A DNA stretch of 44,586 nt, taken from IMG/VR virus record IMGVR_UViG_3300045689_000016; one strand, written 5' to 3'. The stretch is from a virus. Numbering within the stretch: position 1 is the first letter of the stretch; each line of letters opens with the position of its first letter. The notes under the pieces are model-generated. The model worked only from the letters and a program-made list of their open reading frames with translations. It ran no database searches and was not told the DNA's origin. Shown here piece after piece: positions 1 to 44,586 of the stretch. The translations under genes were made by a program, and so were the position numbers.

Positions 1-127
1 TTAAAAGTTCTTGTGGTTCAATAGCCCCCAAGTGCTTATAAACGTTTAGCACTATCTTTTTAGGACGAACTCCATCAAATTCGACTTCTAATTGTGCATC
101 AGCATTATCAAATCCGTTTAATACAAA
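1..127. repeat. Terminal overlap copy A. It is identical to 44460..44586 and marks circular closure of the contig.
   Basis: Direct string comparison of both window ends. Identity runs exactly to both window edges. The repeat lies inside a tail gene, far from the packaging genes. Confidence 0.95.
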
Positions 128-571
128 CTGCAACATTTCAACGTTAGTGTGATTAGTTCCCTCAAATTCAAGAGTACGCTTCATATCAGCTATTTCATTG
201 ATTCCAATAACAATGCCAGTGTCACTAAATATCTTGCTCATATACCATGAAAACGGCTGTGGTGACGTTGCTTTAATTGGTGGAAATTCTTCTGACACAA
301 TATCAATCGTTCCTGAGAAACACGTCAATTTTTTATAATCATCGCTCAAACTATCGTCAGCATCGTAAATTGTAAACCAGTAATTTCTACCAGTTTTATC
401 TGTACACATAATGTAATAGCCTTGTATCCAATGTTCAGCGTTTAAACTGTTAACCGCTACTTCGATATCAAGTGTTTCAAGGATAGAACCGATGTACTTA
501 CCGATTAAATAATCATCAGTTTCATACACGTCCAGTGCATTATAATTTCTATCTGTTAGTGTGAAAATCAT
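1..571 (-). CDS. N-terminal part of the tail-tip / receptor-binding protein (prophage-tail, Tal-like). It is the same ORF as 42283..44459 across the circular junction, about 915 aa in total.
   Basis: The ATG at 571 overlaps the TGA of the Dit gene (ATGA). The frame is open to base 1. It is in phase with the 42283..44511 ORF once the 127-bp overlap is collapsed (571-52=519, divisible by 3). Confidence 0.85.
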   Translation of the reverse strand, partial: MIFTLTDRNYNALDVYETDDYLIGKYIGSILETLDIEVAVNSLNAEHWIQGYYIMCTDKTGRNYWFTIYDADDSLSDDYKKLTCFSGTIDIVSEEFPPIKATSPQPFSWYMSKIFSDTGIVIGINEIADMKRTLEFEGTNHTNVEMLQFVLNGFDNADAQLEVEFDGVRPKKIVLNVYKHLGAIEPQELL

Positions 572-2037
572 ATATACGCTTCACGTCCTCTCAATGTAAT
601 TTTAGGTACTGCAGAAAAATCACTGTACGCTAAATAAAAAGTGCTCTTGCCAGGAGGTGCTGTTATTGTTGTGCTAGCTGGATCTCGATATTGTAAATAA
701 TTAACATCGTTAATCTCACAAAAAATATTCTGTCCTTCTTGCCAATATTTCAAAATATCGCCATTACTAAATTTATTAGGAATATCTTGCCAGTACTCAA
801 CATTATGTTTCACTAATCTGATAGCTCTTATTAAATTATTTGTGATTGATGGATTAGTCTTGTAAGCTGCTCCATACCATGTAACAAAATGTAGTTCTTT
901 ATTTGGATTAGATAACTTAAACTTCTGCATTGTTTTAGTAGATGAATGTCTGAACGTGATATAGTCACCAATTTTTTCAACGATGAATGAATAACGTTCA
1001 TCACTCATATTTTGATAGTAATCATTTGTATTCATACGTGACCACACGCGCTTACCTTCAACATAGAAAACTAAATCGGACTTTTCTTGAGCTGGATTGT
1101 TATCCTCAAATACAACTGAGGCAATGATGTTTCCAGAAGCATCTGCAAAAGAAACTGATTCATGTCCAACTTGTTTATGCTTGTTGGGTCCTCCACCATC
1201 AGTATTGAAGTCCATCCTAAAATCACTTCGCCAGTTAATTGGGTACTTACCGTTTTTATCAAGAGGAACAGTTTTCGTTAAAGATGGGCCATGCCAAGAA
1301 TTACCAGTTCCATAATTGGTCGGTCTAACGAAGCCTAAAGGCTTATCTTTATACTCAACAGTACCAACTTGTTTCCTTTCTGGTGTGACTGGTGGTGTGT
1401 AACCATCATTTAATCTCCAACCTCTGTCAATATTAAAGTGATCATCAAATAATAAATCAGACTTATCATAAACATAGCCATCTACCTCTTCTACTGTACC
1501 CAACAATACTTTAGTAGACATGTCATCATTCTGAATACCTAAAAAGCCATTATCACTAGAGAATGAAGCTTCTAGCGATAATGACATAAGTTCAGTCCCT
1601 TTGTTGTCGATTAAGATATAGTTGTTTGTTCCTTCGTTTGTGTAGACTGATTCATCAATTGAGAATGATGCACCTTTGAATATTTCCCAATTAATTGTGC
1701 CTTCTTCTTCTAATATGTCCCCATCACTATTACTCACTTCGGGGAAAGCCCAATAGAATCTATCAGGTTGATCACCGAAAATAAGTTTCTTAGGTTCTCT
1801 TACATTTAATATTTTAGAGATACTTTCTTTTTTAGATAACAAATCACCAATCAAATAGTAATCCATTGCTATAATATACGAATCAGATTCAATACCTAAA
1901 AATTTCGAATATTTTTTATTTCTTATCGACTCTGAACGAGATTTATATTTTGGTCCAGGTAGTCGCTTTATCGATGTTACATATAAAAAATCAGATAACA
2001 GTTTATCATTAAATTTAACTTCAAAAACATCACTCAT
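568..2037 (-). CDS. Distal tail protein (Dit), long form with an inserted or extra domain
   Basis: 489-aa ORF directly downstream of the tape measure gene (TAATG overlap) and upstream of the tail-tip gene. The position and N-terminal region are typical of siphovirus Dit proteins. Confidence 0.7.
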   Translation of the reverse strand: MSDVFEVKFNDKLLSDFLYVTSIKRLPGPKYKSRSESIRNKKYSKFLGIESDSYIIAMDYYLIGDLLSKKESISKILNVREPKKLIFGDQPDRFYWAFPEVSNSDGDILEEEGTINWEIFKGASFSIDESVYTNEGTNNYILIDNKGTELMSLSLEASFSSDNGFLGIQNDDMSTKVLLGTVEEVDGYVYDKSDLLFDDHFNIDRGWRLNDGYTPPVTPERKQVGTVEYKDKPLGFVRPTNYGTGNSWHGPSLTKTVPLDKNGKYPINWRSDFRMDFNTDGGGPNKHKQVGHESVSFADASGNIIASVVFEDNNPAQEKSDLVFYVEGKRVWSRMNTNDYYQNMSDERYSFIVEKIGDYITFRHSSTKTMQKFKLSNPNKELHFVTWYGAAYKTNPSITNNLIRAIRLVKHNVEYWQDIPNKFSNGDILKYWQEGQNIFCEINDVNYLQYRDPASTTITAPPGKSTFYLAYSDFSAVPKITLRGREAYI

Positions 2038-5000
2038 TACTTGCTCCTACCTTTCATAATAATATTTTTAGTTCTATTAGTTTTTTGATTTTCTGCATAA
2101 ACGATATCAGCAATTTCAACACCAACTAATTTTTTATCCATCATAATAACTGAACTCTTCTGAAGAATTTGTTCTAAATAGTTTAAAATACTATCAACTC
2201 TACTGTTAAGTTCTGTTAAATCAATTAAATTTTGATTGACAATAGTTTGTTTTCCATGATTCGAATTAACACGTTCCAAATCTTTAACTAAAGTAGAATT
2301 CTTAGGAACTCCGACACCTTGAGCGTATCGAGGTACTCCCATTCTGTTCATGATTCTTTTAGTATCACTAGCTTTGATTACTTTAGTTCCAATTGGAGCA
2401 TTAGGTATATAAACATCTCTACCTTTAGGGATAAATGCGGCTTTTCCTGGGAATTTAACTATCTCTTCATAAAGAGAACCCTTTTGGTCGTTTACAATCA
2501 TGTCACCACCAGGATGATAATTTGTTCCTCTAAACGTTGGAATTGCTGTGTGACCTGTTCTACGACCTCTATACTCAACATCAATAACTACATTTTTACT
2601 GTAAACCTGAGCAATCGCATTCTTTGCTGCTTCTACTTCTCCGTAATTTGCTGTAGCATGTAAATGTTTAGCTCCGATTTTCTGCTCATTGTAATCAATA
2701 ATTTTTCTTTGAGCGGCACTCACATTATTTACAGCATTTGTATTGTTAGCTAACAATATTTTTAAATCTTCTGGTAAAGCATTGTAGATGTCTAACGCTT
2801 GTTTTGTCTGCTCAACTGTTAGTTTAGCTGGATTGTCAGCAAGTAAAGTCTTTAATTCTGGTGGTAGTGAATTCCATTGATTTAATTTATCTGCTGATTC
2901 CATCATTTTATAAATAGCATCCGCATTTTCCACACCTAAAAGTTTTCTGTCAGCATTAAATGCATTCCACATACCCAACTCATTTATTGTGTCAAATAAT
3001 TTAATCTTAGCTTCATCGTTATTTAGCAACAGACGTTTATCTTCTAAAGATAAAAATTGCCACTTATCAACTTCTCCCATCGCAATAGCTATCTCTTCTT
3101 TAGCGTTTGTGGTTAAGTCTGCATTCTTAGCAAGAAACTCTAACTGATTCCAACCATTCTCTGTTTGAGCTATCTCAACTAAAGTATCAGCCATATTGGT
3201 TTTAACTTCACCAGTTTTAGGGTCAAACGCTAGTTCATTCCAAGCTATGTCCGCTTCACTCATACCTTTAGCAAACATATCTAAGTTAGTTCCTGTTTTC
3301 TCTATACTGCTATTTACAAGAGCATTGACTTCATCTACTGTCCAACCATATTGCTCCCAAACTGTAGCCATACTTTCTATTGAATGACCTTGTTCTAATC
3401 TTAGTTTAGCAAGTCCTAGAACCATGGATTCGGTACTATTTTTGTGTTCCGTATCTAATTCTTTTAAAAGAGATATCTGCCTTTGGGTACCTTTTTCAGT
3501 ACCTTCTAAAATAGCTTCTTGACTTTTTTTATAAGATTCTTGTTCTTTATTTAAAGCTTTGCTAACATTATTAGCCCTTGTTTCGAGTTCTTTATAACTG
3601 AATTTAGTTAAATCTTTTTGGTAGGCTGATTCAATAGCAATTATTTCGCCTTTTGTAAATCCAGCTAACTCTAATTGTTTAGCAGATAATTGTTTGTAAT
3701 TTGCTTCAATGTATTGGCGTTCTTGATCAGAAATATCTCTAGTATTTTTACTTGCATTACTCAAAATAGTATTAATCTTATTAACCCTGTCTTGAGCTTG
3801 GTGAACTAATTGTTCACCATATTTTTTGTCGTTTTCTGCTTGTTGTTTCAGACTATCTTTTATAGGACCATCTTTCAGTTTTTCAGCATTTTTAGTTTGA
3901 CGTTCATACTCTTTATCAATCGTTTTCTGGATAGACTCCACTATGTCTTGATTAGCTTGAATAGCCTTATCGGCTGAAGTTTTCACACCATCAGCATACT
4001 CATTGATATAACTTGTAGCTTTTTCTCTCAATTCGTAAGATTTCTCAATCACTTTATCTTGCTCTTTAGTTACTTCCGTACCCCACTTAGCACCTGCCAA
4101 TTGATGATTGTCATAAGCTTTTTTACCTAGGTATAAAGCAGTGCCGACTGCAGCTATAGAGGCAACAGCTATTGTTGCTGGTCCAGCCAACGCTACCAAT
4201 GATGTTCCTAACCCAGCTACTCCGCCAGTTCCTGCGGTGCCAGCTGCAACAGTTGCTGATTTACCAAATAAACTTAGTTTAGTAGCTCCGCCACCTAAAA
4301 CAGTTGCTAAAGTTTCAGCGTTAACCGTTCCTTTAACTAATTGTTCTGATAATTCTGCAATAGCTTTTTTCTTAACCGACTTAGCTTTTAAATCAACAAA
4401 AGCTTTTCCTAAACCACCTATATTTTGTGACAATTTACCTGTAATTGAAAGTAAAGGGCCTGCAGCAGCAGCACCTCCAACTAACCCTACAATCATTCTT
4501 TGTGTCTTAGGATCTAACTCACTAAATTTGGTTGCTAAGTCTCCAAGTCCTTTTATTAAAGGTTTACTAGATTCTAAACCATCTCTTAACGCATCAACAA
4601 AAGGACCTCCTAAGTCAATAGCTGCATCTACTGCTTCATTTTTAAGCATCTTCAATTTGGATTCTGTTGTTTCGTATCTCTTACCAGCTTCTTCTGCTAG
4701 TGCGGTGTTTTCTTTAAAAGCACTGTTACCCATTTTTACCGCATCTGAGAACACACCACTTGCATTTGCAGCTCTTAATAGAGAGTCTCTTAAACGAACT
4801 TCAGTAATATCCATATCATCTAAAACAGCAATTGCAGATTTACCTTGAGATTCAGCATTAGCCAAACCATCAACAAATTTCATAATCGCTTTTGAAGGAT
4901 CTTGTTTAAATAAATTACCAAATTCAGCATTAGTCATACTAGCTACTTCTGCAAAATTTTGTAATGAAATAGCAGATTTATCCGCTTCTTTGTACATTGA

Positions 5001-6506
5001 ACTCAATTGTTTATTAGTCAATCCCATTTGACCAGCAGTAGCTTTTAAAGTGTTCCCGCCTTTTTGAACAGCATAGGACATTTGATCAAATGAAACACCA
5101 CTTTGATTACCTAAATTAATTAACTCATCAAATGCTCCCATACCCTTTTCAGCAGCGAGTTGCATTTGAATCATCACTTTGGAGAAGGCACTTCCTCCAG
5201 CCTCAGCTTCAACTCCAACGGAACTTAATGCTGCAGCAAATCCTAAAATTTCACCTTCAGTCATTCCAATTTGAGAACCTGCCCCAGCCAAACGAAGTGA
5301 CATCGCGGAAATTTCACCTTCAGTTGTGGCAAAATTATTTCCCAAATCAACTAATGCTGAACCTAAGTTACTAAATTTGTCTTGTGACATTCCAGTAATA
5401 TTAGCAAATCTAGCCAGCTCAGTCGCTGCAGTTTCGGCACTCATGCTTGTTGATTCGCCTAAATCAATCATTGTCTTAGTGAATGACACTACGTTAGGTG
5501 TCTCAATTCCTAATTGTCCAGCGGCTTCTGCAACAGCAGCAATTTCTTTATGACTTGAAGGGAGTTCTTTAGAAAGACCTCTTAGTCCATTTTCTAAATC
5601 TTTGTATGAGTAAGTGACACGTCCGTTTGAGTCAACAACTTCATCAACAGTTTTCTTAACTCCGGCAAATGCCGACTCCCAAGATACCGCAGCCGTAGTA
5701 ACAGCTGCAGCTCCTGAAACTAATGGTAATGTAATACCTTTAGTTAATTTGCCACCGTAGTTTTCCATAGTTTGACCATTTTTAATGAGAGAATCACTAG
5801 CCTTGTTAATTGCTCCAGTAAAACCTTGACTCTTTACTTGAAGTTCAGCTGTCTTCCCAGCTGTTCTAATCAATTCATTTTGAGCTTCTTTTAACATTAA
5901 AGACAATTCTTTTGTTGCTTCTGTTGCTTTACCATTAACGAATGACTGATCATAGGTTTCTTTCAACGCCGCAACATGTGTTTTTTGCTCGGCCATTATC
6001 CTTGTTAAGCCTTCATAATTTGCACCCATTACTTTTTGTTGATTACCTAGTAAACTTGCTGATTCCATATTAAGTTGCATTTCTCTAGTCAAATGGTTAA
6101 TATTCTCTTTTGCTTTTTCAGATTTCTCTGAATACATCATCATAGATTTTTCAACATTAGAAAGTTGTTGCTTGTAATTCGCAAGCTTTCCATTCGCATC
6201 TTGTAATTGAGTCGCTAATCGTTTAGTTGAATCAGTTGCTTTACCATCAACAAATGATTCATCATAAGCTTTTTTAAGAGCTTGAACTTGTTTTTCTTGT
6301 GCACTAATTATTTTTGTCAGTCCATCATAACGAGAACCTAGTTTGCCTAATTGGTTTCCTGCCATATCAGCTATTTTCATGTTAGCTTGCATTTCTTTAG
6401 CTAGGTATCGAACTTGTTTCTTGCTATTCTCAACACCTTTTCCAAATTCAGCATCGTCAAGACCTAGCTTAATGACCATGTTACCTAATGGAGTTCCACC
6501 AGACAT
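2037..6506 (-). CDS. Tail tape measure protein
   Basis: 1489-aa ORF with coiled-coil, Ala/Gly-rich and hydrophobic central segments and an internal N-terminal duplication. It follows the chaperone pair. RBS is GAAGGAGGTG. Confidence 0.9.
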   Translation of the reverse strand: MSGGTPLGNMVIKLGLDDAEFGKGVENSKKQVRYLAKEMQANMKIADMAGNQLGKLGSRYDGLTKIISAQEKQVQALKKAYDESFVDGKATDSTKRLATQLQDANGKLANYKQQLSNVEKSMMMYSEKSEKAKENINHLTREMQLNMESASLLGNQQKVMGANYEGLTRIMAEQKTHVAALKETYDQSFVNGKATEATKELSLMLKEAQNELIRTAGKTAELQVKSQGFTGAINKASDSLIKNGQTMENYGGKLTKGITLPLVSGAAAVTTAAVSWESAFAGVKKTVDEVVDSNGRVTYSYKDLENGLRGLSKELPSSHKEIAAVAEAAGQLGIETPNVVSFTKTMIDLGESTSMSAETAATELARFANITGMSQDKFSNLGSALVDLGNNFATTEGEISAMSLRLAGAGSQIGMTEGEILGFAAALSSVGVEAEAGGSAFSKVMIQMQLAAEKGMGAFDELINLGNQSGVSFDQMSYAVQKGGNTLKATAGQMGLTNKQLSSMYKEADKSAISLQNFAEVASMTNAEFGNLFKQDPSKAIMKFVDGLANAESQGKSAIAVLDDMDITEVRLRDSLLRAANASGVFSDAVKMGNSAFKENTALAEEAGKRYETTESKLKMLKNEAVDAAIDLGGPFVDALRDGLESSKPLIKGLGDLATKFSELDPKTQRMIVGLVGGAAAAGPLLSITGKLSQNIGGLGKAFVDLKAKSVKKKAIAELSEQLVKGTVNAETLATVLGGGATKLSLFGKSATVAAGTAGTGGVAGLGTSLVALAGPATIAVASIAAVGTALYLGKKAYDNHQLAGAKWGTEVTKEQDKVIEKSYELREKATSYINEYADGVKTSADKAIQANQDIVESIQKTIDKEYERQTKNAEKLKDGPIKDSLKQQAENDKKYGEQLVHQAQDRVNKINTILSNASKNTRDISDQERQYIEANYKQLSAKQLELAGFTKGEIIAIESAYQKDLTKFSYKELETRANNVSKALNKEQESYKKSQEAILEGTEKGTQRQISLLKELDTEHKNSTESMVLGLAKLRLEQGHSIESMATVWEQYGWTVDEVNALVNSSIEKTGTNLDMFAKGMSEADIAWNELAFDPKTGEVKTNMADTLVEIAQTENGWNQLEFLAKNADLTTNAKEEIAIAMGEVDKWQFLSLEDKRLLLNNDEAKIKLFDTINELGMWNAFNADRKLLGVENADAIYKMMESADKLNQWNSLPPELKTLLADNPAKLTVEQTKQALDIYNALPEDLKILLANNTNAVNNVSAAQRKIIDYNEQKIGAKHLHATANYGEVEAAKNAIAQVYSKNVVIDVEYRGRRTGHTAIPTFRGTNYHPGGDMIVNDQKGSLYEEIVKFPGKAAFIPKGRDVYIPNAPIGTKVIKASDTKRIMNRMGVPRYAQGVGVPKNSTLVKDLERVNSNHGKQTIVNQNLIDLTELNSRVDSILNYLEQILQKSSVIMMDKKLVGVEIADIVYAENQKTNRTKNIIMKGRSK

Positions 6507-7051
6507 CTAAGCACCTCCTTCTTTAAGCACTAACTTTCTAACTGGTTTATTTTTCTTAGATTTTTTTGGAGAACTTAATAAAATCTCGTCAATATCCAAA
6601 CAGTCCGTTTCCATCACATTTTTTATTGTCATAGAAGGGATTTTTTGAATAATGTCTTTAATGAGATTTATTTGGAGGTCGTAAAATCTTGACCACGTAA
6701 CAGTTGCTCCATCATCGCTTTTTTTGCTGCTTCATCCTCTTCTCTTGAGAAACCTAAAACACGATATCGAACAATGTCATAAACTTGTTTGAAATCATGA
6801 GAATCTAAACCGTTCAAGATAGCTTCTTTAGTGACTTCATCGCTCTCAAACAAACCTGCGACAAATTCAGCTTGAAGCTCTTCATATTCATGAGTTTCTG
6901 TTTCTTTTTCTGATTCTTTATTTTTCTGCTCCAACTCAGCTTCTTTTCTGATGTAATCAATTTTTTTAGATTGAGGAACAAAGTCACAGAAATATTCTTT
7001 AACTTTTCCATCATTGTTTCTAAGACTTAATTTGATTGTTCTTTCTTCCAT
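6507..7051 (-). CDS. Tail assembly chaperone, -1 frameshift-extended form (G-T analogue)
   Basis: The -1 frame is open from the A AAA AAA run (6719..6725) to a TAG at 6507..6509, immediately before the tape measure ATG. I translated about 70 codons by hand without finding a stop. Confidence 0.65.
6668..7051 (-). CDS. Tail assembly chaperone (G analogue)
   Basis: 127-aa acidic ORF between the major tail and tape measure genes. It contains the A7 slippery run near its 3' end. Confidence 0.75.
   Translation of the reverse strand: MEERTIKLSLRNNDGKVKEYFCDFVPQSKKIDYIRKEAELEQKNKESEKETETHEYEELQAEFVAGLFESDEVTKEAILNGLDSHDFKQVYDIVRYRVLGFSREEDEAAKKAMMEQLLRGQDFTTSK
6719..6725 (-). promoter_or_regulatory. 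Candidate -1 programmed ribosomal frameshift slippery heptamer A AAA AAA
   Basis: T7 on the plus strand. In frame 0 it reads GCA AAA AAA GCG. This is the canonical position for siphovirus chaperone frameshifting. Confidence 0.6.
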
Positions 7052-7073
7052 TAATAAAACCTCCTGTAATTTT

Positions 7074-7106
7074 CAAAAATAAAAAAGGCTAGTCTTTCGA
7101 CTAACC
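7074..7106 (-). terminator. Intrinsic terminator overlapping the stop codon of the major tail protein gene
   Basis: The minus-strand RNA forms GGUUAGUC-GAAA-GACUAGCC followed by UUUUUUAUUUUU. Confidence 0.7.
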
Positions 7107-7706
7107 TTCTGGAACTGTTGTTGCTTCTCCTAACACTGCAGTCTTAAGTGCTTCAACGTTTGCAGTACCTACTGCTCTAAGAACTTTCATTTTTTCTGTT
7201 TTGTCACCAACTGTGATTTCACGAGTAACAGCGTTATGAACATACTCGCCTGGTTCTGGAGTAAAATCTTCATCAGTCTTAGTAGCTAAAGAGAAACCAT
7301 CTCTATTGAACTTACCTGCAACTAAAGCCCAAGCGATTGCTTCACCTGATAGGGTTTCTGATTCTGCAAAAACGGCAACATAAGGTGGATCAGTTTTGTC
7401 TCCAAAACCATCGATACCTTCTTTCATTTGAACAAGCCCTAACCATTCAGCTTCAATTTCTGCTGGCACATCTAACACACCAAAATTTCCAGCTGCTGCA
7501 CCTACGCCTTTAGAAGCTAAGTAGTACTCTCTGTCACCAGCAAAAACTTTAACTGCTTCTTTTGCTAATCCAGTTAATTCAAAACTAACTGGACCACCTT
7601 CTTCTTGAACACCTTCTAATACTCTAATTTTTTTAGTAGTATCTGGTGTTAAATCTTTCTTTAAAACACGTGTTGATAATTTATTAAAACCGTAAGTTTC
7701 TGGCAT
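7101..7706 (-). CDS. Major tail protein
   Basis: 201-aa ORF between the head-tail joining genes and the chaperone pair, followed by a strong terminator. Its composition is typical of phi13-type major tail proteins. Confidence 0.75.
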   Translation of the reverse strand: MPETYGFNKLSTRVLKKDLTPDTTKKIRVLEGVQEEGGPVSFELTGLAKEAVKVFAGDREYYLASKGVGAAAGNFGVLDVPAEIEAEWLGLVQMKEGIDGFGDKTDPPYVAVFAESETLSGEAIAWALVAGKFNRDGFSLATKTDEDFTPEPGEYVHNAVTREITVGDKTEKMKVLRAVGTANVEALKTAVLGEATTVPEG

Positions 7707-7737
7707 TTAATATTCCTCCTAATAAAATAGACACCGA

Positions 7738-8157
7738 TTAATAATCAGTGTCGTAAATTTTTGTATTTTTTCGATAGCGCCTTGCTTGAACAAAGCGTTT
7801 TGTTTCAGTGAAATAAGTATTTAATCCACCAGATAATTGTATGAAATCATTCTCCCACATAATTTTTTTAATCTCTTTTGAGAGTTCATCTGTTAATTTT
7901 CTGTTGGTAGTTTCAACATTTATCTGATAACTGAATGTTTGTGACATTTCTTTATTTGCTGCAAAATAAGCACTTTCTGGTGGTCCTAATGGAGTATCAA
8001 TCACAATGAATGGTTTACTAGTATCTAGTGATTCAGGTACTTCATAAAACTTGATACGATATTCTGTTTTACCTTTATCATTTACAAAACTAGTTTTTTC
8101 TTTGATTAAATCATTTGTGATTAATTGGTTATAAACTTCCATCATCATATCTTTCAT
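7738..8157 (-). CDS. Tail completion / tail terminator-like protein
   Basis: 139-aa ORF in the conserved position just upstream of the major tail gene. It overlaps the preceding gene by 4 nt. Confidence 0.5.
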   Translation of the reverse strand: MKDMMMEVYNQLITNDLIKEKTSFVNDKGKTEYRIKFYEVPESLDTSKPFIVIDTPLGPPESAYFAANKEMSQTFSYQINVETTNRKLTDELSKEIKKIMWENDFIQLSGGLNTYFTETKRFVQARRYRKNTKIYDTDY

Positions 8158-8552
8158 CGGGCCAATTCCTCCAATTCTCCACGCATTTTTTCAAAGGCAG
8201 AGCCTTCAGTCTTATCAACCACACCTTGTAATTTTCCCATACCACGAGGACTAACATAGCGTCCAAACCTTGTATAACCAAACTCGCTAAGATGGACTAA
8301 ACGCCAACGAGAGCCAGCTCCCCAACCTACCGCAATTTGTTTTGGTGATCCTTTTTTGACTCCAGATACAATAACAGTTGAATGAGTTTCCCCAGTATCT
8401 TGATAGGTAGCAACAGCAGCTTTTACATCTTCCTGTAACTCTTTACCGTAATTTCTAAGAGCTTTATTGATAACTCTTGTAGCTCGTGCTTTCCCTAACT
8501 TCGCTTCAATATTTTTGATGATTTCATCTGTTCCTGTTACACTCACACTCAT
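8154..8552 (-). CDS. HK97 gp10-like head-tail joining protein
   Basis: 132 aa. The call rests on position and an N-terminal pattern (KLGKARATRVINKALRNYGKELQEDVK) typical of the gp10 family. Confidence 0.6.
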   Translation of the reverse strand: MSVSVTGTDEIIKNIEAKLGKARATRVINKALRNYGKELQEDVKAAVATYQDTGETHSTVIVSGVKKGSPKQIAVGWGAGSRWRLVHLSEFGYTRFGRYVSPRGMGKLQGVVDKTEGSAFEKMRGELEELAR

Positions 8553-8920
8553 GATGTGATACCCAGAATAATCTTTACAAAATCATTATTTTCTATGTCA
8601 GGAGCGTGGTCTACAATATCCCAAACTTTATCCTTGTATCTGAAATCATCAAGAATAACCTTGTGTTTGTTGCTTGGTAAATAATCCATGTATGGATCTC
8701 GTATTTTAATCGTGACAGCTTCTTTAGTTCCTTTACCGCTTAAAATATCTCTGTCTTTGGAAGACGGTTTATAAACTAGGCAAGTACAGTTATAAAGCTC
8801 TTCTTTTTCTTCTTCACCTGGTTCGGGGCCGTCTGAAGGTTTAAACTCAAAAAAAGAAACTGGTGTATTTAAAGCACCAGCTGTAATCTTTTTCGGTTTG
8901 TAATTTGAATTAATCGCCAA
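8549..8920 (-). CDS. Head closure / head-tail adaptor protein
   Basis: 123-aa ORF, translationally coupled, in the position after the gp6-like connector. Confidence 0.55.
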   Translation of the reverse strand: MAINSNYKPKKITAGALNTPVSFFEFKPSDGPEPGEEEKEELYNCTCLVYKPSSKDRDILSGKGTKEAVTIKIRDPYMDYLPSNKHKVILDDFRYKDKVWDIVDHAPDIENNDFVKIILGITS

Positions 8921-9209
8921 CTAACTCACCGCCTAAAGCTAAAGAAGCATCTAAGATAGCTTGTTGAAAGTTGTCATTAAAGAACTCAATTGATTCATTT
9001 CGAACGTATCTTACACGTTCAAATACCAATTCGACACCTTCTGAAAATTCATCAGGATTAAATTTACCAATCAAGGTTTTAATAATCTTGAATGAACTTT
9101 CAAGCTGTTCTCCAATATCTTCATCTTCGGAAGAATGGAAGATACGGAAGCGTGCTTTGTACTGACTGATAAATTCTGTTGTATTCATCGTGACTTCTTT
9201 TTCTTCCAT
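8910..9209 (-). CDS. gp6-like head-tail connector protein
   Basis: 99 aa. The pattern RIFHSSEDEDIGEQLESSFKIIKTLIG resembles the DNA-packaging / connector family. RBS is AAAGGAAGGTG. Confidence 0.6.
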   Translation of the reverse strand: MEEKEVTMNTTEFISQYKARFRIFHSSEDEDIGEQLESSFKIIKTLIGKFNPDEFSEGVELVFERVRYVRNESIEFFNDNFQQAILDASLALGGELVGD

Positions 9210-9226
9210 CAGAAAAGCACCTTCCT

Positions 9227-9469
9227 TTACTCGGATTCTGAAGTTTCTACTTCATCATGTTCTTCAATCGTTTGTGTTTCTTCAACAACTTCTTCATTCG
9301 GCTTTTTATCAATACGCTCTAAAAAAGAGCTACCTAGTGTTTTAATAACTTGGTCAGCTCTTTTTACAGCAATATCAATAACTTCTTCTGGTTGATAAAC
9401 TTTCCCTTTACCTGGTACTTTTGGATCATCAAGTAATCTAAATTCTTTTAACACTTTAAATTCAGCCAT
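9227..9469 (-). CDS. Hypothetical acidic head-module protein
   Basis: 80-aa ORF directly after the capsid gene, with an acidic C-terminal tail. Confidence 0.6.
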   Translation of the reverse strand: MAEFKVLKEFRLLDDPKVPGKGKVYQPEEVIDIAVKRADQVIKTLGSSFLERIDKKPNEEVVEETQTIEEHDEVETSESE

Positions 9470-9479
9470 TTATTTCACC

Positions 9480-10658
9480 TTACCCTTCTGGAACTGTTGG
9501 AACTTCAAATTTCAAATCGTAAACATGAGCAGCATCGTTATTTGTTGGATAACCATTACCTAACATATCAATTGCATAAAGAGTCGCACGTTTCATTGCA
9601 AAAGTTTCTTTGTAAACATAAACCTTTTCAGGACGTGATTGCGTTGCTTCGTATTCGCCTTTAACAAATGAAATTAACTTGTTCTCTGGAACATCAATTG
9701 ACTCAACAATATTTTCAATTGGAATGAAAGGCATATTAGAGCCGTAGACGTTATTTAAGTTTGCGAAAGTAACAGCGGCAACAATATCATAATAATTAAC
9801 TGGGTTTACAATTAAGTGAACCATTCCAGAAACCTTACGATACTTCACTTCACCAGCATCATTTTTATCTACTTTATATGTGTATTTAGAAAGTTTTTTC
9901 ATTACACCAGCTAATTCAGAAACAATTTTATCTTTAGCGAAAGTTAAAGTTCCGGAAGACGTTTTGTTAGGTAATCCTGTTGATGGGTCTAATGCACCGT
10001 CTACATTTTTTAACAATCCGATTGGCTCATCATTACCAGTACCAGTGATAACTTTTTCCGCCCAAATATCACGAACAGCTTCACTTAATGAAATACTGAT
10101 AAAACGGTCAATCCAACGCGGACCTAAGTCTAAAGTGTCATTTGAAATCAAGAAGAACGCAGTTAATGCAAGTTGAACAAATTCAGTTGCTCCAAATTTA
10201 GAATCTAATTGGCCTTCTAAATCTTTATGTAATGGACCGAATACGGCAACACCTGTACGACGAGCACGAATGACTTTCACACGACCAACTGTTGGTGTGA
10301 AATTGATAATATTTAAAATCGGGTGATCTTGTTGTAAGTTTTCAAAAATACGTTCTAGCACAGTTTCTGGCCAAACGATATCCTCATCAAAACCGCCTTT
10401 TTTAACAGCTTCGTTATAGAATTTAGTTTCATCTGCAGTTAACGTTGGAATCCCACGAGCTGCTAAAACAGCATTGTCAGTAACGTTTTTAAGTTCTTCA
10501 TATTCTGCTCTAACTTGTTTTCCAGCGTCTTCTGCAATAGCTGTTACATATTCTTCTAAAGCTGAATTAATTTCTTCTGGTGTAGCATTTTCATTAGCCG
10601 ATGCTGCATTAAATAATGCTTTTGCATCTTTTGTTTTGTTTGTGATTTGTAATACCAT
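9480..10658 (-). CDS. Major capsid protein (HK97 fold family)
   Basis: 392-aa ORF after the ClpP-type prohead protease. The N-terminal delta-like region is followed by capsid-like sequence. Confidence 0.85.
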   Translation of the reverse strand: MVLQITNKTKDAKALFNAASANENATPEEINSALEEYVTAIAEDAGKQVRAEYEELKNVTDNAVLAARGIPTLTADETKFYNEAVKKGGFDEDIVWPETVLERIFENLQQDHPILNIINFTPTVGRVKVIRARRTGVAVFGPLHKDLEGQLDSKFGATEFVQLALTAFFLISNDTLDLGPRWIDRFISISLSEAVRDIWAEKVITGTGNDEPIGLLKNVDGALDPSTGLPNKTSSGTLTFAKDKIVSELAGVMKKLSKYTYKVDKNDAGEVKYRKVSGMVHLIVNPVNYYDIVAAVTFANLNNVYGSNMPFIPIENIVESIDVPENKLISFVKGEYEATQSRPEKVYVYKETFAMKRATLYAIDMLGNGYPTNNDAAHVYDLKFEVPTVPEG

Positions 10659-10661
10659 GTA

Positions 10662-11462
10662 TTATTCCCCTTTTCTTAATCGATTGATTAATGATTTAGT
10701 TTGTTTTGGTGAAACTAATTTAGTTCCATTAACACCTGTTTCAATCTCAATATTTATTGGATTATGGTCTTTTTGAGAGTCAAAAAAAGAAGCCATCGCT
10801 TTTTCTACTTGAGCATTTACAATGTCTTCAATACTTTTATTTTCATTTTTAGGTGGCTCAAGTGTTGCTTTGGCTTTATCAATTACATTTTTTGGTAACA
10901 TTCCAGAACCGTGATTTGCAATCAATCTAGGTTGTTCGACTGTGTCAAACATAACTTCGTCTGCAAAGCCTAATTCGACGGCTTGTTCTGCATTCAACCA
11001 TGTTTCCGTGTCCATTTTTGCTAGAATATCCTCACGGCTCAAACCGGTTTTTATTCTATAAGCATTTGCAATAGAATCATTCGCATTTTTTAACACTTCA
11101 CTGTTCTTATCCATTGCATGATAATCACCGAACGTCCCAGATGCTGCGTTATGAATCATCATTCTACCAACAGGACTGATTCTAACTACATCTCCAGCCA
11201 TCGCAATAACACTAGCTGCACTGTATGCAGATACAACGTTAATTGTTACTTTACCTTCATAAGATTTTAAAACTGTATAGATTTCTGCTCCTTGATCAAC
11301 GTAGCCGCCCCATGAATTTATTGTGATTTCAACGTCCTCACCATTCTTAGGTAAAGCTTCATTAACATCCCTAGCACAAGTTGCCTCTTCTTCAAAATAA
11401 TCATAAATCCATTTTTCATCACTAGAAATAATTGGACCATTGATTGAAATTTTAACTGTCAT
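10662..11462 (-). CDS. Prohead serine protease, ClpP family
   Basis: The motif INSWGGYVDQGAEIYTVL...SAASVIAMAGD is ClpP-like. I prefer the ATG at 11462, which is preceded by AAAGGAGGTGA, over the ORF-track start at 11495. Confidence 0.85.
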   Translation of the reverse strand: MTVKISINGPIISSDEKWIYDYFEEEATCARDVNEALPKNGEDVEITINSWGGYVDQGAEIYTVLKSYEGKVTINVVSAYSAASVIAMAGDVVRISPVGRMMIHNAASGTFGDYHAMDKNSEVLKNANDSIANAYRIKTGLSREDILAKMDTETWLNAEQAVELGFADEVMFDTVEQPRLIANHGSGMLPKNVIDKAKATLEPPKNENKSIEDIVNAQVEKAMASFFDSQKDHNPINIEIETGVNGTKLVSPKQTKSLINRLRKGE

Positions 11463-12621
11463 TAACGTTCTCACCTCCTTTCGTTGTTTCTTCATAGTTC
11501 TTGGTTAAGAGTAGTTTCTTACCTTCACCATTTGGCAACGGATCTAAATCATAAACATCACGCACTTCATCACGATATATAGTTGCACTAGAAACTACCT
11601 TATCAATTTGAACAGCATCTTCGATAATACTTCTAGGAAGTACATTGGTAACTTTAAGACGTTCGCCTCTTACGTATCCAGCTTTAGTAATAATTCCAGA
11701 TGTTAATTCATCCTTAACTTTTTTAGCTAATGGCTCTGTAAAAGTTTTTCTCATAGCTTTGATATTAGAATCAAGCTCTAATTTTTCACCATAAATAAGC
11801 GCCGTAGGAATACCTATGGCGTTGGACACATCATCAATTAAAGATGATTTCATTTTATTCAATTCATCTAATGATTGGTTAGAAACACCTTGTTTATTAG
11901 TGTATTCTTCATACTCGAAACCCTTCATTTTAGGAACTATAGCAACTGAATTTTTACTGAAGGATTGATAAATTTTATCAATAAAACCTTGTAACCTTTC
12001 AGTTCTTGTTTTACCATTTTTATCTCTTTCCTCATTTACACTACCAGTTGTGTCGATAGAAACTGTTCCACGAATTTGATTGTTTCTCATGGCAACTTCA
12101 AGGATACGTCCAAACAATTCAGAATAATCATTGAACAACCCTTTTGTAAATCTTTCTAAGTTCTCATTGTTATACTCAAAATAAAGTACTTCTGACCGTC
12201 TAAAAGAACGTTTAAAAACATAATCTTTTACAGATACATTTGTAAATACGTCTTCATAGACTGCTTTTTCTTCCCTAGAGAAATCATCAGCTAACAATAA
12301 TTGGTTATCATCAGTAAAGATAATTAAAGCTTCATTTTCATCTAATAACCTGTAAAAGAACTTATACCAAAAAGTAGCCGCTGATGTGTCATTATTAGGT
12401 CTAACATTTAAAATGTACTCCCATTCAGGACCATCTTTGAAATCCTTAAACTTAATTTCCATCGTTGACATCGTTCTTGCTGCAAAGTCTAAGACAGTTG
12501 CTTTAGCCATGATTTTAAGATAAGAACGTTTGGCCGTTTCGTCACCAACAACAAAATCGGGAATCCAATCAGTTGGATCTTCATTTTTTATAGATGTTTT
12601 AAAGACATCAAATAAACTCAC
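11452..12621 (-). CDS. Portal protein (HK97 family)
   Basis: 389-aa ORF upstream of the protease. GTG start with RBS AAAGGTGGTGA. Confidence 0.8.
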   Translation of the reverse strand: MSLFDVFKTSIKNEDPTDWIPDFVVGDETAKRSYLKIMAKATVLDFAARTMSTMEIKFKDFKDGPEWEYILNVRPNNDTSAATFWYKFFYRLLDENEALIIFTDDNQLLLADDFSREEKAVYEDVFTNVSVKDYVFKRSFRRSEVLYFEYNNENLERFTKGLFNDYSELFGRILEVAMRNNQIRGTVSIDTTGSVNEERDKNGKTRTERLQGFIDKIYQSFSKNSVAIVPKMKGFEYEEYTNKQGVSNQSLDELNKMKSSLIDDVSNAIGIPTALIYGEKLELDSNIKAMRKTFTEPLAKKVKDELTSGIITKAGYVRGERLKVTNVLPRSIIEDAVQIDKVVSSATIYRDEVRDVYDLDPLPNGEGKKLLLTKNYEETTKGGENVNDS

Positions 12622-12642
12622 ATATTTTCACCACCTTTCAAG

Positions 12643-12674
12643 GTAAAATAAAAAAACCTAATGTAGATTAGGTT
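12643..12674 (-). terminator. Intrinsic terminator after the moron at 12675..13454
   Basis: The minus-strand RNA forms AACCUAAU-CUAC-AUUAGGUU followed by UUUUUUUAUUUU. Confidence 0.7.
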
Positions 12675-13454
12675 TCAACTATTATGTATTTCTATTAATT
12701 CTCTCAACTCATTATTTGTTTTTGCGTTAATTATTTTATTCTTAATTTTATCATTAAGAGGTTTACAACCGTCCGATATAGCAGTATTCGTACTACCTCC
12801 GATAAATATATTGTTATGAGTTTCTTTCGGCGGATTTCTTCTAAGCGTTTCTGAGTCATCACTATAACTAATATATTTAATATCAGCATTCGATTCAAAA
12901 CAGACTCTTAATATATCTTTAACTTGTTCAAACGGGTAATTAGAACCTAGCCAGATGGATTGAGAACTATCTTCATTTTCAATATTAACATTTGACTTAT
13001 ATACTTCTGATGAAACTTGAATTTTATAAAGATTTTTACGTAACTGTTCAAAATTTTGAGTTTTATTATTTATTTTCACTTTATAAAATGTTTCTACTTC
13101 TACTATTTCAGGGTCTTTAACAATCATTGACGTCACTTGTTTATTTTGTTTTATTTCTATTACTTCGTTAGAATTTGTAAAATTATTGAATGTTGATAAA
13201 AAATTAACTTCATCTTTATAATCTGATGGACCATATAATTTTTTGTGATGTTTTACAACTAGGTAGGTAAAACATCCTAATGTTAAAACTGGAAAAGCAA
13301 CAATAAAAATAACAAGAATTAAATTCAAACTATAATCTAATTGCGATTGAGTTATTACAAAAGCTGCAATTCCCTCTGTTAACACTAAGAACATACCAAT
13401 TATTCCCAATGGGTTATTAAAAAAAGATTTTATTTCCCTTCCGAATTTGTTCAA
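12675..13454 (-). CDS. Membrane-anchored protein of unknown function. It is a moron inserted between terL and the portal gene.
   Basis: 259 aa, TTG start with RBS GGAGGAG. It has two N-terminal hydrophobic helices and a soluble C-terminal domain. It is visibly more AT-rich than its neighbours and has its own terminator. Confidence 0.75.
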   Translation of the reverse strand: MNKFGREIKSFFNNPLGIIGMFLVLTEGIAAFVITQSQLDYSLNLILVIFIVAFPVLTLGCFTYLVVKHHKKLYGPSDYKDEVNFLSTFNNFTNSNEVIEIKQNKQVTSMIVKDPEIVEVETFYKVKINNKTQNFEQLRKNLYKIQVSSEVYKSNVNIENEDSSQSIWLGSNYPFEQVKDILRVCFESNADIKYISYSDDSETLRRNPPKETHNNIFIGGSTNTAISDGCKPLNDKIKNKIINAKTNNELRELIEIHNS

Positions 13455-13522
13455 ATTGAATCTACTCCTCCATATTTTTAGTTCACATTTAATAATACAT
13501 TAGAAGTAAAGTTTAATCATCT

Positions 13523-15229
13523 CTAAAAATCAATCTCATCCAACATATCAAATGATTCATCAATATCAAATTGTTCTTCTAACTCTTTCGCACACCACAT
13601 GCCACACAAAAAACACTTAAAACCATCTGTTTTACGTCTAACTTCTTCTTTCTTGAGGTAATGTTTATTACCATCTGCATTCGTCTTTACAAGCACGTTA
13701 TTTGTGTACCAACGCATTAGTGGGTTGTCACCAAAGATAATATTATTATTAGCAAAAGCATCTTCAATACGAGGAGCCAACAAACTATCCGCTGCTCTTG
13801 GATTTTTAATAACTATTACTTCAAATCCTTCAGCTTTTAATAGTGGTCCTAAAATTTCCATTCTAAAATTATCGGCAACTATTTTAGTCACGCCATATTC
13901 TTCTCTGGCTTTGACAAAATATTCAACAATATATTTAGGGCTAATTGTTGGTTCATCAACAACAGTTAATAAACCTTTCTTCTCCCATTTTTTAATTGGT
14001 GCAAATCGTTCTTTTTTATGCTCTTCTGCTTTTCTTGAGTAACCGTAATAAATGTCCACAAATTGCTTTCTAACGAATGAATGAGTCTTAAAGACATAGT
14101 CATCATCAACTTTAAATAAAAGCCCACAAGCGGCAAAATCTCGTAAACTAGCATAGTCTAAACAGCCAATAGCTTGTCTACCTCTCACATCCGGAACCTT
14201 TCTTAAAGTAGTTAAATCTTCTTCATATGCAGTTCTTAACATTTCTTCACGAGTTGCTACTGATTTTTCTAAATCTGTAACTGGTAGGTTCATTCGTTTA
14301 GTCATAAACTCTTCTCTGTTTGATGGGTCGTCTTCTAAATCCTCGTACTCTTCCAACATTGTTTCATATAAACCTTCAGCATAATCTGACAAAGGTTTAT
14401 GCAGCATTGGGTTTGCTAGTTCCCAATTGTCTGGATCATCAACTTGTTCTTCTGAATCTAACAAACACATAAAAGGAAAAAGAGCGTTAGGGCGCGTGTC
14501 ACCTCTTAACACTCTTCTAGCTTTTTCTTTCATGTTATCCAGGAAGCCCTCACGAACATAACCATCAGTTCCAGTGTAAAATTCTCTCGGATTCTTCTTT
14601 TTACCTAAACCAGATATATGAACCTTTACATCTTTGTTATCTGGATAACGGTGTATTTCATCGAAACCAACAGCACCATCTCTTAAACCGTCTTTTGTGT
14701 CTCCGTTGGACGTTCTAAACTTGATACTACTATTAGTTTTCTTGCTGGTAATAACTGACTTACCATATTCAAACGCTTTTTGAAGAACCTTATTTCTTTT
14801 GATAGTATTATAGATTTCTTCAAAAGAAGTTTTAGCTTGTTCTTCGGAGTTAGCAATAATTGAAATGTTGTAATCATTAATTCCATGAAGTTCTGTCTGC
14901 AAGAAATTAAGAACAACAGATAGCAAACCGTTCTTACCACCACCACGACCAAAGAACCAAAGGAACTTACGATAAAAATTCCTGTCATTCTTTTTGAAAA
15001 ATAAAAATACAAATGCGATTAAAAACTTTTGAAACGGCTCCAAAGGGAAGAACCATTTTTCACCATAGTTGATACAATCCTCAATCATCTTGTCATCAAA
15101 ATAAATATCATCACGAGAAAGAACATCTCTCTCCAGGTACTCTATCAAATCAATTCGATCTTTGTTTAACTTAATCTCACCGTTTTTATATTGATTGATA
15201 TAAAAATCAACATGCTTTTGATGAATCAT
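13523..15229 (-). CDS. terL: Terminase large subunit
   Basis: 568 aa, with a Walker-A-like FGRGGGKNGL motif. It is positioned after the small subunit with a 4-nt overlap. Confidence 0.9.
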   Translation of the reverse strand: MIHQKHVDFYINQYKNGEIKLNKDRIDLIEYLERDVLSRDDIYFDDKMIEDCINYGEKWFFPLEPFQKFLIAFVFLFFKKNDRNFYRKFLWFFGRGGGKNGLLSVVLNFLQTELHGINDYNISIIANSEEQAKTSFEEIYNTIKRNKVLQKAFEYGKSVITSKKTNSSIKFRTSNGDTKDGLRDGAVGFDEIHRYPDNKDVKVHISGLGKKKNPREFYTGTDGYVREGFLDNMKEKARRVLRGDTRPNALFPFMCLLDSEEQVDDPDNWELANPMLHKPLSDYAEGLYETMLEEYEDLEDDPSNREEFMTKRMNLPVTDLEKSVATREEMLRTAYEEDLTTLRKVPDVRGRQAIGCLDYASLRDFAACGLLFKVDDDYVFKTHSFVRKQFVDIYYGYSRKAEEHKKERFAPIKKWEKKGLLTVVDEPTISPKYIVEYFVKAREEYGVTKIVADNFRMEILGPLLKAEGFEVIVIKNPRAADSLLAPRIEDAFANNNIIFGDNPLMRWYTNNVLVKTNADGNKHYLKKEEVRRKTDGFKCFLCGMWCAKELEEQFDIDESFDMLDEIDF

Positions 15230-15540
15230 GTTAAATCACTCTCGTTATAATCTTCTGGATCAGTTACAACTTTTTTACCTAGTTCATCAAGATTGAGGTC
15301 TTTACCTAGCGTGATAATTGCACGAGAAATTTGCACTTTTTGAGCTATTGCGGGATTAGGTTTCAAGAACTTTTGAGAACCATTTTCTACTTCAATCATC
15401 GGCCCATATTTTGTAATTGAACTATTCATTTTTCGATAAAGCTTAACTAAATCAAGGTATCGCTCAACTTTTTCAACTTCCATTTGGTCGTTAATATCAA
15501 TCTGTCTGAAAAGTTGTTTCTTCAAATCTGACATCCTCAA
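15226..15540 (-). CDS. terS: Terminase small subunit, P27 family
   Basis: 104 aa. Size, position and sequence pattern (KYGPMIEVENGSQKFLKPNPA) are typical of P27-type TerS. Confidence 0.75.
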   Translation of the reverse strand: MRMSDLKKQLFRQIDINDQMEVEKVERYLDLVKLYRKMNSSITKYGPMIEVENGSQKFLKPNPAIAQKVQISRAIITLGKDLNLDELGKKVVTDPEDYNESDLT

Positions 15541-15713
15541 AGTCCTACACCCCCCTATGCAAAATTTTTATCTCGTATATTTAGACGATTGACCCCATCC
15601 ACCGGTTCCCATCAGTCCCCAAATCCATGAAACTTTTTCGACCGGGGGCTTGATTTAATAATGTTTTAAAATAAAAGTGGCGAGCTATCCCAATTTAGAG
15701 ATTTCTCACCACT
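15541..15713. other. Putative cos / packaging recognition region
   Basis: 173-bp non-coding stretch immediately upstream of terS. It contains locally GC-rich runs (CCCCCC, CCGGGGGC) that are unusual in this AT-rich genome. HNH plus P27 TerS plus an HK97-like head points to cos-type packaging. Confidence 0.3.
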
Positions 15714-16247
15714 TTATGTATATGACCATCTATATCCCTTATGCGTCTTCGCTCCATGCTTTCCATTACAACAATTGATAACACTTGACTTGTCAAATCC
15801 GTTTCGACCTGCTTCGTTAGCTGATGGGAACACGATAGTTCTATCACCTATTAAACTAACACCTTTAACTTCTTTCATATTCTTTGTATTGTTACGACGA
15901 ACTCCGTTACATCTTGCTATCCTTGTACCATGATTACAGTTCTCTTTAGATGTTACCCATTCTAAGTTAGAAGGTAAGTTGTTTAATTTATTCTCATCGA
16001 TGTGATTTACTTCTGGTAGATTGTTTTCGTTTAATACAAATGCTTGACCTACTAATCTGTGTACCAGAAACGTTCTTGGTTTGCCCTGATTTCTCAAATG
16101 AACTTGATAGTAACCTGTCGTTCCTATGTTATTCTTTAAAATATTATTGGTTCTTTTATTTCTAACTTTACCTTTATTACTTATTTGATAAAGTTCTTCA
16201 TAATCTTTTATGTCCTTCCATATCTCACAACACATCGAATTCATCAT
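15714..16247 (-). CDS. Homing endonuclease, NUMOD4 plus HNH_3 type
   Basis: EIWKDI...YQISNKGKVRN is a NUMOD4 motif. VHRLVGQAF...EVNHIDENKLNN...LEWVTSKEN is an HNH_3 motif. The likely start is the ATG at 16247 rather than 16283. Confidence 0.85.
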   Translation of the reverse strand: MMNSMCCEIWKDIKDYEELYQISNKGKVRNKRTNNILKNNIGTTGYYQVHLRNQGKPRTFLVHRLVGQAFVLNENNLPEVNHIDENKLNNLPSNLEWVTSKENCNHGTRIARCNGVRRNNTKNMKEVKGVSLIGDRTIVFPSANEAGRNGFDKSSVINCCNGKHGAKTHKGYRWSYT

Positions 16248-16543
16248 CCCACTTTCTTTTCTTCTTGTTCTCTCTGAACTCAAAACGTTTATGTTTTTTA
16301 TTATGATGCATCTTACATCTTGTTCTTAAATTATCATTATCAAGTGCGAGCTCAGGGTAATCTTCCAACTCTTTAACGTGATCAATTTCTAGTATTGCAT
16401 CATATTGAGTTGTGACTATTCCTTCATCTTTTGCAATCTTGACACTCGAAGTTGTCCCGTTCTAATATTTCTTTTCGTTTAGCCTTCCACTCTGCTGAAC
16501 CATAAAATTTTGCTCTAGCTTGCTTAGTTGATACATCAATCAT
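16225..16543 (-). pseudogene. Packaging-associated HNH endonuclease gene interrupted by a 1-nt frame change in an A4 run
   Basis: Frame 1 reads MIDVSTKQARAKFYGSAEWKAKRKEILERDNFECQDCKR and stops at 16424..16426. The +1 frame continues KDEGIVTTQYDAILEIDHVKELEDYPELALDNDNLRTRCKMHHNKKH... to 16225. Joined, the two parts give a canonical HNH of about 105 aa (CxxC...H...N...CxxH). Confidence 0.75.
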
Positions 16544-16549
16544 TACCAA

Positions 16550-16855
16550 TCACTTTCCTTTCTGTAACTCCTCAAGATAAATAGTAACCAACGCTTGCTG
16601 TACCTTTAAGATACCTTCCACACCAGGATTACTTACATCTAACCCAAATCTTTCTTTTAAGAACACAGCATTGTGTGGTGCTTGAATTGTTTGTTGAGTG
16701 ACATAAAACATTAAAGCAGATGATTCAGCCATGGTTAAACCATACTTGGTAGTGAGTGATATGATCTCTTCGCCTAACTTATCCATGTCTTTTGATTCAT
16801 GATTCTTTTGTATCTCAGTTAGATGTGGATACTTCTTTTTGTTTAGTTTTTCCAT
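16550..16855 (-). CDS. Hypothetical protein upstream of the HNH gene
   Basis: 101-aa ORF in the same orientation, tightly packed against the HNH start. Confidence 0.65.
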   Translation of the reverse strand: MEKLNKKKYPHLTEIQKNHESKDMDKLGEEIISLTTKYGLTMAESSALMFYVTQQTIQAPHNAVFLKERFGLDVSNPGVEGILKVQQALVTIYLEELQKGK

Positions 16856-16891
16856 AATGATAATTCCTTTCTAATTTTAGGCATTATAAAA

Positions 16892-16921
16892 ACACCTAAC
16901 TAACCTTAGGTGTTTTTATTT
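16892..16921. terminator. Hairpin terminator; left copy of a 30-bp inverted repeat whose partner is at 18518..18547
   Basis: ACACCTAACTAACCTTAGGTGTTTTTATTT. The stem is CACCTAA/TTAGGTG, flanked by A and T runs. It is the exact reverse complement of 18518..18547. Confidence 0.75.
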
Positions 16922-17769
16922 TTTTCTTTTTGTTTTATTTCTTCCTTTATATCTTCTAAAATACTTTCCAAAAATAATAAGTATAATCTATTTTTTTCTT
17001 TTTTAGCTTCTGGCATAGTTACAAAATATATAACCATTAATAAAATTATCAACACTAATAAAATGTAAATTAACGTATTTTCAAATAGATTTGTATTTTC
17101 AACTGTACTACCGAAAACTTTAAGCATAACTGTATAAATTTTAGGAATTCCTTCACTAATCCATGTTAAACCTGCAAATGATAGAATTATTGAAACAATT
17201 ATACTAGTCACATTTTTCTTTTCAGGTTTTGTTTTTAAATATAAAATCCAATTTTTCACTTCATTTAACATTTCATCTAAGTTTTCGCCATTTATATTTA
17301 TTAAAATTCCTTTTCTGATTTCTTTTTTTATTTCTTCAACTTTATGTGGAATATTTGCATCTTTTTCAAAATTCCCCTTAATTTTTTTTACTATTTCTTC
17401 TAATTCTGTCGTGTTGCCATTTAATTCATATCTTATAAAAAGATTCTTATCATTCAAATTTTTTATTTTTTTCTTTATTCGTATATCTCGAATATATGAA
17501 ATCACAATAAACAATATTGTCAAAATGCTATACAAGATAAAAATTGTAATTAAAGCTGATAAGATATAAATTGCTAAATATGATACATCTCTTACGGTCA
17601 TTGCAGAAATAAAATTAAAAACAAAAATAAATGCTATGATTAAGAACGCAATAATCATATTTTTCCAATTAAACATTTTCCTTCCTAATTTAAAAATATT
17701 TTCACTATTTATACTGTTACTTTCATTAAACAGAGCAACCACTCTCCTTTTCTCCAATAAAACTATCAT
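16906..17769 (-). CDS. Multi-pass membrane protein of unknown function (moron)
   Basis: 287-aa ORF, very AT-rich. It has hydrophobic helices at both ends and a charged central region. The start codon is uncertain; the alternative is the ATG at 17676. Confidence 0.65.
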   Translation of the reverse strand: MIVLLEKRRVVALFNESNSINSENIFKLGRKMFNWKNMIIAFLIIAFIFVFNFISAMTVRDVSYLAIYILSALITIFILYSILTILFIVISYIRDIRIKKKIKNLNDKNLFIRYELNGNTTELEEIVKKIKGNFEKDANIPHKVEEIKKEIRKGILININGENLDEMLNEVKNWILYLKTKPEKKNVTSIIVSIILSFAGLTWISEGIPKIYTVMLKVFGSTVENTNLFENTLIYILLVLIILLMVIYFVTMPEAKKEKNRLYLLFLESILEDIKEEIKQKEKNKNT

Positions 17770-17919
17770 ACCTAATTAAAGAAGATAAAGGAAGACATTT
17801 TATTAAAAAAAGAATAACAATATGTTATCTAACGATAATTATACACACTATTCAACCTATTACTTTATTCATATAAAAAAGCCTAGCCCTAAAAGAGCCA
17901 GACGTTTATTTTTAGATTA

Positions 17920-18315
17920 TTAAAATTCAGATTGATTTCTTGTCCATCTTGTTTCTGGTTTACTTGGTAAAATTAGTGTTACAAAAATTATTATTGATCC
18001 AACTATTGGAATTAAATAAAATAATATCCACCAATTACTATGATTCCTATCATGCAGTCTTCTGGCACGAACTGTGAAGTTAGCTAGCCAAATAAGTAAA
18101 CTTAGAATCGTAAATACAATAGTTATCATATTCCATTCTTTTATGATATTTGTCCCATCAGACATAAAATCAATATACCTATACGATCTAGTAACAACTG
18201 AATATAAAACTAATACAAAATAATTCAACAATTGCGGCCACCAATATTGAGCTCGAGTAGCAGTCCCATCCATTAGTGTCATGTTATTCCAATATTCTTT
18301 ATAAGCGTTTTTCAT
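17920..18315 (-). CDS. DUF805-family membrane protein (moron)
   Basis: The motifs TRAQYWW...RRLHDRNHSNWWILFYLIPIVG match the DUF805 signature. Confidence 0.75.
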   Translation of the reverse strand: MKNAYKEYWNNMTLMDGTATRAQYWWPQLLNYFVLVLYSVVTRSYRYIDFMSDGTNIIKEWNMITIVFTILSLLIWLANFTVRARRLHDRNHSNWWILFYLIPIVGSIIIFVTLILPSKPETRWTRNQSEF

Positions 18316-18517
18316 GAAAACACCTCCTTAAATTCTAGTTTAAAACTTATAAGGAGGATGTCAAGAATATTAACTCAAAAAAACAATCAATTAAAAAACC
18401 TTTTTTGTATTTTAGTAATTATAAAAGTAAAAAATAACAATAAAAGACATCTTAAACTTCTGTTACGTTTTAATTAAATAGGTTTTCATGTTCTAAAATT
18501 TATTAGTCATTATATTT

Positions 18518-18547
18518 AAATAAAAACACCTAAGGTTAGTTAGGTGT
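18518..18547 (-). terminator. Hairpin terminator; right copy of the 30-bp inverted repeat
   Basis: AAATAAAAACACCTAAGGTTAGTTAGGTGT. On the minus strand the stem is followed by UUUUUAUUU. It lies directly after the stop of 18556..19086. Confidence 0.75.
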
Positions 18548-18555
18548 TAGGTTAA

Positions 18556-19086
18556 TTAATCAATAGGAAATAGATCTTCAACATCTTCATAAGCTGCTTT
18601 CAACGCTTTTCCCTTTTCTTCATTCGTTAACTCTTTTGAATTAGCAATATTTCTCATTACGTCTTCAACTTTTACTTCTTCTACATCTTTTTTAAAATAG
18701 TCGGAGGTTACATCAACAGAAGTTTGAATAATTATACCTGTCAACGCTATCATAGAAGCTTGAATAATATTTTCATAAAAAGTATTTCTAGCAGCTACGT
18801 TTTTATCCCTTCTTTTTAACTCATCATCATTTATTCCTTGAGGATGAATTTCCGGCATTTTGTAAAGAATAAATATAAGTATCTCTCTTTGTTCTGCTGT
18901 TAAGTTTTTATCACGTTCAATAATTTTTTCTAAGTCATTAAAATTATTATTAACACACCAAGCAAATATAATGTTAGTTAATTTAAGATTATCAACACGC
19001 ACATTTGTAAGGTTATTTCTTTCAGATTGGTAAGCTAATTCTAAATCATCAATAGTAAAATCTAAAAAATTAAAATAATTGTTCAT
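18556..19086 (-). CDS. Hypothetical protein (moron)
   Basis: 176 aa counted from the ATG at 19086, which is preceded by AAAAGGAGAG. The ORF-track N-terminal extension to 19152 runs through a T-rich tract and lacks an RBS. Confidence 0.7.
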   Translation of the reverse strand: MNNYFNFLDFTIDDLELAYQSERNNLTNVRVDNLKLTNIIFAWCVNNNFNDLEKIIERDKNLTAEQREILIFILYKMPEIHPQGINDDELKRRDKNVAARNTFYENIIQASMIALTGIIIQTSVDVTSDYFKKDVEEVKVEDVMRNIANSKELTNEEKGKALKAAYEDVEDLFPID

Positions 19087-19192
19087 TATCTGCACTCTCC
19101 TTTTCTTCAATACAAATATCATACCGATTAAAAGAACAAAAAGAAACAACAAAAAGACATTTATTAATCAGATGTCATAAATAATAATGCTC

Positions 19193-19327
19193 AAAACTGG
19201 CAACGAGCAATAAAAAAGTAAAAATTTGTTAGTTAGCCGGAAACATAATAAGTTGGAGGGCTCGCTACCAGTTTTCAACAAGCGACAACTACAAGTGAGT
19301 TTTCAAAGTTTTTATGTAGTTGTCGCT
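19193..19327 (-). ncRNA. Candidate structured RNA element with two long helices; function unknown
   Basis: There is a 13-bp perfect stem (19281..19293 with 19315..19327). There is also a 15-bp stem (19193..19207 with 19261..19275). The two non-Watson-Crick positions in the second stem are G-U on the minus-strand transcript but A-C on the plus strand. The surrounding 310-bp gap has no credible ORF. Confidence 0.4.
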
Positions 19328-19464
19328 GTTAATTTAGCGTTATCTTCAAAAGAGGAGCAGGTATGGCAACCATTCCTTTTCTCTGATAAATTACTATGCT
19401 ATTAATATAGCGTATATGATTCAATACTTACATACTCACAATGACCATACATTTATGATACATT

Positions 19465-19944
19465 TCAAAATAGAGTAATTTGATTATCTTTAGTCCTGTT
19501 TTCATCGTAATACTCTATTTCAGATATCTTTTTTTGTCGTTCATTGCTGCGTGCTTCGTATTCATCAACAAATTTCAAGGTGTTTCTAACATCAGAATGT
19601 TTCTTTCTGATATAAGAAGGGCTATAACCTGTTTCTTCTGCTATTTCTTCTAAAGTCATATTATCAACGTATTTCAATTTTACAATTTGATTTTCAACAC
19701 CGGAAAAGCTGTCTACTAAAATCAACAGCTCTTCTTTTTGTGCTTTTAATCGGTCCAACTCTTCTAACATTTTTTCAATATTATTTTCAAGGGATGATGA
19801 TCTTGAGTTTTTTTCAATTTTTATTTCTGATAAATCTCCGTAAATCCACCTGTTTAATTCAAGCTTACTTTTATTGAGATTCCATTTTATGTATAAAATT
19901 TGTTCTTCTAATTCTTGATAATCCTTTAACCATTGAAATCTCAA
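19465..19944 (-). CDS. Putative late-gene transcriptional activator (sigma-70 region-4-like HTH; DUF1492 / RinA / ArpU class)
   Basis: 159 aa. The C-terminal segment VKLKYVDNMTLEEIAEETGYSPSYIRKKHSDVRNTL is a region-4-type HTH. Confidence 0.6.
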   Translation of the reverse strand: MRFQWLKDYQELEEQILYIKWNLNKSKLELNRWIYGDLSEIKIEKNSRSSSLENNIEKMLEELDRLKAQKEELLILVDSFSGVENQIVKLKYVDNMTLEEIAEETGYSPSYIRKKHSDVRNTLKFVDEYEARSNERQKKISEIEYYDENRTKDNQITLF

Positions 19945-19981
19945 AACACCACCCCTTATTTCTGTATTAGATGCTTGTCAC

Positions 19982-20248
19982 TCATTGCTCTGACCAGTCT
20001 TCAAATAAATCTAACGTTTTAACACCCAATGCCCATGCAAACCTCTGAATAGTATTTAATCTGATTTGTTTACCAGATTTTTTATTCTTGATGTATTCAG
20101 AGGTTTGATAACCTACTTTTAAACATAGAGTAGAAACAGTAATCCTTTTTTCACTTCTGTATCTATCAATGTTTTCCCAAACAACTTCTGAAATCAGTCT
20201 TTCACCTTCAGGTATTTTAGTAAGGATCTCCTTCTCCATCGTCTTCAC
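19982..20248 (-). CDS. XRE-family HTH protein
   Basis: 88 aa, with a Cro/C1-like HTH in ITVSTLCLKVGYQTSEYIKNKKSGKQIRLNTIQRFAWALGV. Confidence 0.65.
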   Translation of the reverse strand: MKTMEKEILTKIPEGERLISEVVWENIDRYRSEKRITVSTLCLKVGYQTSEYIKNKKSGKQIRLNTIQRFAWALGVKTLDLFEDWSEQ

Positions 20249-20963
20249 CTACTTCTACAGTTTCGCTTGACTCTTCAATTGGTGCTTCAACTTCTTCTGT
20301 GTTTCGTTTTTCATCATTTTCATTTTCTGAAACAGAATCAGCTCCAACGCCAGTTGTATCAACAGGTTCTTCTTGTTCCACTTTTTCAGTTTCTTCAACT
20401 GGTAAAACATTGCCGCTTGCATTGGCTTTTTTCCAAGCATCAGCAAATGGTGCTAATTTACGTCTAGCTTTTTCCAACTCATTGATTAAGGCTGATTCCG
20501 AAAACTCTAACTCTACAGCAATTTCACTCATGCTTACACCTTGTGCTAATTGCTGTAACACTTCTCGAGGATTGACTTCACCAGGGAAACTAAATGATCC
20601 AGCGTTTAAAATATATTCATCGATTACTTCTTTATCGACTGAGAAAGATTTCTGAACAATATCAACGTTTCCTTTTCCGTCAACATCTAATTGTGTTTGT
20701 TCTTGTTTGACAACTTGAACTGTTCCATCAGAATATACTTTGTACTCCATCGTTGGTTTGTCCACTGATTTATCAAAAGGCACTGTGTAGCTGTAGTTTT
20801 CTGGCACAATCATAATATTAACCGTCTTTCCTAAAAATTCGTTTAAATCATCTGCTTTACCTTTTAAAGATGAATTGCTAATTACTAATAATACTTCTGT
20901 ATTTCCATTTGATTTATTGGTTACTTTCTTAACCTCTGGGCTAAAACTTACTTGTTCTGTCAT
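20217..20963 (-). CDS. Hypothetical protein with a central HTH-like segment and an acidic tail
   Basis: 248-aa ORF. The segment LQQLAQGVSMSEIAVELEFSESALINELEKARRKL resembles a region-4 / LuxR-type HTH. Confidence 0.6.
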   Translation of the reverse strand: MTEQVSFSPEVKKVTNKSNGNTEVLLVISNSSLKGKADDLNEFLGKTVNIMIVPENYSYTVPFDKSVDKPTMEYKVYSDGTVQVVKQEQTQLDVDGKGNVDIVQKSFSVDKEVIDEYILNAGSFSFPGEVNPREVLQQLAQGVSMSEIAVELEFSESALINELEKARRKLAPFADAWKKANASGNVLPVEETEKVEQEEPVDTTGVGADSVSENENDEKRNTEEVEAPIEESSETVEVGEDDGEGDPY

Positions 20964-21020
20964 TATTTTTCCTACTTTCTGTTTTTCTTATTTGTGTTAT
21001 GATATTTTTAAAATAAGGAG

Positions 21021-21743
21021 ATGATTTTATTGATTGAAAAACGACTTCATTTTTATAATTTTGACGAAAATTCTCATGACTACTATGACATGGATATTGA
21101 AGAACCAAGAATATGTAATCACTGTAATCATAGTGGAGAACAAATTTTCATTGATGGTATCTCATTAAGTGAACCTGATGATGATATCTCAGCAATCTGT
21201 TTTTTTAATTGTTATTTTTGCAAAAAAACCTCAATCTATTTCATGGGGCAGTATCGAAATAGCCATAATTTTTCGTGGCTAGATACAATTGATGTAATCC
21301 CAAAATCTAAAAAGACAGATAATTACATAACTCAAAATCATGAACTAACTCAACAATTTCCAGATTTTTTTAAAATTTATAATCAATCTCAAAAAGCTCA
21401 AGATGAAGGTTTAGATCAAATTGCTGGTATGGGATTTAGGAAATCATTAGAGTTCTTGGTCACTGATTTTTTATTATCTTATCCTCCTAAAGATGTTAGT
21501 GAAGAATGGTTAAAAAATCCAAAAACATCCTTAGGTAACAAAATAGAAAAGTTAGAAAATCAAAGAATCCAAAAACTATCTAAAGCAATTTCTTTTATCG
21601 GTAATGATGAAACTCACTATACTAGACGCCATCCTGAACACGATGTAGAATCGATAAAAATGTTTATCAAAGCACTTTTGAGTGACGTTGAAAACGAAAT
21701 GACTTTAATCGAAGCTGAAAAATTACTTAACAAACCTAAATAA
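21021..21743 (+). CDS. Zn-ribbon plus DUF4145-domain protein, encoded on the opposite strand
   Basis: The N-terminus has CNHCNH...CYFCKK cysteine pairs. The C-terminus (GMGFRKSLEFLVTDFLL...ISFIGNDETHYTRRHPEHDVESIKMFIKAL) follows the DUF4145 pattern. The real start may be the TTG at 21030, 9 nt after AAGGAG. Confidence 0.7.
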   Translation: MILLIEKRLHFYNFDENSHDYYDMDIEEPRICNHCNHSGEQIFIDGISLSEPDDDISAICFFNCYFCKKTSIYFMGQYRNSHNFSWLDTIDVIPKSKKTDNYITQNHELTQQFPDFFKIYNQSQKAQDEGLDQIAGMGFRKSLEFLVTDFLLSYPPKDVSEEWLKNPKTSLGNKIEKLENQRIQKLSKAISFIGNDETHYTRRHPEHDVESIKMFIKALLSDVENEMTLIEAEKLLNKPK

Positions 21744-21881
21744 TCACAATTCTTTTGTTTTAACATAATCTATTAATTTTCGATTTGTTTCCATTGCTTT
21801 TTCTAATGAGAGAGAATTGAGTTCTAGCAAAGCTTCTAGAAATTCGATTTTCTCTTTTAAATACTTGATTTCCTTATTCAT
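21744..21881 (-). CDS. Small hypothetical coiled-coil protein (45 aa)
   Basis: Hand-translated as MNKEIKYLKEKIEFLEALLELNSLSLEKAMETNRKLIDYVKTKEL. RBS is GGAGGTG. Its stop abuts the stop of the convergent gene 21021..21743. Confidence 0.5.
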   Translation of the reverse strand: MNKEIKYLKEKIEFLEALLELNSLSLEKAMETNRKLIDYVKTKEL

Positions 21882-21896
21882 TTTTACACCTCCGCC

Positions 21897-21924
21897 TTGA
21901 CTTATTAAATTCATTTGATACAAT
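21897..21924 (+). promoter_or_regulatory. Strong sigma-A-type promoter in front of the tRNA-like gene
   Basis: TTGACT, 16-nt spacer, then an extended -10 (TGaTACAAT). It lies about 35 nt upstream of the tRNA 5' end. Confidence 0.65.
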
Positions 21925-21959
21925 TATCTTGCGTTTATTAATTTAAACGAAGCTAATAA

Positions 21960-22033
21960 GCCGGTATAACTCAGTGGATAGAGTACCCCTCTCATAAAGG
22001 GGACTGTCGTGGGTTCAAATCCCACTACCGTAA
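21960..22033 (+). tRNA. tRNA-like gene with anticodon CAT (Met, fMet or Ile2-type) and a non-canonical acceptor end
   Basis: Hand-folded cloverleaf: D arm ACTC/GAGT, anticodon arm CCCCT-CTCATAA-AGGGG, T arm GTGGG-TTCAAAT-CCCAC. Acceptor pairs 3-70 to 7-66 are good, but 1-72 (G/A) and 2-71 (C/T) are mismatched. The variable loop has 6 nt and no CCA is encoded. Confidence 0.6.
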
Positions 22034-22062
22034 ACAAACGTCATAGACGTTTTATATACAGT

Positions 22063-22092
22063 AACCAAGTACCTATGGTGCTTGGTTTTTTT
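22063..22092 (+). terminator. Intrinsic terminator of the tRNA transcription unit
   Basis: AACCAAGTA-CCTATGG-TGCTTGGTT followed by T7. A smaller hairpin, AACGTC-ATA-GACGTT, lies at 22036..22052. Confidence 0.7.
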
Positions 22093-22104
22093 ATTATCTA
22101 TTTC

Positions 22105-22539
22105 CTAAAATAATGTCTCCTGATGACTTTCCAACTGACTAACAACAACTTCCGCTCTTGGATTACTTGAATAGAACTTTTCAGTAATCAATTTAACGAC
22201 TTGGCCATCATCTTCCCAAAGGATTCCTTTAAGAGCATCAAGTATTCCTTTAGCATAGTTGTCAGCATCTGGTTTGGTAATAGGTCGTAACTCTTTGTTT
22301 TCGGCCTGTTCTTTTTTTATTTTTGAGAAGCTTTTTAAACTCTCTTTATAAATATCAACTCTGACTTCTAAAGGACCTTGCATTAATTTATCTGGTTTAC
22401 ACTGGTTAGCATACTTTGCGACTACTTTTTTATAAGCAGCACTTTTAGGTGGATCATACGCTCTAACAAAAGGCTTTGTTGTAAACTTTGGTCTACCTTG
22501 TGGAACGGGCTGACCAGGTATAACAATTTTGATTTCCAA
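22105..22539 (-). CDS. rusA: RusA-family Holliday junction resolvase
   Basis: PGQPVPQGRPKF...AYDPPKS...DADNYAKGILDALKGILWEDDGQVV matches RusA motifs. Confidence 0.85.
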   Translation of the reverse strand: MEIKIVIPGQPVPQGRPKFTTKPFVRAYDPPKSAAYKKVVAKYANQCKPDKLMQGPLEVRVDIYKESLKSFSKIKKEQAENKELRPITKPDADNYAKGILDALKGILWEDDGQVVKLITEKFYSSNPRAEVVVSQLESHQETLF

Positions 22540-22543
22540 ATTC

Positions 22544-22723
22544 TCACCCCTCTATTAATTCCATTCCTAAATCTTTACGAATTACATTCTCATGAATTCC
22601 GTTATATTCAGCCATTTTTTTAACTAATTCTTCTTTCCAAAAAGGGTTTCTAACTATTTTTTTATTAGGAGAAGGAGCAAAACTATAGACTCCTAATCCT
22701 ACATCAAAGCTATGTTCAACCAT
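22544..22723 (-). CDS. Small hypothetical protein (59 aa)
   Basis: Hand-translated as MVEHSFDVGLGVYSFAPSPNKKIVRNPFWKEELVKKMAEYNGIHENVIRKDLGMELIEG. RBS is AGGAGGAG. It fills the gap between two genes. Confidence 0.55.
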   Translation of the reverse strand: MVEHSFDVGLGVYSFAPSPNKKIVRNPFWKEELVKKMAEYNGIHENVIRKDLGMELIEG

Positions 22724-22734
22724 TTAAACTCCTC

Positions 22735-23535
22735 CTAAAAACTAAAATCACTTCGTTTATCCTTTGTTGCATCAGTAAATTTAATAATATGTCCTTCTAC
22801 TCCCCTAAATAATCGGCTGATGATTTTCGGGTTATAAATCTTTCTCATTTCATCTGAATTCAAGTTAGTAGTTACAATAGTTCTTGTTCTAGCATTTAAA
22901 ACGTTGAATAAGAAACGCTGATTGTACTCACTTGATTCAGTTCCCACTTTTTGAAATGAGGACTCACTCCCAAAATCATCTATTACTAAAAGCTCCGTTT
23001 TTGTCAGTAGCTCAATCATGTTGTGTTCAGTGTATTTACTATCTGGATTATTAAAACTATCTTTAACCAATCTCAATACATCGCTAATCGAAACAAACAA
23101 GCAGCTTCCTTCTGGATCTAAATTTTCATTTACTACTTTGAGAATCGACATCGCTAAGTGAGATTTACCGACACCAGGAACACCAGTTAATAAAGTATTG
23201 AAATGTCTATCTCTATCTATGTAATCAGCAGCTATTAATTTAGCTTCTCTAAGTGCATGTGACGTTTCTTCGTTGTCAGCAGTGTAATTATCAAAAGAAG
23301 CATTCCAAAGTGTTATATCCCCTAAAATCGAATCTTTCTCTAACGTCTGGATGGTTCTTCTTAAATGTTGATTCTTGCTGATAGTGTTTAACATTTCTTT
23401 TTCTTTAAGTTTCAACTTCTCACGATGGCATTCAGTACAAAAAGGTTTTCTATCCCCTAGCTTAGAAAGTTTTGTCTGATGTTTTTCACAAATTTCATCT
23501 GTCTGTTCTACACTTCTTAATAAAGGAAAATCCAT
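22735..23535 (-). CDS. DnaC / IstB-like AAA+ helicase loader
   Basis: Walker A is GVPGVGKSHL and Walker B is LLVIDDFG. The N-terminus has a Cys-rich zinc-finger-like segment. Confidence 0.85.
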   Translation of the reverse strand: MDFPLLRSVEQTDEICEKHQTKLSKLGDRKPFCTECHREKLKLKEKEMLNTISKNQHLRRTIQTLEKDSILGDITLWNASFDNYTADNEETSHALREAKLIAADYIDRDRHFNTLLTGVPGVGKSHLAMSILKVVNENLDPEGSCLFVSISDVLRLVKDSFNNPDSKYTEHNMIELLTKTELLVIDDFGSESSFQKVGTESSEYNQRFLFNVLNARTRTIVTTNLNSDEMRKIYNPKIISRLFRGVEGHIIKFTDATKDKRSDFSF

Positions 23536-24335
23536 TAAAAGTTCACCTCCGAGTTCGTTTTCATTTTTTGTTGTGGTTGATTATTTGATTTATTCGGCTG
23601 TTGATACTTACTAGCATTTTGTTTTTCAAACTTTTTATTTAAAGCTTCAACATCATCTAACGTTTTAACATTATTCTTTTCCCATGTTCTCAAAATACTT
23701 TCAGTGTACTTAAAGCTGTATGCATTCCCCTCTGCTGATTCTTTAAGTGCAGCTATAACTAATTCTGGACTAAGATCTTTACTCCAATAGTCCAAACTCT
23801 CAATCATAAATGAGTTAGCCATCCCGAAAACTTGCTCATAAGCTTGAACAACATTTTGTGGTTCCTCTACTACAACAACTTTGTTAACATTGTTATCTTT
23901 GTTAACATTGTTATTATTGTTCCGTTGCTGTTCACTTGCTGTTCCGTTGCTGTTCCGTTGCTGTTCGGGTAGTTCTTTTCTGTATCGCTCAAACCCTTGG
24001 TATTCCTCGTAATTAACCACTGTAAATAGTGTTCCGTAATCGGTAGTCTTGATTTGAATTCGATTTTCTTTCACGAGTTGGTCAATTTTGTTTTTTATGG
24101 TGTGCAACGAGTATTGTTTTACTGCTCTTTTTTCTGTATAAGCTAAATCTTTTTGTAGATTTCTATATGATCTAAGATACTGACCACGACCAACATGAAC
24201 ATCTGCAACTGTGACTCCTTCTTTGGCAAAGACCGCATTGCCATAAATATAGAAAAAGATTCTAAACTTCACTACATCAGTCCAAATTGGATTTTCAAAT
24301 ATTTCTCTACTTGTCTGGAATGCTCCTTTACTCAT
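23535..24335 (-). CDS. Replisome organizer / replication initiator with a C-terminal DnaD (DnaB_2) domain
   Basis: FMIESLDYWSKDLSPELVIAALKESAEGNAYSFKYTESILRTWEKNNVKTLDDV is DnaD-like. There are internal DNA iterons. Confidence 0.8.
   Translation of the reverse strand: MSKGAFQTSREIFENPIWTDVVKFRIFFYIYGNAVFAKEGVTVADVHVGRGQYLRSYRNLQKDLAYTEKRAVKQYSLHTIKNKIDQLVKENRIQIKTTDYGTLFTVVNYEEYQGFERYRKELPEQQRNSNGTASEQQRNNNNNVNKDNNVNKVVVVEEPQNVVQAYEQVFGMANSFMIESLDYWSKDLSPELVIAALKESAEGNAYSFKYTESILRTWEKNNVKTLDDVEALNKKFEKQNASKYQQPNKSNNQPQQKMKTNSEVNF
23881..23966. repeat. Iteron cluster inside the organizer gene; candidate phage origin of replication
   Basis: TTGTTAACATTGTTA occurs twice (23881, 23899). GTTCCGTTGCTGTTC occurs three times (23919, 23941, 23952). 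The cluster encodes a low-complexity Q/N linker. Confidence 0.55.
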
Positions 24336-24350
24336 TTAGGTCATCACCAC

Positions 24351-25082
24351 CTAAGCTACATAAACTGGAACACCAGTTAACTTCTGTATTTTTTCTTTGA
24401 ACTCTTTTTCATTGCTGTTGGCATCTGATAAATGCAATAAGTGGATCTCTTGCAAATCTTCGCTCATATTTATTTCAATAAATTTAGCTGCATTCTCAAA
24501 GTCGAAATGACTTGATTTAATTCTTGTTTTTAAAACTCTTTGAAAGAAGTCTGTTCCTAAATTTCTGTCGATAATCTCATTTGAATAGTTAGCTTCAACC
24601 ATCATGTGAGTTACTCGTGGAAACTGATATTTAACGTAATAAGAATCAGTGATAAAAACTAGTCTATCTCCTGATGTGTTATCAATCAGAAAACCGCAAG
24701 GCTCCTTAACATCGTGCTTTGTTTCAAATGGAGTCACAAACCAAGTTCCGATTTTGTAAGTCTTTTTGTACTTCATGAAGTTAAAGCGATAATAATCTTC
24801 TTTATAAAATTTAAGAGCTTCATCATCAACCATCGCTTCGAATGTTCCTTGTGTTGAGTGAAAATCAATTGAGGTTGAATCAATAAATTGTGGTACACAA
24901 TTACAATGGTCACGGTGTTCGTGAGTAACCAAGCAGCCGACTACTTTTGAAAAATCGAACATCATCTTTTGCTGAACGTTTTTAAAACTCACTCCGCATT
25001 CAATCATCAGTTGGGAATGACCATCATCAATTAGATAGCCATTCCCTTTACTACCTGAACCAAATACTTTTATTGAAATCAA
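24351..25082 (-). CDS. Metallo-beta-lactamase-fold hydrolase / nuclease
   Basis: Contains the HxHxDH motif (THEHRDHCN). It sits in the recombination module next to RecT. Confidence 0.8.
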   Translation of the reverse strand: MISIKVFGSGSKGNGYLIDDGHSQLMIECGVSFKNVQQKMMFDFSKVVGCLVTHEHRDHCNCVPQFIDSTSIDFHSTQGTFEAMVDDEALKFYKEDYYRFNFMKYKKTYKIGTWFVTPFETKHDVKEPCGFLIDNTSGDRLVFITDSYYVKYQFPRVTHMMVEANYSNEIIDRNLGTDFFQRVLKTRIKSSHFDFENAAKFIEINMSEDLQEIHLLHLSDANSNEKEFKEKIQKLTGVPVYVA

Positions 25083-25966
25083 TATGGATCACTCGCTTCA
25101 TCTGTTGGTTCACCTTCAGAAAAATCACCATCAATAATTTCACCATTATCAGTTACATTAGTTGGTTTCTTTTCTTCAACTGGTGGAGTCGGATCAAGTA
25201 CTTCTGAATTAGCGTTCTGTTCGATTTCTTCGATAATCTCAACTTCTTTTCTTTCATTTTCATCCTGGTACTCATTAGAAGTTGTATTATTGATTGACTC
25301 AATAAGTAAATCTGAATCATCTGACGTGTTAATAAATGCTTTTGCCGCCCGATTGATAACTGTGCGTTTTGCCATTTCTTGTGGAAAATCATTTTGAACA
25401 TTCTTTGTTTTTGCTTTGCTCCAAGATTTATCGATTTCTTTTTTTGTCATAGTTGTTAAAAACTGTTCGCCTTCATCCGATTCAATAATCGCATACGCTC
25501 CAATAATCTGATTGTCACGATTTAAGAACGAAGTTTCGTGTTTCAATAATTTTTCTTTACCAAACTCATCAATACCTAAATCAAAATCATCACCCTCATA
25601 AATAATGTTGGCCCAAATGTTTTTAACACCTTTAAGCCGTTTAACAACTGCCATTGTCCCAAAATATGAACGTGTCATTTTTAAGGTTTGACCATAAGGA
25701 ACAAAGTAACATTGAGTTTTCGCAGGACTTAATCCTTGAATAACCATATCTAAAAGTGCGTTAGCGATTGATTCTTTAGAACATTTTTCTAATAGATTGC
25801 CACTTGAATGGTTAGTTAGTGCAAAGAAAGCTGATTTTAATGCATTAGCATGGCTGTAAGAAGTTGGTAGTGCTAACCCTTCATTTTGCATTGCTGAAAT
25901 TTTATTATTTACCTGATCTGTAATATCTCTTTGAACTACTGCTGGTGCTTGGCTTTTATTTGTCAT
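25079..25966 (-). CDS. recT: RecT-family single-strand annealing protein
   Basis: The core CYFVPYGQTLKMTRSYFGTMAVVKRLKGVKNIWANIIYEGDDFD is RecT-like. The C-terminal tail is acidic. Confidence 0.75.
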   Translation of the reverse strand: MTNKSQAPAVVQRDITDQVNNKISAMQNEGLALPTSYSHANALKSAFFALTNHSSGNLLEKCSKESIANALLDMVIQGLSPAKTQCYFVPYGQTLKMTRSYFGTMAVVKRLKGVKNIWANIIYEGDDFDLGIDEFGKEKLLKHETSFLNRDNQIIGAYAIIESDEGEQFLTTMTKKEIDKSWSKAKTKNVQNDFPQEMAKRTVINRAAKAFINTSDDSDLLIESINNTTSNEYQDENERKEVEIIEEIEQNANSEVLDPTPPVEEKKPTNVTDNGEIIDGDFSEGEPTDEASDPY

Positions 25967-25967
25967 T

Positions 25968-26339
25968 TTAATAACTCACTCCTATATTTTGATTTTGAGA
26001 AATCATTAAGTTGATTTCTTTTTCAATTATTCTTTTTCTGTCATTTAAACTATCAATCAATAATTCTTTTATTAAAGGTTGGACATCTGTAATCCCTAAA
26101 TCTTCCTCCAATTTAACCTCATGCCATCTAGTGTTTACTCTTTCTTCAAACGGTCTATATTGGTTATTAACATTAAAAGTTGGTACAGATAGAGAAACGT
26201 CTGTCATAATCTCTTTAAGATTATTCAAAGCAGGAGTTTCTAAACTAACTTTTAAATCTTCAATCTCGTTCAATTGTTCTTGTAACTTTTCTAATTCCAA
26301 AATGTGTTTTGTCACTTTTGGTAATAATTTATTAAACAT
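25968..26339 (-). CDS. Hypothetical protein
   Basis: 123-aa ORF, tightly packed in the recombination operon. Confidence 0.65.
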   Translation of the reverse strand: MFNKLLPKVTKHILELEKLQEQLNEIEDLKVSLETPALNNLKEIMTDVSLSVPTFNVNNQYRPFEERVNTRWHEVKLEEDLGITDVQPLIKELLIDSLNDRKRIIEKEINLMISQNQNIGVSY

Positions 26340-26406
26340 TTAATAATCCTCCACTGTTTGTTATTGCCCGCACATTGGACATTACTTATGATTGTAAATA
26401 AGATAC

Positions 26407-26613
26407 TTAATCAAATTTCAACAAGAGTAATTTTATTGCAAGATAAAAGTTTTCGATTTCTAGGTCAGTGTTATAGCTTTTGTCTTGCTTTTCTAATTCT
26501 CTAATTCTTAAATACCTTTCACGTGAATTTATTTTTTTTCCTTCAAATTTTATTTCAGTTTGTTTTTTTAATTCTTTTGAAAACTCACGAATTTCTTGAT
26601 AAAGCTCCTCCAT
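26407..26613 (-). CDS. Hypothetical protein
   Basis: 68-aa ORF sharing an ATGA-type junction with the upstream ATPase gene. Confidence 0.55.
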   Translation of the reverse strand: MEELYQEIREFSKELKKQTEIKFEGKKINSRERYLRIRELEKQDKSYNTDLEIENFYLAIKLLLLKFD

Positions 26614-28565
26614 TAACTCTCAACCTCCACTCTAAATTCTTCATCCTTAGCAAACAACCGGATTAACTGACCGTTAAAACTTACATCAGTTGTGATTGAT
26701 TCTGCGTTATCTAGGAATAAAGGTACTTTAATACCTAGTCCACGAGATAGTCCTGAAACAATGTCTAAATCACATTTACCACGTTCGCCAGTTGAAGCTC
26801 CTTCTGAATAACCAACACCGTTAAAAGTAGCCTCACACACTTCTTTGATAGCTTCGTTTTTCTGAACTTCGAATAGTTTGAACTCAACAGTTTCAAAGTG
26901 ATTATTAATTGATTCAGTTAGATACTTAACTTTTTTACGAGTGAATTCATCAATTAAGAATAGTTCGCCTTCAATTTTGTTGTTACGCTCTTTCATATCA
27001 GCATCATCTTTTTTAAGTTCAGCAATTCGTTTATTAATTGGATCTACTTGGTCAAATTTAAATGTAAGTTCAATCAATCGATTAACTTCTTTCTTGGCCA
27101 AGTCACGCTCTTCAATAAACGGTTGATTAGCTTCAACTGAACTAGCCTTAGCATTTAAGATTTTTTGTTGAACATCATCAATTTCTTTTTGAATATTTTT
27201 AAATGTTTCAGATTCTTCAAATGTACCGGCTGACTGTCTTTGAGTTTCCAACTCCTTGTTTAACAAATTATATTGAGAAAGAGTTGTTTCAATTTTTGAA
27301 GTAACTTCAGCTAATGATTTTTCTTTTTCCGAAATGGTTGATTGCAGCTTTTTAATATCAGCACCCATTTTCTTACCTGCTTCAATATTCTTTTCTAGAG
27401 CAGTAGAACGTTCAGTATTAAACTTAGCTACCATATCGCTTATTTGGTTCTCCGGAAGTGATTGACCACACATAGCACATTCTTTTTTATGTTCATCAAA
27501 GGTCATGTCTTTCCATTTATGATAATCACTACGCATTAAGTCTTGTTGACTCTCTAAAGATTCTTTGTTCTGTGTGAGTGTTTTAATCTCTAAAGAAATC
27601 TCATTTTGCTTGCTTCGTAACTCAGAACCTTTAATTTGTAAGTCAGTGACTTCCTTTTGTAAATTGTCAGTTGATAGATTAACGGTTGCTAAAAACTTAT
27701 TTTTTTCTTCTGATAATTTAAGTCTTAAAGCTGATACTTCTTCATTAAACTGATTTGATGAGCCACCATTTTCAGCAGCTGCTAAATCTTGTTCCTTTTG
27801 TTCTAAAACTGTTTGAGCTTCTTTTAATTGCTCTTCAATTTTAGATTTATCAAGTTCATCGAGTTCTAAACGGTTAATCATGTCCACATTTTCTTGGATT
27901 CGACCAGGTAAAGACTCAATATCTTGTTTAATTTTTTTGCGCTCACCTTGCAGCATTTTCTTTTTATCTTCAATTGATTTCCCATCAAGAACTTTTTCCA
28001 AATCTTTTAGCTCAGGATCCATTTCAATAATCTCTGCATCAGTAAGACCAGTTAAACTAATCAAGATTTCACGTCTTGCTTTCCAGTCCATTCTCATAAA
28101 GAAACCAGCATCAATCATCATTTGGATATAAGTTGGATTGTTGATACTTTCAATAAATGCTTTCCAGTCACGTTCTAACTTCGGAACTTCATCGATATAA
28201 TAACTTGTCTTGTCATTCCCTCGAGTTTTTTCTAGTTGACCACGAGGTTTAGTCCACGTTTCAGTCATAACACGTTTTAAAGTCGTTACTTGACCATTGA
28301 TTTCTAACTCAGCTTCAACTGTTGGTTCAAGCCCTAAAATTTCTTTATTATTTTCATGTAATGGTTTAGGATTCAGATTCATCCCAGTTGTGTCTTTACC
28401 AAAGAATAACCACAGTAAACCGTCAGCTAAAGAAGTCTTACCAGAACCATTTGGTCCAATTGCTTTAGCTGATTGACCGTTAAGCTCTAGCTTGTAATCC
28501 TTAAAACCTTTGAAATTTTTGTATTGAATAAAATTTATTTTAATTTCTGTCATTTCGTGATACAC
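26613..28565 (-). CDS. Rad50 / SbcC-like SMC-type ATPase
   Basis: Walker A is GPNGSGKTSL. A long coiled coil carries a central CAMCGQ zinc-hook-like CxxC. The C-terminal LFLDNAES is a Walker B / D-loop. Confidence 0.8.
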   Translation of the reverse strand: MYHEMTEIKINFIQYKNFKGFKDYKLELNGQSAKAIGPNGSGKTSLADGLLWLFFGKDTTGMNLNPKPLHENNKEILGLEPTVEAELEINGQVTTLKRVMTETWTKPRGQLEKTRGNDKTSYYIDEVPKLERDWKAFIESINNPTYIQMMIDAGFFMRMDWKARREILISLTGLTDAEIIEMDPELKDLEKVLDGKSIEDKKKMLQGERKKIKQDIESLPGRIQENVDMINRLELDELDKSKIEEQLKEAQTVLEQKEQDLAAAENGGSSNQFNEEVSALRLKLSEEKNKFLATVNLSTDNLQKEVTDLQIKGSELRSKQNEISLEIKTLTQNKESLESQQDLMRSDYHKWKDMTFDEHKKECAMCGQSLPENQISDMVAKFNTERSTALEKNIEAGKKMGADIKKLQSTISEKEKSLAEVTSKIETTLSQYNLLNKELETQRQSAGTFEESETFKNIQKEIDDVQQKILNAKASSVEANQPFIEERDLAKKEVNRLIELTFKFDQVDPINKRIAELKKDDADMKERNNKIEGELFLIDEFTRKKVKYLTESINNHFETVEFKLFEVQKNEAIKEVCEATFNGVGYSEGASTGERGKCDLDIVSGLSRGLGIKVPLFLDNAESITTDVSFNGQLIRLFAKDEEFRVEVES

Positions 28566-28576
28566 TCTCCTTGAAT

Positions 28577-28840
28577 TTAATATTTTACTTCTGACTGATT
28601 TTGGCTTGCCGGCGAATCAGTCTTTTTTGTGTGTCCAGATATTGCCATCATTGATCCAAGTAATGCATTTAATCCATTTTGGCTAAATACCATTTCTATT
28701 GTTCTAACAGAATTAGGTCTACTCATTTCAAACTGCTCTGATTTAGCGACAATTCTATAATCACCATCTTTTAATTTTTCCAATGATAAAGTTTCTTCTG
28801 AATAATCATTAATATTTTTCGCTGTGTTCTCGACTTTCAC
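28577..28840 (-). CDS. Hypothetical early protein
   Basis: 87-aa ORF, first gene after the divergent region at 28841..28949. Confidence 0.6.
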   Translation of the reverse strand: MKVENTAKNINDYSEETLSLEKLKDGDYRIVAKSEQFEMSRPNSVRTIEMVFSQNGLNALLGSMMAISGHTKKTDSPASQNQSEVKY

Positions 28841-28917
28841 TCTTACTCACCACCTTTCAATTTATTGCCTTTATTTCTAAATTTCTAATCACTATTATTT
28901 CCTATCAATCAAATTGG

Positions 28918-28926
28918 TGTTATAAT
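28918..28926 (+). promoter_or_regulatory. Extended -10 promoter element (TGtTATAAT) for the plus-strand small-membrane-protein unit
   Basis: Perfect TATAAT preceded by TGn, 24 nt upstream of the ATG at 28950. Confidence 0.55.
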
Positions 28927-28949
28927 CTGTTGAAAAGGAGTAGTAAATT

Positions 28950-29138
28950 ATGAATAAAAAGAAAAATGTCTATTTATCTTTAAGCATTTCTTTATTCTCT
29001 ATGTTTGGTTGTACTGTTGGAATCTTTCTCGGATTATTGCACAATAATATTCTTCTTTATTTCACTATCTCATTCATTGTTAGCTACTTAATAGGTACAG
29101 CCATTGGCCTCTACTTATATAAAACCTATGACCAGTAA
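28950..29138 (+). CDS. Small two-helix membrane protein (62 aa)
   Basis: RBS AAAGGAG. Two hydrophobic segments are separated by a short polar loop. Confidence 0.6.
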   Translation: MNKKKNVYLSLSISLFSMFGCTVGIFLGLLHNNILLYFTISFIVSYLIGTAIGLYLYKTYDQ

Positions 29139-29166
29139 AATAAATCCTAAAAAGGAGTTGCTAACT

Positions 29167-29331
29167 ATGATTGATAAATGGCAACGTTTAATAATTATTT
29201 CTCTTTACGCCACTTGCTTTATCTACTTAGGTCTTAAACTACTTGATTCACTTTTAATATTCCCTTACATGTTACTTGGCATATTGTTAGCGAATACTAT
29301 TAGAAAACATTTTTTTAATAAACGTAGATGA
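29167..29331 (+). CDS. Small two-helix membrane protein (54 aa)
   Basis: The ATG at 29167 is preceded by AAAAGGAG. The ORF-track start at 29104 lacks an RBS. The C-terminus is basic. Confidence 0.6.
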   Translation: MIDKWQRLIIISLYATCFIYLGLKLLDSLLIFPYMLLGILLANTIRKHFFNKRR

Positions 29332-29348
29332 TTATATGCTGATTTTTT

Positions 29349-29357
29349 TGATATACT
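29349..29357 (+). promoter_or_regulatory. Extended -10 promoter element (TGaTATACT) for the third small membrane protein
   Basis: TGnTATACT lies 22 nt upstream of the ATG at 29379. Confidence 0.45.
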
Positions 29358-29378
29358 CTTGTAAAGGAGTTGTTTGTT

Positions 29379-29549
29379 ATGTCTAAAAATAATAAAAATG
29401 AAACTAGTTATTTAGCAATTGGCACTGGACTTGGTGTCATGTTCGGTATTCTTTTCAAAAATCTAGCACTTGGTATTGCATTGGGTGTAGGTATTGGAGT
29501 TGCCCTTGACGCTAAAAATAATAAGAATAAATCTGATAAACAAGGATGA
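29379..29549 (+). CDS. Small glycine-zipper membrane protein (56 aa); not in the ORF track
   Basis: Hand-translated as MSKNNKNETSYLAIGTGLGVMFGILFKNLALGIALGVGIGVALDAKNNKNKSDKQG. RBS is AAAGGAG. Confidence 0.6.
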   Translation: MSKNNKNETSYLAIGTGLGVMFGILFKNLALGIALGVGIGVALDAKNNKNKSDKQG

Positions 29550-29561
29550 TTTCATTCTTGT

Positions 29562-29726
29562 TTAATCAACTTTAACCAACCTTCTAGCATTCTCAGTAGT
29601 CCTTCTTAAATAAACTGGACGTCCATAGAATCTAACTGACTCTTCTTTAATTCCTAACTTAGTCGCGATCTCTTTAATTGTTCCGAACGCAATTTCTTTT
29701 TCACCTTGGTAGACTGAATAAATCAT
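29562..29726 (-). CDS. Small hypothetical protein (54 aa), possibly HTH-like
   Basis: Hand-translated as MIYSVYQGEKEIAFGTIKEIATKLGIKEESVRFYGRPVYLRRTTENARRLVKVD. Its ATG follows the TAA of the upstream ORF directly. Confidence 0.5.
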   Translation of the reverse strand: MIYSVYQGEKEIAFGTIKEIATKLGIKEESVRFYGRPVYLRRTTENARRLVKVD

Positions 29727-29891
29727 TTAAATCACCCTTTCACATTTACCTTCATTAACCTTGTAAAGCTGACCTAATCTATTTTGGATAAACTGACCAT
29801 CATTGGTATTGAACCAAGTATACGAATCAGTTTTCTTAAAACCCCAAACTTCAATATTATTACTAAAAAAATAATCTTCTGTTGGCGACAT
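29727..29891 (-). CDS. Small hypothetical protein (54 aa)
   Basis: Hand-translated as MSPTEDYFFSNNIEVWGFKKTDSYTWFNTNDGQFIQNRLGQLYKVNEGKCERVI. TAATG overlap with 29891..30178. Confidence 0.5.
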   Translation of the reverse strand: MSPTEDYFFSNNIEVWGFKKTDSYTWFNTNDGQFIQNRLGQLYKVNEGKCERVI

Positions 29892-30178
29892 TAGCTAACC
29901 TCCCAGCCATCTTGAACTAATTTAGGTTTATACTCTTTGCCAGTCCAACCATGACCGTTACATAATTCGCATTCAGTAGGTACATAGACTATTTCATCAG
30001 GTACCCAACCACTATCAGGTAAGCCAGATGGATATCTTTTTATGGTTTCCTTAGAATAAATACCTTGTCCTTTGCATTGCGGGCATTCAAAAGGAAGTTT
30101 GTACTCTTCAATAATTTGATTAAGTGTTTTATCTCCACCTAATTTATTTGCCAAATCGATAATTTCTTTTTTCTTCAC
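29891..30178 (-). CDS. Zinc-finger protein with two CxxCxGxG motifs (DnaJ-type)
   Basis: Contains CPQCKGQG and CELCNGHG. Confidence 0.65.
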   Translation of the reverse strand: MKKKEIIDLANKLGGDKTLNQIIEEYKLPFECPQCKGQGIYSKETIKRYPSGLPDSGWVPDEIVYVPTECELCNGHGWTGKEYKPKLVQDGWEVS

Positions 30179-30182
30179 TTTC

Positions 30183-30389
30183 TCACTCCTTAAAAATACT
30201 TTCTAAATACTCTTGGTCATAACCACACCATCCGTCTGAATCAGATAGCGCTTTTCTCAATTCATTAGCATTGCTAAACTCTCCAACGAATTCATCAATA
30301 TCTCCACATTCTTCACATCTTTCTGGTTCGTAATCTGGATTTGAGAATAAAGCACCGTTTAAATGATCTCTATAGATAAATAGACTCAT
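30183..30389 (-). CDS. Hypothetical early protein
   Basis: 68-aa acidic ORF, tightly packed. Confidence 0.6.
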   Translation of the reverse strand: MSLFIYRDHLNGALFSNPDYEPERCEECGDIDEFVGEFSNANELRKALSDSDGWCGYDQEYLESIFKE

Positions 30390-30393
30390 TGAC

Positions 30394-30693
30394 TCACTCC
30401 TTTAACTTCAACTGTTCATCAAACGCTTTGGTGATATTAGATATTTCTTTTCTATAATCATCAATGGTTTTGATATCTGTTCCTTTACCTAAGAGATAAT
30501 TTTTTCTTATACCTTTTAAAGCATGCTCTAAAGTTGGATAAAAACCGATTACTCTTGTACTTTGACCTGTTTCACCAGATGGTTTTACCCTAGTTGTGGT
30601 ATCTCCATTTTCATCACGGACCAACTTTTCAACTGTAATCCCGTTGTCGTTACTTCTGATTAAGTAGTCATTAACTTGCATGTCTAAGCTCAT
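30394..30693 (-). CDS. Hypothetical early protein
   Basis: 99-aa ORF with RBS AGGAGAGTGAGG. Confidence 0.65.
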   Translation of the reverse strand: MSLDMQVNDYLIRSNDNGITVEKLVRDENGDTTTRVKPSGETGQSTRVIGFYPTLEHALKGIRKNYLLGKGTDIKTIDDYRKEISNITKAFDEQLKLKE

Positions 30694-30783
30694 TTCCTCA
30701 CTCTCCTACAAAAATTTTTGACGGTTGCTTCTGGTGCTCTAATGCCTGTCACAAAGGCTAATTTACTTGAGGAGTAGTTACCG

Positions 30784-30963
30784 CTACTTCTCTTTTTTTG
30801 TCCGACTGCGATACTTTCTAATCGCTTCTCGATCAACCACAGTTTCCAGATGACTTTGATAAACTTTAACAACAGTTTGTAGAGCTTCATTCTCTTTTCG
30901 CAAAAAATCGTTCTCTACAGTTAATTTTTTAACTAATACTTGATGTTTTTCAATTTCACTCAT
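30784..30963 (-). CDS. Small coiled-coil protein (59 aa); preferred over ORF-track 30690..30890
   Basis: Hand-translated as MSEIEKHQVLVKKLTVENDFLRKENEALQTVVKVYQSHLETVVDREAIRKYRSRTKKEK. RBS is GGAGGG, 7 nt upstream. Confidence 0.5.
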   Translation of the reverse strand: MSEIEKHQVLVKKLTVENDFLRKENEALQTVVKVYQSHLETVVDREAIRKYRSRTKKEK

Positions 30964-30966
30964 TTC

Positions 30967-31101
30967 TCATCCCTCCACTCTCTCAATACTCACTAACTCA
31001 AAATGTTGATACTGATTCACCACATCTTGAAAGCTAGCTGCTTTAATTTTGTTTGTTACTTCTTTACCGTTGATAATGGCTACAACTTTATATCTGTTCA
31101 T
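30967..31101 (-). CDS. Small hypothetical protein (44 aa)
   Basis: Hand-translated as MNRYKVVAIINGKEVTNKIKAASFQDVVNQYQHFELVSIERVEG. It fills an otherwise empty gap. Confidence 0.4.
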   Translation of the reverse strand: MNRYKVVAIINGKEVTNKIKAASFQDVVNQYQHFELVSIERVEG

Positions 31102-31276
31102 TAGCATTCCTCTTATCAATAATTCGAAGCAATCCTCTTGTTACGAATAAACAGATAATAATGAATAGTGGTAACCACCAAAAGAATTTAAAATCTACTA
31201 ACATAGCACCAATTGATACTCCAAACATGAATATCCAAACTTGTGTTGCTAACATTTCAAATTGTGTGTCTGTCAT
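31088..31276 (-). CDS. Small membrane protein (62 aa)
   Basis: Two hydrophobic helices: WIFMFGVSIGAMLV and WWLPLFIIICLFV. Confidence 0.6.
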   Translation of the reverse strand: MTDTQFEMLATQVWIFMFGVSIGAMLVDFKFFWWLPLFIIICLFVTRGLLRIIDKRNANEQI

Positions 31277-31290
31277 TTGTTGACCTCCTT

Positions 31291-31557
31291 TTATTGTTCA
31301 GCCCACCAAACATCATGTATGTAAGTTAAAAACTCAGGATGTTTAAAGTGCCATGAACCACCTATTTTTTTTACTAAACCTAACTTTTCAAATTTTGGCG
31401 TACACCAGTTATCTCTAATCCAGCGAGCTTCTTTTTGGGTTTCTTTTGAAATGTCGTTAGTTAGAATGAAAGGTTTAATTAGCTTTGCTTCTATCTCACC
31501 GACTCGTTCATCTACAGCTTTACTAATAATCACTTCAAATTGTTCTTGTAGTTCCAT
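31291..31557 (-). CDS. DUF771-like protein (possible excisionase-class DNA-binding protein)
   Basis: 88 aa. The C-terminal pattern ARWIRDNWCTPKFEKLGLVKKIGGSWHFKHPEFLTYI resembles DUF771 proteins of Firmicute phages, as I recall them. Confidence 0.4.
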   Translation of the reverse strand: MELQEQFEVIISKAVDERVGEIEAKLIKPFILTNDISKETQKEARWIRDNWCTPKFEKLGLVKKIGGSWHFKHPEFLTYIHDVWWAEQ

Positions 31558-31610
31558 TTAGATCACCTCGTACTTGTTTGGCCGCTTCTTTTATTTTTTA
31601 TACGTTGTGT

Positions 31611-31814
31611 TTAAAGTTCATACATAGTGATAATTGCATCGATAATCCCATTCGCTTTAGCAGATGTATCTTTTCCACTCATAATCAATGACATACTACT
31701 TTTACTGATGTTGAATCTGTCAGCTAACATTGTATAGGTAACAAAATTATTTCTTTCTACAAACTCCTTAATTTTCTCTCTATCTTTTAGAGTGATTTCT
31801 GCAATTTCTGTCAT
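31611..31814 (-). CDS. Small HTH protein (Cro-like or early regulator)
   Basis: 67 aa. FVTYTMLADRFNISKSSMSLIMSGKD is a helix-turn-helix. Confidence 0.55.
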   Translation of the reverse strand: MTEIAEITLKDREKIKEFVERNNFVTYTMLADRFNISKSSMSLIMSGKDTSAKANGIIDAIITMYEL

Positions 31815-31872
31815 AACATCTCTCCTTTCTTTAAGTTGATATACTCACTATAGAAAGTGAGGTGAAAAATGT

Positions 31873-32226
31873 ATGGATTTTGATTTATTAACAAATGATG
31901 CTAAATATTTAATTTCTTCAATGTATAAGGAATATATAATTAGAAGAAAAAACAAAATTCCTAAAGATCAAGCTGTTGATTTCCAAAGTGTAGAGTATGT
32001 TCATACGCATTTAATGGAAGAATGGACGTATGAAGATACTCTATTTACTTGTCGAGAATTAAAAAGACAAAATTTTATTACTTCGACAAATTACGGAGAT
32101 AATAGCATGATATTAATAAGGTTAAGCACTGAATCAATAGCTATAATGGAGAATAAGTTTAAAGATAACTCTGAAAAAGCCTTAGATTTTGCGGTTAAAA
32201 TAAAATCATTAATTCCTTTTATTTAA
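31873..32226 (+). CDS. Hypothetical protein; a plus-strand orphan embedded in the early lytic region
   Basis: 117-aa ORF with RBS GAGGTGA, 7 nt upstream. Its 3' end overlaps the 3' end of the convergent gene 32209..32394 by 18 nt. Confidence 0.6.
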   Translation: MDFDLLTNDAKYLISSMYKEYIIRRKNKIPKDQAVDFQSVEYVHTHLMEEWTYEDTLFTCRELKRQNFITSTNYGDNSMILIRLSTESIAIMENKFKDNSEKALDFAVKIKSLIPFI

Positions 32227-32394
32227 ACCAAATGGATTCTCTTTCATTTCTTCAATTGATAATTCTAATCCTTCAATAGTTGTTTTTACCTCTTGTTTTA
32301 ACTCTCTATTAGCCTTAGTTTCTTCTGCCAAAGTTCTAAGGCTAATTGATATCTCTTTAAGAACATCTAACAATTCTTCGTTCACACCTCTCAC
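32209..32394 (-). CDS. First ORF on the lytic side of the switch; small coiled-coil-like protein without an obvious HTH
   Basis: 58-61 aa depending on which GTG start is used (32394 or 32385). RBS is AAGGAGAGGTGA. Confidence 0.5.
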   Translation of the reverse strand: MRGVNEELLDVLKEISISLRTLAEETKANRELKQEVKTTIEGLELSIEEMKENPFGLNKRN

Positions 32395-32456
32395 CTCTCC
32401 TTTCTCTTTATAAGAAACAAATTTAACAACTATATGTTAAACTATGTTGACAGTTT

Positions 32457-32472
32457 TTAACATGAATGTTAA
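32457..32472. promoter_or_regulatory. Operator palindrome O1 (TTAACATGAATGTTAA), overlapped by candidate plus-strand promoter TTGACA-17-TAATAT (32447..32475)
   Basis: Perfect 7-bp arms. The same arms recur at 32600..32615. Half-sites occur at 32434..32440 and 32632..32638. Confidence 0.65.
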
Positions 32473-32599
32473 TATAAATTCATAGTTAAATAAGACATAA
32501 AAACATTGATTCAATCACTTTCTTGGCGGATGGCGATTTATAAATCAGTCTAGTTTTTTGTTGTCTTTTTAGTTGTTAAACTTGTTTACAAGAATTATA

Positions 32600-32615
32600 T
32601 TAACATGTATGTTAA
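32600..32615. promoter_or_regulatory. Operator palindrome O2 (TTAACATGTATGTTAA), overlapped by candidate minus-strand promoter TTGAAA-17-TAATAT (32597..32625)
   Basis: Perfect 7-bp arms identical to O1. It lies in the 285-bp gap between the repressor gene and the first lytic ORF. Confidence 0.65.
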
Positions 32616-32679
32616 TTATTTTCAATCATTTTTAACATAAAAGTTTATTTTTCTTGTAACTTTTAAGGAGAATGTTGAT

Positions 32680-32994
32680 ATGACAGTGTTTGATAGAATC
32701 AAATTATTAGCTGACAAGCAAGGTAAATCTCTAAACAAAGTTGAAGAAGAGTTAGGATTATCAAAAAATGTATTGTATAGAATGAAAAACTCTGACAACC
32801 CTACAAAGGATAGGTTAGAAATTTTAGCTGACTATTTTGATGTATCAGTTGACTACCTTTTAGGTAGAGAAGACATCCCATCTCTTGCAGAAAAATATGG
32901 GGCTTTTGCTTTCGATGGAGAACCTATCAGTGATGAAGAAATGGAATTCTTACTTTCAGTATTAGATGCTAAAAGGAAGGCAGAAAAGAAATAA
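32680..32994 (+). CDS. XRE / CI-like phage repressor
   Basis: The N-terminal HTH is RIKLLADKQGKSLNKVEEELGLSKNVLYRMKN. It is followed by an ImmA-type protease gene, forming a typical pair. Confidence 0.8.
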   Translation: MTVFDRIKLLADKQGKSLNKVEEELGLSKNVLYRMKNSDNPTKDRLEILADYFDVSVDYLLGREDIPSLAEKYGAFAFDGEPISDEEMEFLLSVLDAKRKAEKK

Positions 32995-33007
32995 GGCGAG
33001 TGATTTT

Positions 33008-33418
33008 ATGCATGAGGTAGATAGTAGATTAATAACAAAGGTTAAAGGGATGGGATTAGATTTAGTTTTTGCTGACAACATTAGCCGAAGTGGTGTCTAT
33101 ATAGCAAAGAAGAAAACAATCATTATTAATTCTAAGTTGTTAGATTATGAGAATGCTGATTTTAAAGTTGCTCACGAGTTAGCTCATTGTACAAGAAGAC
33201 ATGAAGAGTTGGTTTCTTATTACAATGCCACTAGTTCAGCAAGAATGAAGTTAGAACACGATGCGAACCTTATCGCTATTGATATTTTATTAGAAATTTA
33301 TCTAAATAGTTATGACGGAGAAAAAGAACAATTAAACGCTTATCGTTTTATGGAGTACTACAAAATTGAACACCGGTTTGAAAATCGAGTTCGTGAAGGA
33401 ATGTTAAACTACACATAA
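33008..33418 (+). CDS. ImmA / IrrE-family zinc metalloprotease (anti-repressor protease)
   Basis: Contains the HExxH motif (VAHELAHC) and lies directly downstream of the repressor. I prefer the start at 33008 over 32966. Confidence 0.75.
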   Translation: MHEVDSRLITKVKGMGLDLVFADNISRSGVYIAKKKTIIINSKLLDYENADFKVAHELAHCTRRHEELVSYYNATSSARMKLEHDANLIAIDILLEIYLNSYDGEKEQLNAYRFMEYYKIEHRFENRVREGMLNYT

Positions 33419-33504
33419 AAACACCACTCTCCCCTACCAAGTTTGAGTGATGTTTAAGTTTTGAATCCAAATATATTTTATCATATTTGGAGGAGTTAAT
33501 TAAG

Positions 33505-34293
33505 ATGAGAAAAGTCTTATTATGTATTGCCCTTACTACAGTTTTTTTATCTGGATGTACCAAAAATGAAACAACTAAGAAAACTGCTGAATCTACTAAA
33601 GAATCAACAATTGTTTCATCAACACGTAAAGAAGTAGAGCTTAAAGTTTACTACCCAGAATATAACATTGAAAAAAAGACCTATAAGATTTCCGGTAAAG
33701 TAGATGAAAAAAAGAAAGTTACTGCATCAATCAACGGTGGACAAAAGGATGATGTAAAAATCACAGCATCTGGATCTATAGATTATTCTGGAACTATACC
33801 AGAAACAGATACTGATATTTTGTTTTCAGATGGAGAGAAAGAAATAATAATCACTGTTAAATCTCTTGTTACTTTGGAAAAAGAAAAAATTGAAAAACAG
33901 GCTGAATTAGATAAGCAAAAACAAGAAGAAGAAAAGAAAGAATCAGAAACTACTGTTAGTAAATCTTCTGAGGAAAGTTATGAACCAACAAAAGAATCTT
34001 CTATCTCTAACAACATAAAAGCAGAAGTTACGAAAGACCAAAAAGAACTCCTTGTAGTCTTTACTCAGCAAGATTTAGATGATAGAGATATCTCTTATAA
34101 GTATCAAGGTTATGACGCTTGGAATGTAGTCACAAACGATACTAGTGAATTAAAACGATATATTATTACCACTCAAGATAAAAAAGCTGGCAGAGTAAAA
34201 TCTATTTATGAGTGGACTGGTAAAAAAGAAGATGGTGCCACCTTAATTTACTTATTAGTTGGTGGAGAAGAATATGTTAATTATTTAAGATAA
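33505..34293 (+). CDS. Prophage lipoprotein; candidate superinfection-exclusion protein analogous to Ltp
   Basis: The signal peptide MRKVLLCIALTTVFLSGC contains the lipobox LSGC. RBS is GGAGGAG, 9 nt upstream of the ATG at 33505. It lies between the repressor module and the integrase. Confidence 0.75.
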   Translation: MRKVLLCIALTTVFLSGCTKNETTKKTAESTKESTIVSSTRKEVELKVYYPEYNIEKKTYKISGKVDEKKKVTASINGGQKDDVKITASGSIDYSGTIPETDTDILFSDGEKEIIITVKSLVTLEKEKIEKQAELDKQKQEEEKKESETTVSKSSEESYEPTKESSISNNIKAEVTKDQKELLVVFTQQDLDDRDISYKYQGYDAWNVVTNDTSELKRYIITTQDKKAGRVKSIYEWTGKKEDGATLIYLLVGGEEYVNYLR

Positions 34294-34460
34294 CATAAAT
34301 AAAATAAGCACGTCCCTATCCCGACCAAGAGAAATGACGTGCTTAACAATAAAATTCTATCTATGCAATATACTTATTATCTTTTTACCAAATTGAAGGG
34401 AGTGATGCCTAATTTCGTATTAACCAAGTCTTGTTTGGCCGCAAGAAAGGTTAGATAAAA

Positions 34461-35594
34461 ATGGCAGAACCAATTAAACAGAAAAGCGGTAAGTATAGAT
34501 ACCGAATTAGAATTAAACACCCTATTACAAATGTTTGGATAGAGCGTTCAACAACTCAAAAATCAAAAAAAGCATGTATTGAATGGGAACGGGAAATCAG
34601 ATCAGATATTTTATGTGGTATGAATCCTGATAGTGTTAAAATAATCCCCTTCTTTGATTTATGGTTTGAGACTTACAAAAGAAGTACAGTTGGACCAGAC
34701 CATAAAAATAAGATTAATAGCACCAGAAATACGATTCTTGAATTTTTCGGTGAGGATCAGCTGATAAACAACTTAACTAAAATTAAGTATCAGCAATGGA
34801 TAAACTATTTAGGGTTTGATAAGAGACAAGCGAAATCAACAGTTTTAGATAAACACAAGATTTTTAAATCTGTCATTATCGAAGCAGTTGAAACAGGATA
34901 TTTAAGATACAATCCCACACGCAATGTCACTATTGTAGGTAGAGATACCACTGGAGAAGTAAAAAAGGCTCTCACGCTATCTGAATGGAAAAAACTACTA
35001 AATGTATTGCTTGCAACTGAAGAAGATTCAGCAAGCAAAATGATATGTTTAACGATGATGTACACAGGGATGAGATTTCAAGAAGCTACTGGTCTCCTCT
35101 ACTCTGATGTTAATTTTAAACAAGATTCTATTAGTATAACTAAAGCTTTTGACTATAAAAGAGAAAAAGAATCAACGAGGACAAAAACCCCTGGTTCAGT
35201 CAGAGTAATTGATATGCCTATTGGTTTGAGAGATATTTTGAAAGAATATATGTTTTCAAACAAAAATAGTAAAATTATCACACTAGATAAATCTAAGAGT
35301 AATGATTTTTTATTTACAAATGAGCTGGGAGTTCCAATCACAAATGCTGCTTGCAATAAATTTTTAACCAAGAAATGTAAAGAAGCAGAAATAGATAGAA
35401 TTACGACTCATGCTTTCAGAAGGTCTAAAACTGACTTACTAGTATTAGCTGGTAATGACATGATTTATACTCAAAAACAATTAGGACATGTTGACGCTTC
35501 TACTACTTTAAAATATTATAGTCAATTGAATGAAGATATTAGAGATAAGAACAAAAAAATACAAGAAGAATTTTTAAAAGAGAATCAAATATGA
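34461..35594 (+). CDS. int: Tyrosine recombinase / phage integrase
   Basis: 377 aa. The C-terminal catalytic region has MRFQEA..., HAFRRS..., LGHVDASTTLKYY (R, H-x-x-R and Y motifs). Confidence 0.9.
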   Translation: MAEPIKQKSGKYRYRIRIKHPITNVWIERSTTQKSKKACIEWEREIRSDILCGMNPDSVKIIPFFDLWFETYKRSTVGPDHKNKINSTRNTILEFFGEDQLINNLTKIKYQQWINYLGFDKRQAKSTVLDKHKIFKSVIIEAVETGYLRYNPTRNVTIVGRDTTGEVKKALTLSEWKKLLNVLLATEEDSASKMICLTMMYTGMRFQEATGLLYSDVNFKQDSISITKAFDYKREKESTRTKTPGSVRVIDMPIGLRDILKEYMFSNKNSKIITLDKSKSNDFLFTNELGVPITNAACNKFLTKKCKEAEIDRITTHAFRRSKTDLLVLAGNDMIYTQKQLGHVDASTTLKYYSQLNEDIRDKNKKIQEEFLKENQI

Positions 35595-35908
35595 TTTGTG
35601 GTAGTTTGTGGTAAAAACACAAAAAACCCTTAAGAATACTTTAATACCAATCTTGGCGGACGGTAGTTAAATACTCTTAGGGCGTGTTTTCACAACTGAT
35701 TGTAACATACAACGATAAACATAAAAAGCAAACAAACGTTGTTATAACGGTTTGTAATGTACTTTTAAAAACTTTTATTTTGTGGTAAAAATTGGCATGA
35801 TACACCCGGATTACTCACTTTTTGTGGTAGTTTTGTGGCAGAAAAATGCGGTCAAAACACTTGGTAAATATAGATAAATTCGATCTATCACAATTTTCAT
35901 TTGTGGTA
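35595..35908 (+). repeat. attP region containing six direct TTTGTGG(T/C)A repeats; candidate integrase arm-type sites
   Basis: Copies are at 35595, 35605, 35779, 35821, 35832 and 35900, all in the same orientation. The region is non-coding and lies immediately downstream of int. Confidence 0.6.
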
Positions 35909-35934
35909 GTTTTTTATTTTACATCCTGTTCGTC

Positions 35935-35964
35935 TTGATAAATACAAACAAACGTTCGTATAAT
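35935..35964 (+). promoter_or_regulatory. Near-consensus promoter TTGATA-18-TATAAT for 35994..36272
   Basis: The -35 is at 35935..35940 and the -10 at 35959..35964. The RBS GAGGTGA follows. Confidence 0.55.
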
Positions 35965-35993
35965 GTCACTAACAAATATACGAGGTGATTTAT

Positions 35994-36272
35994 ATGATAA
36001 ACAATCCAACTGGAATAGTAGACAAGATAAAACTGGTTACTTCTTTTCCTGATATGTTAGTTAGATTTTCTTTGATTGTTGGTGATGAAACTATCAATTG
36101 TATTTGTGGTGATACTTCTATATGTAACTCGCTACTGTTTTTAGAAGACGGTAAAACTAAAGTTGCTTTGTTTGGAATCTACAATAGTAAAAAGCAACTA
36201 GTCGTTAAGAAGATGTTTATCAAGAATCCTACGTCATTTGAGAAAGAGTTTGCTGTGAGGTGTTTAGCCTAG
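35994..36272 (+). CDS. Hypothetical protein (92 aa) next to attP
   Basis: The ATG at 35994 lies 6-7 nt after GAGGTG. The ORF-track start is a GTG at 35985. It has its own promoter and a downstream hairpin. Confidence 0.6.
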   Translation: MINNPTGIVDKIKLVTSFPDMLVRFSLIVGDETINCICGDTSICNSLLFLEDGKTKVALFGIYNSKKQLVVKKMFIKNPTSFEKEFAVRCLA

Positions 36273-36338
36273 AATCAAATAGTTTTTTAGCATCTCTTAC
36301 ATTATTTCATTAATTAGCAAAATTTTTAAATAGAAAAA

Positions 36339-36374
36339 TCGTATTACTAGATAGAACTCTGTCTAGTAATACGA
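36339..36374. terminator. Bidirectional hairpin between convergent genes
   Basis: 13-bp perfect stem TCGTATTACTAGA / TCTAGTAATACGA with a 10-nt loop. It is flanked by A5 on the left and TTT on the right. Confidence 0.65.
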
Positions 36375-36421
36375 TTTAAAATATAAATATTTATTATTTA
36401 AAATTATTATCGTTAATATTT

Positions 36422-36826
36422 TTAAGCATTTTCTTCATTTTGCTCTTTTAACATTTCCGTTAAGTTATAAACATTTGGAAATCCAGAAGCTGCTTCACAT
36501 AATTGAGAAATAATTAAACTTGCCTTACCGAGACCTGGCTTTAAAAACTCATTTCGTTCATTTTTTATCATTTCTTCAAAAGATAATCCTTTTTTGTTTA
36601 ACATTTCAATTTCAGTTATTAACGATAATTGGAATCTAAATTCTTCAACAGGAATGTCTATTTCTATTTTTACTGAAACAATGTTTTTTTCATCATATTC
36701 TGTGGAGTCATCCGCATACCCAGCAACAATACTAGCCTCTGAAATATTATCATCATCCAACAAACTCATCTGTGAGTAGTATATTTTATTACTTTTCAAG
36801 TCAAACATTGGTTCTAATTCAGACAT
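36422..36826 (-). CDS. Third gene of the cassette: acidic 134-aa protein, tentatively a SecB-like chaperone
   Basis: RBS AAAGAGGTG; 13-nt overlap with the upstream gene. The order of sequence elements and the acidic tail resemble SecB, but this comparison was made by eye from memory. Confidence 0.35.
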   Translation of the reverse strand: MSELEPMFDLKSNKIYYSQMSLLDDDNISEASIVAGYADDSTEYDEKNIVSVKIEIDIPVEEFRFQLSLITEIEMLNKKGLSFEEMIKNERNEFLKPGLGKASLIISQLCEAASGFPNVYNLTEMLKEQNEENA

Positions 36827-37344
36827 ATTTGCACCTCTTTTTTTGTTTTAAAATTTCTATTTTTAAATCTTTTATTAAATACTTCAGGAAGTGCTTTTAT
36901 ATCATCAGTTATACTAAAAACCATTTGTCTTTCATTTTTTGTTAAAAATATTGAAATTTTTACATCTTTATTTTCTTTCTCCACTTCACTAAATGTAAAT
37001 GACGCAACATTTCCTTTTAAATTTTGTGTTTCTAAAAAAGGTCTTCTGTGCTTGTATAAATCAAATTTAAAAATACTAGTATCAGTGTCTATTTTTCTTA
37101 TGATATTCTTCATGTTAGCAATAATATCGTAATACTGATCTATATTTTTATTCATTTCTCCAAATTCAAAATCTAAATATTCATTTACACTAAGATTAAG
37201 ATATCTAGATATCTCCTCAACACTTAAATCATTTATAAGGCGTAATTCTAAAATATCCGTAGACAATTCATTTTGTTTAGAAAATTGTTGTTCATATAAA
37301 TCGGGTTGATATTCCTTTAGTAGATTTTCAAAATTTGTATTCAT
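36814..37344 (-). CDS. Second gene of the cassette: XRE-type HTH protein with a long C-terminal extension (candidate antitoxin)
   Basis: The HTH is DLSVEEISRYLNLSVNEYLDFEFGE. The ATG at 37344 lies 9 nt after GGAG; alternative starts are at 37353 and 37359. It overlaps the upstream gene. Confidence 0.55.
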   Translation of the reverse strand: MNTNFENLLKEYQPDLYEQQFSKQNELSTDILELRLINDLSVEEISRYLNLSVNEYLDFEFGEMNKNIDQYYDIIANMKNIIRKIDTDTSIFKFDLYKHRRPFLETQNLKGNVASFTFSEVEKENKDVKISIFLTKNERQMVFSITDDIKALPEVFNKRFKNRNFKTKKEVQICLN

Positions 37345-37840
37345 TGTTGTCATCTCCAATCCACTTCAATCGTTCATTATAAGAAGAATGCACGATGCTA
37401 TATATACTATCTGTTTTTATTGCTGTGTTATCTGTTTGATCAGAATTATTATTATTATTTATTTTGGTAAAGCCAAATGTAAAGACAATACTATCTATAT
37501 CTACTTTATAGATAAAAAATAACAATCTTTTATGTTCATATTGACCATCAATTCTAACTTCGTAACTAAATTTATGATGATTTAGTTTCTTAATAATTTC
37601 TGCTCTTTGAAGTTCACCTAAAGAATTTTTTAAACTTAATTCTATAGGAAATTTTGCAGAAGTTCCATCTTTAAATATCAAATTACCATTTTTTGTAGAA
37701 TATCGCAAATTCAATTGCTTTAAAATTTGCATAAAATTTTTTATAAAAATCTCATCGTTATTTTTCAAATGAAATAAGACATAGTCTTTAGCAATTTCAA
37801 AATCTGAACAATCATTATAAATAATTGAATTAAATTCCAT
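37328..37840 (-). CDS. First gene of the cassette: 170-aa protein whose C-terminal half resembles Gp49 / HigB / RelE-type toxins (tentative)
   Basis: YEVRIDGQYEHKRLLFFIYKVDIDSIVFTFGFTK follows the ElRi..yRilyf..ivllhgFxKK pattern. The toxin-first order matches higBA. Confidence 0.4.
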   Translation of the reverse strand: MEFNSIIYNDCSDFEIAKDYVLFHLKNNDEIFIKNFMQILKQLNLRYSTKNGNLIFKDGTSAKFPIELSLKNSLGELQRAEIIKKLNHHKFSYEVRIDGQYEHKRLLFFIYKVDIDSIVFTFGFTKINNNNNSDQTDNTAIKTDSIYSIVHSSYNERLKWIGDDNNEYKF

Positions 37841-37854
37841 CTTTCCTCACCTTT

Positions 37855-37883
37855 ATTATATGCTAATAGCTATAATAGTACAA
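37855..37883 (-). promoter_or_regulatory. Promoter of the three-gene cassette (TTGTAC-17-TATAAT) with an overlapping imperfect inverted repeat
   Basis: The -10 is the reverse complement of ATTATA at 37855..37860. The -35 is the reverse complement of GTACAA at 37878..37883. The repeat TTATTATATGCTA / TAGCTATAATAG spans the spacer. Confidence 0.55.
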
Positions 37884-37942
37884 TAAGAAACGTTTTATGT
37901 CACTAGTTTCTTTATATTTTTTTGATAAGGATAAATAAAGCA

Positions 37943-37970
37943 ACCCCCAACTGATTCTTCAGTCGGGGGT
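37943..37970 (-). terminator. Intrinsic terminator ending the lysis operon
   Basis: The minus-strand RNA forms ACCCCCGACUGA-AGAA-UCAGUUGGGGGU, then UGCUUUAUUUAU. The single non-Watson-Crick pair is G-U on the minus strand and A-C on the plus strand. Confidence 0.75.
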
Positions 37971-38015
37971 TATTTGTTCCTTCATTTAAAACAGGGTTAC
38001 TATTAATATACAATA

Positions 38016-38723
38016 TTATTGAGGTTTAACATAACTTTTATTTAAAGTTACGTATGTATCACCTAGACCTGCGATTAAAGCATGTGTTGCACCATTAGGC
38101 ATCTTAACGATTTCTCTAACTGCAATTTTAGAACCTTTTTTAAAGAACCAAGTTGTGTCTTCTTTCGAAAAATCTCGATTGTAAGTTTTTAGATCCTGTA
38201 ATGCAACAAAATAATTACCAGATTGATAGTGATTATCTTCTGCTGGTTTAGTGCCCTTATCTTCTTGAATAATTTTGATTGGATCTAACCATGTACCGTC
38301 ATTTTTAAAAGCACTTTGTTGTGCAGCTAACCATTCTTTTTTGGTAATCCCTAAATGCATATGATTAGTCGCTCTATTTCCTATGGCTTGTCCCATTTTT
38401 ACATTTTGACCAACAGAAACCTTAATATCTGATGTACTAGTTCCAAATTCTTGATAAACTATATAATAACCATCAGTACCTCTAGTTACAATAACAGTAC
38501 CTAGTGCTTCATATCCTCTTGGAGCCCATCCAGCATAAATTACAGTTCCATCGTGTATAGCCAAAATCCTTTTATCTGGATATTTAGCTGAACCAAAATC
38601 AAATCCATCATGGAAGTAATCGCCGTATCCTGTTCTATCAAATTTTGTAAATCCAAATTGTTGTCCTTCTTCATAATAACCTAAGTAAGCTTTTACGTTA
38701 GGCCATCCCCAATATTTACCCAT
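38016..38723 (-). CDS. M23-family peptidoglycan endopeptidase with a C-terminal wall-binding domain shared with 38741..39424
   Basis: Contains HxxxD (HDGFD) and HxH (NHMHLG). No signal peptide. The C-terminal roughly 70 aa are paralogous to the C-terminus of the neighbouring lysozyme. Confidence 0.8.
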   Translation of the reverse strand: MGKYWGWPNVKAYLGYYEEGQQFGFTKFDRTGYGDYFHDGFDFGSAKYPDKRILAIHDGTVIYAGWAPRGYEALGTVIVTRGTDGYYIVYQEFGTSTSDIKVSVGQNVKMGQAIGNRATNHMHLGITKKEWLAAQQSAFKNDGTWLDPIKIIQEDKGTKPAEDNHYQSGNYFVALQDLKTYNRDFSKEDTTWFFKKGSKIAVREIVKMPNGATHALIAGLGDTYVTLNKSYVKPQ

Positions 38724-38740
38724 AATTACACTCTCCTTTT

Positions 38741-39424
38741 TTATTGTGGTTTAACATAATCTTTGTGCATTGTAACGTAAGTATCTAATAAGCCGCCTAA
38801 TTGTGCGTGACAAGCTCCTGTAGAAGCAAAAACTCGTTCTCTAACTGCGAATTTACTTCCTGCTTTAATGAACCAAGTATTATCATTTTTATCAAAACTC
38901 TTATTTCTAGGTTGTAAATCTTGTAACGCTACAAAATAACTTCCTGATTGGTAATAACTTGCATTAGGTGTTGGTCCTGTACTTGCTTTCATAAATAATG
39001 CCGCCTCCTCGTTTCTTCTATTTACTAAACCTGGTAAAGTAACTCCTCCAGCTTTATTATAAAGTTTCATTTCATCAGCAGCTTTTTGCCATTGTCTAGA
39101 ATTAATGTAAGTAAGTAGTGTTGTACCACTCAAAATATACGCTCCAAGATTAAATTGGAAACTAGCAAGTGCATCAAACTGATTTTGATTAAGCTGAGTA
39201 GTTACATAATTGTATGATCCATAAACATGCGATTTGATATCTTCTTTTAGAAACTGATCAGCTTGAGCTTGAGTAATTTTCATACCGGCATAAACGCCCT
39301 TAGTATGACCATAACCAATAGTCCAAACTCCAACAGAATCTTGGTAAGCTGTTAATCTAACACCCTCCCATTTTTTAATTAGGTTAATACCATTCTGCGA
39401 AATTGTTAAATTCTCATTTGCCAT
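38741..39424 (-). CDS. GH24 (T4-lysozyme-like) muramidase with the same C-terminal wall-binding domain
   Basis: IKKWEGVRLTAYQDSVGVWTIGYGHT is the GH24 catalytic signature. No signal peptide. The C-terminus YYQSGSYFVALQDLQPRNKSF...YVTMHKDYVKPQ parallels that of the M23 protein. Confidence 0.85.
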   Translation of the reverse strand: MANENLTISQNGINLIKKWEGVRLTAYQDSVGVWTIGYGHTKGVYAGMKITQAQADQFLKEDIKSHVYGSYNYVTTQLNQNQFDALASFQFNLGAYILSGTTLLTYINSRQWQKAADEMKLYNKAGGVTLPGLVNRRNEEAALFMKASTGPTPNASYYQSGSYFVALQDLQPRNKSFDKNDNTWFIKAGSKFAVRERVFASTGACHAQLGGLLDTYVTMHKDYVKPQ

Positions 39425-39511
39425 ATTATTTCTCCTTTATTAAAATATTTAAGATTATCGATATCTTTATCTTTATACTACTGTTAATCACAGTTCCAGT
39501 TAGCTCAAACT

Positions 39512-39889
39512 TCAGTTCCAGCCTAACCTCATCGCTATTTCTCGTAAAAGTTCATTGTCTCTTCTTTTTATCGTTGATTCACTCAAAGCTACTTCACAGG
39601 AAACTAGATTATTTTCTTTAGTAGGGTAACCATACAAATATTTTGATGTAAAAATATCTTTAACTTCACTTGTTGAATCCTCTAACACACTATCCACCAC
39701 ATCTAAAAATATTTTATTAAAAATCATTTGATTCATTGTTAAAGCATAGTTATTTTCTTCTGATAAAGGATACTCAGTAAAATTAATTCTATTATTCAGA
39801 ACTATCTCTGATATTTGCTTCAATGATTTACTTATTTCTTTATAGTTCCAAAGCAATGCTCTGATGTGATTTCTTGTAGTTTTATTCAT
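39512..39889 (-). CDS. RinA / ArpU-class phage transcriptional regulator, located inside the lysis region
   Basis: 125 aa. The N-terminus is IRALLWNYKEISKSL and the C-terminus is LSESTIKRRDNELLREIAMRLGW, which is the RinA-family layout. Confidence 0.55.
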   Translation of the reverse strand: MNKTTRNHIRALLWNYKEISKSLKQISEIVLNNRINFTEYPLSEENNYALTMNQMIFNKIFLDVVDSVLEDSTSEVKDIFTSKYLYGYPTKENNLVSCEVALSESTIKRRDNELLREIAMRLGWN

Positions 39890-39922
39890 CTATAACGCCC
39901 TTTCAAAAAAATATTCTAGTCA

Positions 39923-40930
39923 CTAACCTTTTTCTACTTTTCCATCTTTTAACATTCTTATTTGGATTGCTTCAATTTGTTTACCTTCAGTACCAGCTAC
40001 TCCGCCTTCTTCTTTCCAAGCTCCCCAACCTACATCAGCTGAATGAACTCTGTATTGAATGCGACGACCAGTTTTCAGCAAATTACCATTACTCGCAAAA
40101 CAAATTTGGTCAATCGCTTGAGATTTGCCTGTTGTTCCTGTTATCCCTTTAGGAACATTTACCCATTTACCATTTAGAATTCTGTAACTAGAACGAATTG
40201 AATCTGCTTTCTTATTCCACAATACTTCCACCGCTTCTAATTTTAGTGCTTTACCAGTTGTTCCAGCCGTAGCCTCAGTTCCTACAAATTTTTGCCAACC
40301 GATATTAGATACGTGACCTCGGTACCACAGTCCCATTTTTGCTCCTGCAGGTGTTTGGTTTTCGTTAGTAAATTTTTCACCAGTGATTGACTCAATAAAA
40401 CCTTTAGCTAATTGATCTAGTTCCTTATTGATAATAGTCATATCTCTTGAACTAGTAATAAACCCAATTTCAGTTAAACGATAGTTCAGACCTCTTTGGG
40501 CAGCTACGTTAAGATTTAAAAGATTACTTCGATAACTAATACCGTTAGTTTTAGAAACCCCGCCCCATAATCCAACAGTACGTTTGATTAAATTCGCCAT
40601 ATCCAAATCAATATTATCAGCCTTAAAACTTGAGCTGACTATTACATGTCCACCAGTAGCTGAAGAACCAGCTGCATCTTCATGATACTCACTTATAGTC
40701 GTGTAATAACTTGGACTAATAGAATACATTCCCCATCCATTTGCTGTTTCTTGAAACATATCTCTGTTACCCGTTGTATCAAAAAAGACGAATGAGTCTT
40801 TCGACTTATCCGCCCATTTCTTCATATAAGGATGTAGTTTCTTTCTATTAAAATCTCGCTCATTAGCTCCATTACCAACTGCACCAGGATCGCCTGCTCC
40901 ATGACCATAAATAATTAAGTGATTTGCCAT
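39923..40930 (-). CDS. Endolysin: N-acetylmuramoyl-L-alanine amidase (Amidase_3-like) with two C-terminal ChW-type repeats
   Basis: LIIYGHGAGDPGAVGNGANE and LTEIGFITS are amidase_3-like motifs. The repeats are NIGWQKFVGTEATAGTTGKALKLEAVEV and DVGWGAWKEEGGVAGTEGKQIEAIQI. Confidence 0.8.
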   Translation of the reverse strand: MANHLIIYGHGAGDPGAVGNGANERDFNRKKLHPYMKKWADKSKDSFVFFDTTGNRDMFQETANGWGMYSISPSYYTTISEYHEDAAGSSATGGHVIVSSSFKADNIDLDMANLIKRTVGLWGGVSKTNGISYRSNLLNLNVAAQRGLNYRLTEIGFITSSRDMTIINKELDQLAKGFIESITGEKFTNENQTPAGAKMGLWYRGHVSNIGWQKFVGTEATAGTTGKALKLEAVEVLWNKKADSIRSSYRILNGKWVNVPKGITGTTGKSQAIDQICFASNGNLLKTGRRIQYRVHSADVGWGAWKEEGGVAGTEGKQIEAIQIRMLKDGKVEKG

Positions 40931-40933
40931 AAA

Positions 40934-41269
40934 TTACTCACCACTTTCTTTATCTTCGTGTTGTGTATCTTGATAACCTAACCCTTCATCGATTAGATTA
41001 TTAGCTTTTCTTTCGTTGTTTAATGCTACACCATTTGATTTCAAATCGTAGAATCCACCGGCTGCCATACCAGCTAAACCACCAGCCCATGCGTAAACAA
41101 TTACTTCTGTTGGTAAAAAGCTTAATGCGTATCCTGCACCAATAACTACACCAATAACAATGTTTAAGAATGGTAACCACTTATTATTGACTGGTGTCGT
41201 TTTAATCATTTTAGTTGCTCCAAAAACAATTGCTCCGATAATTGATACTGCTGCTAAAATTTCTTCCAT
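40934..41269 (-). CDS. Holin
   Basis: 111 aa with three hydrophobic segments and a charged C-terminal tail. It lies immediately upstream of the endolysin gene. Confidence 0.65.
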   Translation of the reverse strand: MEEILAAVSIIGAIVFGATKMIKTTPVNNKWLPFLNIVIGVVIGAGYALSFLPTEVIVYAWAGGLAGMAAGGFYDLKSNGVALNNERKANNLIDEGLGYQDTQHEDKESGE

Positions 41270-41270
41270 T

Positions 41271-41639
41271 TTAATTTCCTTCTTTCATTTTTATATTTGG
41301 TAAAGCCTTTACTTTGTTGTAAAGCGTTTCTCCTGTGCCATTACCACCTAAATTTTTATAAGCATTAAATAGATAGTCTAGATCATCTAAATCTGCTATC
41401 GATATAAACCCTTCTTGCAAATGACTAGCACATTGTACATAAATCTTATTGTGTAACATTGCTAAAATTGCTTTTTCTAAATTGCTTAATCTCGTATCAA
41501 CCGAATCTTTATCTTCTTTCATTTTATTTAGCTTCATTTTAAAAAAACCATAAAAACTAAATCCTGTTACTGCAATCAATGCAGCATTGGCTCTTAAAAA
41601 ATGTTCAAGCCAATATGTAGTCTTGTCTATCCACTCCAC
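41271..41639 (-). CDS. Membrane-anchored lysis-cassette protein (possible holin partner)
   Basis: 122 aa with a single N-terminal TM segment (ALIAVTGFSFYGFF). It abuts the holin gene. Confidence 0.45.
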   Translation of the reverse strand: MEWIDKTTYWLEHFLRANAALIAVTGFSFYGFFKMKLNKMKEDKDSVDTRLSNLEKAILAMLHNKIYVQCASHLQEGFISIADLDDLDYLFNAYKNLGGNGTGETLYNKVKALPNIKMKEGN

Positions 41640-41692
41640 TCATCGCTACCACCTTTTCTCAATTTTTAACAAAACAAAAAGCCTAGCATTTG

Positions 41693-41809
41693 CTAGACTT
41701 GAACTTCTAAATCTTTTAAAATTTCAGATACATCGACTTTTAACTTTTCTGGTACTTGATCTAATGTTTTCTTTCCTTTAACAATCAACGTTGCATAAAC
41801 AACAGCCAT
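41693..41809 (-). CDS. Micro-protein (38 aa), paralogue of 41841..41960 (XkdX / CD1375-like class, tentative)
   Basis: The ATG at 41809 is preceded by AAAGGAG. The sequence is MAVVYATLIVKGKKTLDQVPEKLKVDVSEILKDLEVQV. The ORF-track extension to 41914 lacks an RBS. Confidence 0.55.
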   Translation of the reverse strand: MAVVYATLIVKGKKTLDQVPEKLKVDVSEILKDLEVQV

Positions 41810-41840
41810 TTCAACGATCTCCTTTCTAAGTAAAAATAAA

Positions 41841-41960
41841 ACTACTCTATTCTTGAATTTCTGAATCCAAGATAACTTGAACTTCTTCCCTGTAAATTTC
41901 TGGTACGTCTTCAATAGACTTCAACCCTTTTCGAATTAAACTCACATAGACTTGAATCAT
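41841..41960 (-). CDS. Micro-protein (39 aa), paralogue of 41693..41809
   Basis: Hand-translated as MIQVYVSLIRKGLKSIEDVPEIYREEVSSYLGFRNSRIE. RBS is AAGGGGTCGTAAGGGA. Confidence 0.5.
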
Positions 41961-41985
41961 TTCCCTTACGACCCCTTTCTGAGTT

Positions 41986-42279
41986 CTACATCATGTTTTC
42001 CATAAGTTCGAACACTTCTACTAAAGCTACTTGTGTGTTCGTGACGTCTTCTTGTAGCTTCGTATTTTCTTTTCTTAATTCAGTAATAACTCTGTCTTTA
42101 TCTTCTAACCATTTCATCTGAGCAAACTCAAAATAAGGATAACTATATTCCAGTGGAGGTTCTATAGTTACCCAATCTGGAGCTAAAGGCATATTTTCAG
42201 GTATTTCAAATTCGTTATACATTTTCCCTTGCTTATTTGGTTCAGCTAAAGGCACATAAACTTTACGCATTAACAACAC
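41986..42279 (-). CDS. Hypothetical protein downstream of the tail-tip gene
   Basis: 94-97-aa ORF, tightly packed, with a coiled-coil C-terminus. Confidence 0.6.
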   Translation of the reverse strand: MLLMRKVYVPLAEPNKQGKMYNEFEIPENMPLAPDWVTIEPPLEYSYPYFEFAQMKWLEDKDRVITELRKENTKLQEDVTNTQVALVEVFELMENMM

Positions 42280-42282
42280 TCC

Positions 42283-44586
42283 CTATTTTATTTGATAAGT
42301 CATACTACTAATTTCCACATAATTTGAAGCTGTCACACCAATGATTGCTGCAAATCTACCGAAAGTTGTCATTGATAAACGACATCCGTTACCGTTGTCA
42401 GCAGCACCATACCTCATGATAGTAGTTGCTGGGTAGATATTTTCTGGAATTTGAATAAACCATTGTTCTGAACCAGCATTCATTATCCCGGAATTTTTCT
42501 TAAATTGCCCACGGAAAACAATCTCCTTTGTACCATCTAGATTATAAATAATTCTATATTGAGGTGGGTTATCTTCGGCTATTGAATACCCTGTTCTCAA
42601 TGGGAGTGTTATCCATGGTGTTTCTGTGAGGTTTGAAGCAAGTAACTGGCCAACAAAGCCATCATTAGCATTTGATAAAAGAATACCGTCTGGTGTAATC
42701 GCAAAAGCTTTTCTTACAGATGTTCCATCAGGTTGGTAAATAGTACTTGAGATAGCATCTGATGAATATTTCGCAACAAATCTATATGTTTTATCAATAA
42801 AACCAGATATGGTTACTTCTCCATTTTCTATAGTCATTTGTCCACTTGCTTTACTTTGATTGTTATAGATTAATGGAACATCAGTAAAGTAGTTAACAAA
42901 CTTACCTCCAGTAAAAGAACCTCCTGTCACATCTCCTAAAACTGCTGAGATAGCTGCTAAATTATCAGCTTTAATATTAACTGCATAAAAAATAAACAAC
43001 TCCCAAGAAGAACCGTTCCATCGTTTTAGTTGATTAGGGTTCTGACTGGTATCTTGCCACAACATACCGACATATCGTGAAGTTGGTTGCGTGTTCGTTA
43101 CTGTTATTCCTGTTGGGTCTCCTTTAGGTCCAGTATTACCTGTTGCACCTTTATCTCCCGTCAATCCTTTATCTCCTTTAGGTCCCTGACTACCAGTTGC
43201 TCCAGTGCTACCTGTTTCACCCTTAGGACCTTGCGGACCAATAGAACCATTAACCCCGTTTTGACCCTGTTTATTTTTAACAACAATAACTTGTTTATCA
43301 ATCTGAACACCTTTGTAAGTCGCTCTATAAATTGCCATTGCAGTATCTATTGTAATACTGGTTATCGTATAACGTCCGCTAGCATTGATTGAGCTAGACA
43401 TTCCTGTTTCAGATACTTTTGTATAAGTGACACCACTAGCTAATTTACTTTGTCCCTCAAATACCACAAAATCTCCATAAGCTTTGGAGTAATCTGACAC
43501 TACTCCTGTTGGTGTAGCTGATAGGATGATAGACTCGTTTGTTAATAAACCACTGATAACTTCCGTTGCATCTTTTCCGGGAGAACCGTCTTTACCTGGT
43601 ATTCCTTGAGCTCCATTAATTCCATCTTTTCCTTTTTCTCCAGGTACTCCTTGTTCACCTTTTTGTCCATCTTTGCCTGGCAAACCATTTTCTCCATCTT
43701 TACCATCAATCGATACATAGCTGATACTATAGGCATGATTGATAGTCCCTTTTGACATAGTTGTACTTGTTCGAGTCCACAAGTACTTACCTTCAGGAAC
43801 AACGGGTATTTCAACAGACCAATTAATCGGCACAGTGACATTATCATTACCAACTGAATAGGTAATTTCAGTCGATACCACATAATCAATATCTTTCTTA
43901 ATATCAGCTATGATTTTGTCTAGTTCACTCATGTTACTCTCTAAATCAATAAAGTTACTGAATTTATATTCGTTTCTAGATGAATCATCATCATTAAATT
44001 TGTATTCAGTTACTCTTGCTGAAATCATGATAGGTGGTTTCATATCAAGTGCGACAATTTGAATATTATCTCCTATGCCGCAAGTGATATAACCTTTAGC
44101 TTCATAATCAATAATCGCATGGTCAATTTTCTTCAATCTAATTAACGCTTCTCTCCACAACGCATCCTGTGTTTTAGCTTGACTAGAATAGTCACGAACG
44201 ATGTAACCATCAAACTCTCCATTTGCTTTATTAGGTAGGTCTACAAAGAAATTCTGATGACCTTTAACACTGAATATTTCAATCCTATCTTTTGGCGAGT
44301 AGTAAAGGATATTACCATCACCATCTTTTTCTTCGTAGTATTTACCTTTTAGAGTGAGAGCCACTTCGTTTGTTTCTTCACCTTTTGGACGTAAAGCTGT
44401 ACCTAATTCAGATATGCTACCTTTACGTTCTAACTCTTCTAAATTATCAATTTCAGATGTTAAAAGTTCTTGTGGTTCAATAGCCCCCAAGTGCTTATAA
44501 ACGTTTAGCACTATCTTTTTAGGACGAACTCCATCAAATTCGACTTCTAATTGTGCATCAGCATTATCAAATCCGTTTAATACAAA
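42283..44586 (-). CDS. C-terminal 725 codons, plus the duplicated overlap, of the tail-tip / receptor-binding protein with two collagen-like Gly-X-Y blocks
   Basis: The ORF is open to the window end and continues in phase at 1..571. The Gly-X-Y runs and a C-terminal globular region are typical of receptor-binding fibres. Confidence 0.85.
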   Translation of the reverse strand, partial: FVLNGFDNADAQLEVEFDGVRPKKIVLNVYKHLGAIEPQELLTSEIDNLEELERKGSISELGTALRPKGEETNEVALTLKGKYYEEKDGDGNILYYSPKDRIEIFSVKGHQNFFVDLPNKANGEFDGYIVRDYSSQAKTQDALWREALIRLKKIDHAIIDYEAKGYITCGIGDNIQIVALDMKPPIMISARVTEYKFNDDDSSRNEYKFSNFIDLESNMSELDKIIADIKKDIDYVVSTEITYSVGNDNVTVPINWSVEIPVVPEGKYLWTRTSTTMSKGTINHAYSISYVSIDGKDGENGLPGKDGQKGEQGVPGEKGKDGINGAQGIPGKDGSPGKDATEVISGLLTNESIILSATPTGVVSDYSKAYGDFVVFEGQSKLASGVTYTKVSETGMSSSINASGRYTITSITIDTAMAIYRATYKGVQIDKQVIVVKNKQGQNGVNGSIGPQGPKGETGSTGATGSQGPKGDKGLTGDKGATGNTGPKGDPTGITVTNTQPTSRYVGMLWQDTSQNPNQLKRWNGSSWELFIFYAVNIKADNLAAISAVLGDVTGGSFTGGKFVNYFTDVPLIYNNQSKASGQMTIENGEVTISGFIDKTYRFVAKYSSDAISSTIYQPDGTSVRKAFAITPDGILLSNANDGFVGQLLASNLTETPWITLPLRTGYSIAEDNPPQYRIIYNLDGTKEIVFRGQFKKNSGIMNAGSEQWFIQIPENIYPATTIMRYGAADNGNGCRLSMTTFGRFAAIIGVTASNYVEISSMTYQIK
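43111..43266 (-). repeat. Collagen-like Gly-X-Y block 2 (about 17 triplets)
   Basis: GQNGVNGSIGPQGPKGETGSTGATGSQGPKGDKGLTGDKGATGNTGPKGDPTG. Confidence 0.9.
43570..43704 (-). repeat. Collagen-like Gly-X-Y block 1 (15 triplets)
   Basis: GKDGENGLPGKDGQKGEQGVPGEKGKDGINGAQGIPGKDGSPGKD. Confidence 0.9.
44460..44586. repeat. Terminal overlap copy B (identical to 1..127)
   Basis: Direct string comparison. Confidence 0.95.

Follow-up and report, generated by a model that had tools for sequence, protein, structure and literature searches.

A putative HigBAC-type toxin-antitoxin-chaperone cassette between the lysis genes and attP of a temperate phage

The window analysed here, a 44,586-nucleotide stretch of viral DNA (IMG/VR record IMGVR_UViG_3300045689_000016), carries a three-gene cassette that we interpret as a toxin-antitoxin-chaperone (TAC) module of the HigBAC type, which would be expressed in the lysogen and would defend it by chaperone titration. 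We give this reading, including its putative toxicity, addiction and defence, a probability of about 0.78. It is based on the gene organisation, the predicted fold of the third protein (g3), the remote homology of the first two (g1 and g2) and the co-occurrence of all three. That g1 is toxic and acts as an RNase, that the antitoxin is addicted to the chaperone, how the system is triggered and that it acts against phages is what we infer.

Taking HigBA, MqsRA, HicAB and CmdTA as the recognised toxin-antitoxin families of TAC systems, three features point to a TAC. The last gene of the operon, which follows that of the antitoxin, codes for a protein with a predicted SecB fold; a HigBA-type pair precedes it, as judged from remote profile matches with clean controls that lie below curated thresholds; and the antitoxin has a C-terminal extension that is missing from short-form relatives without a g3-like gene. 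The initial annotation had proposed this same combination of a toxin-first HigBA pair, an extended antitoxin and a SecB-like chaperone, and the profile matches, the fold and the co-occurrence described below all bear it out. It had also considered the cassette to be equally well an undescribed exclusion system, an alternative that is superfluous.

Organisation and position of the cassette

The cassette consists of three translationally coupled minus-strand ORFs, namely g1 (37840..37328), g2 (37344..36814) and g3 (36826..36422), with a same-strand overlap of 17 nt between g1 and g2 and of 13 nt between g2 and g3, as had been described. SD-like sequences lie ahead of the g2 and g3 starts, and there is no intervening terminator between these two genes. 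The features are as follows.

37328..37840, minus strand: g1, putative toxin, 170 aa from an ATG start, with a Gp49/HigB-type core at approximately residues 90-135
36814..37344, minus strand: g2, putative antitoxin, 176 aa from ATG, with an HTH domain at approximately residues 1-84 and an extension at 85-176
36422..36826, minus strand: g3, predicted SecB-like chaperone, 134 aa, with a SecB fold in the AF2 model
37875..37903, minus strand: best-supported cassette promoter, GTGACA (-35), 17-nt spacer ending in TG, TACTAT (-10)
37853..37886, no strand: imperfect palindrome, candidate operator for the HTH antitoxin, with overlapping 19-nt arms that are 74% complementary (repeat search)
37941..37972, minus strand: lysis-operon terminator, upstream of the cassette, 14-bp stem with 7 GC pairs and a T-rich tail
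36339..36374, no strand: hairpin terminator common to the cassette and the convergent orf95, 16-bp stem followed by a U-run

The whole unit is approximately 1.5 kb long, AT-rich and self-contained. It sits between the lysis-operon terminator, which insulates it, and the strong downstream hairpin; the stems and tails of both were found, in agreement with the placement originally suggested. The 106-nt region around the hairpin (36320..36425) has a folding z-score of -5.1, with none of 200 shuffles being as stable. The cassette had been described as more AT-rich than the phage core, and this holds in part: GC is 25-27% across 36-38 kb against approximately 31-39% in most other parts of the window, but it is equally low at 17-19 kb.

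The window is identical in sequence to an integrated copy (L004) down to position 35676, where there is a junction inside a host tRNA-Arg gene, with the integrase just past it. This comparison confirms that the cassette occupies the moron slot between the lysis genes and attP, the latter being approximately 750 nt away. In our reading it is a moron of a temperate siphovirus with a low-GC Gram-positive host.

Promoter and candidate operator

The sequence GTGACA-17-TACTAT has 9 of 12 consensus matches in a consensus scan, and leaves a leader of approximately 30 nt bearing the SD. The pattern GTGAC[AT]-17-TA..AT is kept upstream of g1 in four divergent cassettes (the window, L001, L002 and L016), even though the cassette proteins of L001 and L002 are just 54-61% identical. 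The initial annotation had placed a near-consensus promoter, TTGTAC-17-TATAAT, at 37883..37855. This sequence is present, but just 3 of the 6 letters of its -35 agree with the consensus, and because no more than 14 nt separate the end of its -10 from the ATG, a transcript from it would begin inside the SD. It was rejected in favour of GTGACA-17-TACTAT, which on phylogenetic conservation is the better candidate.

The inverted repeat reported earlier was also found, overlapping the -10 and the start region, and it may be an operator of the HTH antitoxin. It is unremarkable in 75% AT DNA, and may not exceed chance.

The g3 protein

The structural prediction for g3 is a confident one. Its AF2 model (pLDDT 83.5, pTM 0.74) has four strands followed by a long helix and a short helix, and g3 is thus predicted, as a monomer, to have the SecB fold, in which an antiparallel sheet of four strands is joined by two helices, the long alpha-1 and the short alpha-2. 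When the model was compared with the PDB using Foldseek, the top 16 matches were all SecB-fold proteins, after which there was a sharp drop. These include 1OZB, 1FX3, 1QYN, 5MTW (Rv1957), 2HNG and 2O2A, and all but two of the SecB-fold matches have probabilities of 0.98-1.0; for Rv1957 (5MTW_B) the TMq is 0.62, the rmsd 4.1 and the probability 1.0. The top matches in BFVD include phage proteins named SecB. The SecB-like character first suggested for g3, for which a Foldseek comparison had been proposed as a check, is thereby upheld.

In sequence searches, the SecB model of Pfam (PF02556) was matched by none of the 11 g3-family members, a g3 profile found no SecB sequence among PDB sequences, and tblastn of g3 against phages gave chance-level matches only. 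The g3 family also occurs after an MqsA-like extended antitoxin, which fits the modular nature of TAC chaperones (PMC3581621).

Conservation of the triad

The g1-g2-g3 triad is kept in L001, L002/L003, Vagococcus allomyrinae (L009, the same as L018), Enterococcus phage EH-TP1, L016 and L017. In EH-TP1 (PQ571301.1) the genes gp4-gp3-gp2 are orthologous to the whole triad and lie in the same place, after the holin and endolysin. Identity to the window is 40.5% for g1 and 42% for the N-terminal domain of g2, the g3 counterpart is recognised by hhalign with 99.3% probability, and the antitoxin extension is shorter, at 68 aa. Its annotation, made independently of the present analysis, names the three genes one by one (RelE/ParE toxin, XRE regulator, SecB) without calling them a TAC. 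No publication was found in the literature searched.

All three proteins are very divergent, as had been noted. Pfam, NCBIfam, PHROGs and PADLOC contain no significant model for g1, g2 or g3 of the window, and PADLOC-DB 2.0.0 gave no match to these proteins or to orf95 at E <= 10. Neither the cassette nor 7 kb around it had a Megablast match in the phage collection. A word-indexed protein search returned only four relatives of g1, and self-matches only for g2 and g3, while in a locus search with g1 alignments the viral and metagenome contigs gave no match and the GTDB genomes just one, the Vagococcus locus.

The genomic contexts have a bearing on what such a module is for. Instead of defending the lysogen, it could serve addiction or stabilise the prophage, or control growth in response to stress, with prophage loss or stress-induced proteolysis freeing the stable toxin. 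The founding TAC of M. tuberculosis (Rv1955-1957) has been called stress-responsive (PMC3581621, PMC6377645), and the chromosomal triad of V. allomyrinae has no visible adjoining phage lysis genes. However, five of the seven triad contexts are directly after phage lysis genes, the classic moron slot; a promoter of its own and insulating terminators set the cassette apart, as for lysogen-expressed genes; and the prophage TACs that have been tested experimentally act in phage defence (bioRxiv 10.1101/2024.02.24.581848; PMC11618068). We regard a role in stabilisation or stress as rather improbable, though it deserves to be kept in mind, and favour a role in defence.

The putative antitoxin g2 and its extension

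The orthologues of g2 begin at the same MNTN... start. Its N-terminal family matches the gp48/HigA family by hhalign with P 2.3e-5 and a probability of 76% (score 31.4, against a shuffle maximum of 20.3), and the HTH has weak Pfam and PHROG HTH matches; a profile search of PDB sequences with g2 alignments found nothing. The C-terminal extension is 92 aa long, variable, and rich in aromatic and basic residues, which agrees with the earlier description of an XRE HTH followed by some 100 further residues. In the orthologues it has 68-118 aa, is 7-14% aromatic and is rich in lysine and arginine; SecB prefers aromatic and basic stretches (PMC6377645).

The extension goes together with the chaperone gene. 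A g3-like gene comes next in all seven known contexts of long-form g2, all of them g1-g2-g3 triads, and in none of the three contexts of the short-form relatives (84-101 aa), which have no extension; the sample of seven long and three short forms is small. The short forms are not clean chaperone-less counterparts, because all three are also without a g1-like toxin: the genes upstream of them (106 and 112 aa) have no g1 core motif when their translations are inspected by eye. From its composition and co-occurrence, the extension is a candidate ChAD element. The long forms also share a conserved C-terminus (EV plus hydrophobic), which was considered as a ChAD motif and rejected: because this tail overlaps the SD and start codon of g3, no protein motif can be deduced from its conservation.

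The same co-occurrence, for every long-form antitoxin examined, speaks against g3 being a free-standing phage SecB-like helper in the folding or export of phage or host proteins, functionally unlinked to an ordinary HigBA-like or regulator pair beside it. Both Firmicutes and C. difficile phage phiCD119 do have solitary SecB-like proteins (PMC3581621), and among the nearest PDB folds of g3 are 2HNG and 2O2A, two streptococcal proteins of this solitary kind. Nevertheless, given also the overlap of g2 with g3 and the presence of the g3 family behind an extended MqsA-like antitoxin, we consider an unlinked g3 to be very unlikely.

The putative toxin g1

The g1 family comprises approximately 27 representative sequences, with K84, E94, R96, R105 and K126 invariant. 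Thirteen of the 27 match the Pfam family PF05973 (Gp49), all of them under the curated cut-off. The best E-value among the 27 is 7.6e-4, and the one member for which a score is given, P0003, has E 0.024 and reaches 15.1 of the 23.9 bits that the cut-off demands. The window g1 itself has no PF05973 match and so does not reach the Pfam gathering threshold. It would thus be a remote relative of Gp49/HigB, not a member by the Pfam criterion.

A comparison of the g1 family with the single N15 gp49 sequence by hhalign was in register, though not significant, and a Gp49 profile was therefore built from 22 sequences. Against this profile the g1 family scores 30.9 (P 1.3e-4, with a probability of only 54%), whereas shuffled, reversed and unrelated controls all score 17.3 or less, 17.3 being the maximum of 100 column shuffles. 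In this alignment E94, R96, R105 and K126 of g1 fall on the conserved E, R, R and K of Gp49, so that YEIRId...R-lFF...GFtK is paired with ElR...R..yf...FvKK and the charged residues of the core motif are in register. These results support the assignment of g1 to Gp49/HigB (RelE/ParE superfamily), and they are in line with the original suggestion that its C-terminal half resembles Gp49, HigB and RelE toxins. The assignment rests on sequence profiles because the AF2 model, made from a four-sequence alignment, is too poor (pLDDT 54.5); Foldseek with that model gave nothing better than E 0.76, and a g1 profile found no match among PDB sequences. It is worth adding that one natural g1 allele, P0002, has lost the conserved core through an in-frame deletion, which would be expected if intact g1 is costly, and which is perhaps a circumstantial hint of toxicity.

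The lack of a significant curated-library match and of a usable structure model, the modest hhalign probability, and the roughly 50-65 residues of g1 that have no Gp49 counterpart could also be taken to mean that g1 is not a RelE-type RNase, that its likeness to Gp49 is due to chance or convergence, that its function lies in the family-specific N-terminal part, and that the cassette is a module for defence or regulation of a kind so far undescribed. Against this stand the repeated matches of family members to one and the same Pfam family, the profile match, which scores far over the controls and keeps every invariant charged residue in register, the HigA- and SecB-type partners that are cognate to such a toxin, and the agreeing annotation of the EH-TP1 orthologue as a RelE/ParE toxin. 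We consider this explanation the least probable of all those discussed, and treat g1 as a putative toxin.

Comparison with known systems

The M. tuberculosis TAC HigB1-HigA1-SecB(TA) (Rv1955-Rv1956-Rv1957; PDB 5MTW) has the same gene order with short overlaps, TAC operons being toxin-first with short overlaps as in g1-g2-g3 (PMC3581621), and it likewise combines a gp49-type toxin, an HTH antitoxin with a C-terminal extension and a SecB-fold chaperone. Its HigBA pair resembles N15 gp49-gp48 (PMC3581621). However, g3 and Rv1957 have only 7-8% sequence identity, and none of the window proteins passes Pfam thresholds, the SecB and Gp49 models included. The window toxin, unlike that of M. tuberculosis, has approximately 170 aa with extra segments, and the extension of approximately 90 aa is roughly twice the M. 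tuberculosis ChAD, which Mets et al. (bioRxiv 10.1101/2024.02.24.581848) put at under half of the E. coli ChAD with its 96 aa. The M. tuberculosis TAC is on a mycobacterial chromosome, and that of the window in a phage of a low-GC Gram-positive.

The HigBAC of E. coli NT1F31 (Mets et al., bioRxiv 10.1101/2024.02.24.581848) is a prophage anti-phage TAC in a variable moron locus, as here, and also consists of a HigBA-type unit and a SecB-like chaperone. Its ChAD is aromatic-patterned and of similar length to the aromatic-rich extension of g2 (96 against 92 aa), but the four regularly spaced aromatic motifs of the ChAD are not demonstrable in the window extension. The sequences have no detectable relation, and the slot is downstream of cI in E. 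coli but between the lysis genes and attP in the window.

Finally, N15 gp49-gp48 and S. pneumoniae HigBA (PDB 6AF3) are toxin-first Gp49-type pairs like g1-g2, and both their toxin core motif (E-x-R ... R ... F-x-K) and their antitoxin HTH align with g1 and g2. They differ in having no chaperone gene and no antitoxin extension, and their toxins are of 100-140 aa.

Proposed mechanism

We propose that g1 is an enlarged Gp49/HigB-like toxin, by analogy a ribosome-dependent mRNA endonuclease, and that g2 is a HigA/gp48-like HTH antitoxin that is probably also the operon repressor. The extension of g2 would make the antitoxin aggregation-prone and dependent on g3, in the manner of a ChAD, and binding of g3 to the extension would keep it functional. 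In the lysogen, all three proteins would be co-produced from their own promoter via translational coupling. If the chaperone were titrated, for instance by structural proteins that an incoming phage has just begun to make, the antitoxin would fail and the toxin be freed; translation would then stop and the infection abort. In E. coli, lambda gpV has been shown to titrate HigC in this manner.

Implications

Since anti-phage TACs of E. coli prophages have been described before, the novelty of the window cassette is modest, and it overturns no current view. It extends HigBAC-type TACs to temperate phages of low-GC Gram-positives, with relatives in Enterococcus and Vagococcus. As these sequences escape Pfam, NCBIfam, PHROGs and PADLOC alike, surveys of toxin-antitoxin and defence systems probably under-count the class, and the g1, g2 and g3 family alignments could seed HMMs for further members. 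Chaperone-based phage sensing has so far been shown only in E. coli. The cassette is small and self-contained, and natural variants are at hand (antitoxins of the long and the short form, a toxin allele that lacks the core and a chaperone paired with MqsA), which makes it a convenient test of such sensing in Gram-positives.

A more far-reaching suggestion, which we put forward tentatively, is that this is the first recognised TAC clade specific to temperate phages of Enterococcaceae-like Bacillota, occupying the lysis-attP slot and invisible to the present HMM libraries for toxin-antitoxin and defence systems. The extra residues of g1 are conserved within its family, and the enlargement of the toxin may add regulation or sensing; the chaperone may sense structural proteins of rival Gram-positive phages. 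If this is true, the cassette would be a natural, portable device for phage-against-phage exclusion, with a new trigger specificity.

Cassette layout and position

Inspection of the ORFs confirmed three minus-strand genes where the initial annotation had placed them. These putative toxin, putative antitoxin and SecB-like chaperone genes (g1, g2 and g3) are listed here with their surroundings.

Features of the cassette region (window coordinates)
35676..35690: attP core region
35935..35964: promoter-like site of the 95-aa ORF, near-consensus TTGATA-18-TATAAT
35985..36272, plus: 95-aa ORF, function unassigned (phrog_15227, E 2e-20), between attP and cassette
36339..36374: hairpin with a 16-bp stem, bounding the cassette downstream
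36826..36422, minus: g3, 134 aa
37344..36814, minus: g2, 176 aa counted from the ATG
37840..37328, minus: g1, 170 aa
37972..37941: lysis-operon terminator, bounding the cassette upstream
38016..38723, minus: M23 peptidase
38741..39424, minus: lysozyme

The genes overlap by 17 nt (g1/g2) and 13 nt (g2/g3), with a Shine-Dalgarno (SD)-like sequence ahead of each internal start, and the ATG start of g2 is backed by the fact that every orthologue opens with MNTN. The cassette has a GC content of 25-27%, compared with about 31-39% across most of the window, and the 106-nt region containing the downstream hairpin has a folding z-score of -5.1. Upstream lie the lysis genes (amidase, lysozyme and M23 peptidase), and downstream follow in order the convergent 95-aa ORF, attP and the integrase. 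An integrated copy of the phage, L004, is 100% identical to the window down to 35676; beyond that point its sequence is host DNA, with a tRNA-Arg(CCG) gene and the rpoN-cggR-gap-pgk-tpi-pgm-eno region. The proposed moron position, with the lysis genes on one side and attP on the other, is therefore borne out. The integration site is the 3' end of the tRNA gene, with the junction 11 nt within the tRNA; in L004 the site is at 12155..12226. The 95-aa ORF and the cassette converge on one hairpin, and this ORF looks like a second independent moron.

The M23 peptidase and lysozyme end in a shared domain of about 70 aa (YQSG.YFVALQDL ... YVKPQ), which is presumably a cell-wall-binding module; counting an Amidase_3/ChW protein at 39923..40930, the phage has three peptidoglycan hydrolases. 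The first 100 nt of the window, though not the first 200, are repeated at its end, so the assembly is circularly closed and represents a complete phage genome, about 44.5 kb long. It carries a tRNA-Met (CAT) gene at 21960..22033 (plus) and another strongly AT-rich stretch at 17001..19000 (GC 23.5-27.5%), which may hold further acquired genes.

Promoter and candidate operator

The promoter originally assigned to the cassette, TTGTAC-17-TATAAT, does exist (37883..37855), but it is the weaker candidate. Just 3 of the 6 positions of its -35 agree with the consensus, the related loci L002 and L016 do not preserve its -10, and because that -10 ends 14 nt short of the g1 ATG, a transcript from it would start inside the SD sequence. 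Alignment of the regions upstream of divergent cassettes shows that the conserved element is instead GTGAC[AT], a 17-nt spacer with TG at its end, and TA..AT, which is kept in the window (37903..37875), L001, L002 and L016. Overlapping the -10 and start region is an imperfect palindrome (37853..37886) with 74% complementarity; it could be an operator, although a palindrome in 75% AT DNA is no evidence alone.

Homology of the three proteins

Searches of g1, g2 and g3 against Pfam, NCBIfam, PHROGs and PADLOC gave no significant match for any of them. A word-indexed protein search found four relatives for g1, and self-matches only for g2 and g3. The genomic context of the g1 relatives revealed a divergent form of the three-gene unit in L001 and L002/L003, the g3 of the latter being just 22% identical. 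One exhaustive HMMER scan, with the concatenated g1, g2 and g3 as query, returned 68 proteins (about 24 g1, about 35 g2 and 9 g3), the g2 matches covering roughly the first 80 residues.

AlphaFold2 was used to model g3 from a 10-sequence alignment (pLDDT 83.5, pTM 0.74), giving strands at 8-22, 32-37, 49-60 and 63-75 followed by helices at 83-114 and 122-133. The best 16 Foldseek matches of this model in the PDB all have the SecB fold, including SecB of H. influenzae (1OZB, 1FX3) and E. coli (1QYN, 5JTL), streptococcal proteins (2HNG, 2O2A) and the M. tuberculosis chaperone Rv1957 with a bound peptide of the chaperone-addiction extension (ChAD) of its antitoxin (5MTW, TMq 0.62). Their probabilities are 0.98-1.0 except for two (0.97, 0.93), with E-values of 2e-4 to 3e-2, and the probability falls to 0.5 at rank 17. 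A viral structure library agrees, with matches that include phage proteins named SecB. The relationship was undetected by sequence methods; on the predicted model, g3 is a SecB-fold protein, as first suggested.

Within the g1 family (n = 27), K84, E94, R96, R105 and K126 are invariant and lie in the motifs YE[IV]R[IL], R[IL]LFF and TFGFTK. When members were scanned singly, 13 of the 27 matched Pfam PF05973 (Gp49; best E 7.6e-4), and every other Pfam family was matched by at most one. A reference Gp49 profile was built from 22 non-redundant sequences from viral contigs, seeded with N15 gp49 and S. pneumoniae HigB (PDB 6AF3). Its hhalign comparison with the g1 family scored 30.9 (P 1.3e-4; global mode P 6e-6), against a maximum of 17.3 for 100 column shuffles and 11-14 for the reversed alignment and unrelated families. 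The toxin core aligns to g1 residues 91-132, with E, R, R, F and K coinciding. This remote homology points to a Gp49/HigB-type core in the C-terminal half of g1, in line with the initial annotation, g1 exceeding ordinary Gp49 toxins by 50-65 residues. A g1 model from just four sequences was poor (pLDDT 54.5), and a fold search with it gave no meaningful match.

In P0002, a g1 variant from a JGI contig of 2.8 kb, an in-frame deletion of 17 residues (KFSYEVRIDGQYEHKRL) takes out the invariant E94, R96 and R105 of the conserved core. It looks like a toxin-inactivating allele, and hints slightly that an intact g1 carries a cost.

The N-terminal domain of g2 (about 84 residues) matches the antitoxins adjoining the harvested Gp49 toxins with P 2.3e-5 and a score of 31.4, against at most 20.3 in shuffles. 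Conservation is poor across the other 92 residues, of which 12% are aromatic; this part is also Lys/Arg-rich and has several alternating-hydrophobic segments. By remote homology, g2 thus appears to be a HigA/gp48-type antitoxin that bears a long extension, which agrees with the earlier reading of an HTH domain followed by roughly 100 aa.

Co-occurrence of the three parts

The g2 family has two size classes, long (146-203 aa) and short (84-101 aa). Every long form whose context was visible (seven contexts) lies in a g1-like/g2-like/g3-like triad: the window, L001, L002/L003, the Vagococcus allomyrinae chromosome (L009 = L018), Enterococcus phage EH-TP1, L016 and L017. The triad directly follows phage lysis genes in the window, EH-TP1, L016, L017 and the integrated copies L004 and L005. 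None of three short-form contexts has a g3-like neighbour; they also lack a g1-like toxin, and are therefore not clean two-gene counterparts of the cassette. Long-form C-termini (e.g. window 36814..36840) share a 'K/R-E-V + hydrophobic' tail, which overlaps the chaperone start codon and its SD sequence and so may be conserved at the nucleotide level rather than as a protein motif.

In the related locus L007 (1172..2685), a SecB-like gene of the g3 family comes after an MqsA-like antitoxin of 258 aa (zinc ribbon and HTH_3), whose C-terminal extension measures about 130 aa; the first gene of the unit (118 aa) has no Pfam match. This is probably an MqsRAC-type toxin-antitoxin-chaperone (TAC) system with the same chaperone clade as g3. 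At L011 (2220..4431), an HTH domain of the g2 kind recurs in a different module: after a short-form g2-like HTH protein (93 aa, with 53% identity across the domain) come a 103-aa gene, a cREC_REC-domain protein and the RNA ligase RtcB.

Comparison with known TAC systems

The cassette agrees feature by feature with known TAC architecture. In TAC operons the order is toxin, antitoxin, chaperone, and the genes overlap by a few nt; the M. tuberculosis HigBA pair resembles N15 gp49-gp48, and the antitoxin partners of TAC chaperones are HigA, MqsA and HicB (Sala et al., PMC3581621). The ChAD is a C-terminal extension that renders the antitoxin aggregation-prone, and SecB prefers aromatic and basic stretches (Guillet et al., PMC6377645). 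The annotators of EH-TP1 (PQ571301.1), using structure alignment, independently named the orthologous genes RelE/ParE toxin, XRE regulator and SecB, although without the TAC label; no paper on this phage was found in the literature searched.

The analysis establishes the gene organisation, the g3 fold, the remote homology of g1 and g2, and the co-occurrence of the three parts. The TAC interpretation of the initial annotation, which had also considered an unknown defence module, is supported. We put the probability that the cassette is a functional HigBAC-type (HigBA plus chaperone) TAC at roughly 0.78. It is a divergent TAC of an already known type, not a new kind of system. In the proposed mechanism, g1 would be a translation-inhibiting toxin and g2 an HTH antitoxin made dependent by its extension on the co-encoded g3, and the cassette would use its own promoter for expression in the lysogen.

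The prophage-encoded E. coli HigBAC and CmdTAC (described in PMC11618068) protect against phages, and the HigC chaperone senses lambda gpV, which competes with an aromatic-patterned ChAD of 96 aa (Mets et al., bioRxiv 10.1101/2024.02.24.581848). A role in addiction or stress control is possible for the cassette, but because of location and precedent we favour an anti-phage role, as abortive infection or superinfection exclusion, giving it about two thirds of the probability assigned to a functional TAC. The cassette extends prophage TACs to Gram-positive phages, reveals a blind spot of current HMM libraries, and offers a compact model for chaperone-based phage sensing beyond E. coli.

Follow-up and report, generated by a model that had tools for sequence, protein, structure and literature searches.

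A putative regulator gene and its neighbouring accessory lysin genes in the lysis block of a Vagococcus fluvialis phage belong to a recurring module

Endolysins are usually viewed as one gene per phage, with the timing of lysis set by the holin alone. A virus in IMG/VR (record IMGVR_UViG_3300045689_000016), whose whole stretch of 44,586 nt is referred to here as the window, raises the question why three peptidoglycan hydrolase genes and a gene for a regulator-like protein stand together in a single lysis block. The source is a complete circular temperate phage of Vagococcus fluvialis, a siphophage. In the direction of transcription, its lysis block comprises the following features:

40934..41269, minus strand: holin, 111 aa, with which the lysis block starts (Pfam Phage_holin_5_1, 26.8 bits; phrog_1299, E=1.5e-16)
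39923..40930, minus strand: primary endolysin, 335 aa, Amidase_3 and ChW repeats (Pfam Amidase_3, 51.1 bits; ChW, 68.1 bits in 2 stretches; phrog_489, E=4e-46)
39512..39889, minus strand: regulator-like protein, 125 aa, starting 33 nt past the endolysin stop (PHROG 36, PHROG 248, predicted fold)
39425..39521, minus strand: leader between the regulator and GH24 genes, with a putative function (sequence and alignments to homologous leaders)
38741..39424, minus strand: accessory lysin 1, GH24 muramidase with an SH3b-like wall-binding domain, 227 aa (Pfam Phage_lysozyme)
38016..38723, minus strand: accessory lysin 2, M23 metallopeptidase with an SH3b-like wall-binding domain, 235 aa (Pfam Peptidase_M23)
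37941..37972, minus strand: intrinsic terminator at the end of the lysis block, 14-bp stem, 7 of its pairs GC, then the T-run CTTTATTTAT

The five ORFs lie where the original prediction had placed them, all on the minus strand and as one co-oriented block closed by one terminator, and Pfam confirmed their assigned domains (Amidase_3, ChW, Phage_lysozyme, Peptidase_M23 and Phage_holin_5_1). The terminator, expected at 37943..37970, was found as stem and T-run at 37972..37941 and is the sole terminator-like site from the holin to the next cassette. The N-terminus of the holin is strongly hydrophobic (maximal Kyte-Doolittle 15-residue mean of 2.57 in the first 40 windows). As claimed, the hydrolases are encoded by three separate genes and none carries a signal peptide (maximal 15-residue mean <=0.6 in all three), and the late-regulator-like gene (39512..39889) sits among them, between the endolysin and GH24 genes. 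A DNA search of 50,697 phage records detected no close relative of the region 37800..41300; the lysis block is unchanged in at least six prophage contexts of V. fluvialis whose downstream parts differ, and assembly GCA_017315875.1 contains it.

The GH24 protein matches Pfam Phage_lysozyme (PF00959) with 146.6 bits (gathering threshold 22.3). Its catalytic domain spans residues 1-150, and the translation contains an intact catalytic triad E-x8-D-x5-T in WEGVRLTAYQDSVGVWT. The M23 protein is 100% identical to a V. fluvialis M23 protein at NCBI (P0001) and matches Peptidase_M23 with 46.2 bits (gathering threshold 28.7); its catalytic domain (residues 1-155) has the zinc ligands HxxxD (H38, D42; FHDGFD) and HxH (H121, H123; NHMHLG). 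The second catalytic histidine is missing, the equivalent of LytM H260 being the Q of a conserved YQEF motif, a change shared by all close M23 homologues and by 5gt1_A, the best PDB match (97 bits). This Gln, the weak NCBIfam matches to NlpD, ActS and EnvC and the Amidase_3 partner encoded nearby would suit a protein that is itself no enzyme but acts as a LytM-type activator on the Amidase_3 endolysin, as EnvC, NlpD and ActS do on AmiA/B/C. We consider such a role highly improbable: degenerate LytM factors lose their zinc ligands, which are intact here, the YQEF subfamily is conserved, fused to GH24 in two proteins (P0023 and P0025) and equipped with its own wall-binding domain, and the M23 gene occurs without Amidase_3 elsewhere in the regulator family.

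Besides its putative enzymatic domain, the M23 protein has a C-terminal domain (residues 164-235; nt 38019..38234) that is paralogous to that of the GH24 protein (residues 156-227; nt 38744..38959), as predicted, with 45/72 identical aa (63%; BLASTP, E=5e-28). It is also distinct from the ChW repeats of the amidase, so that the block contains two different wall-binding modules. The domain search proposed for this shared domain yielded DUF5776 below the Pfam threshold (19.1 bits vs gathering threshold 27, M23 copy only), and by fold the domain is SH3-like: the model (pLDDT 88) displays 7 strands in an SH3-like beta-barrel, matched by Foldseek to the polymer-binding domain of 8a0m/8a0c (prob 1.0, TMq 0.77) and to the teichoic-acid-binding domain of SlpA, 8alu (TMq 0.65). 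Judged from sequence and model, the two proteins thus share an SH3b-like module for wall binding. It also occurs fused to Amidase_2, Amidase_3 and Amidase_5, the fusion proteins being 228-270 aa long; in one protein (P0041) the Amidase_3 catalytic domain of the primary endolysin is joined to it rather than to ChW, and other Vagococcus phages have a single Amidase_3 endolysin with the SH3b-like domain and no cassette. A role of the two enzymes as virion-associated lysins was judged unlikely, given their small size, their wall-binding domain and the position of their genes past the holin. The virion proteome paper on Enterococcus phage phiEf11, whose lysis genes are compared below, does not mention ORF26-28.

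The 125-aa protein had been described as a RinA/ArpU-class regulator. It matches phrog_36 (E=3.9e-6) and phrog_248 (E=5e-5), and among its relatives the E-values for PHROG 36 reach 6e-15. Its score with the RinA model TIGR01636 is 23.2 bits, under the cut-off of 31.9, and no match was obtained with ArpU (TIGR01637) at E<=0.1 or with Pfam at E<=0.01. For its AF2 model (pLDDT 83), Foldseek ranks sigma region 4 domains first (3hug, prob 1.0; 3vfz, TMt 0.75-0.81), all with E>=0.08. According to the model and PHROG 36, the sigma-70 region-4-like DNA-binding domain is C-terminal, as in the Ltr superfamily. The class assignment is supported by PHROG 36 and the sigma region-4-like fold, but not by the RinA and ArpU models themselves. 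PHROG 36, PHROG 248, the sub-threshold RinA score and the fold suggest a small sigma region-4-like regulator of the Ltr superfamily that belongs to the phiEf11 ORF27 family.

The original prediction further implied that a late regulator had moved away from its usual place on the terS side. This did not hold, since the canonical one is still present:

19465..19944, minus strand: canonical late regulator of the same phage, outside the cassette, 159 aa (phrog_36, E=7.6e-20; Pfam Sigma70_r4, 25.1 bits)

The embedded 125-aa regulator is therefore an extra, that is, a second, specialised regulator beside the canonical late one, to which it showed no similarity in BLASTP.

Between the regulator and GH24 genes, the leader contains these elements:

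39521..39513 and 39499..39491, minus strand: 9-nt direct repeat CTGGAACTG, two copies (exact match)
39510..39503, minus strand: conserved box GTTTGAGC (homologous leader alignments)
39477..39472, minus strand: -10-like hexamer TATAAA (sequence and alignments)
39467..39451, minus strand: imperfect palindrome AAGATATCGATAATCTT (sequence and alignments)
39436..39432, minus strand: RBS AGGAG of the GH24 gene (sequence)

Leader alignments revealed three elements in register in both clades, namely the GTTTG box, the -10-like hexamer and, 4-8 nt beyond the hexamer, a palindrome; they also showed that the leader is kept across regulators that are only 40-55% identical. The sister clade has an invariant GACG flanked by a 5-bp inverted repeat that is 100% paired in 10 distinct sequences, with 2 pairs changed on both sides. 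The elaborate palindrome and hairpin of that clade are represented in the Vagococcus clade only by a different palindrome. Lying at about +1, the palindrome resembles an operator or a 5' hairpin more than a binding site for an activator.

The direct repeat had been put forward as a regulator binding site within the 87-bp gap. Both copies are exact (39491..39499 and 39513..39521), but the latter covers the last codons and the stop of the regulator gene and so lies outside the gap. Pairs of 9-mers within 30 nt are not rare in the window, occurring at ~25 places vs ~11 in shuffles, which we judged to be within chance expectation, and in the nearest relative (L079; 99% identical) the repeat is degraded, the CTGGAA core alone surviving. 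We therefore did not accept the exact repeat as a significant signal. Another locus (L051) has GAATTAA twice at the aligned places. A sigma-A promoter formed by a TTGAC-like box and the -10-like hexamer was rejected because the spacer is 22-29 nt, and an intrinsic terminator or attenuator was rejected as well: the hairpin that RNA folding places over the stop codon (z = -2.7) is not followed by a U-run, and a search of the leader found no terminator-like site.

Relatives of the regulator were collected by a word-indexed search (3 clusters), a full HMMER scan (6 representatives) and DNA-pattern scans, from which most of them came. The arrangement was found in at least six V. fluvialis prophages, 18 IMG/VR contigs, 15 metagenome contigs, 3 Logan contigs and phiEf11, the pattern of regulator plus hydrolase being present in loci L051-L053, L057-L074 and L079-L093. 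In every locus with an annotated downstream gene, a hydrolase gene lies directly downstream of the regulator, with a gap of ~50-115 nt. The type of this hydrolase differs: GH24 and M23 in the window, a GH24..M23 fusion in L051, GH24+SH3 in L052 and M23+GH73 in phiEf11, and further Amidase_5+GH24, Amidase_5 alone, a GH24 protein of 375 aa, CHAP and CHAP+ChW. The regulator gene is located just past the primary endolysin in most loci, and the holin and endolysin upstream vary as well (Amidase_3, Amidase_2, Amidase_5, GH25-LysM, or endolysin absent). Given phiEf11 and more than 30 other phage loci, the layout is not new but a recurring module rather than a one-off, in which regulator, leader and accessory lysin apparently form a facultative, mobile cassette. 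The novelty that the original prediction had seen in the three-gene arrangement has to be qualified: it is widespread and occurs in the published phiEf11, whose ORF28 has been purified and assayed, whereas for the phiEf11-type regulator itself we found no functional study in the accessible literature.

The strict linkage of the regulator family to a downstream lysin gene and the positional conservation of the leader elements make an internal regulator-dependent promoter in the leader plausible. The gaps between endolysin and regulator (33 nt) and between regulator and GH24 (87 nt) are, however, short and neither has a terminator, so read-through alone could express the whole block without the regulator. 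The GH24 and M23 genes might then simply be the last genes of the late transcript, and the 125-aa protein might serve in a general way as a second late activator or in feedback, for instance at the terS promoter or on its own operon, with no special tie to the lysins. Its place in PHROG 36 together with bona fide late activators would agree with this, as would an E. faecium prophage in which Amidase_2 is followed by an M23/GH24 fusion and the regulator is absent. We nevertheless regard this reading as unlikely: a canonical late regulator already exists in the phage, the leader is conserved despite the low identity of the regulators, and the regulator keeps its downstream hydrolase even without an upstream endolysin, as in L068 and L084, where a FUSC_2-like membrane protein and a 700-nt gap precede it.

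The explanation that we favour, and hold to be probable, is a normal holin and endolysin followed by a facultative mobile cassette of a sigma region-4-like activator, a conserved leader and two extra endolysins targeted by an SH3b-like domain. Late transcription would read through the holin, amidase and regulator genes; the regulator would bind just beyond its own stop codon and fire or boost a promoter in the 87-nt leader, and GH24 and M23 would then be made in large amounts, with the terminator at 37941..37972 as the end point. We thus infer a regulator-driven expression of the two accessory lysins. Lacking secretion signals, all three enzymes would wait in the cytoplasm for the holin and, once released, may cut three different peptidoglycan bonds, as the observed domains and motifs suggest. 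The SH3b-like domain, usual on the single endolysin of Vagococcus phages, would aim each extra endolysin at the wall. Lytic activity has been demonstrated solely for phiEf11 ORF28, the M23+GH73 protein in the corresponding position (PMC10462781).

Acting from outside, ORF28 lyses E. faecalis at concentrations as low as 0.4 ug/mL; lysogens of phiEf11 resist it, cured cells are sensitive again and lysogenisation confers resistance (PMC10462781, PMC12540744). By analogy, the accessory lysins of the Vagococcus phage might act mainly after the burst and lyse non-lysogenic Vagococcus neighbours from outside in the manner of the enterococcal bacteriolysin Bac41, the lysogens being protected by lysogenic conversion. 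In Bac41, the activator BacL2 is listed between two hydrolase effector genes (bioRxiv 10.1101/2020.11.20.391417). In addition, both accessory enzymes bear the host-typical wall-binding domain, and enterococcal chromosomes hold clusters of signal-less hydrolases with one common C-terminal domain. The cassette, however, has no immunity-like gene and is located within the late lysis block, and lysogen resistance is known from phiEf11, not from Vagococcus. Furthermore, a tblastn search with the regulator gave no match at E<=1 among 72,556 plasmids, for which reason we rejected homology to BacL2, at best an analogue. We consider an action mainly on neighbouring cells quite improbable, and give similarly little credence to the cassette being a self-contained mobile weapon traded among phages of Enterococcaceae and relatives, with its lysins under their own sigma-like activator. 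Should the lysins indeed act on neighbours, and should lysogens have the immunity reported for phiEf11, the cassette would serve lysogens in competing with non-lysogens.

On the favoured reading, extra lysins are a recurring add-on that travels together with a conserved leader and a sigma-like regulator of its own, which would add a transcriptional layer to the control of lysis in phages of Gram-positive hosts. Regulator and leader constitute a small, testable switch. With this analysis, the phiEf11 lysin ORF28, which has already been tried in a patient, becomes a member of a wider family, and many natural lysins (GH24, M23, CHAP and Amidase_5) come into view whose SH3b-like targeting domains are host-specific.

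Other phages, too, are known to have several lysin genes, sometimes separated by an unrelated gene. In streptococcal C1, the lil gene lies between plyCB and plyCA of PlyC, and actinobacteriophages have split lysin A genes. Enterococcus phage PEF1 encodes two endolysins, LysPEF1-1 and LysPEF1-2 (PMC11428236); as phiEf11 likewise splits its lytic activities, such splitting is not peculiar to the Vagococcus phage. Unlike here, the extra lysin genes of PEF1, PlyC and the actinobacteriophages are not known to travel with a dedicated sigma-like regulator. Bac41 of E. faecalis plasmids (bacL1, bacL2, bacA, bacI) is similar in having a gene for a positive transcriptional regulator between two peptidoglycan hydrolase effectors, but it is plasmid-borne with secreted effectors and an immunity gene, whereas the cassette consists of phage late genes without one.

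The 125-aa regulator resembles the Ltr superfamily (ArpU, RinA, LtrA-C; PMC3753634) as a small phage protein of PHROG 36 with a C-terminal sigma region-4-like domain. Ltr proteins bind to 2-4 short direct repeats that directly follow their own gene, and they activate the promoter that comes next (Quiles-Puchalt et al. 2013, PMC3753634). The direct repeat described above starts at the stop codon of the 125-aa regulator, where Ltr binding sites lie, though as a pair it is within chance expectation and degraded in L079. Ltr genes are situated between the replication genes and terS, whereas the 125-aa regulator gene lies inside the lysis module, with a lysin gene rather than terS as its presumed target.

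The closest known system is phiEf11, with the same order of holin (PHIEF11_0025), endolysin (0026), regulator (0027) and a signal-less second hydrolase with an M23 domain (0028, i.e. ORF28, a potent purified lysin; PMC10462781). Cargo and integrase come after the lysis module in both phages. The 125-aa regulator is 46.8% identical over 99% of its length to the 126-aa PHIEF11_0027, annotated as 'putative phage autolysin regulator'. The two systems differ in the primary endolysin, which is GH25-LysM in phiEf11 vs Amidase_3-ChW here, and in the leader, which in phiEf11 contains a GGACATATGTTC palindrome and a CCATG-GACG-CATGG hairpin. The YQEF-type M23 domain is distant from that of phiEf11 (29% identical), and the second lysin, one fused 421-aa M23+GH73 protein in phiEf11, is split here into GH24 and M23 genes with a common SH3b-like domain.

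The window proved to contain the whole genome of a temperate phage in circularly permuted form, bases 1..127 being equal to bases 44460..44586. The integrase gene (34461..35594) lies on the plus strand and the structural, replication and lysis genes lie on the minus strand. The M23 protein of the phage is 100% identical to the Vagococcus fluvialis protein P0001 from NCBI, and V. fluvialis chromosomes contain the same lysis block, adjoining rpoN and the cggR-gap operon. The block consists of:

40934..41269, minus strand, holin
39923..40930, minus strand, Amidase_3 + ChW endolysin
39512..39889, minus strand, gene of a 125-aa regulator-like protein
38741..39424, minus strand, GH24 muramidase
38016..38723, minus strand, M23 peptidase
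37972..37941, minus strand, strong intrinsic terminator closing the block

The original prediction of this block was confirmed with respect to ORFs, terminator, domains and the absence of signal peptides, N-terminal hydrophobic stretches being found in none of the three hydrolases. The gaps from the holin through M23 measure 3, 33, 87 and 17 nt in order, and all four are free of terminator-like sites. The interval that separates the lysis terminator from the attachment site (36422..37840, minus strand) is a variable cargo position. It holds three overlapping genes of no known family in the window, and Fic, Abi_2, SocA_Panacea, an NTPase-like 499-aa protein, DUF4325 or DUF6941 in V. fluvialis prophages whose lysis block is identical (loci L045-L050, downstream of the M23 gene). 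Elsewhere in the genome, an iteron-like array (23880..23966, within the gene 23535..24335) of two 18-nt units CTTTGTTAACATTGTTAT followed by about four 11-nt units TGTTCCGTTGC is a likely replication origin.

The catalytic motif of GH24 (E-x8-D-x5-T) and the zinc site of M23 (HxxxD, HxH) are intact. The single deviating residue is the Gln of the conserved YQEF in M23, which aligns with the second catalytic histidine of LytM; that the M23 protein serves as a LytM-type amidase activator is very improbable in our view. A C-terminal domain of 72 aa is common to GH24 and M23 (63% identity, E=5e-28); it differs, as predicted, from the ChW module of the amidase, giving the block two kinds of wall-binding module. 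The Pfam search proposed for this domain returned only a sub-threshold match to DUF5776 (19 bits, cut-off 27). A homologue search placed sequences 73-86% identical to it at the C-terminus of 228-270 aa proteins, which are ordinary single endolysins, since their N-terminal halves are Amidase_2, Amidase_3 or Amidase_5. One of these homologous proteins, P0041, combines the Amidase_3 catalytic domain of the window endolysin (39923..40930) with the shared domain in place of ChW, which shows clearly that endolysins of Vagococcus phages swap wall-binding domains. An enzyme with the shared domain is the sole lysin after the holin in two Vagococcus phage contexts. The AlphaFold model of the domain (pLDDT 88) is a seven-stranded SH3-like barrel, which is structurally closest to a polymer-binding SH3b-like domain of a capsule polymerase (TMq 0.77) and to the domain with which Lactobacillus SlpA binds teichoic acid (TMq 0.65). 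In our reading, Vagococcus phage endolysins use it as their standard module for binding wall polymers.

Clusters of two to three adjacent signal-less hydrolase genes (GH24, CHAP, M23 and others), ending in the same C-terminal domain within one cluster, were also seen in Enterococcus and Vagococcus genomes (L002 6347..9089; L005 6388..9086; L006 6894..8702; L009 5725..7884; L010 7983..11492). Judged from the start of the products, some are flanked by housekeeping-like rather than phage genes.

The 125-aa protein, sitting between hydrolase genes, had been assigned to the RinA/ArpU class. Its RinA score (23.2 bits) is below the cut-off of 31.9, the ArpU model does not match it, and a Pfam search gave no match at E<=0.01; it does match PHROG 36 and PHROG 248, both transcription regulators, and its relatives reach PHROG 36 E-values as low as 6e-15. 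The predicted structure is all-helical (pLDDT 83) and all top Foldseek matches are sigma factor region 4 (-35-binding) domains, with weak E-values of at least 0.08. The suggestion that a late regulator had moved away from its usual site did not hold: the canonical one (19465..19944; phrog_36 E=7.6e-20, Sigma70_r4) remains in its usual neighbourhood upstream of the packaging genes. As it is still there and showed no similarity to the 125-aa protein by BLASTP, the embedded gene is not displaced but an additional and specialised representative of the late-regulator superfamily. ArpU itself owes its name to a protein reported to regulate muramidase-2 in E. hirae (PMC3753634).

The regulator family is small, a search of 1.84 billion proteins having yielded 6 representatives at 50% identity, yet its gene neighbourhood is very uniform. 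Compared were the window, 6 V. fluvialis prophage contexts, 3 Logan, 18 IMG/VR and 15 metagenome contigs, and 1 published phage. In every locus with a readable downstream gene, that gene encodes a peptidoglycan hydrolase with no signal peptide and begins about 50-115 nt past the regulator stop codon; on this comparison, the family is strictly linked to a downstream lysin gene.

Hydrolases found downstream of the regulator
Window: GH24, then M23
Metagenomic phage L051: GH24..M23 fusion, at least 627 aa
Locus L052: GH24 with PSA/SH3 wall-binding domain
phiEf11: M23 + GH73
Further loci: Amidase_5, then GH24
Further loci: Amidase_5 alone, 304-456 aa
Further loci: GH24, 375 aa
Further loci: CHAP, 388 aa
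Further loci: CHAP + five ChW repeats

The upstream genes vary independently. They include holins of families 5_1, 5_2 and others, and primary endolysins of the types Amidase_3-ChW, Amidase_2-SH3_5, Amidase_2 or Amidase_5 with PG_binding, and GH25-LysM; one group of loci has no endolysin but a FUSC_2-like membrane protein, along with a gap of 700 nt. The cassette is wholly absent from other Vagococcus phages, and an E. faecium prophage has a second lysin (M23/GH24 fusion) without the regulator. Given the constant downstream lysin, the varying neighbours and the phages lacking the cassette, regulator and accessory lysin(s) behave as a facultative unit moving between lysis modules. M23 and GH24 are fused in both orders, as M23-GH24 (389 aa; E. 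faecium prophage L056, 7001..8170) and as GH24...M23 (L051, 1900..3780), which suggests that the two activities work as a pair.

Two other prophage arrangements were noted. In Lactococcus lactis (L054 6284..7729; L055 334..1738), a 242-aa M23 homologue (catalytic domain 70% identical) is encoded directly after an Alt-like late activator (DUF722, phrog_2198) and before terS, another pairing of late activator and M23 gene. A Carnobacterium prophage (L008) lacks the regulator; its amidase endolysin is separated from two additional GH24 genes by a stretch whose opposite strand (6188..6639) encodes two small membrane proteins of the glycine-zipper kind, 73 and 66 aa long.

Between the regulator stop codon and the lysin start codon lies a leader (39425..39511 in the window) whose elements are conserved in position across homologous leaders. 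A GTTTGA(C/G) box is found at the stop codon or just past it; in the Vagococcus clade it is non-coding yet conserved. A -10-like hexamer (TATAAA, TAAAAT, TATAAT, TATACT, TATCCT or TAGACT) stands in register, followed 2-15 nt 3' (4-8 nt in most leaders) by a palindrome with the centre ATCGAT in the Vagococcus clade and the form GrACrTAyGTTC or GAAACATGTTTC in the other clade. The latter also has a 5-bp inverted repeat flanking an invariant GACG, paired in 10/10 distinct sequences; two of the pairs show two-sided changes (CG to UA, AU to GC), which go back to a small number of independent events, and one-sided changes are absent. The leaders have no sigma-A -35 at a usable distance from the hexamer (spacer 22-29 nt), which is compatible with, though no proof of, an activator-dependent or sigma-like-dependent promoter.

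The 9-nt direct repeat CTGGAACTG, predicted to lie in the gap, is present, but one copy overlaps the last codons and stop of the regulator gene. Proteins of the Ltr superfamily are known to bind direct repeats that lie just beyond the gene encoding them (PMC3753634), and the CTGGAACTG pair occupies the matching position; the L051 leader has GAATTAA twice at the aligned places. Such 9-mer pairs occur at about 25 places in the window versus about 11 in shuffles, and in L079, a 99%-identical relative, the two copies read CTGGAATTG and CTGGAACAG; we treat the repeat as a weak lead to a putative regulator site. Exact copies number five (7109, 9488, 14566, 39491, 39513), those beyond the lysis leader falling in structural and packaging genes. 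If one mismatch is tolerated, the count rises to 14, where 6.3 would be expected, and none of the shuffles reached 14.

We propose that the regulator would be produced from the late transcript, bind the leader and drive or boost transcription of GH24 and M23, and that all three enzymes would act at holin-triggered lysis. Taken as a whole, this model is moderately probable. Passive co-transcription of the lysins, the regulator having some other target, is an unlikely account beside the linkage and the conserved leader.

The arrangement had been taken as singular, a framing that fails because the layout is published in Enterococcus phage phiEf11 and is widespread. phiEf11 was the only match of the regulator in a tblastn search of 50,697 phage records: PHIEF11_0027, annotated as a "putative phage autolysin regulator", shares 46.8% identity with it from end to end. 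The gene order is holin (0025), endolysin (0026; GH25+LysM), regulator (0027) and 0028 (M23 + Glucosaminidase, 421 aa). The second lysin of this homologous module is active: as purified "ORF28 endolysin", 0028 is lytic when applied from outside, sub-microgram concentrations being sufficient, and its use in a patient has been described (PMC10462781). phiEf11 lysogens resist ORF28; cells become sensitive again once cured of the phage, and resistant once lysogenised (PMC12540744). That the window lysins serve mainly as a "weapon" after the burst, with lysogens immune, is quite improbable; such a role would be compatible with the proposed regulator-driven model. The literature surveyed contained no functional study of the regulator. 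In Bac41, a bacteriolysin of enterococci, the positive regulator BacL2 is listed between the two hydrolase effectors; as no plasmid homologue of the window regulator was detectable, the resemblance is one of analogy only. New are the recognition of a regulator family dedicated to accessory lysins and moving with them, the conserved leader, and the window phage's version, in which the second activity is split over two genes with a common SH3b-like domain typical of the host, ChW being the module of the primary amidase.
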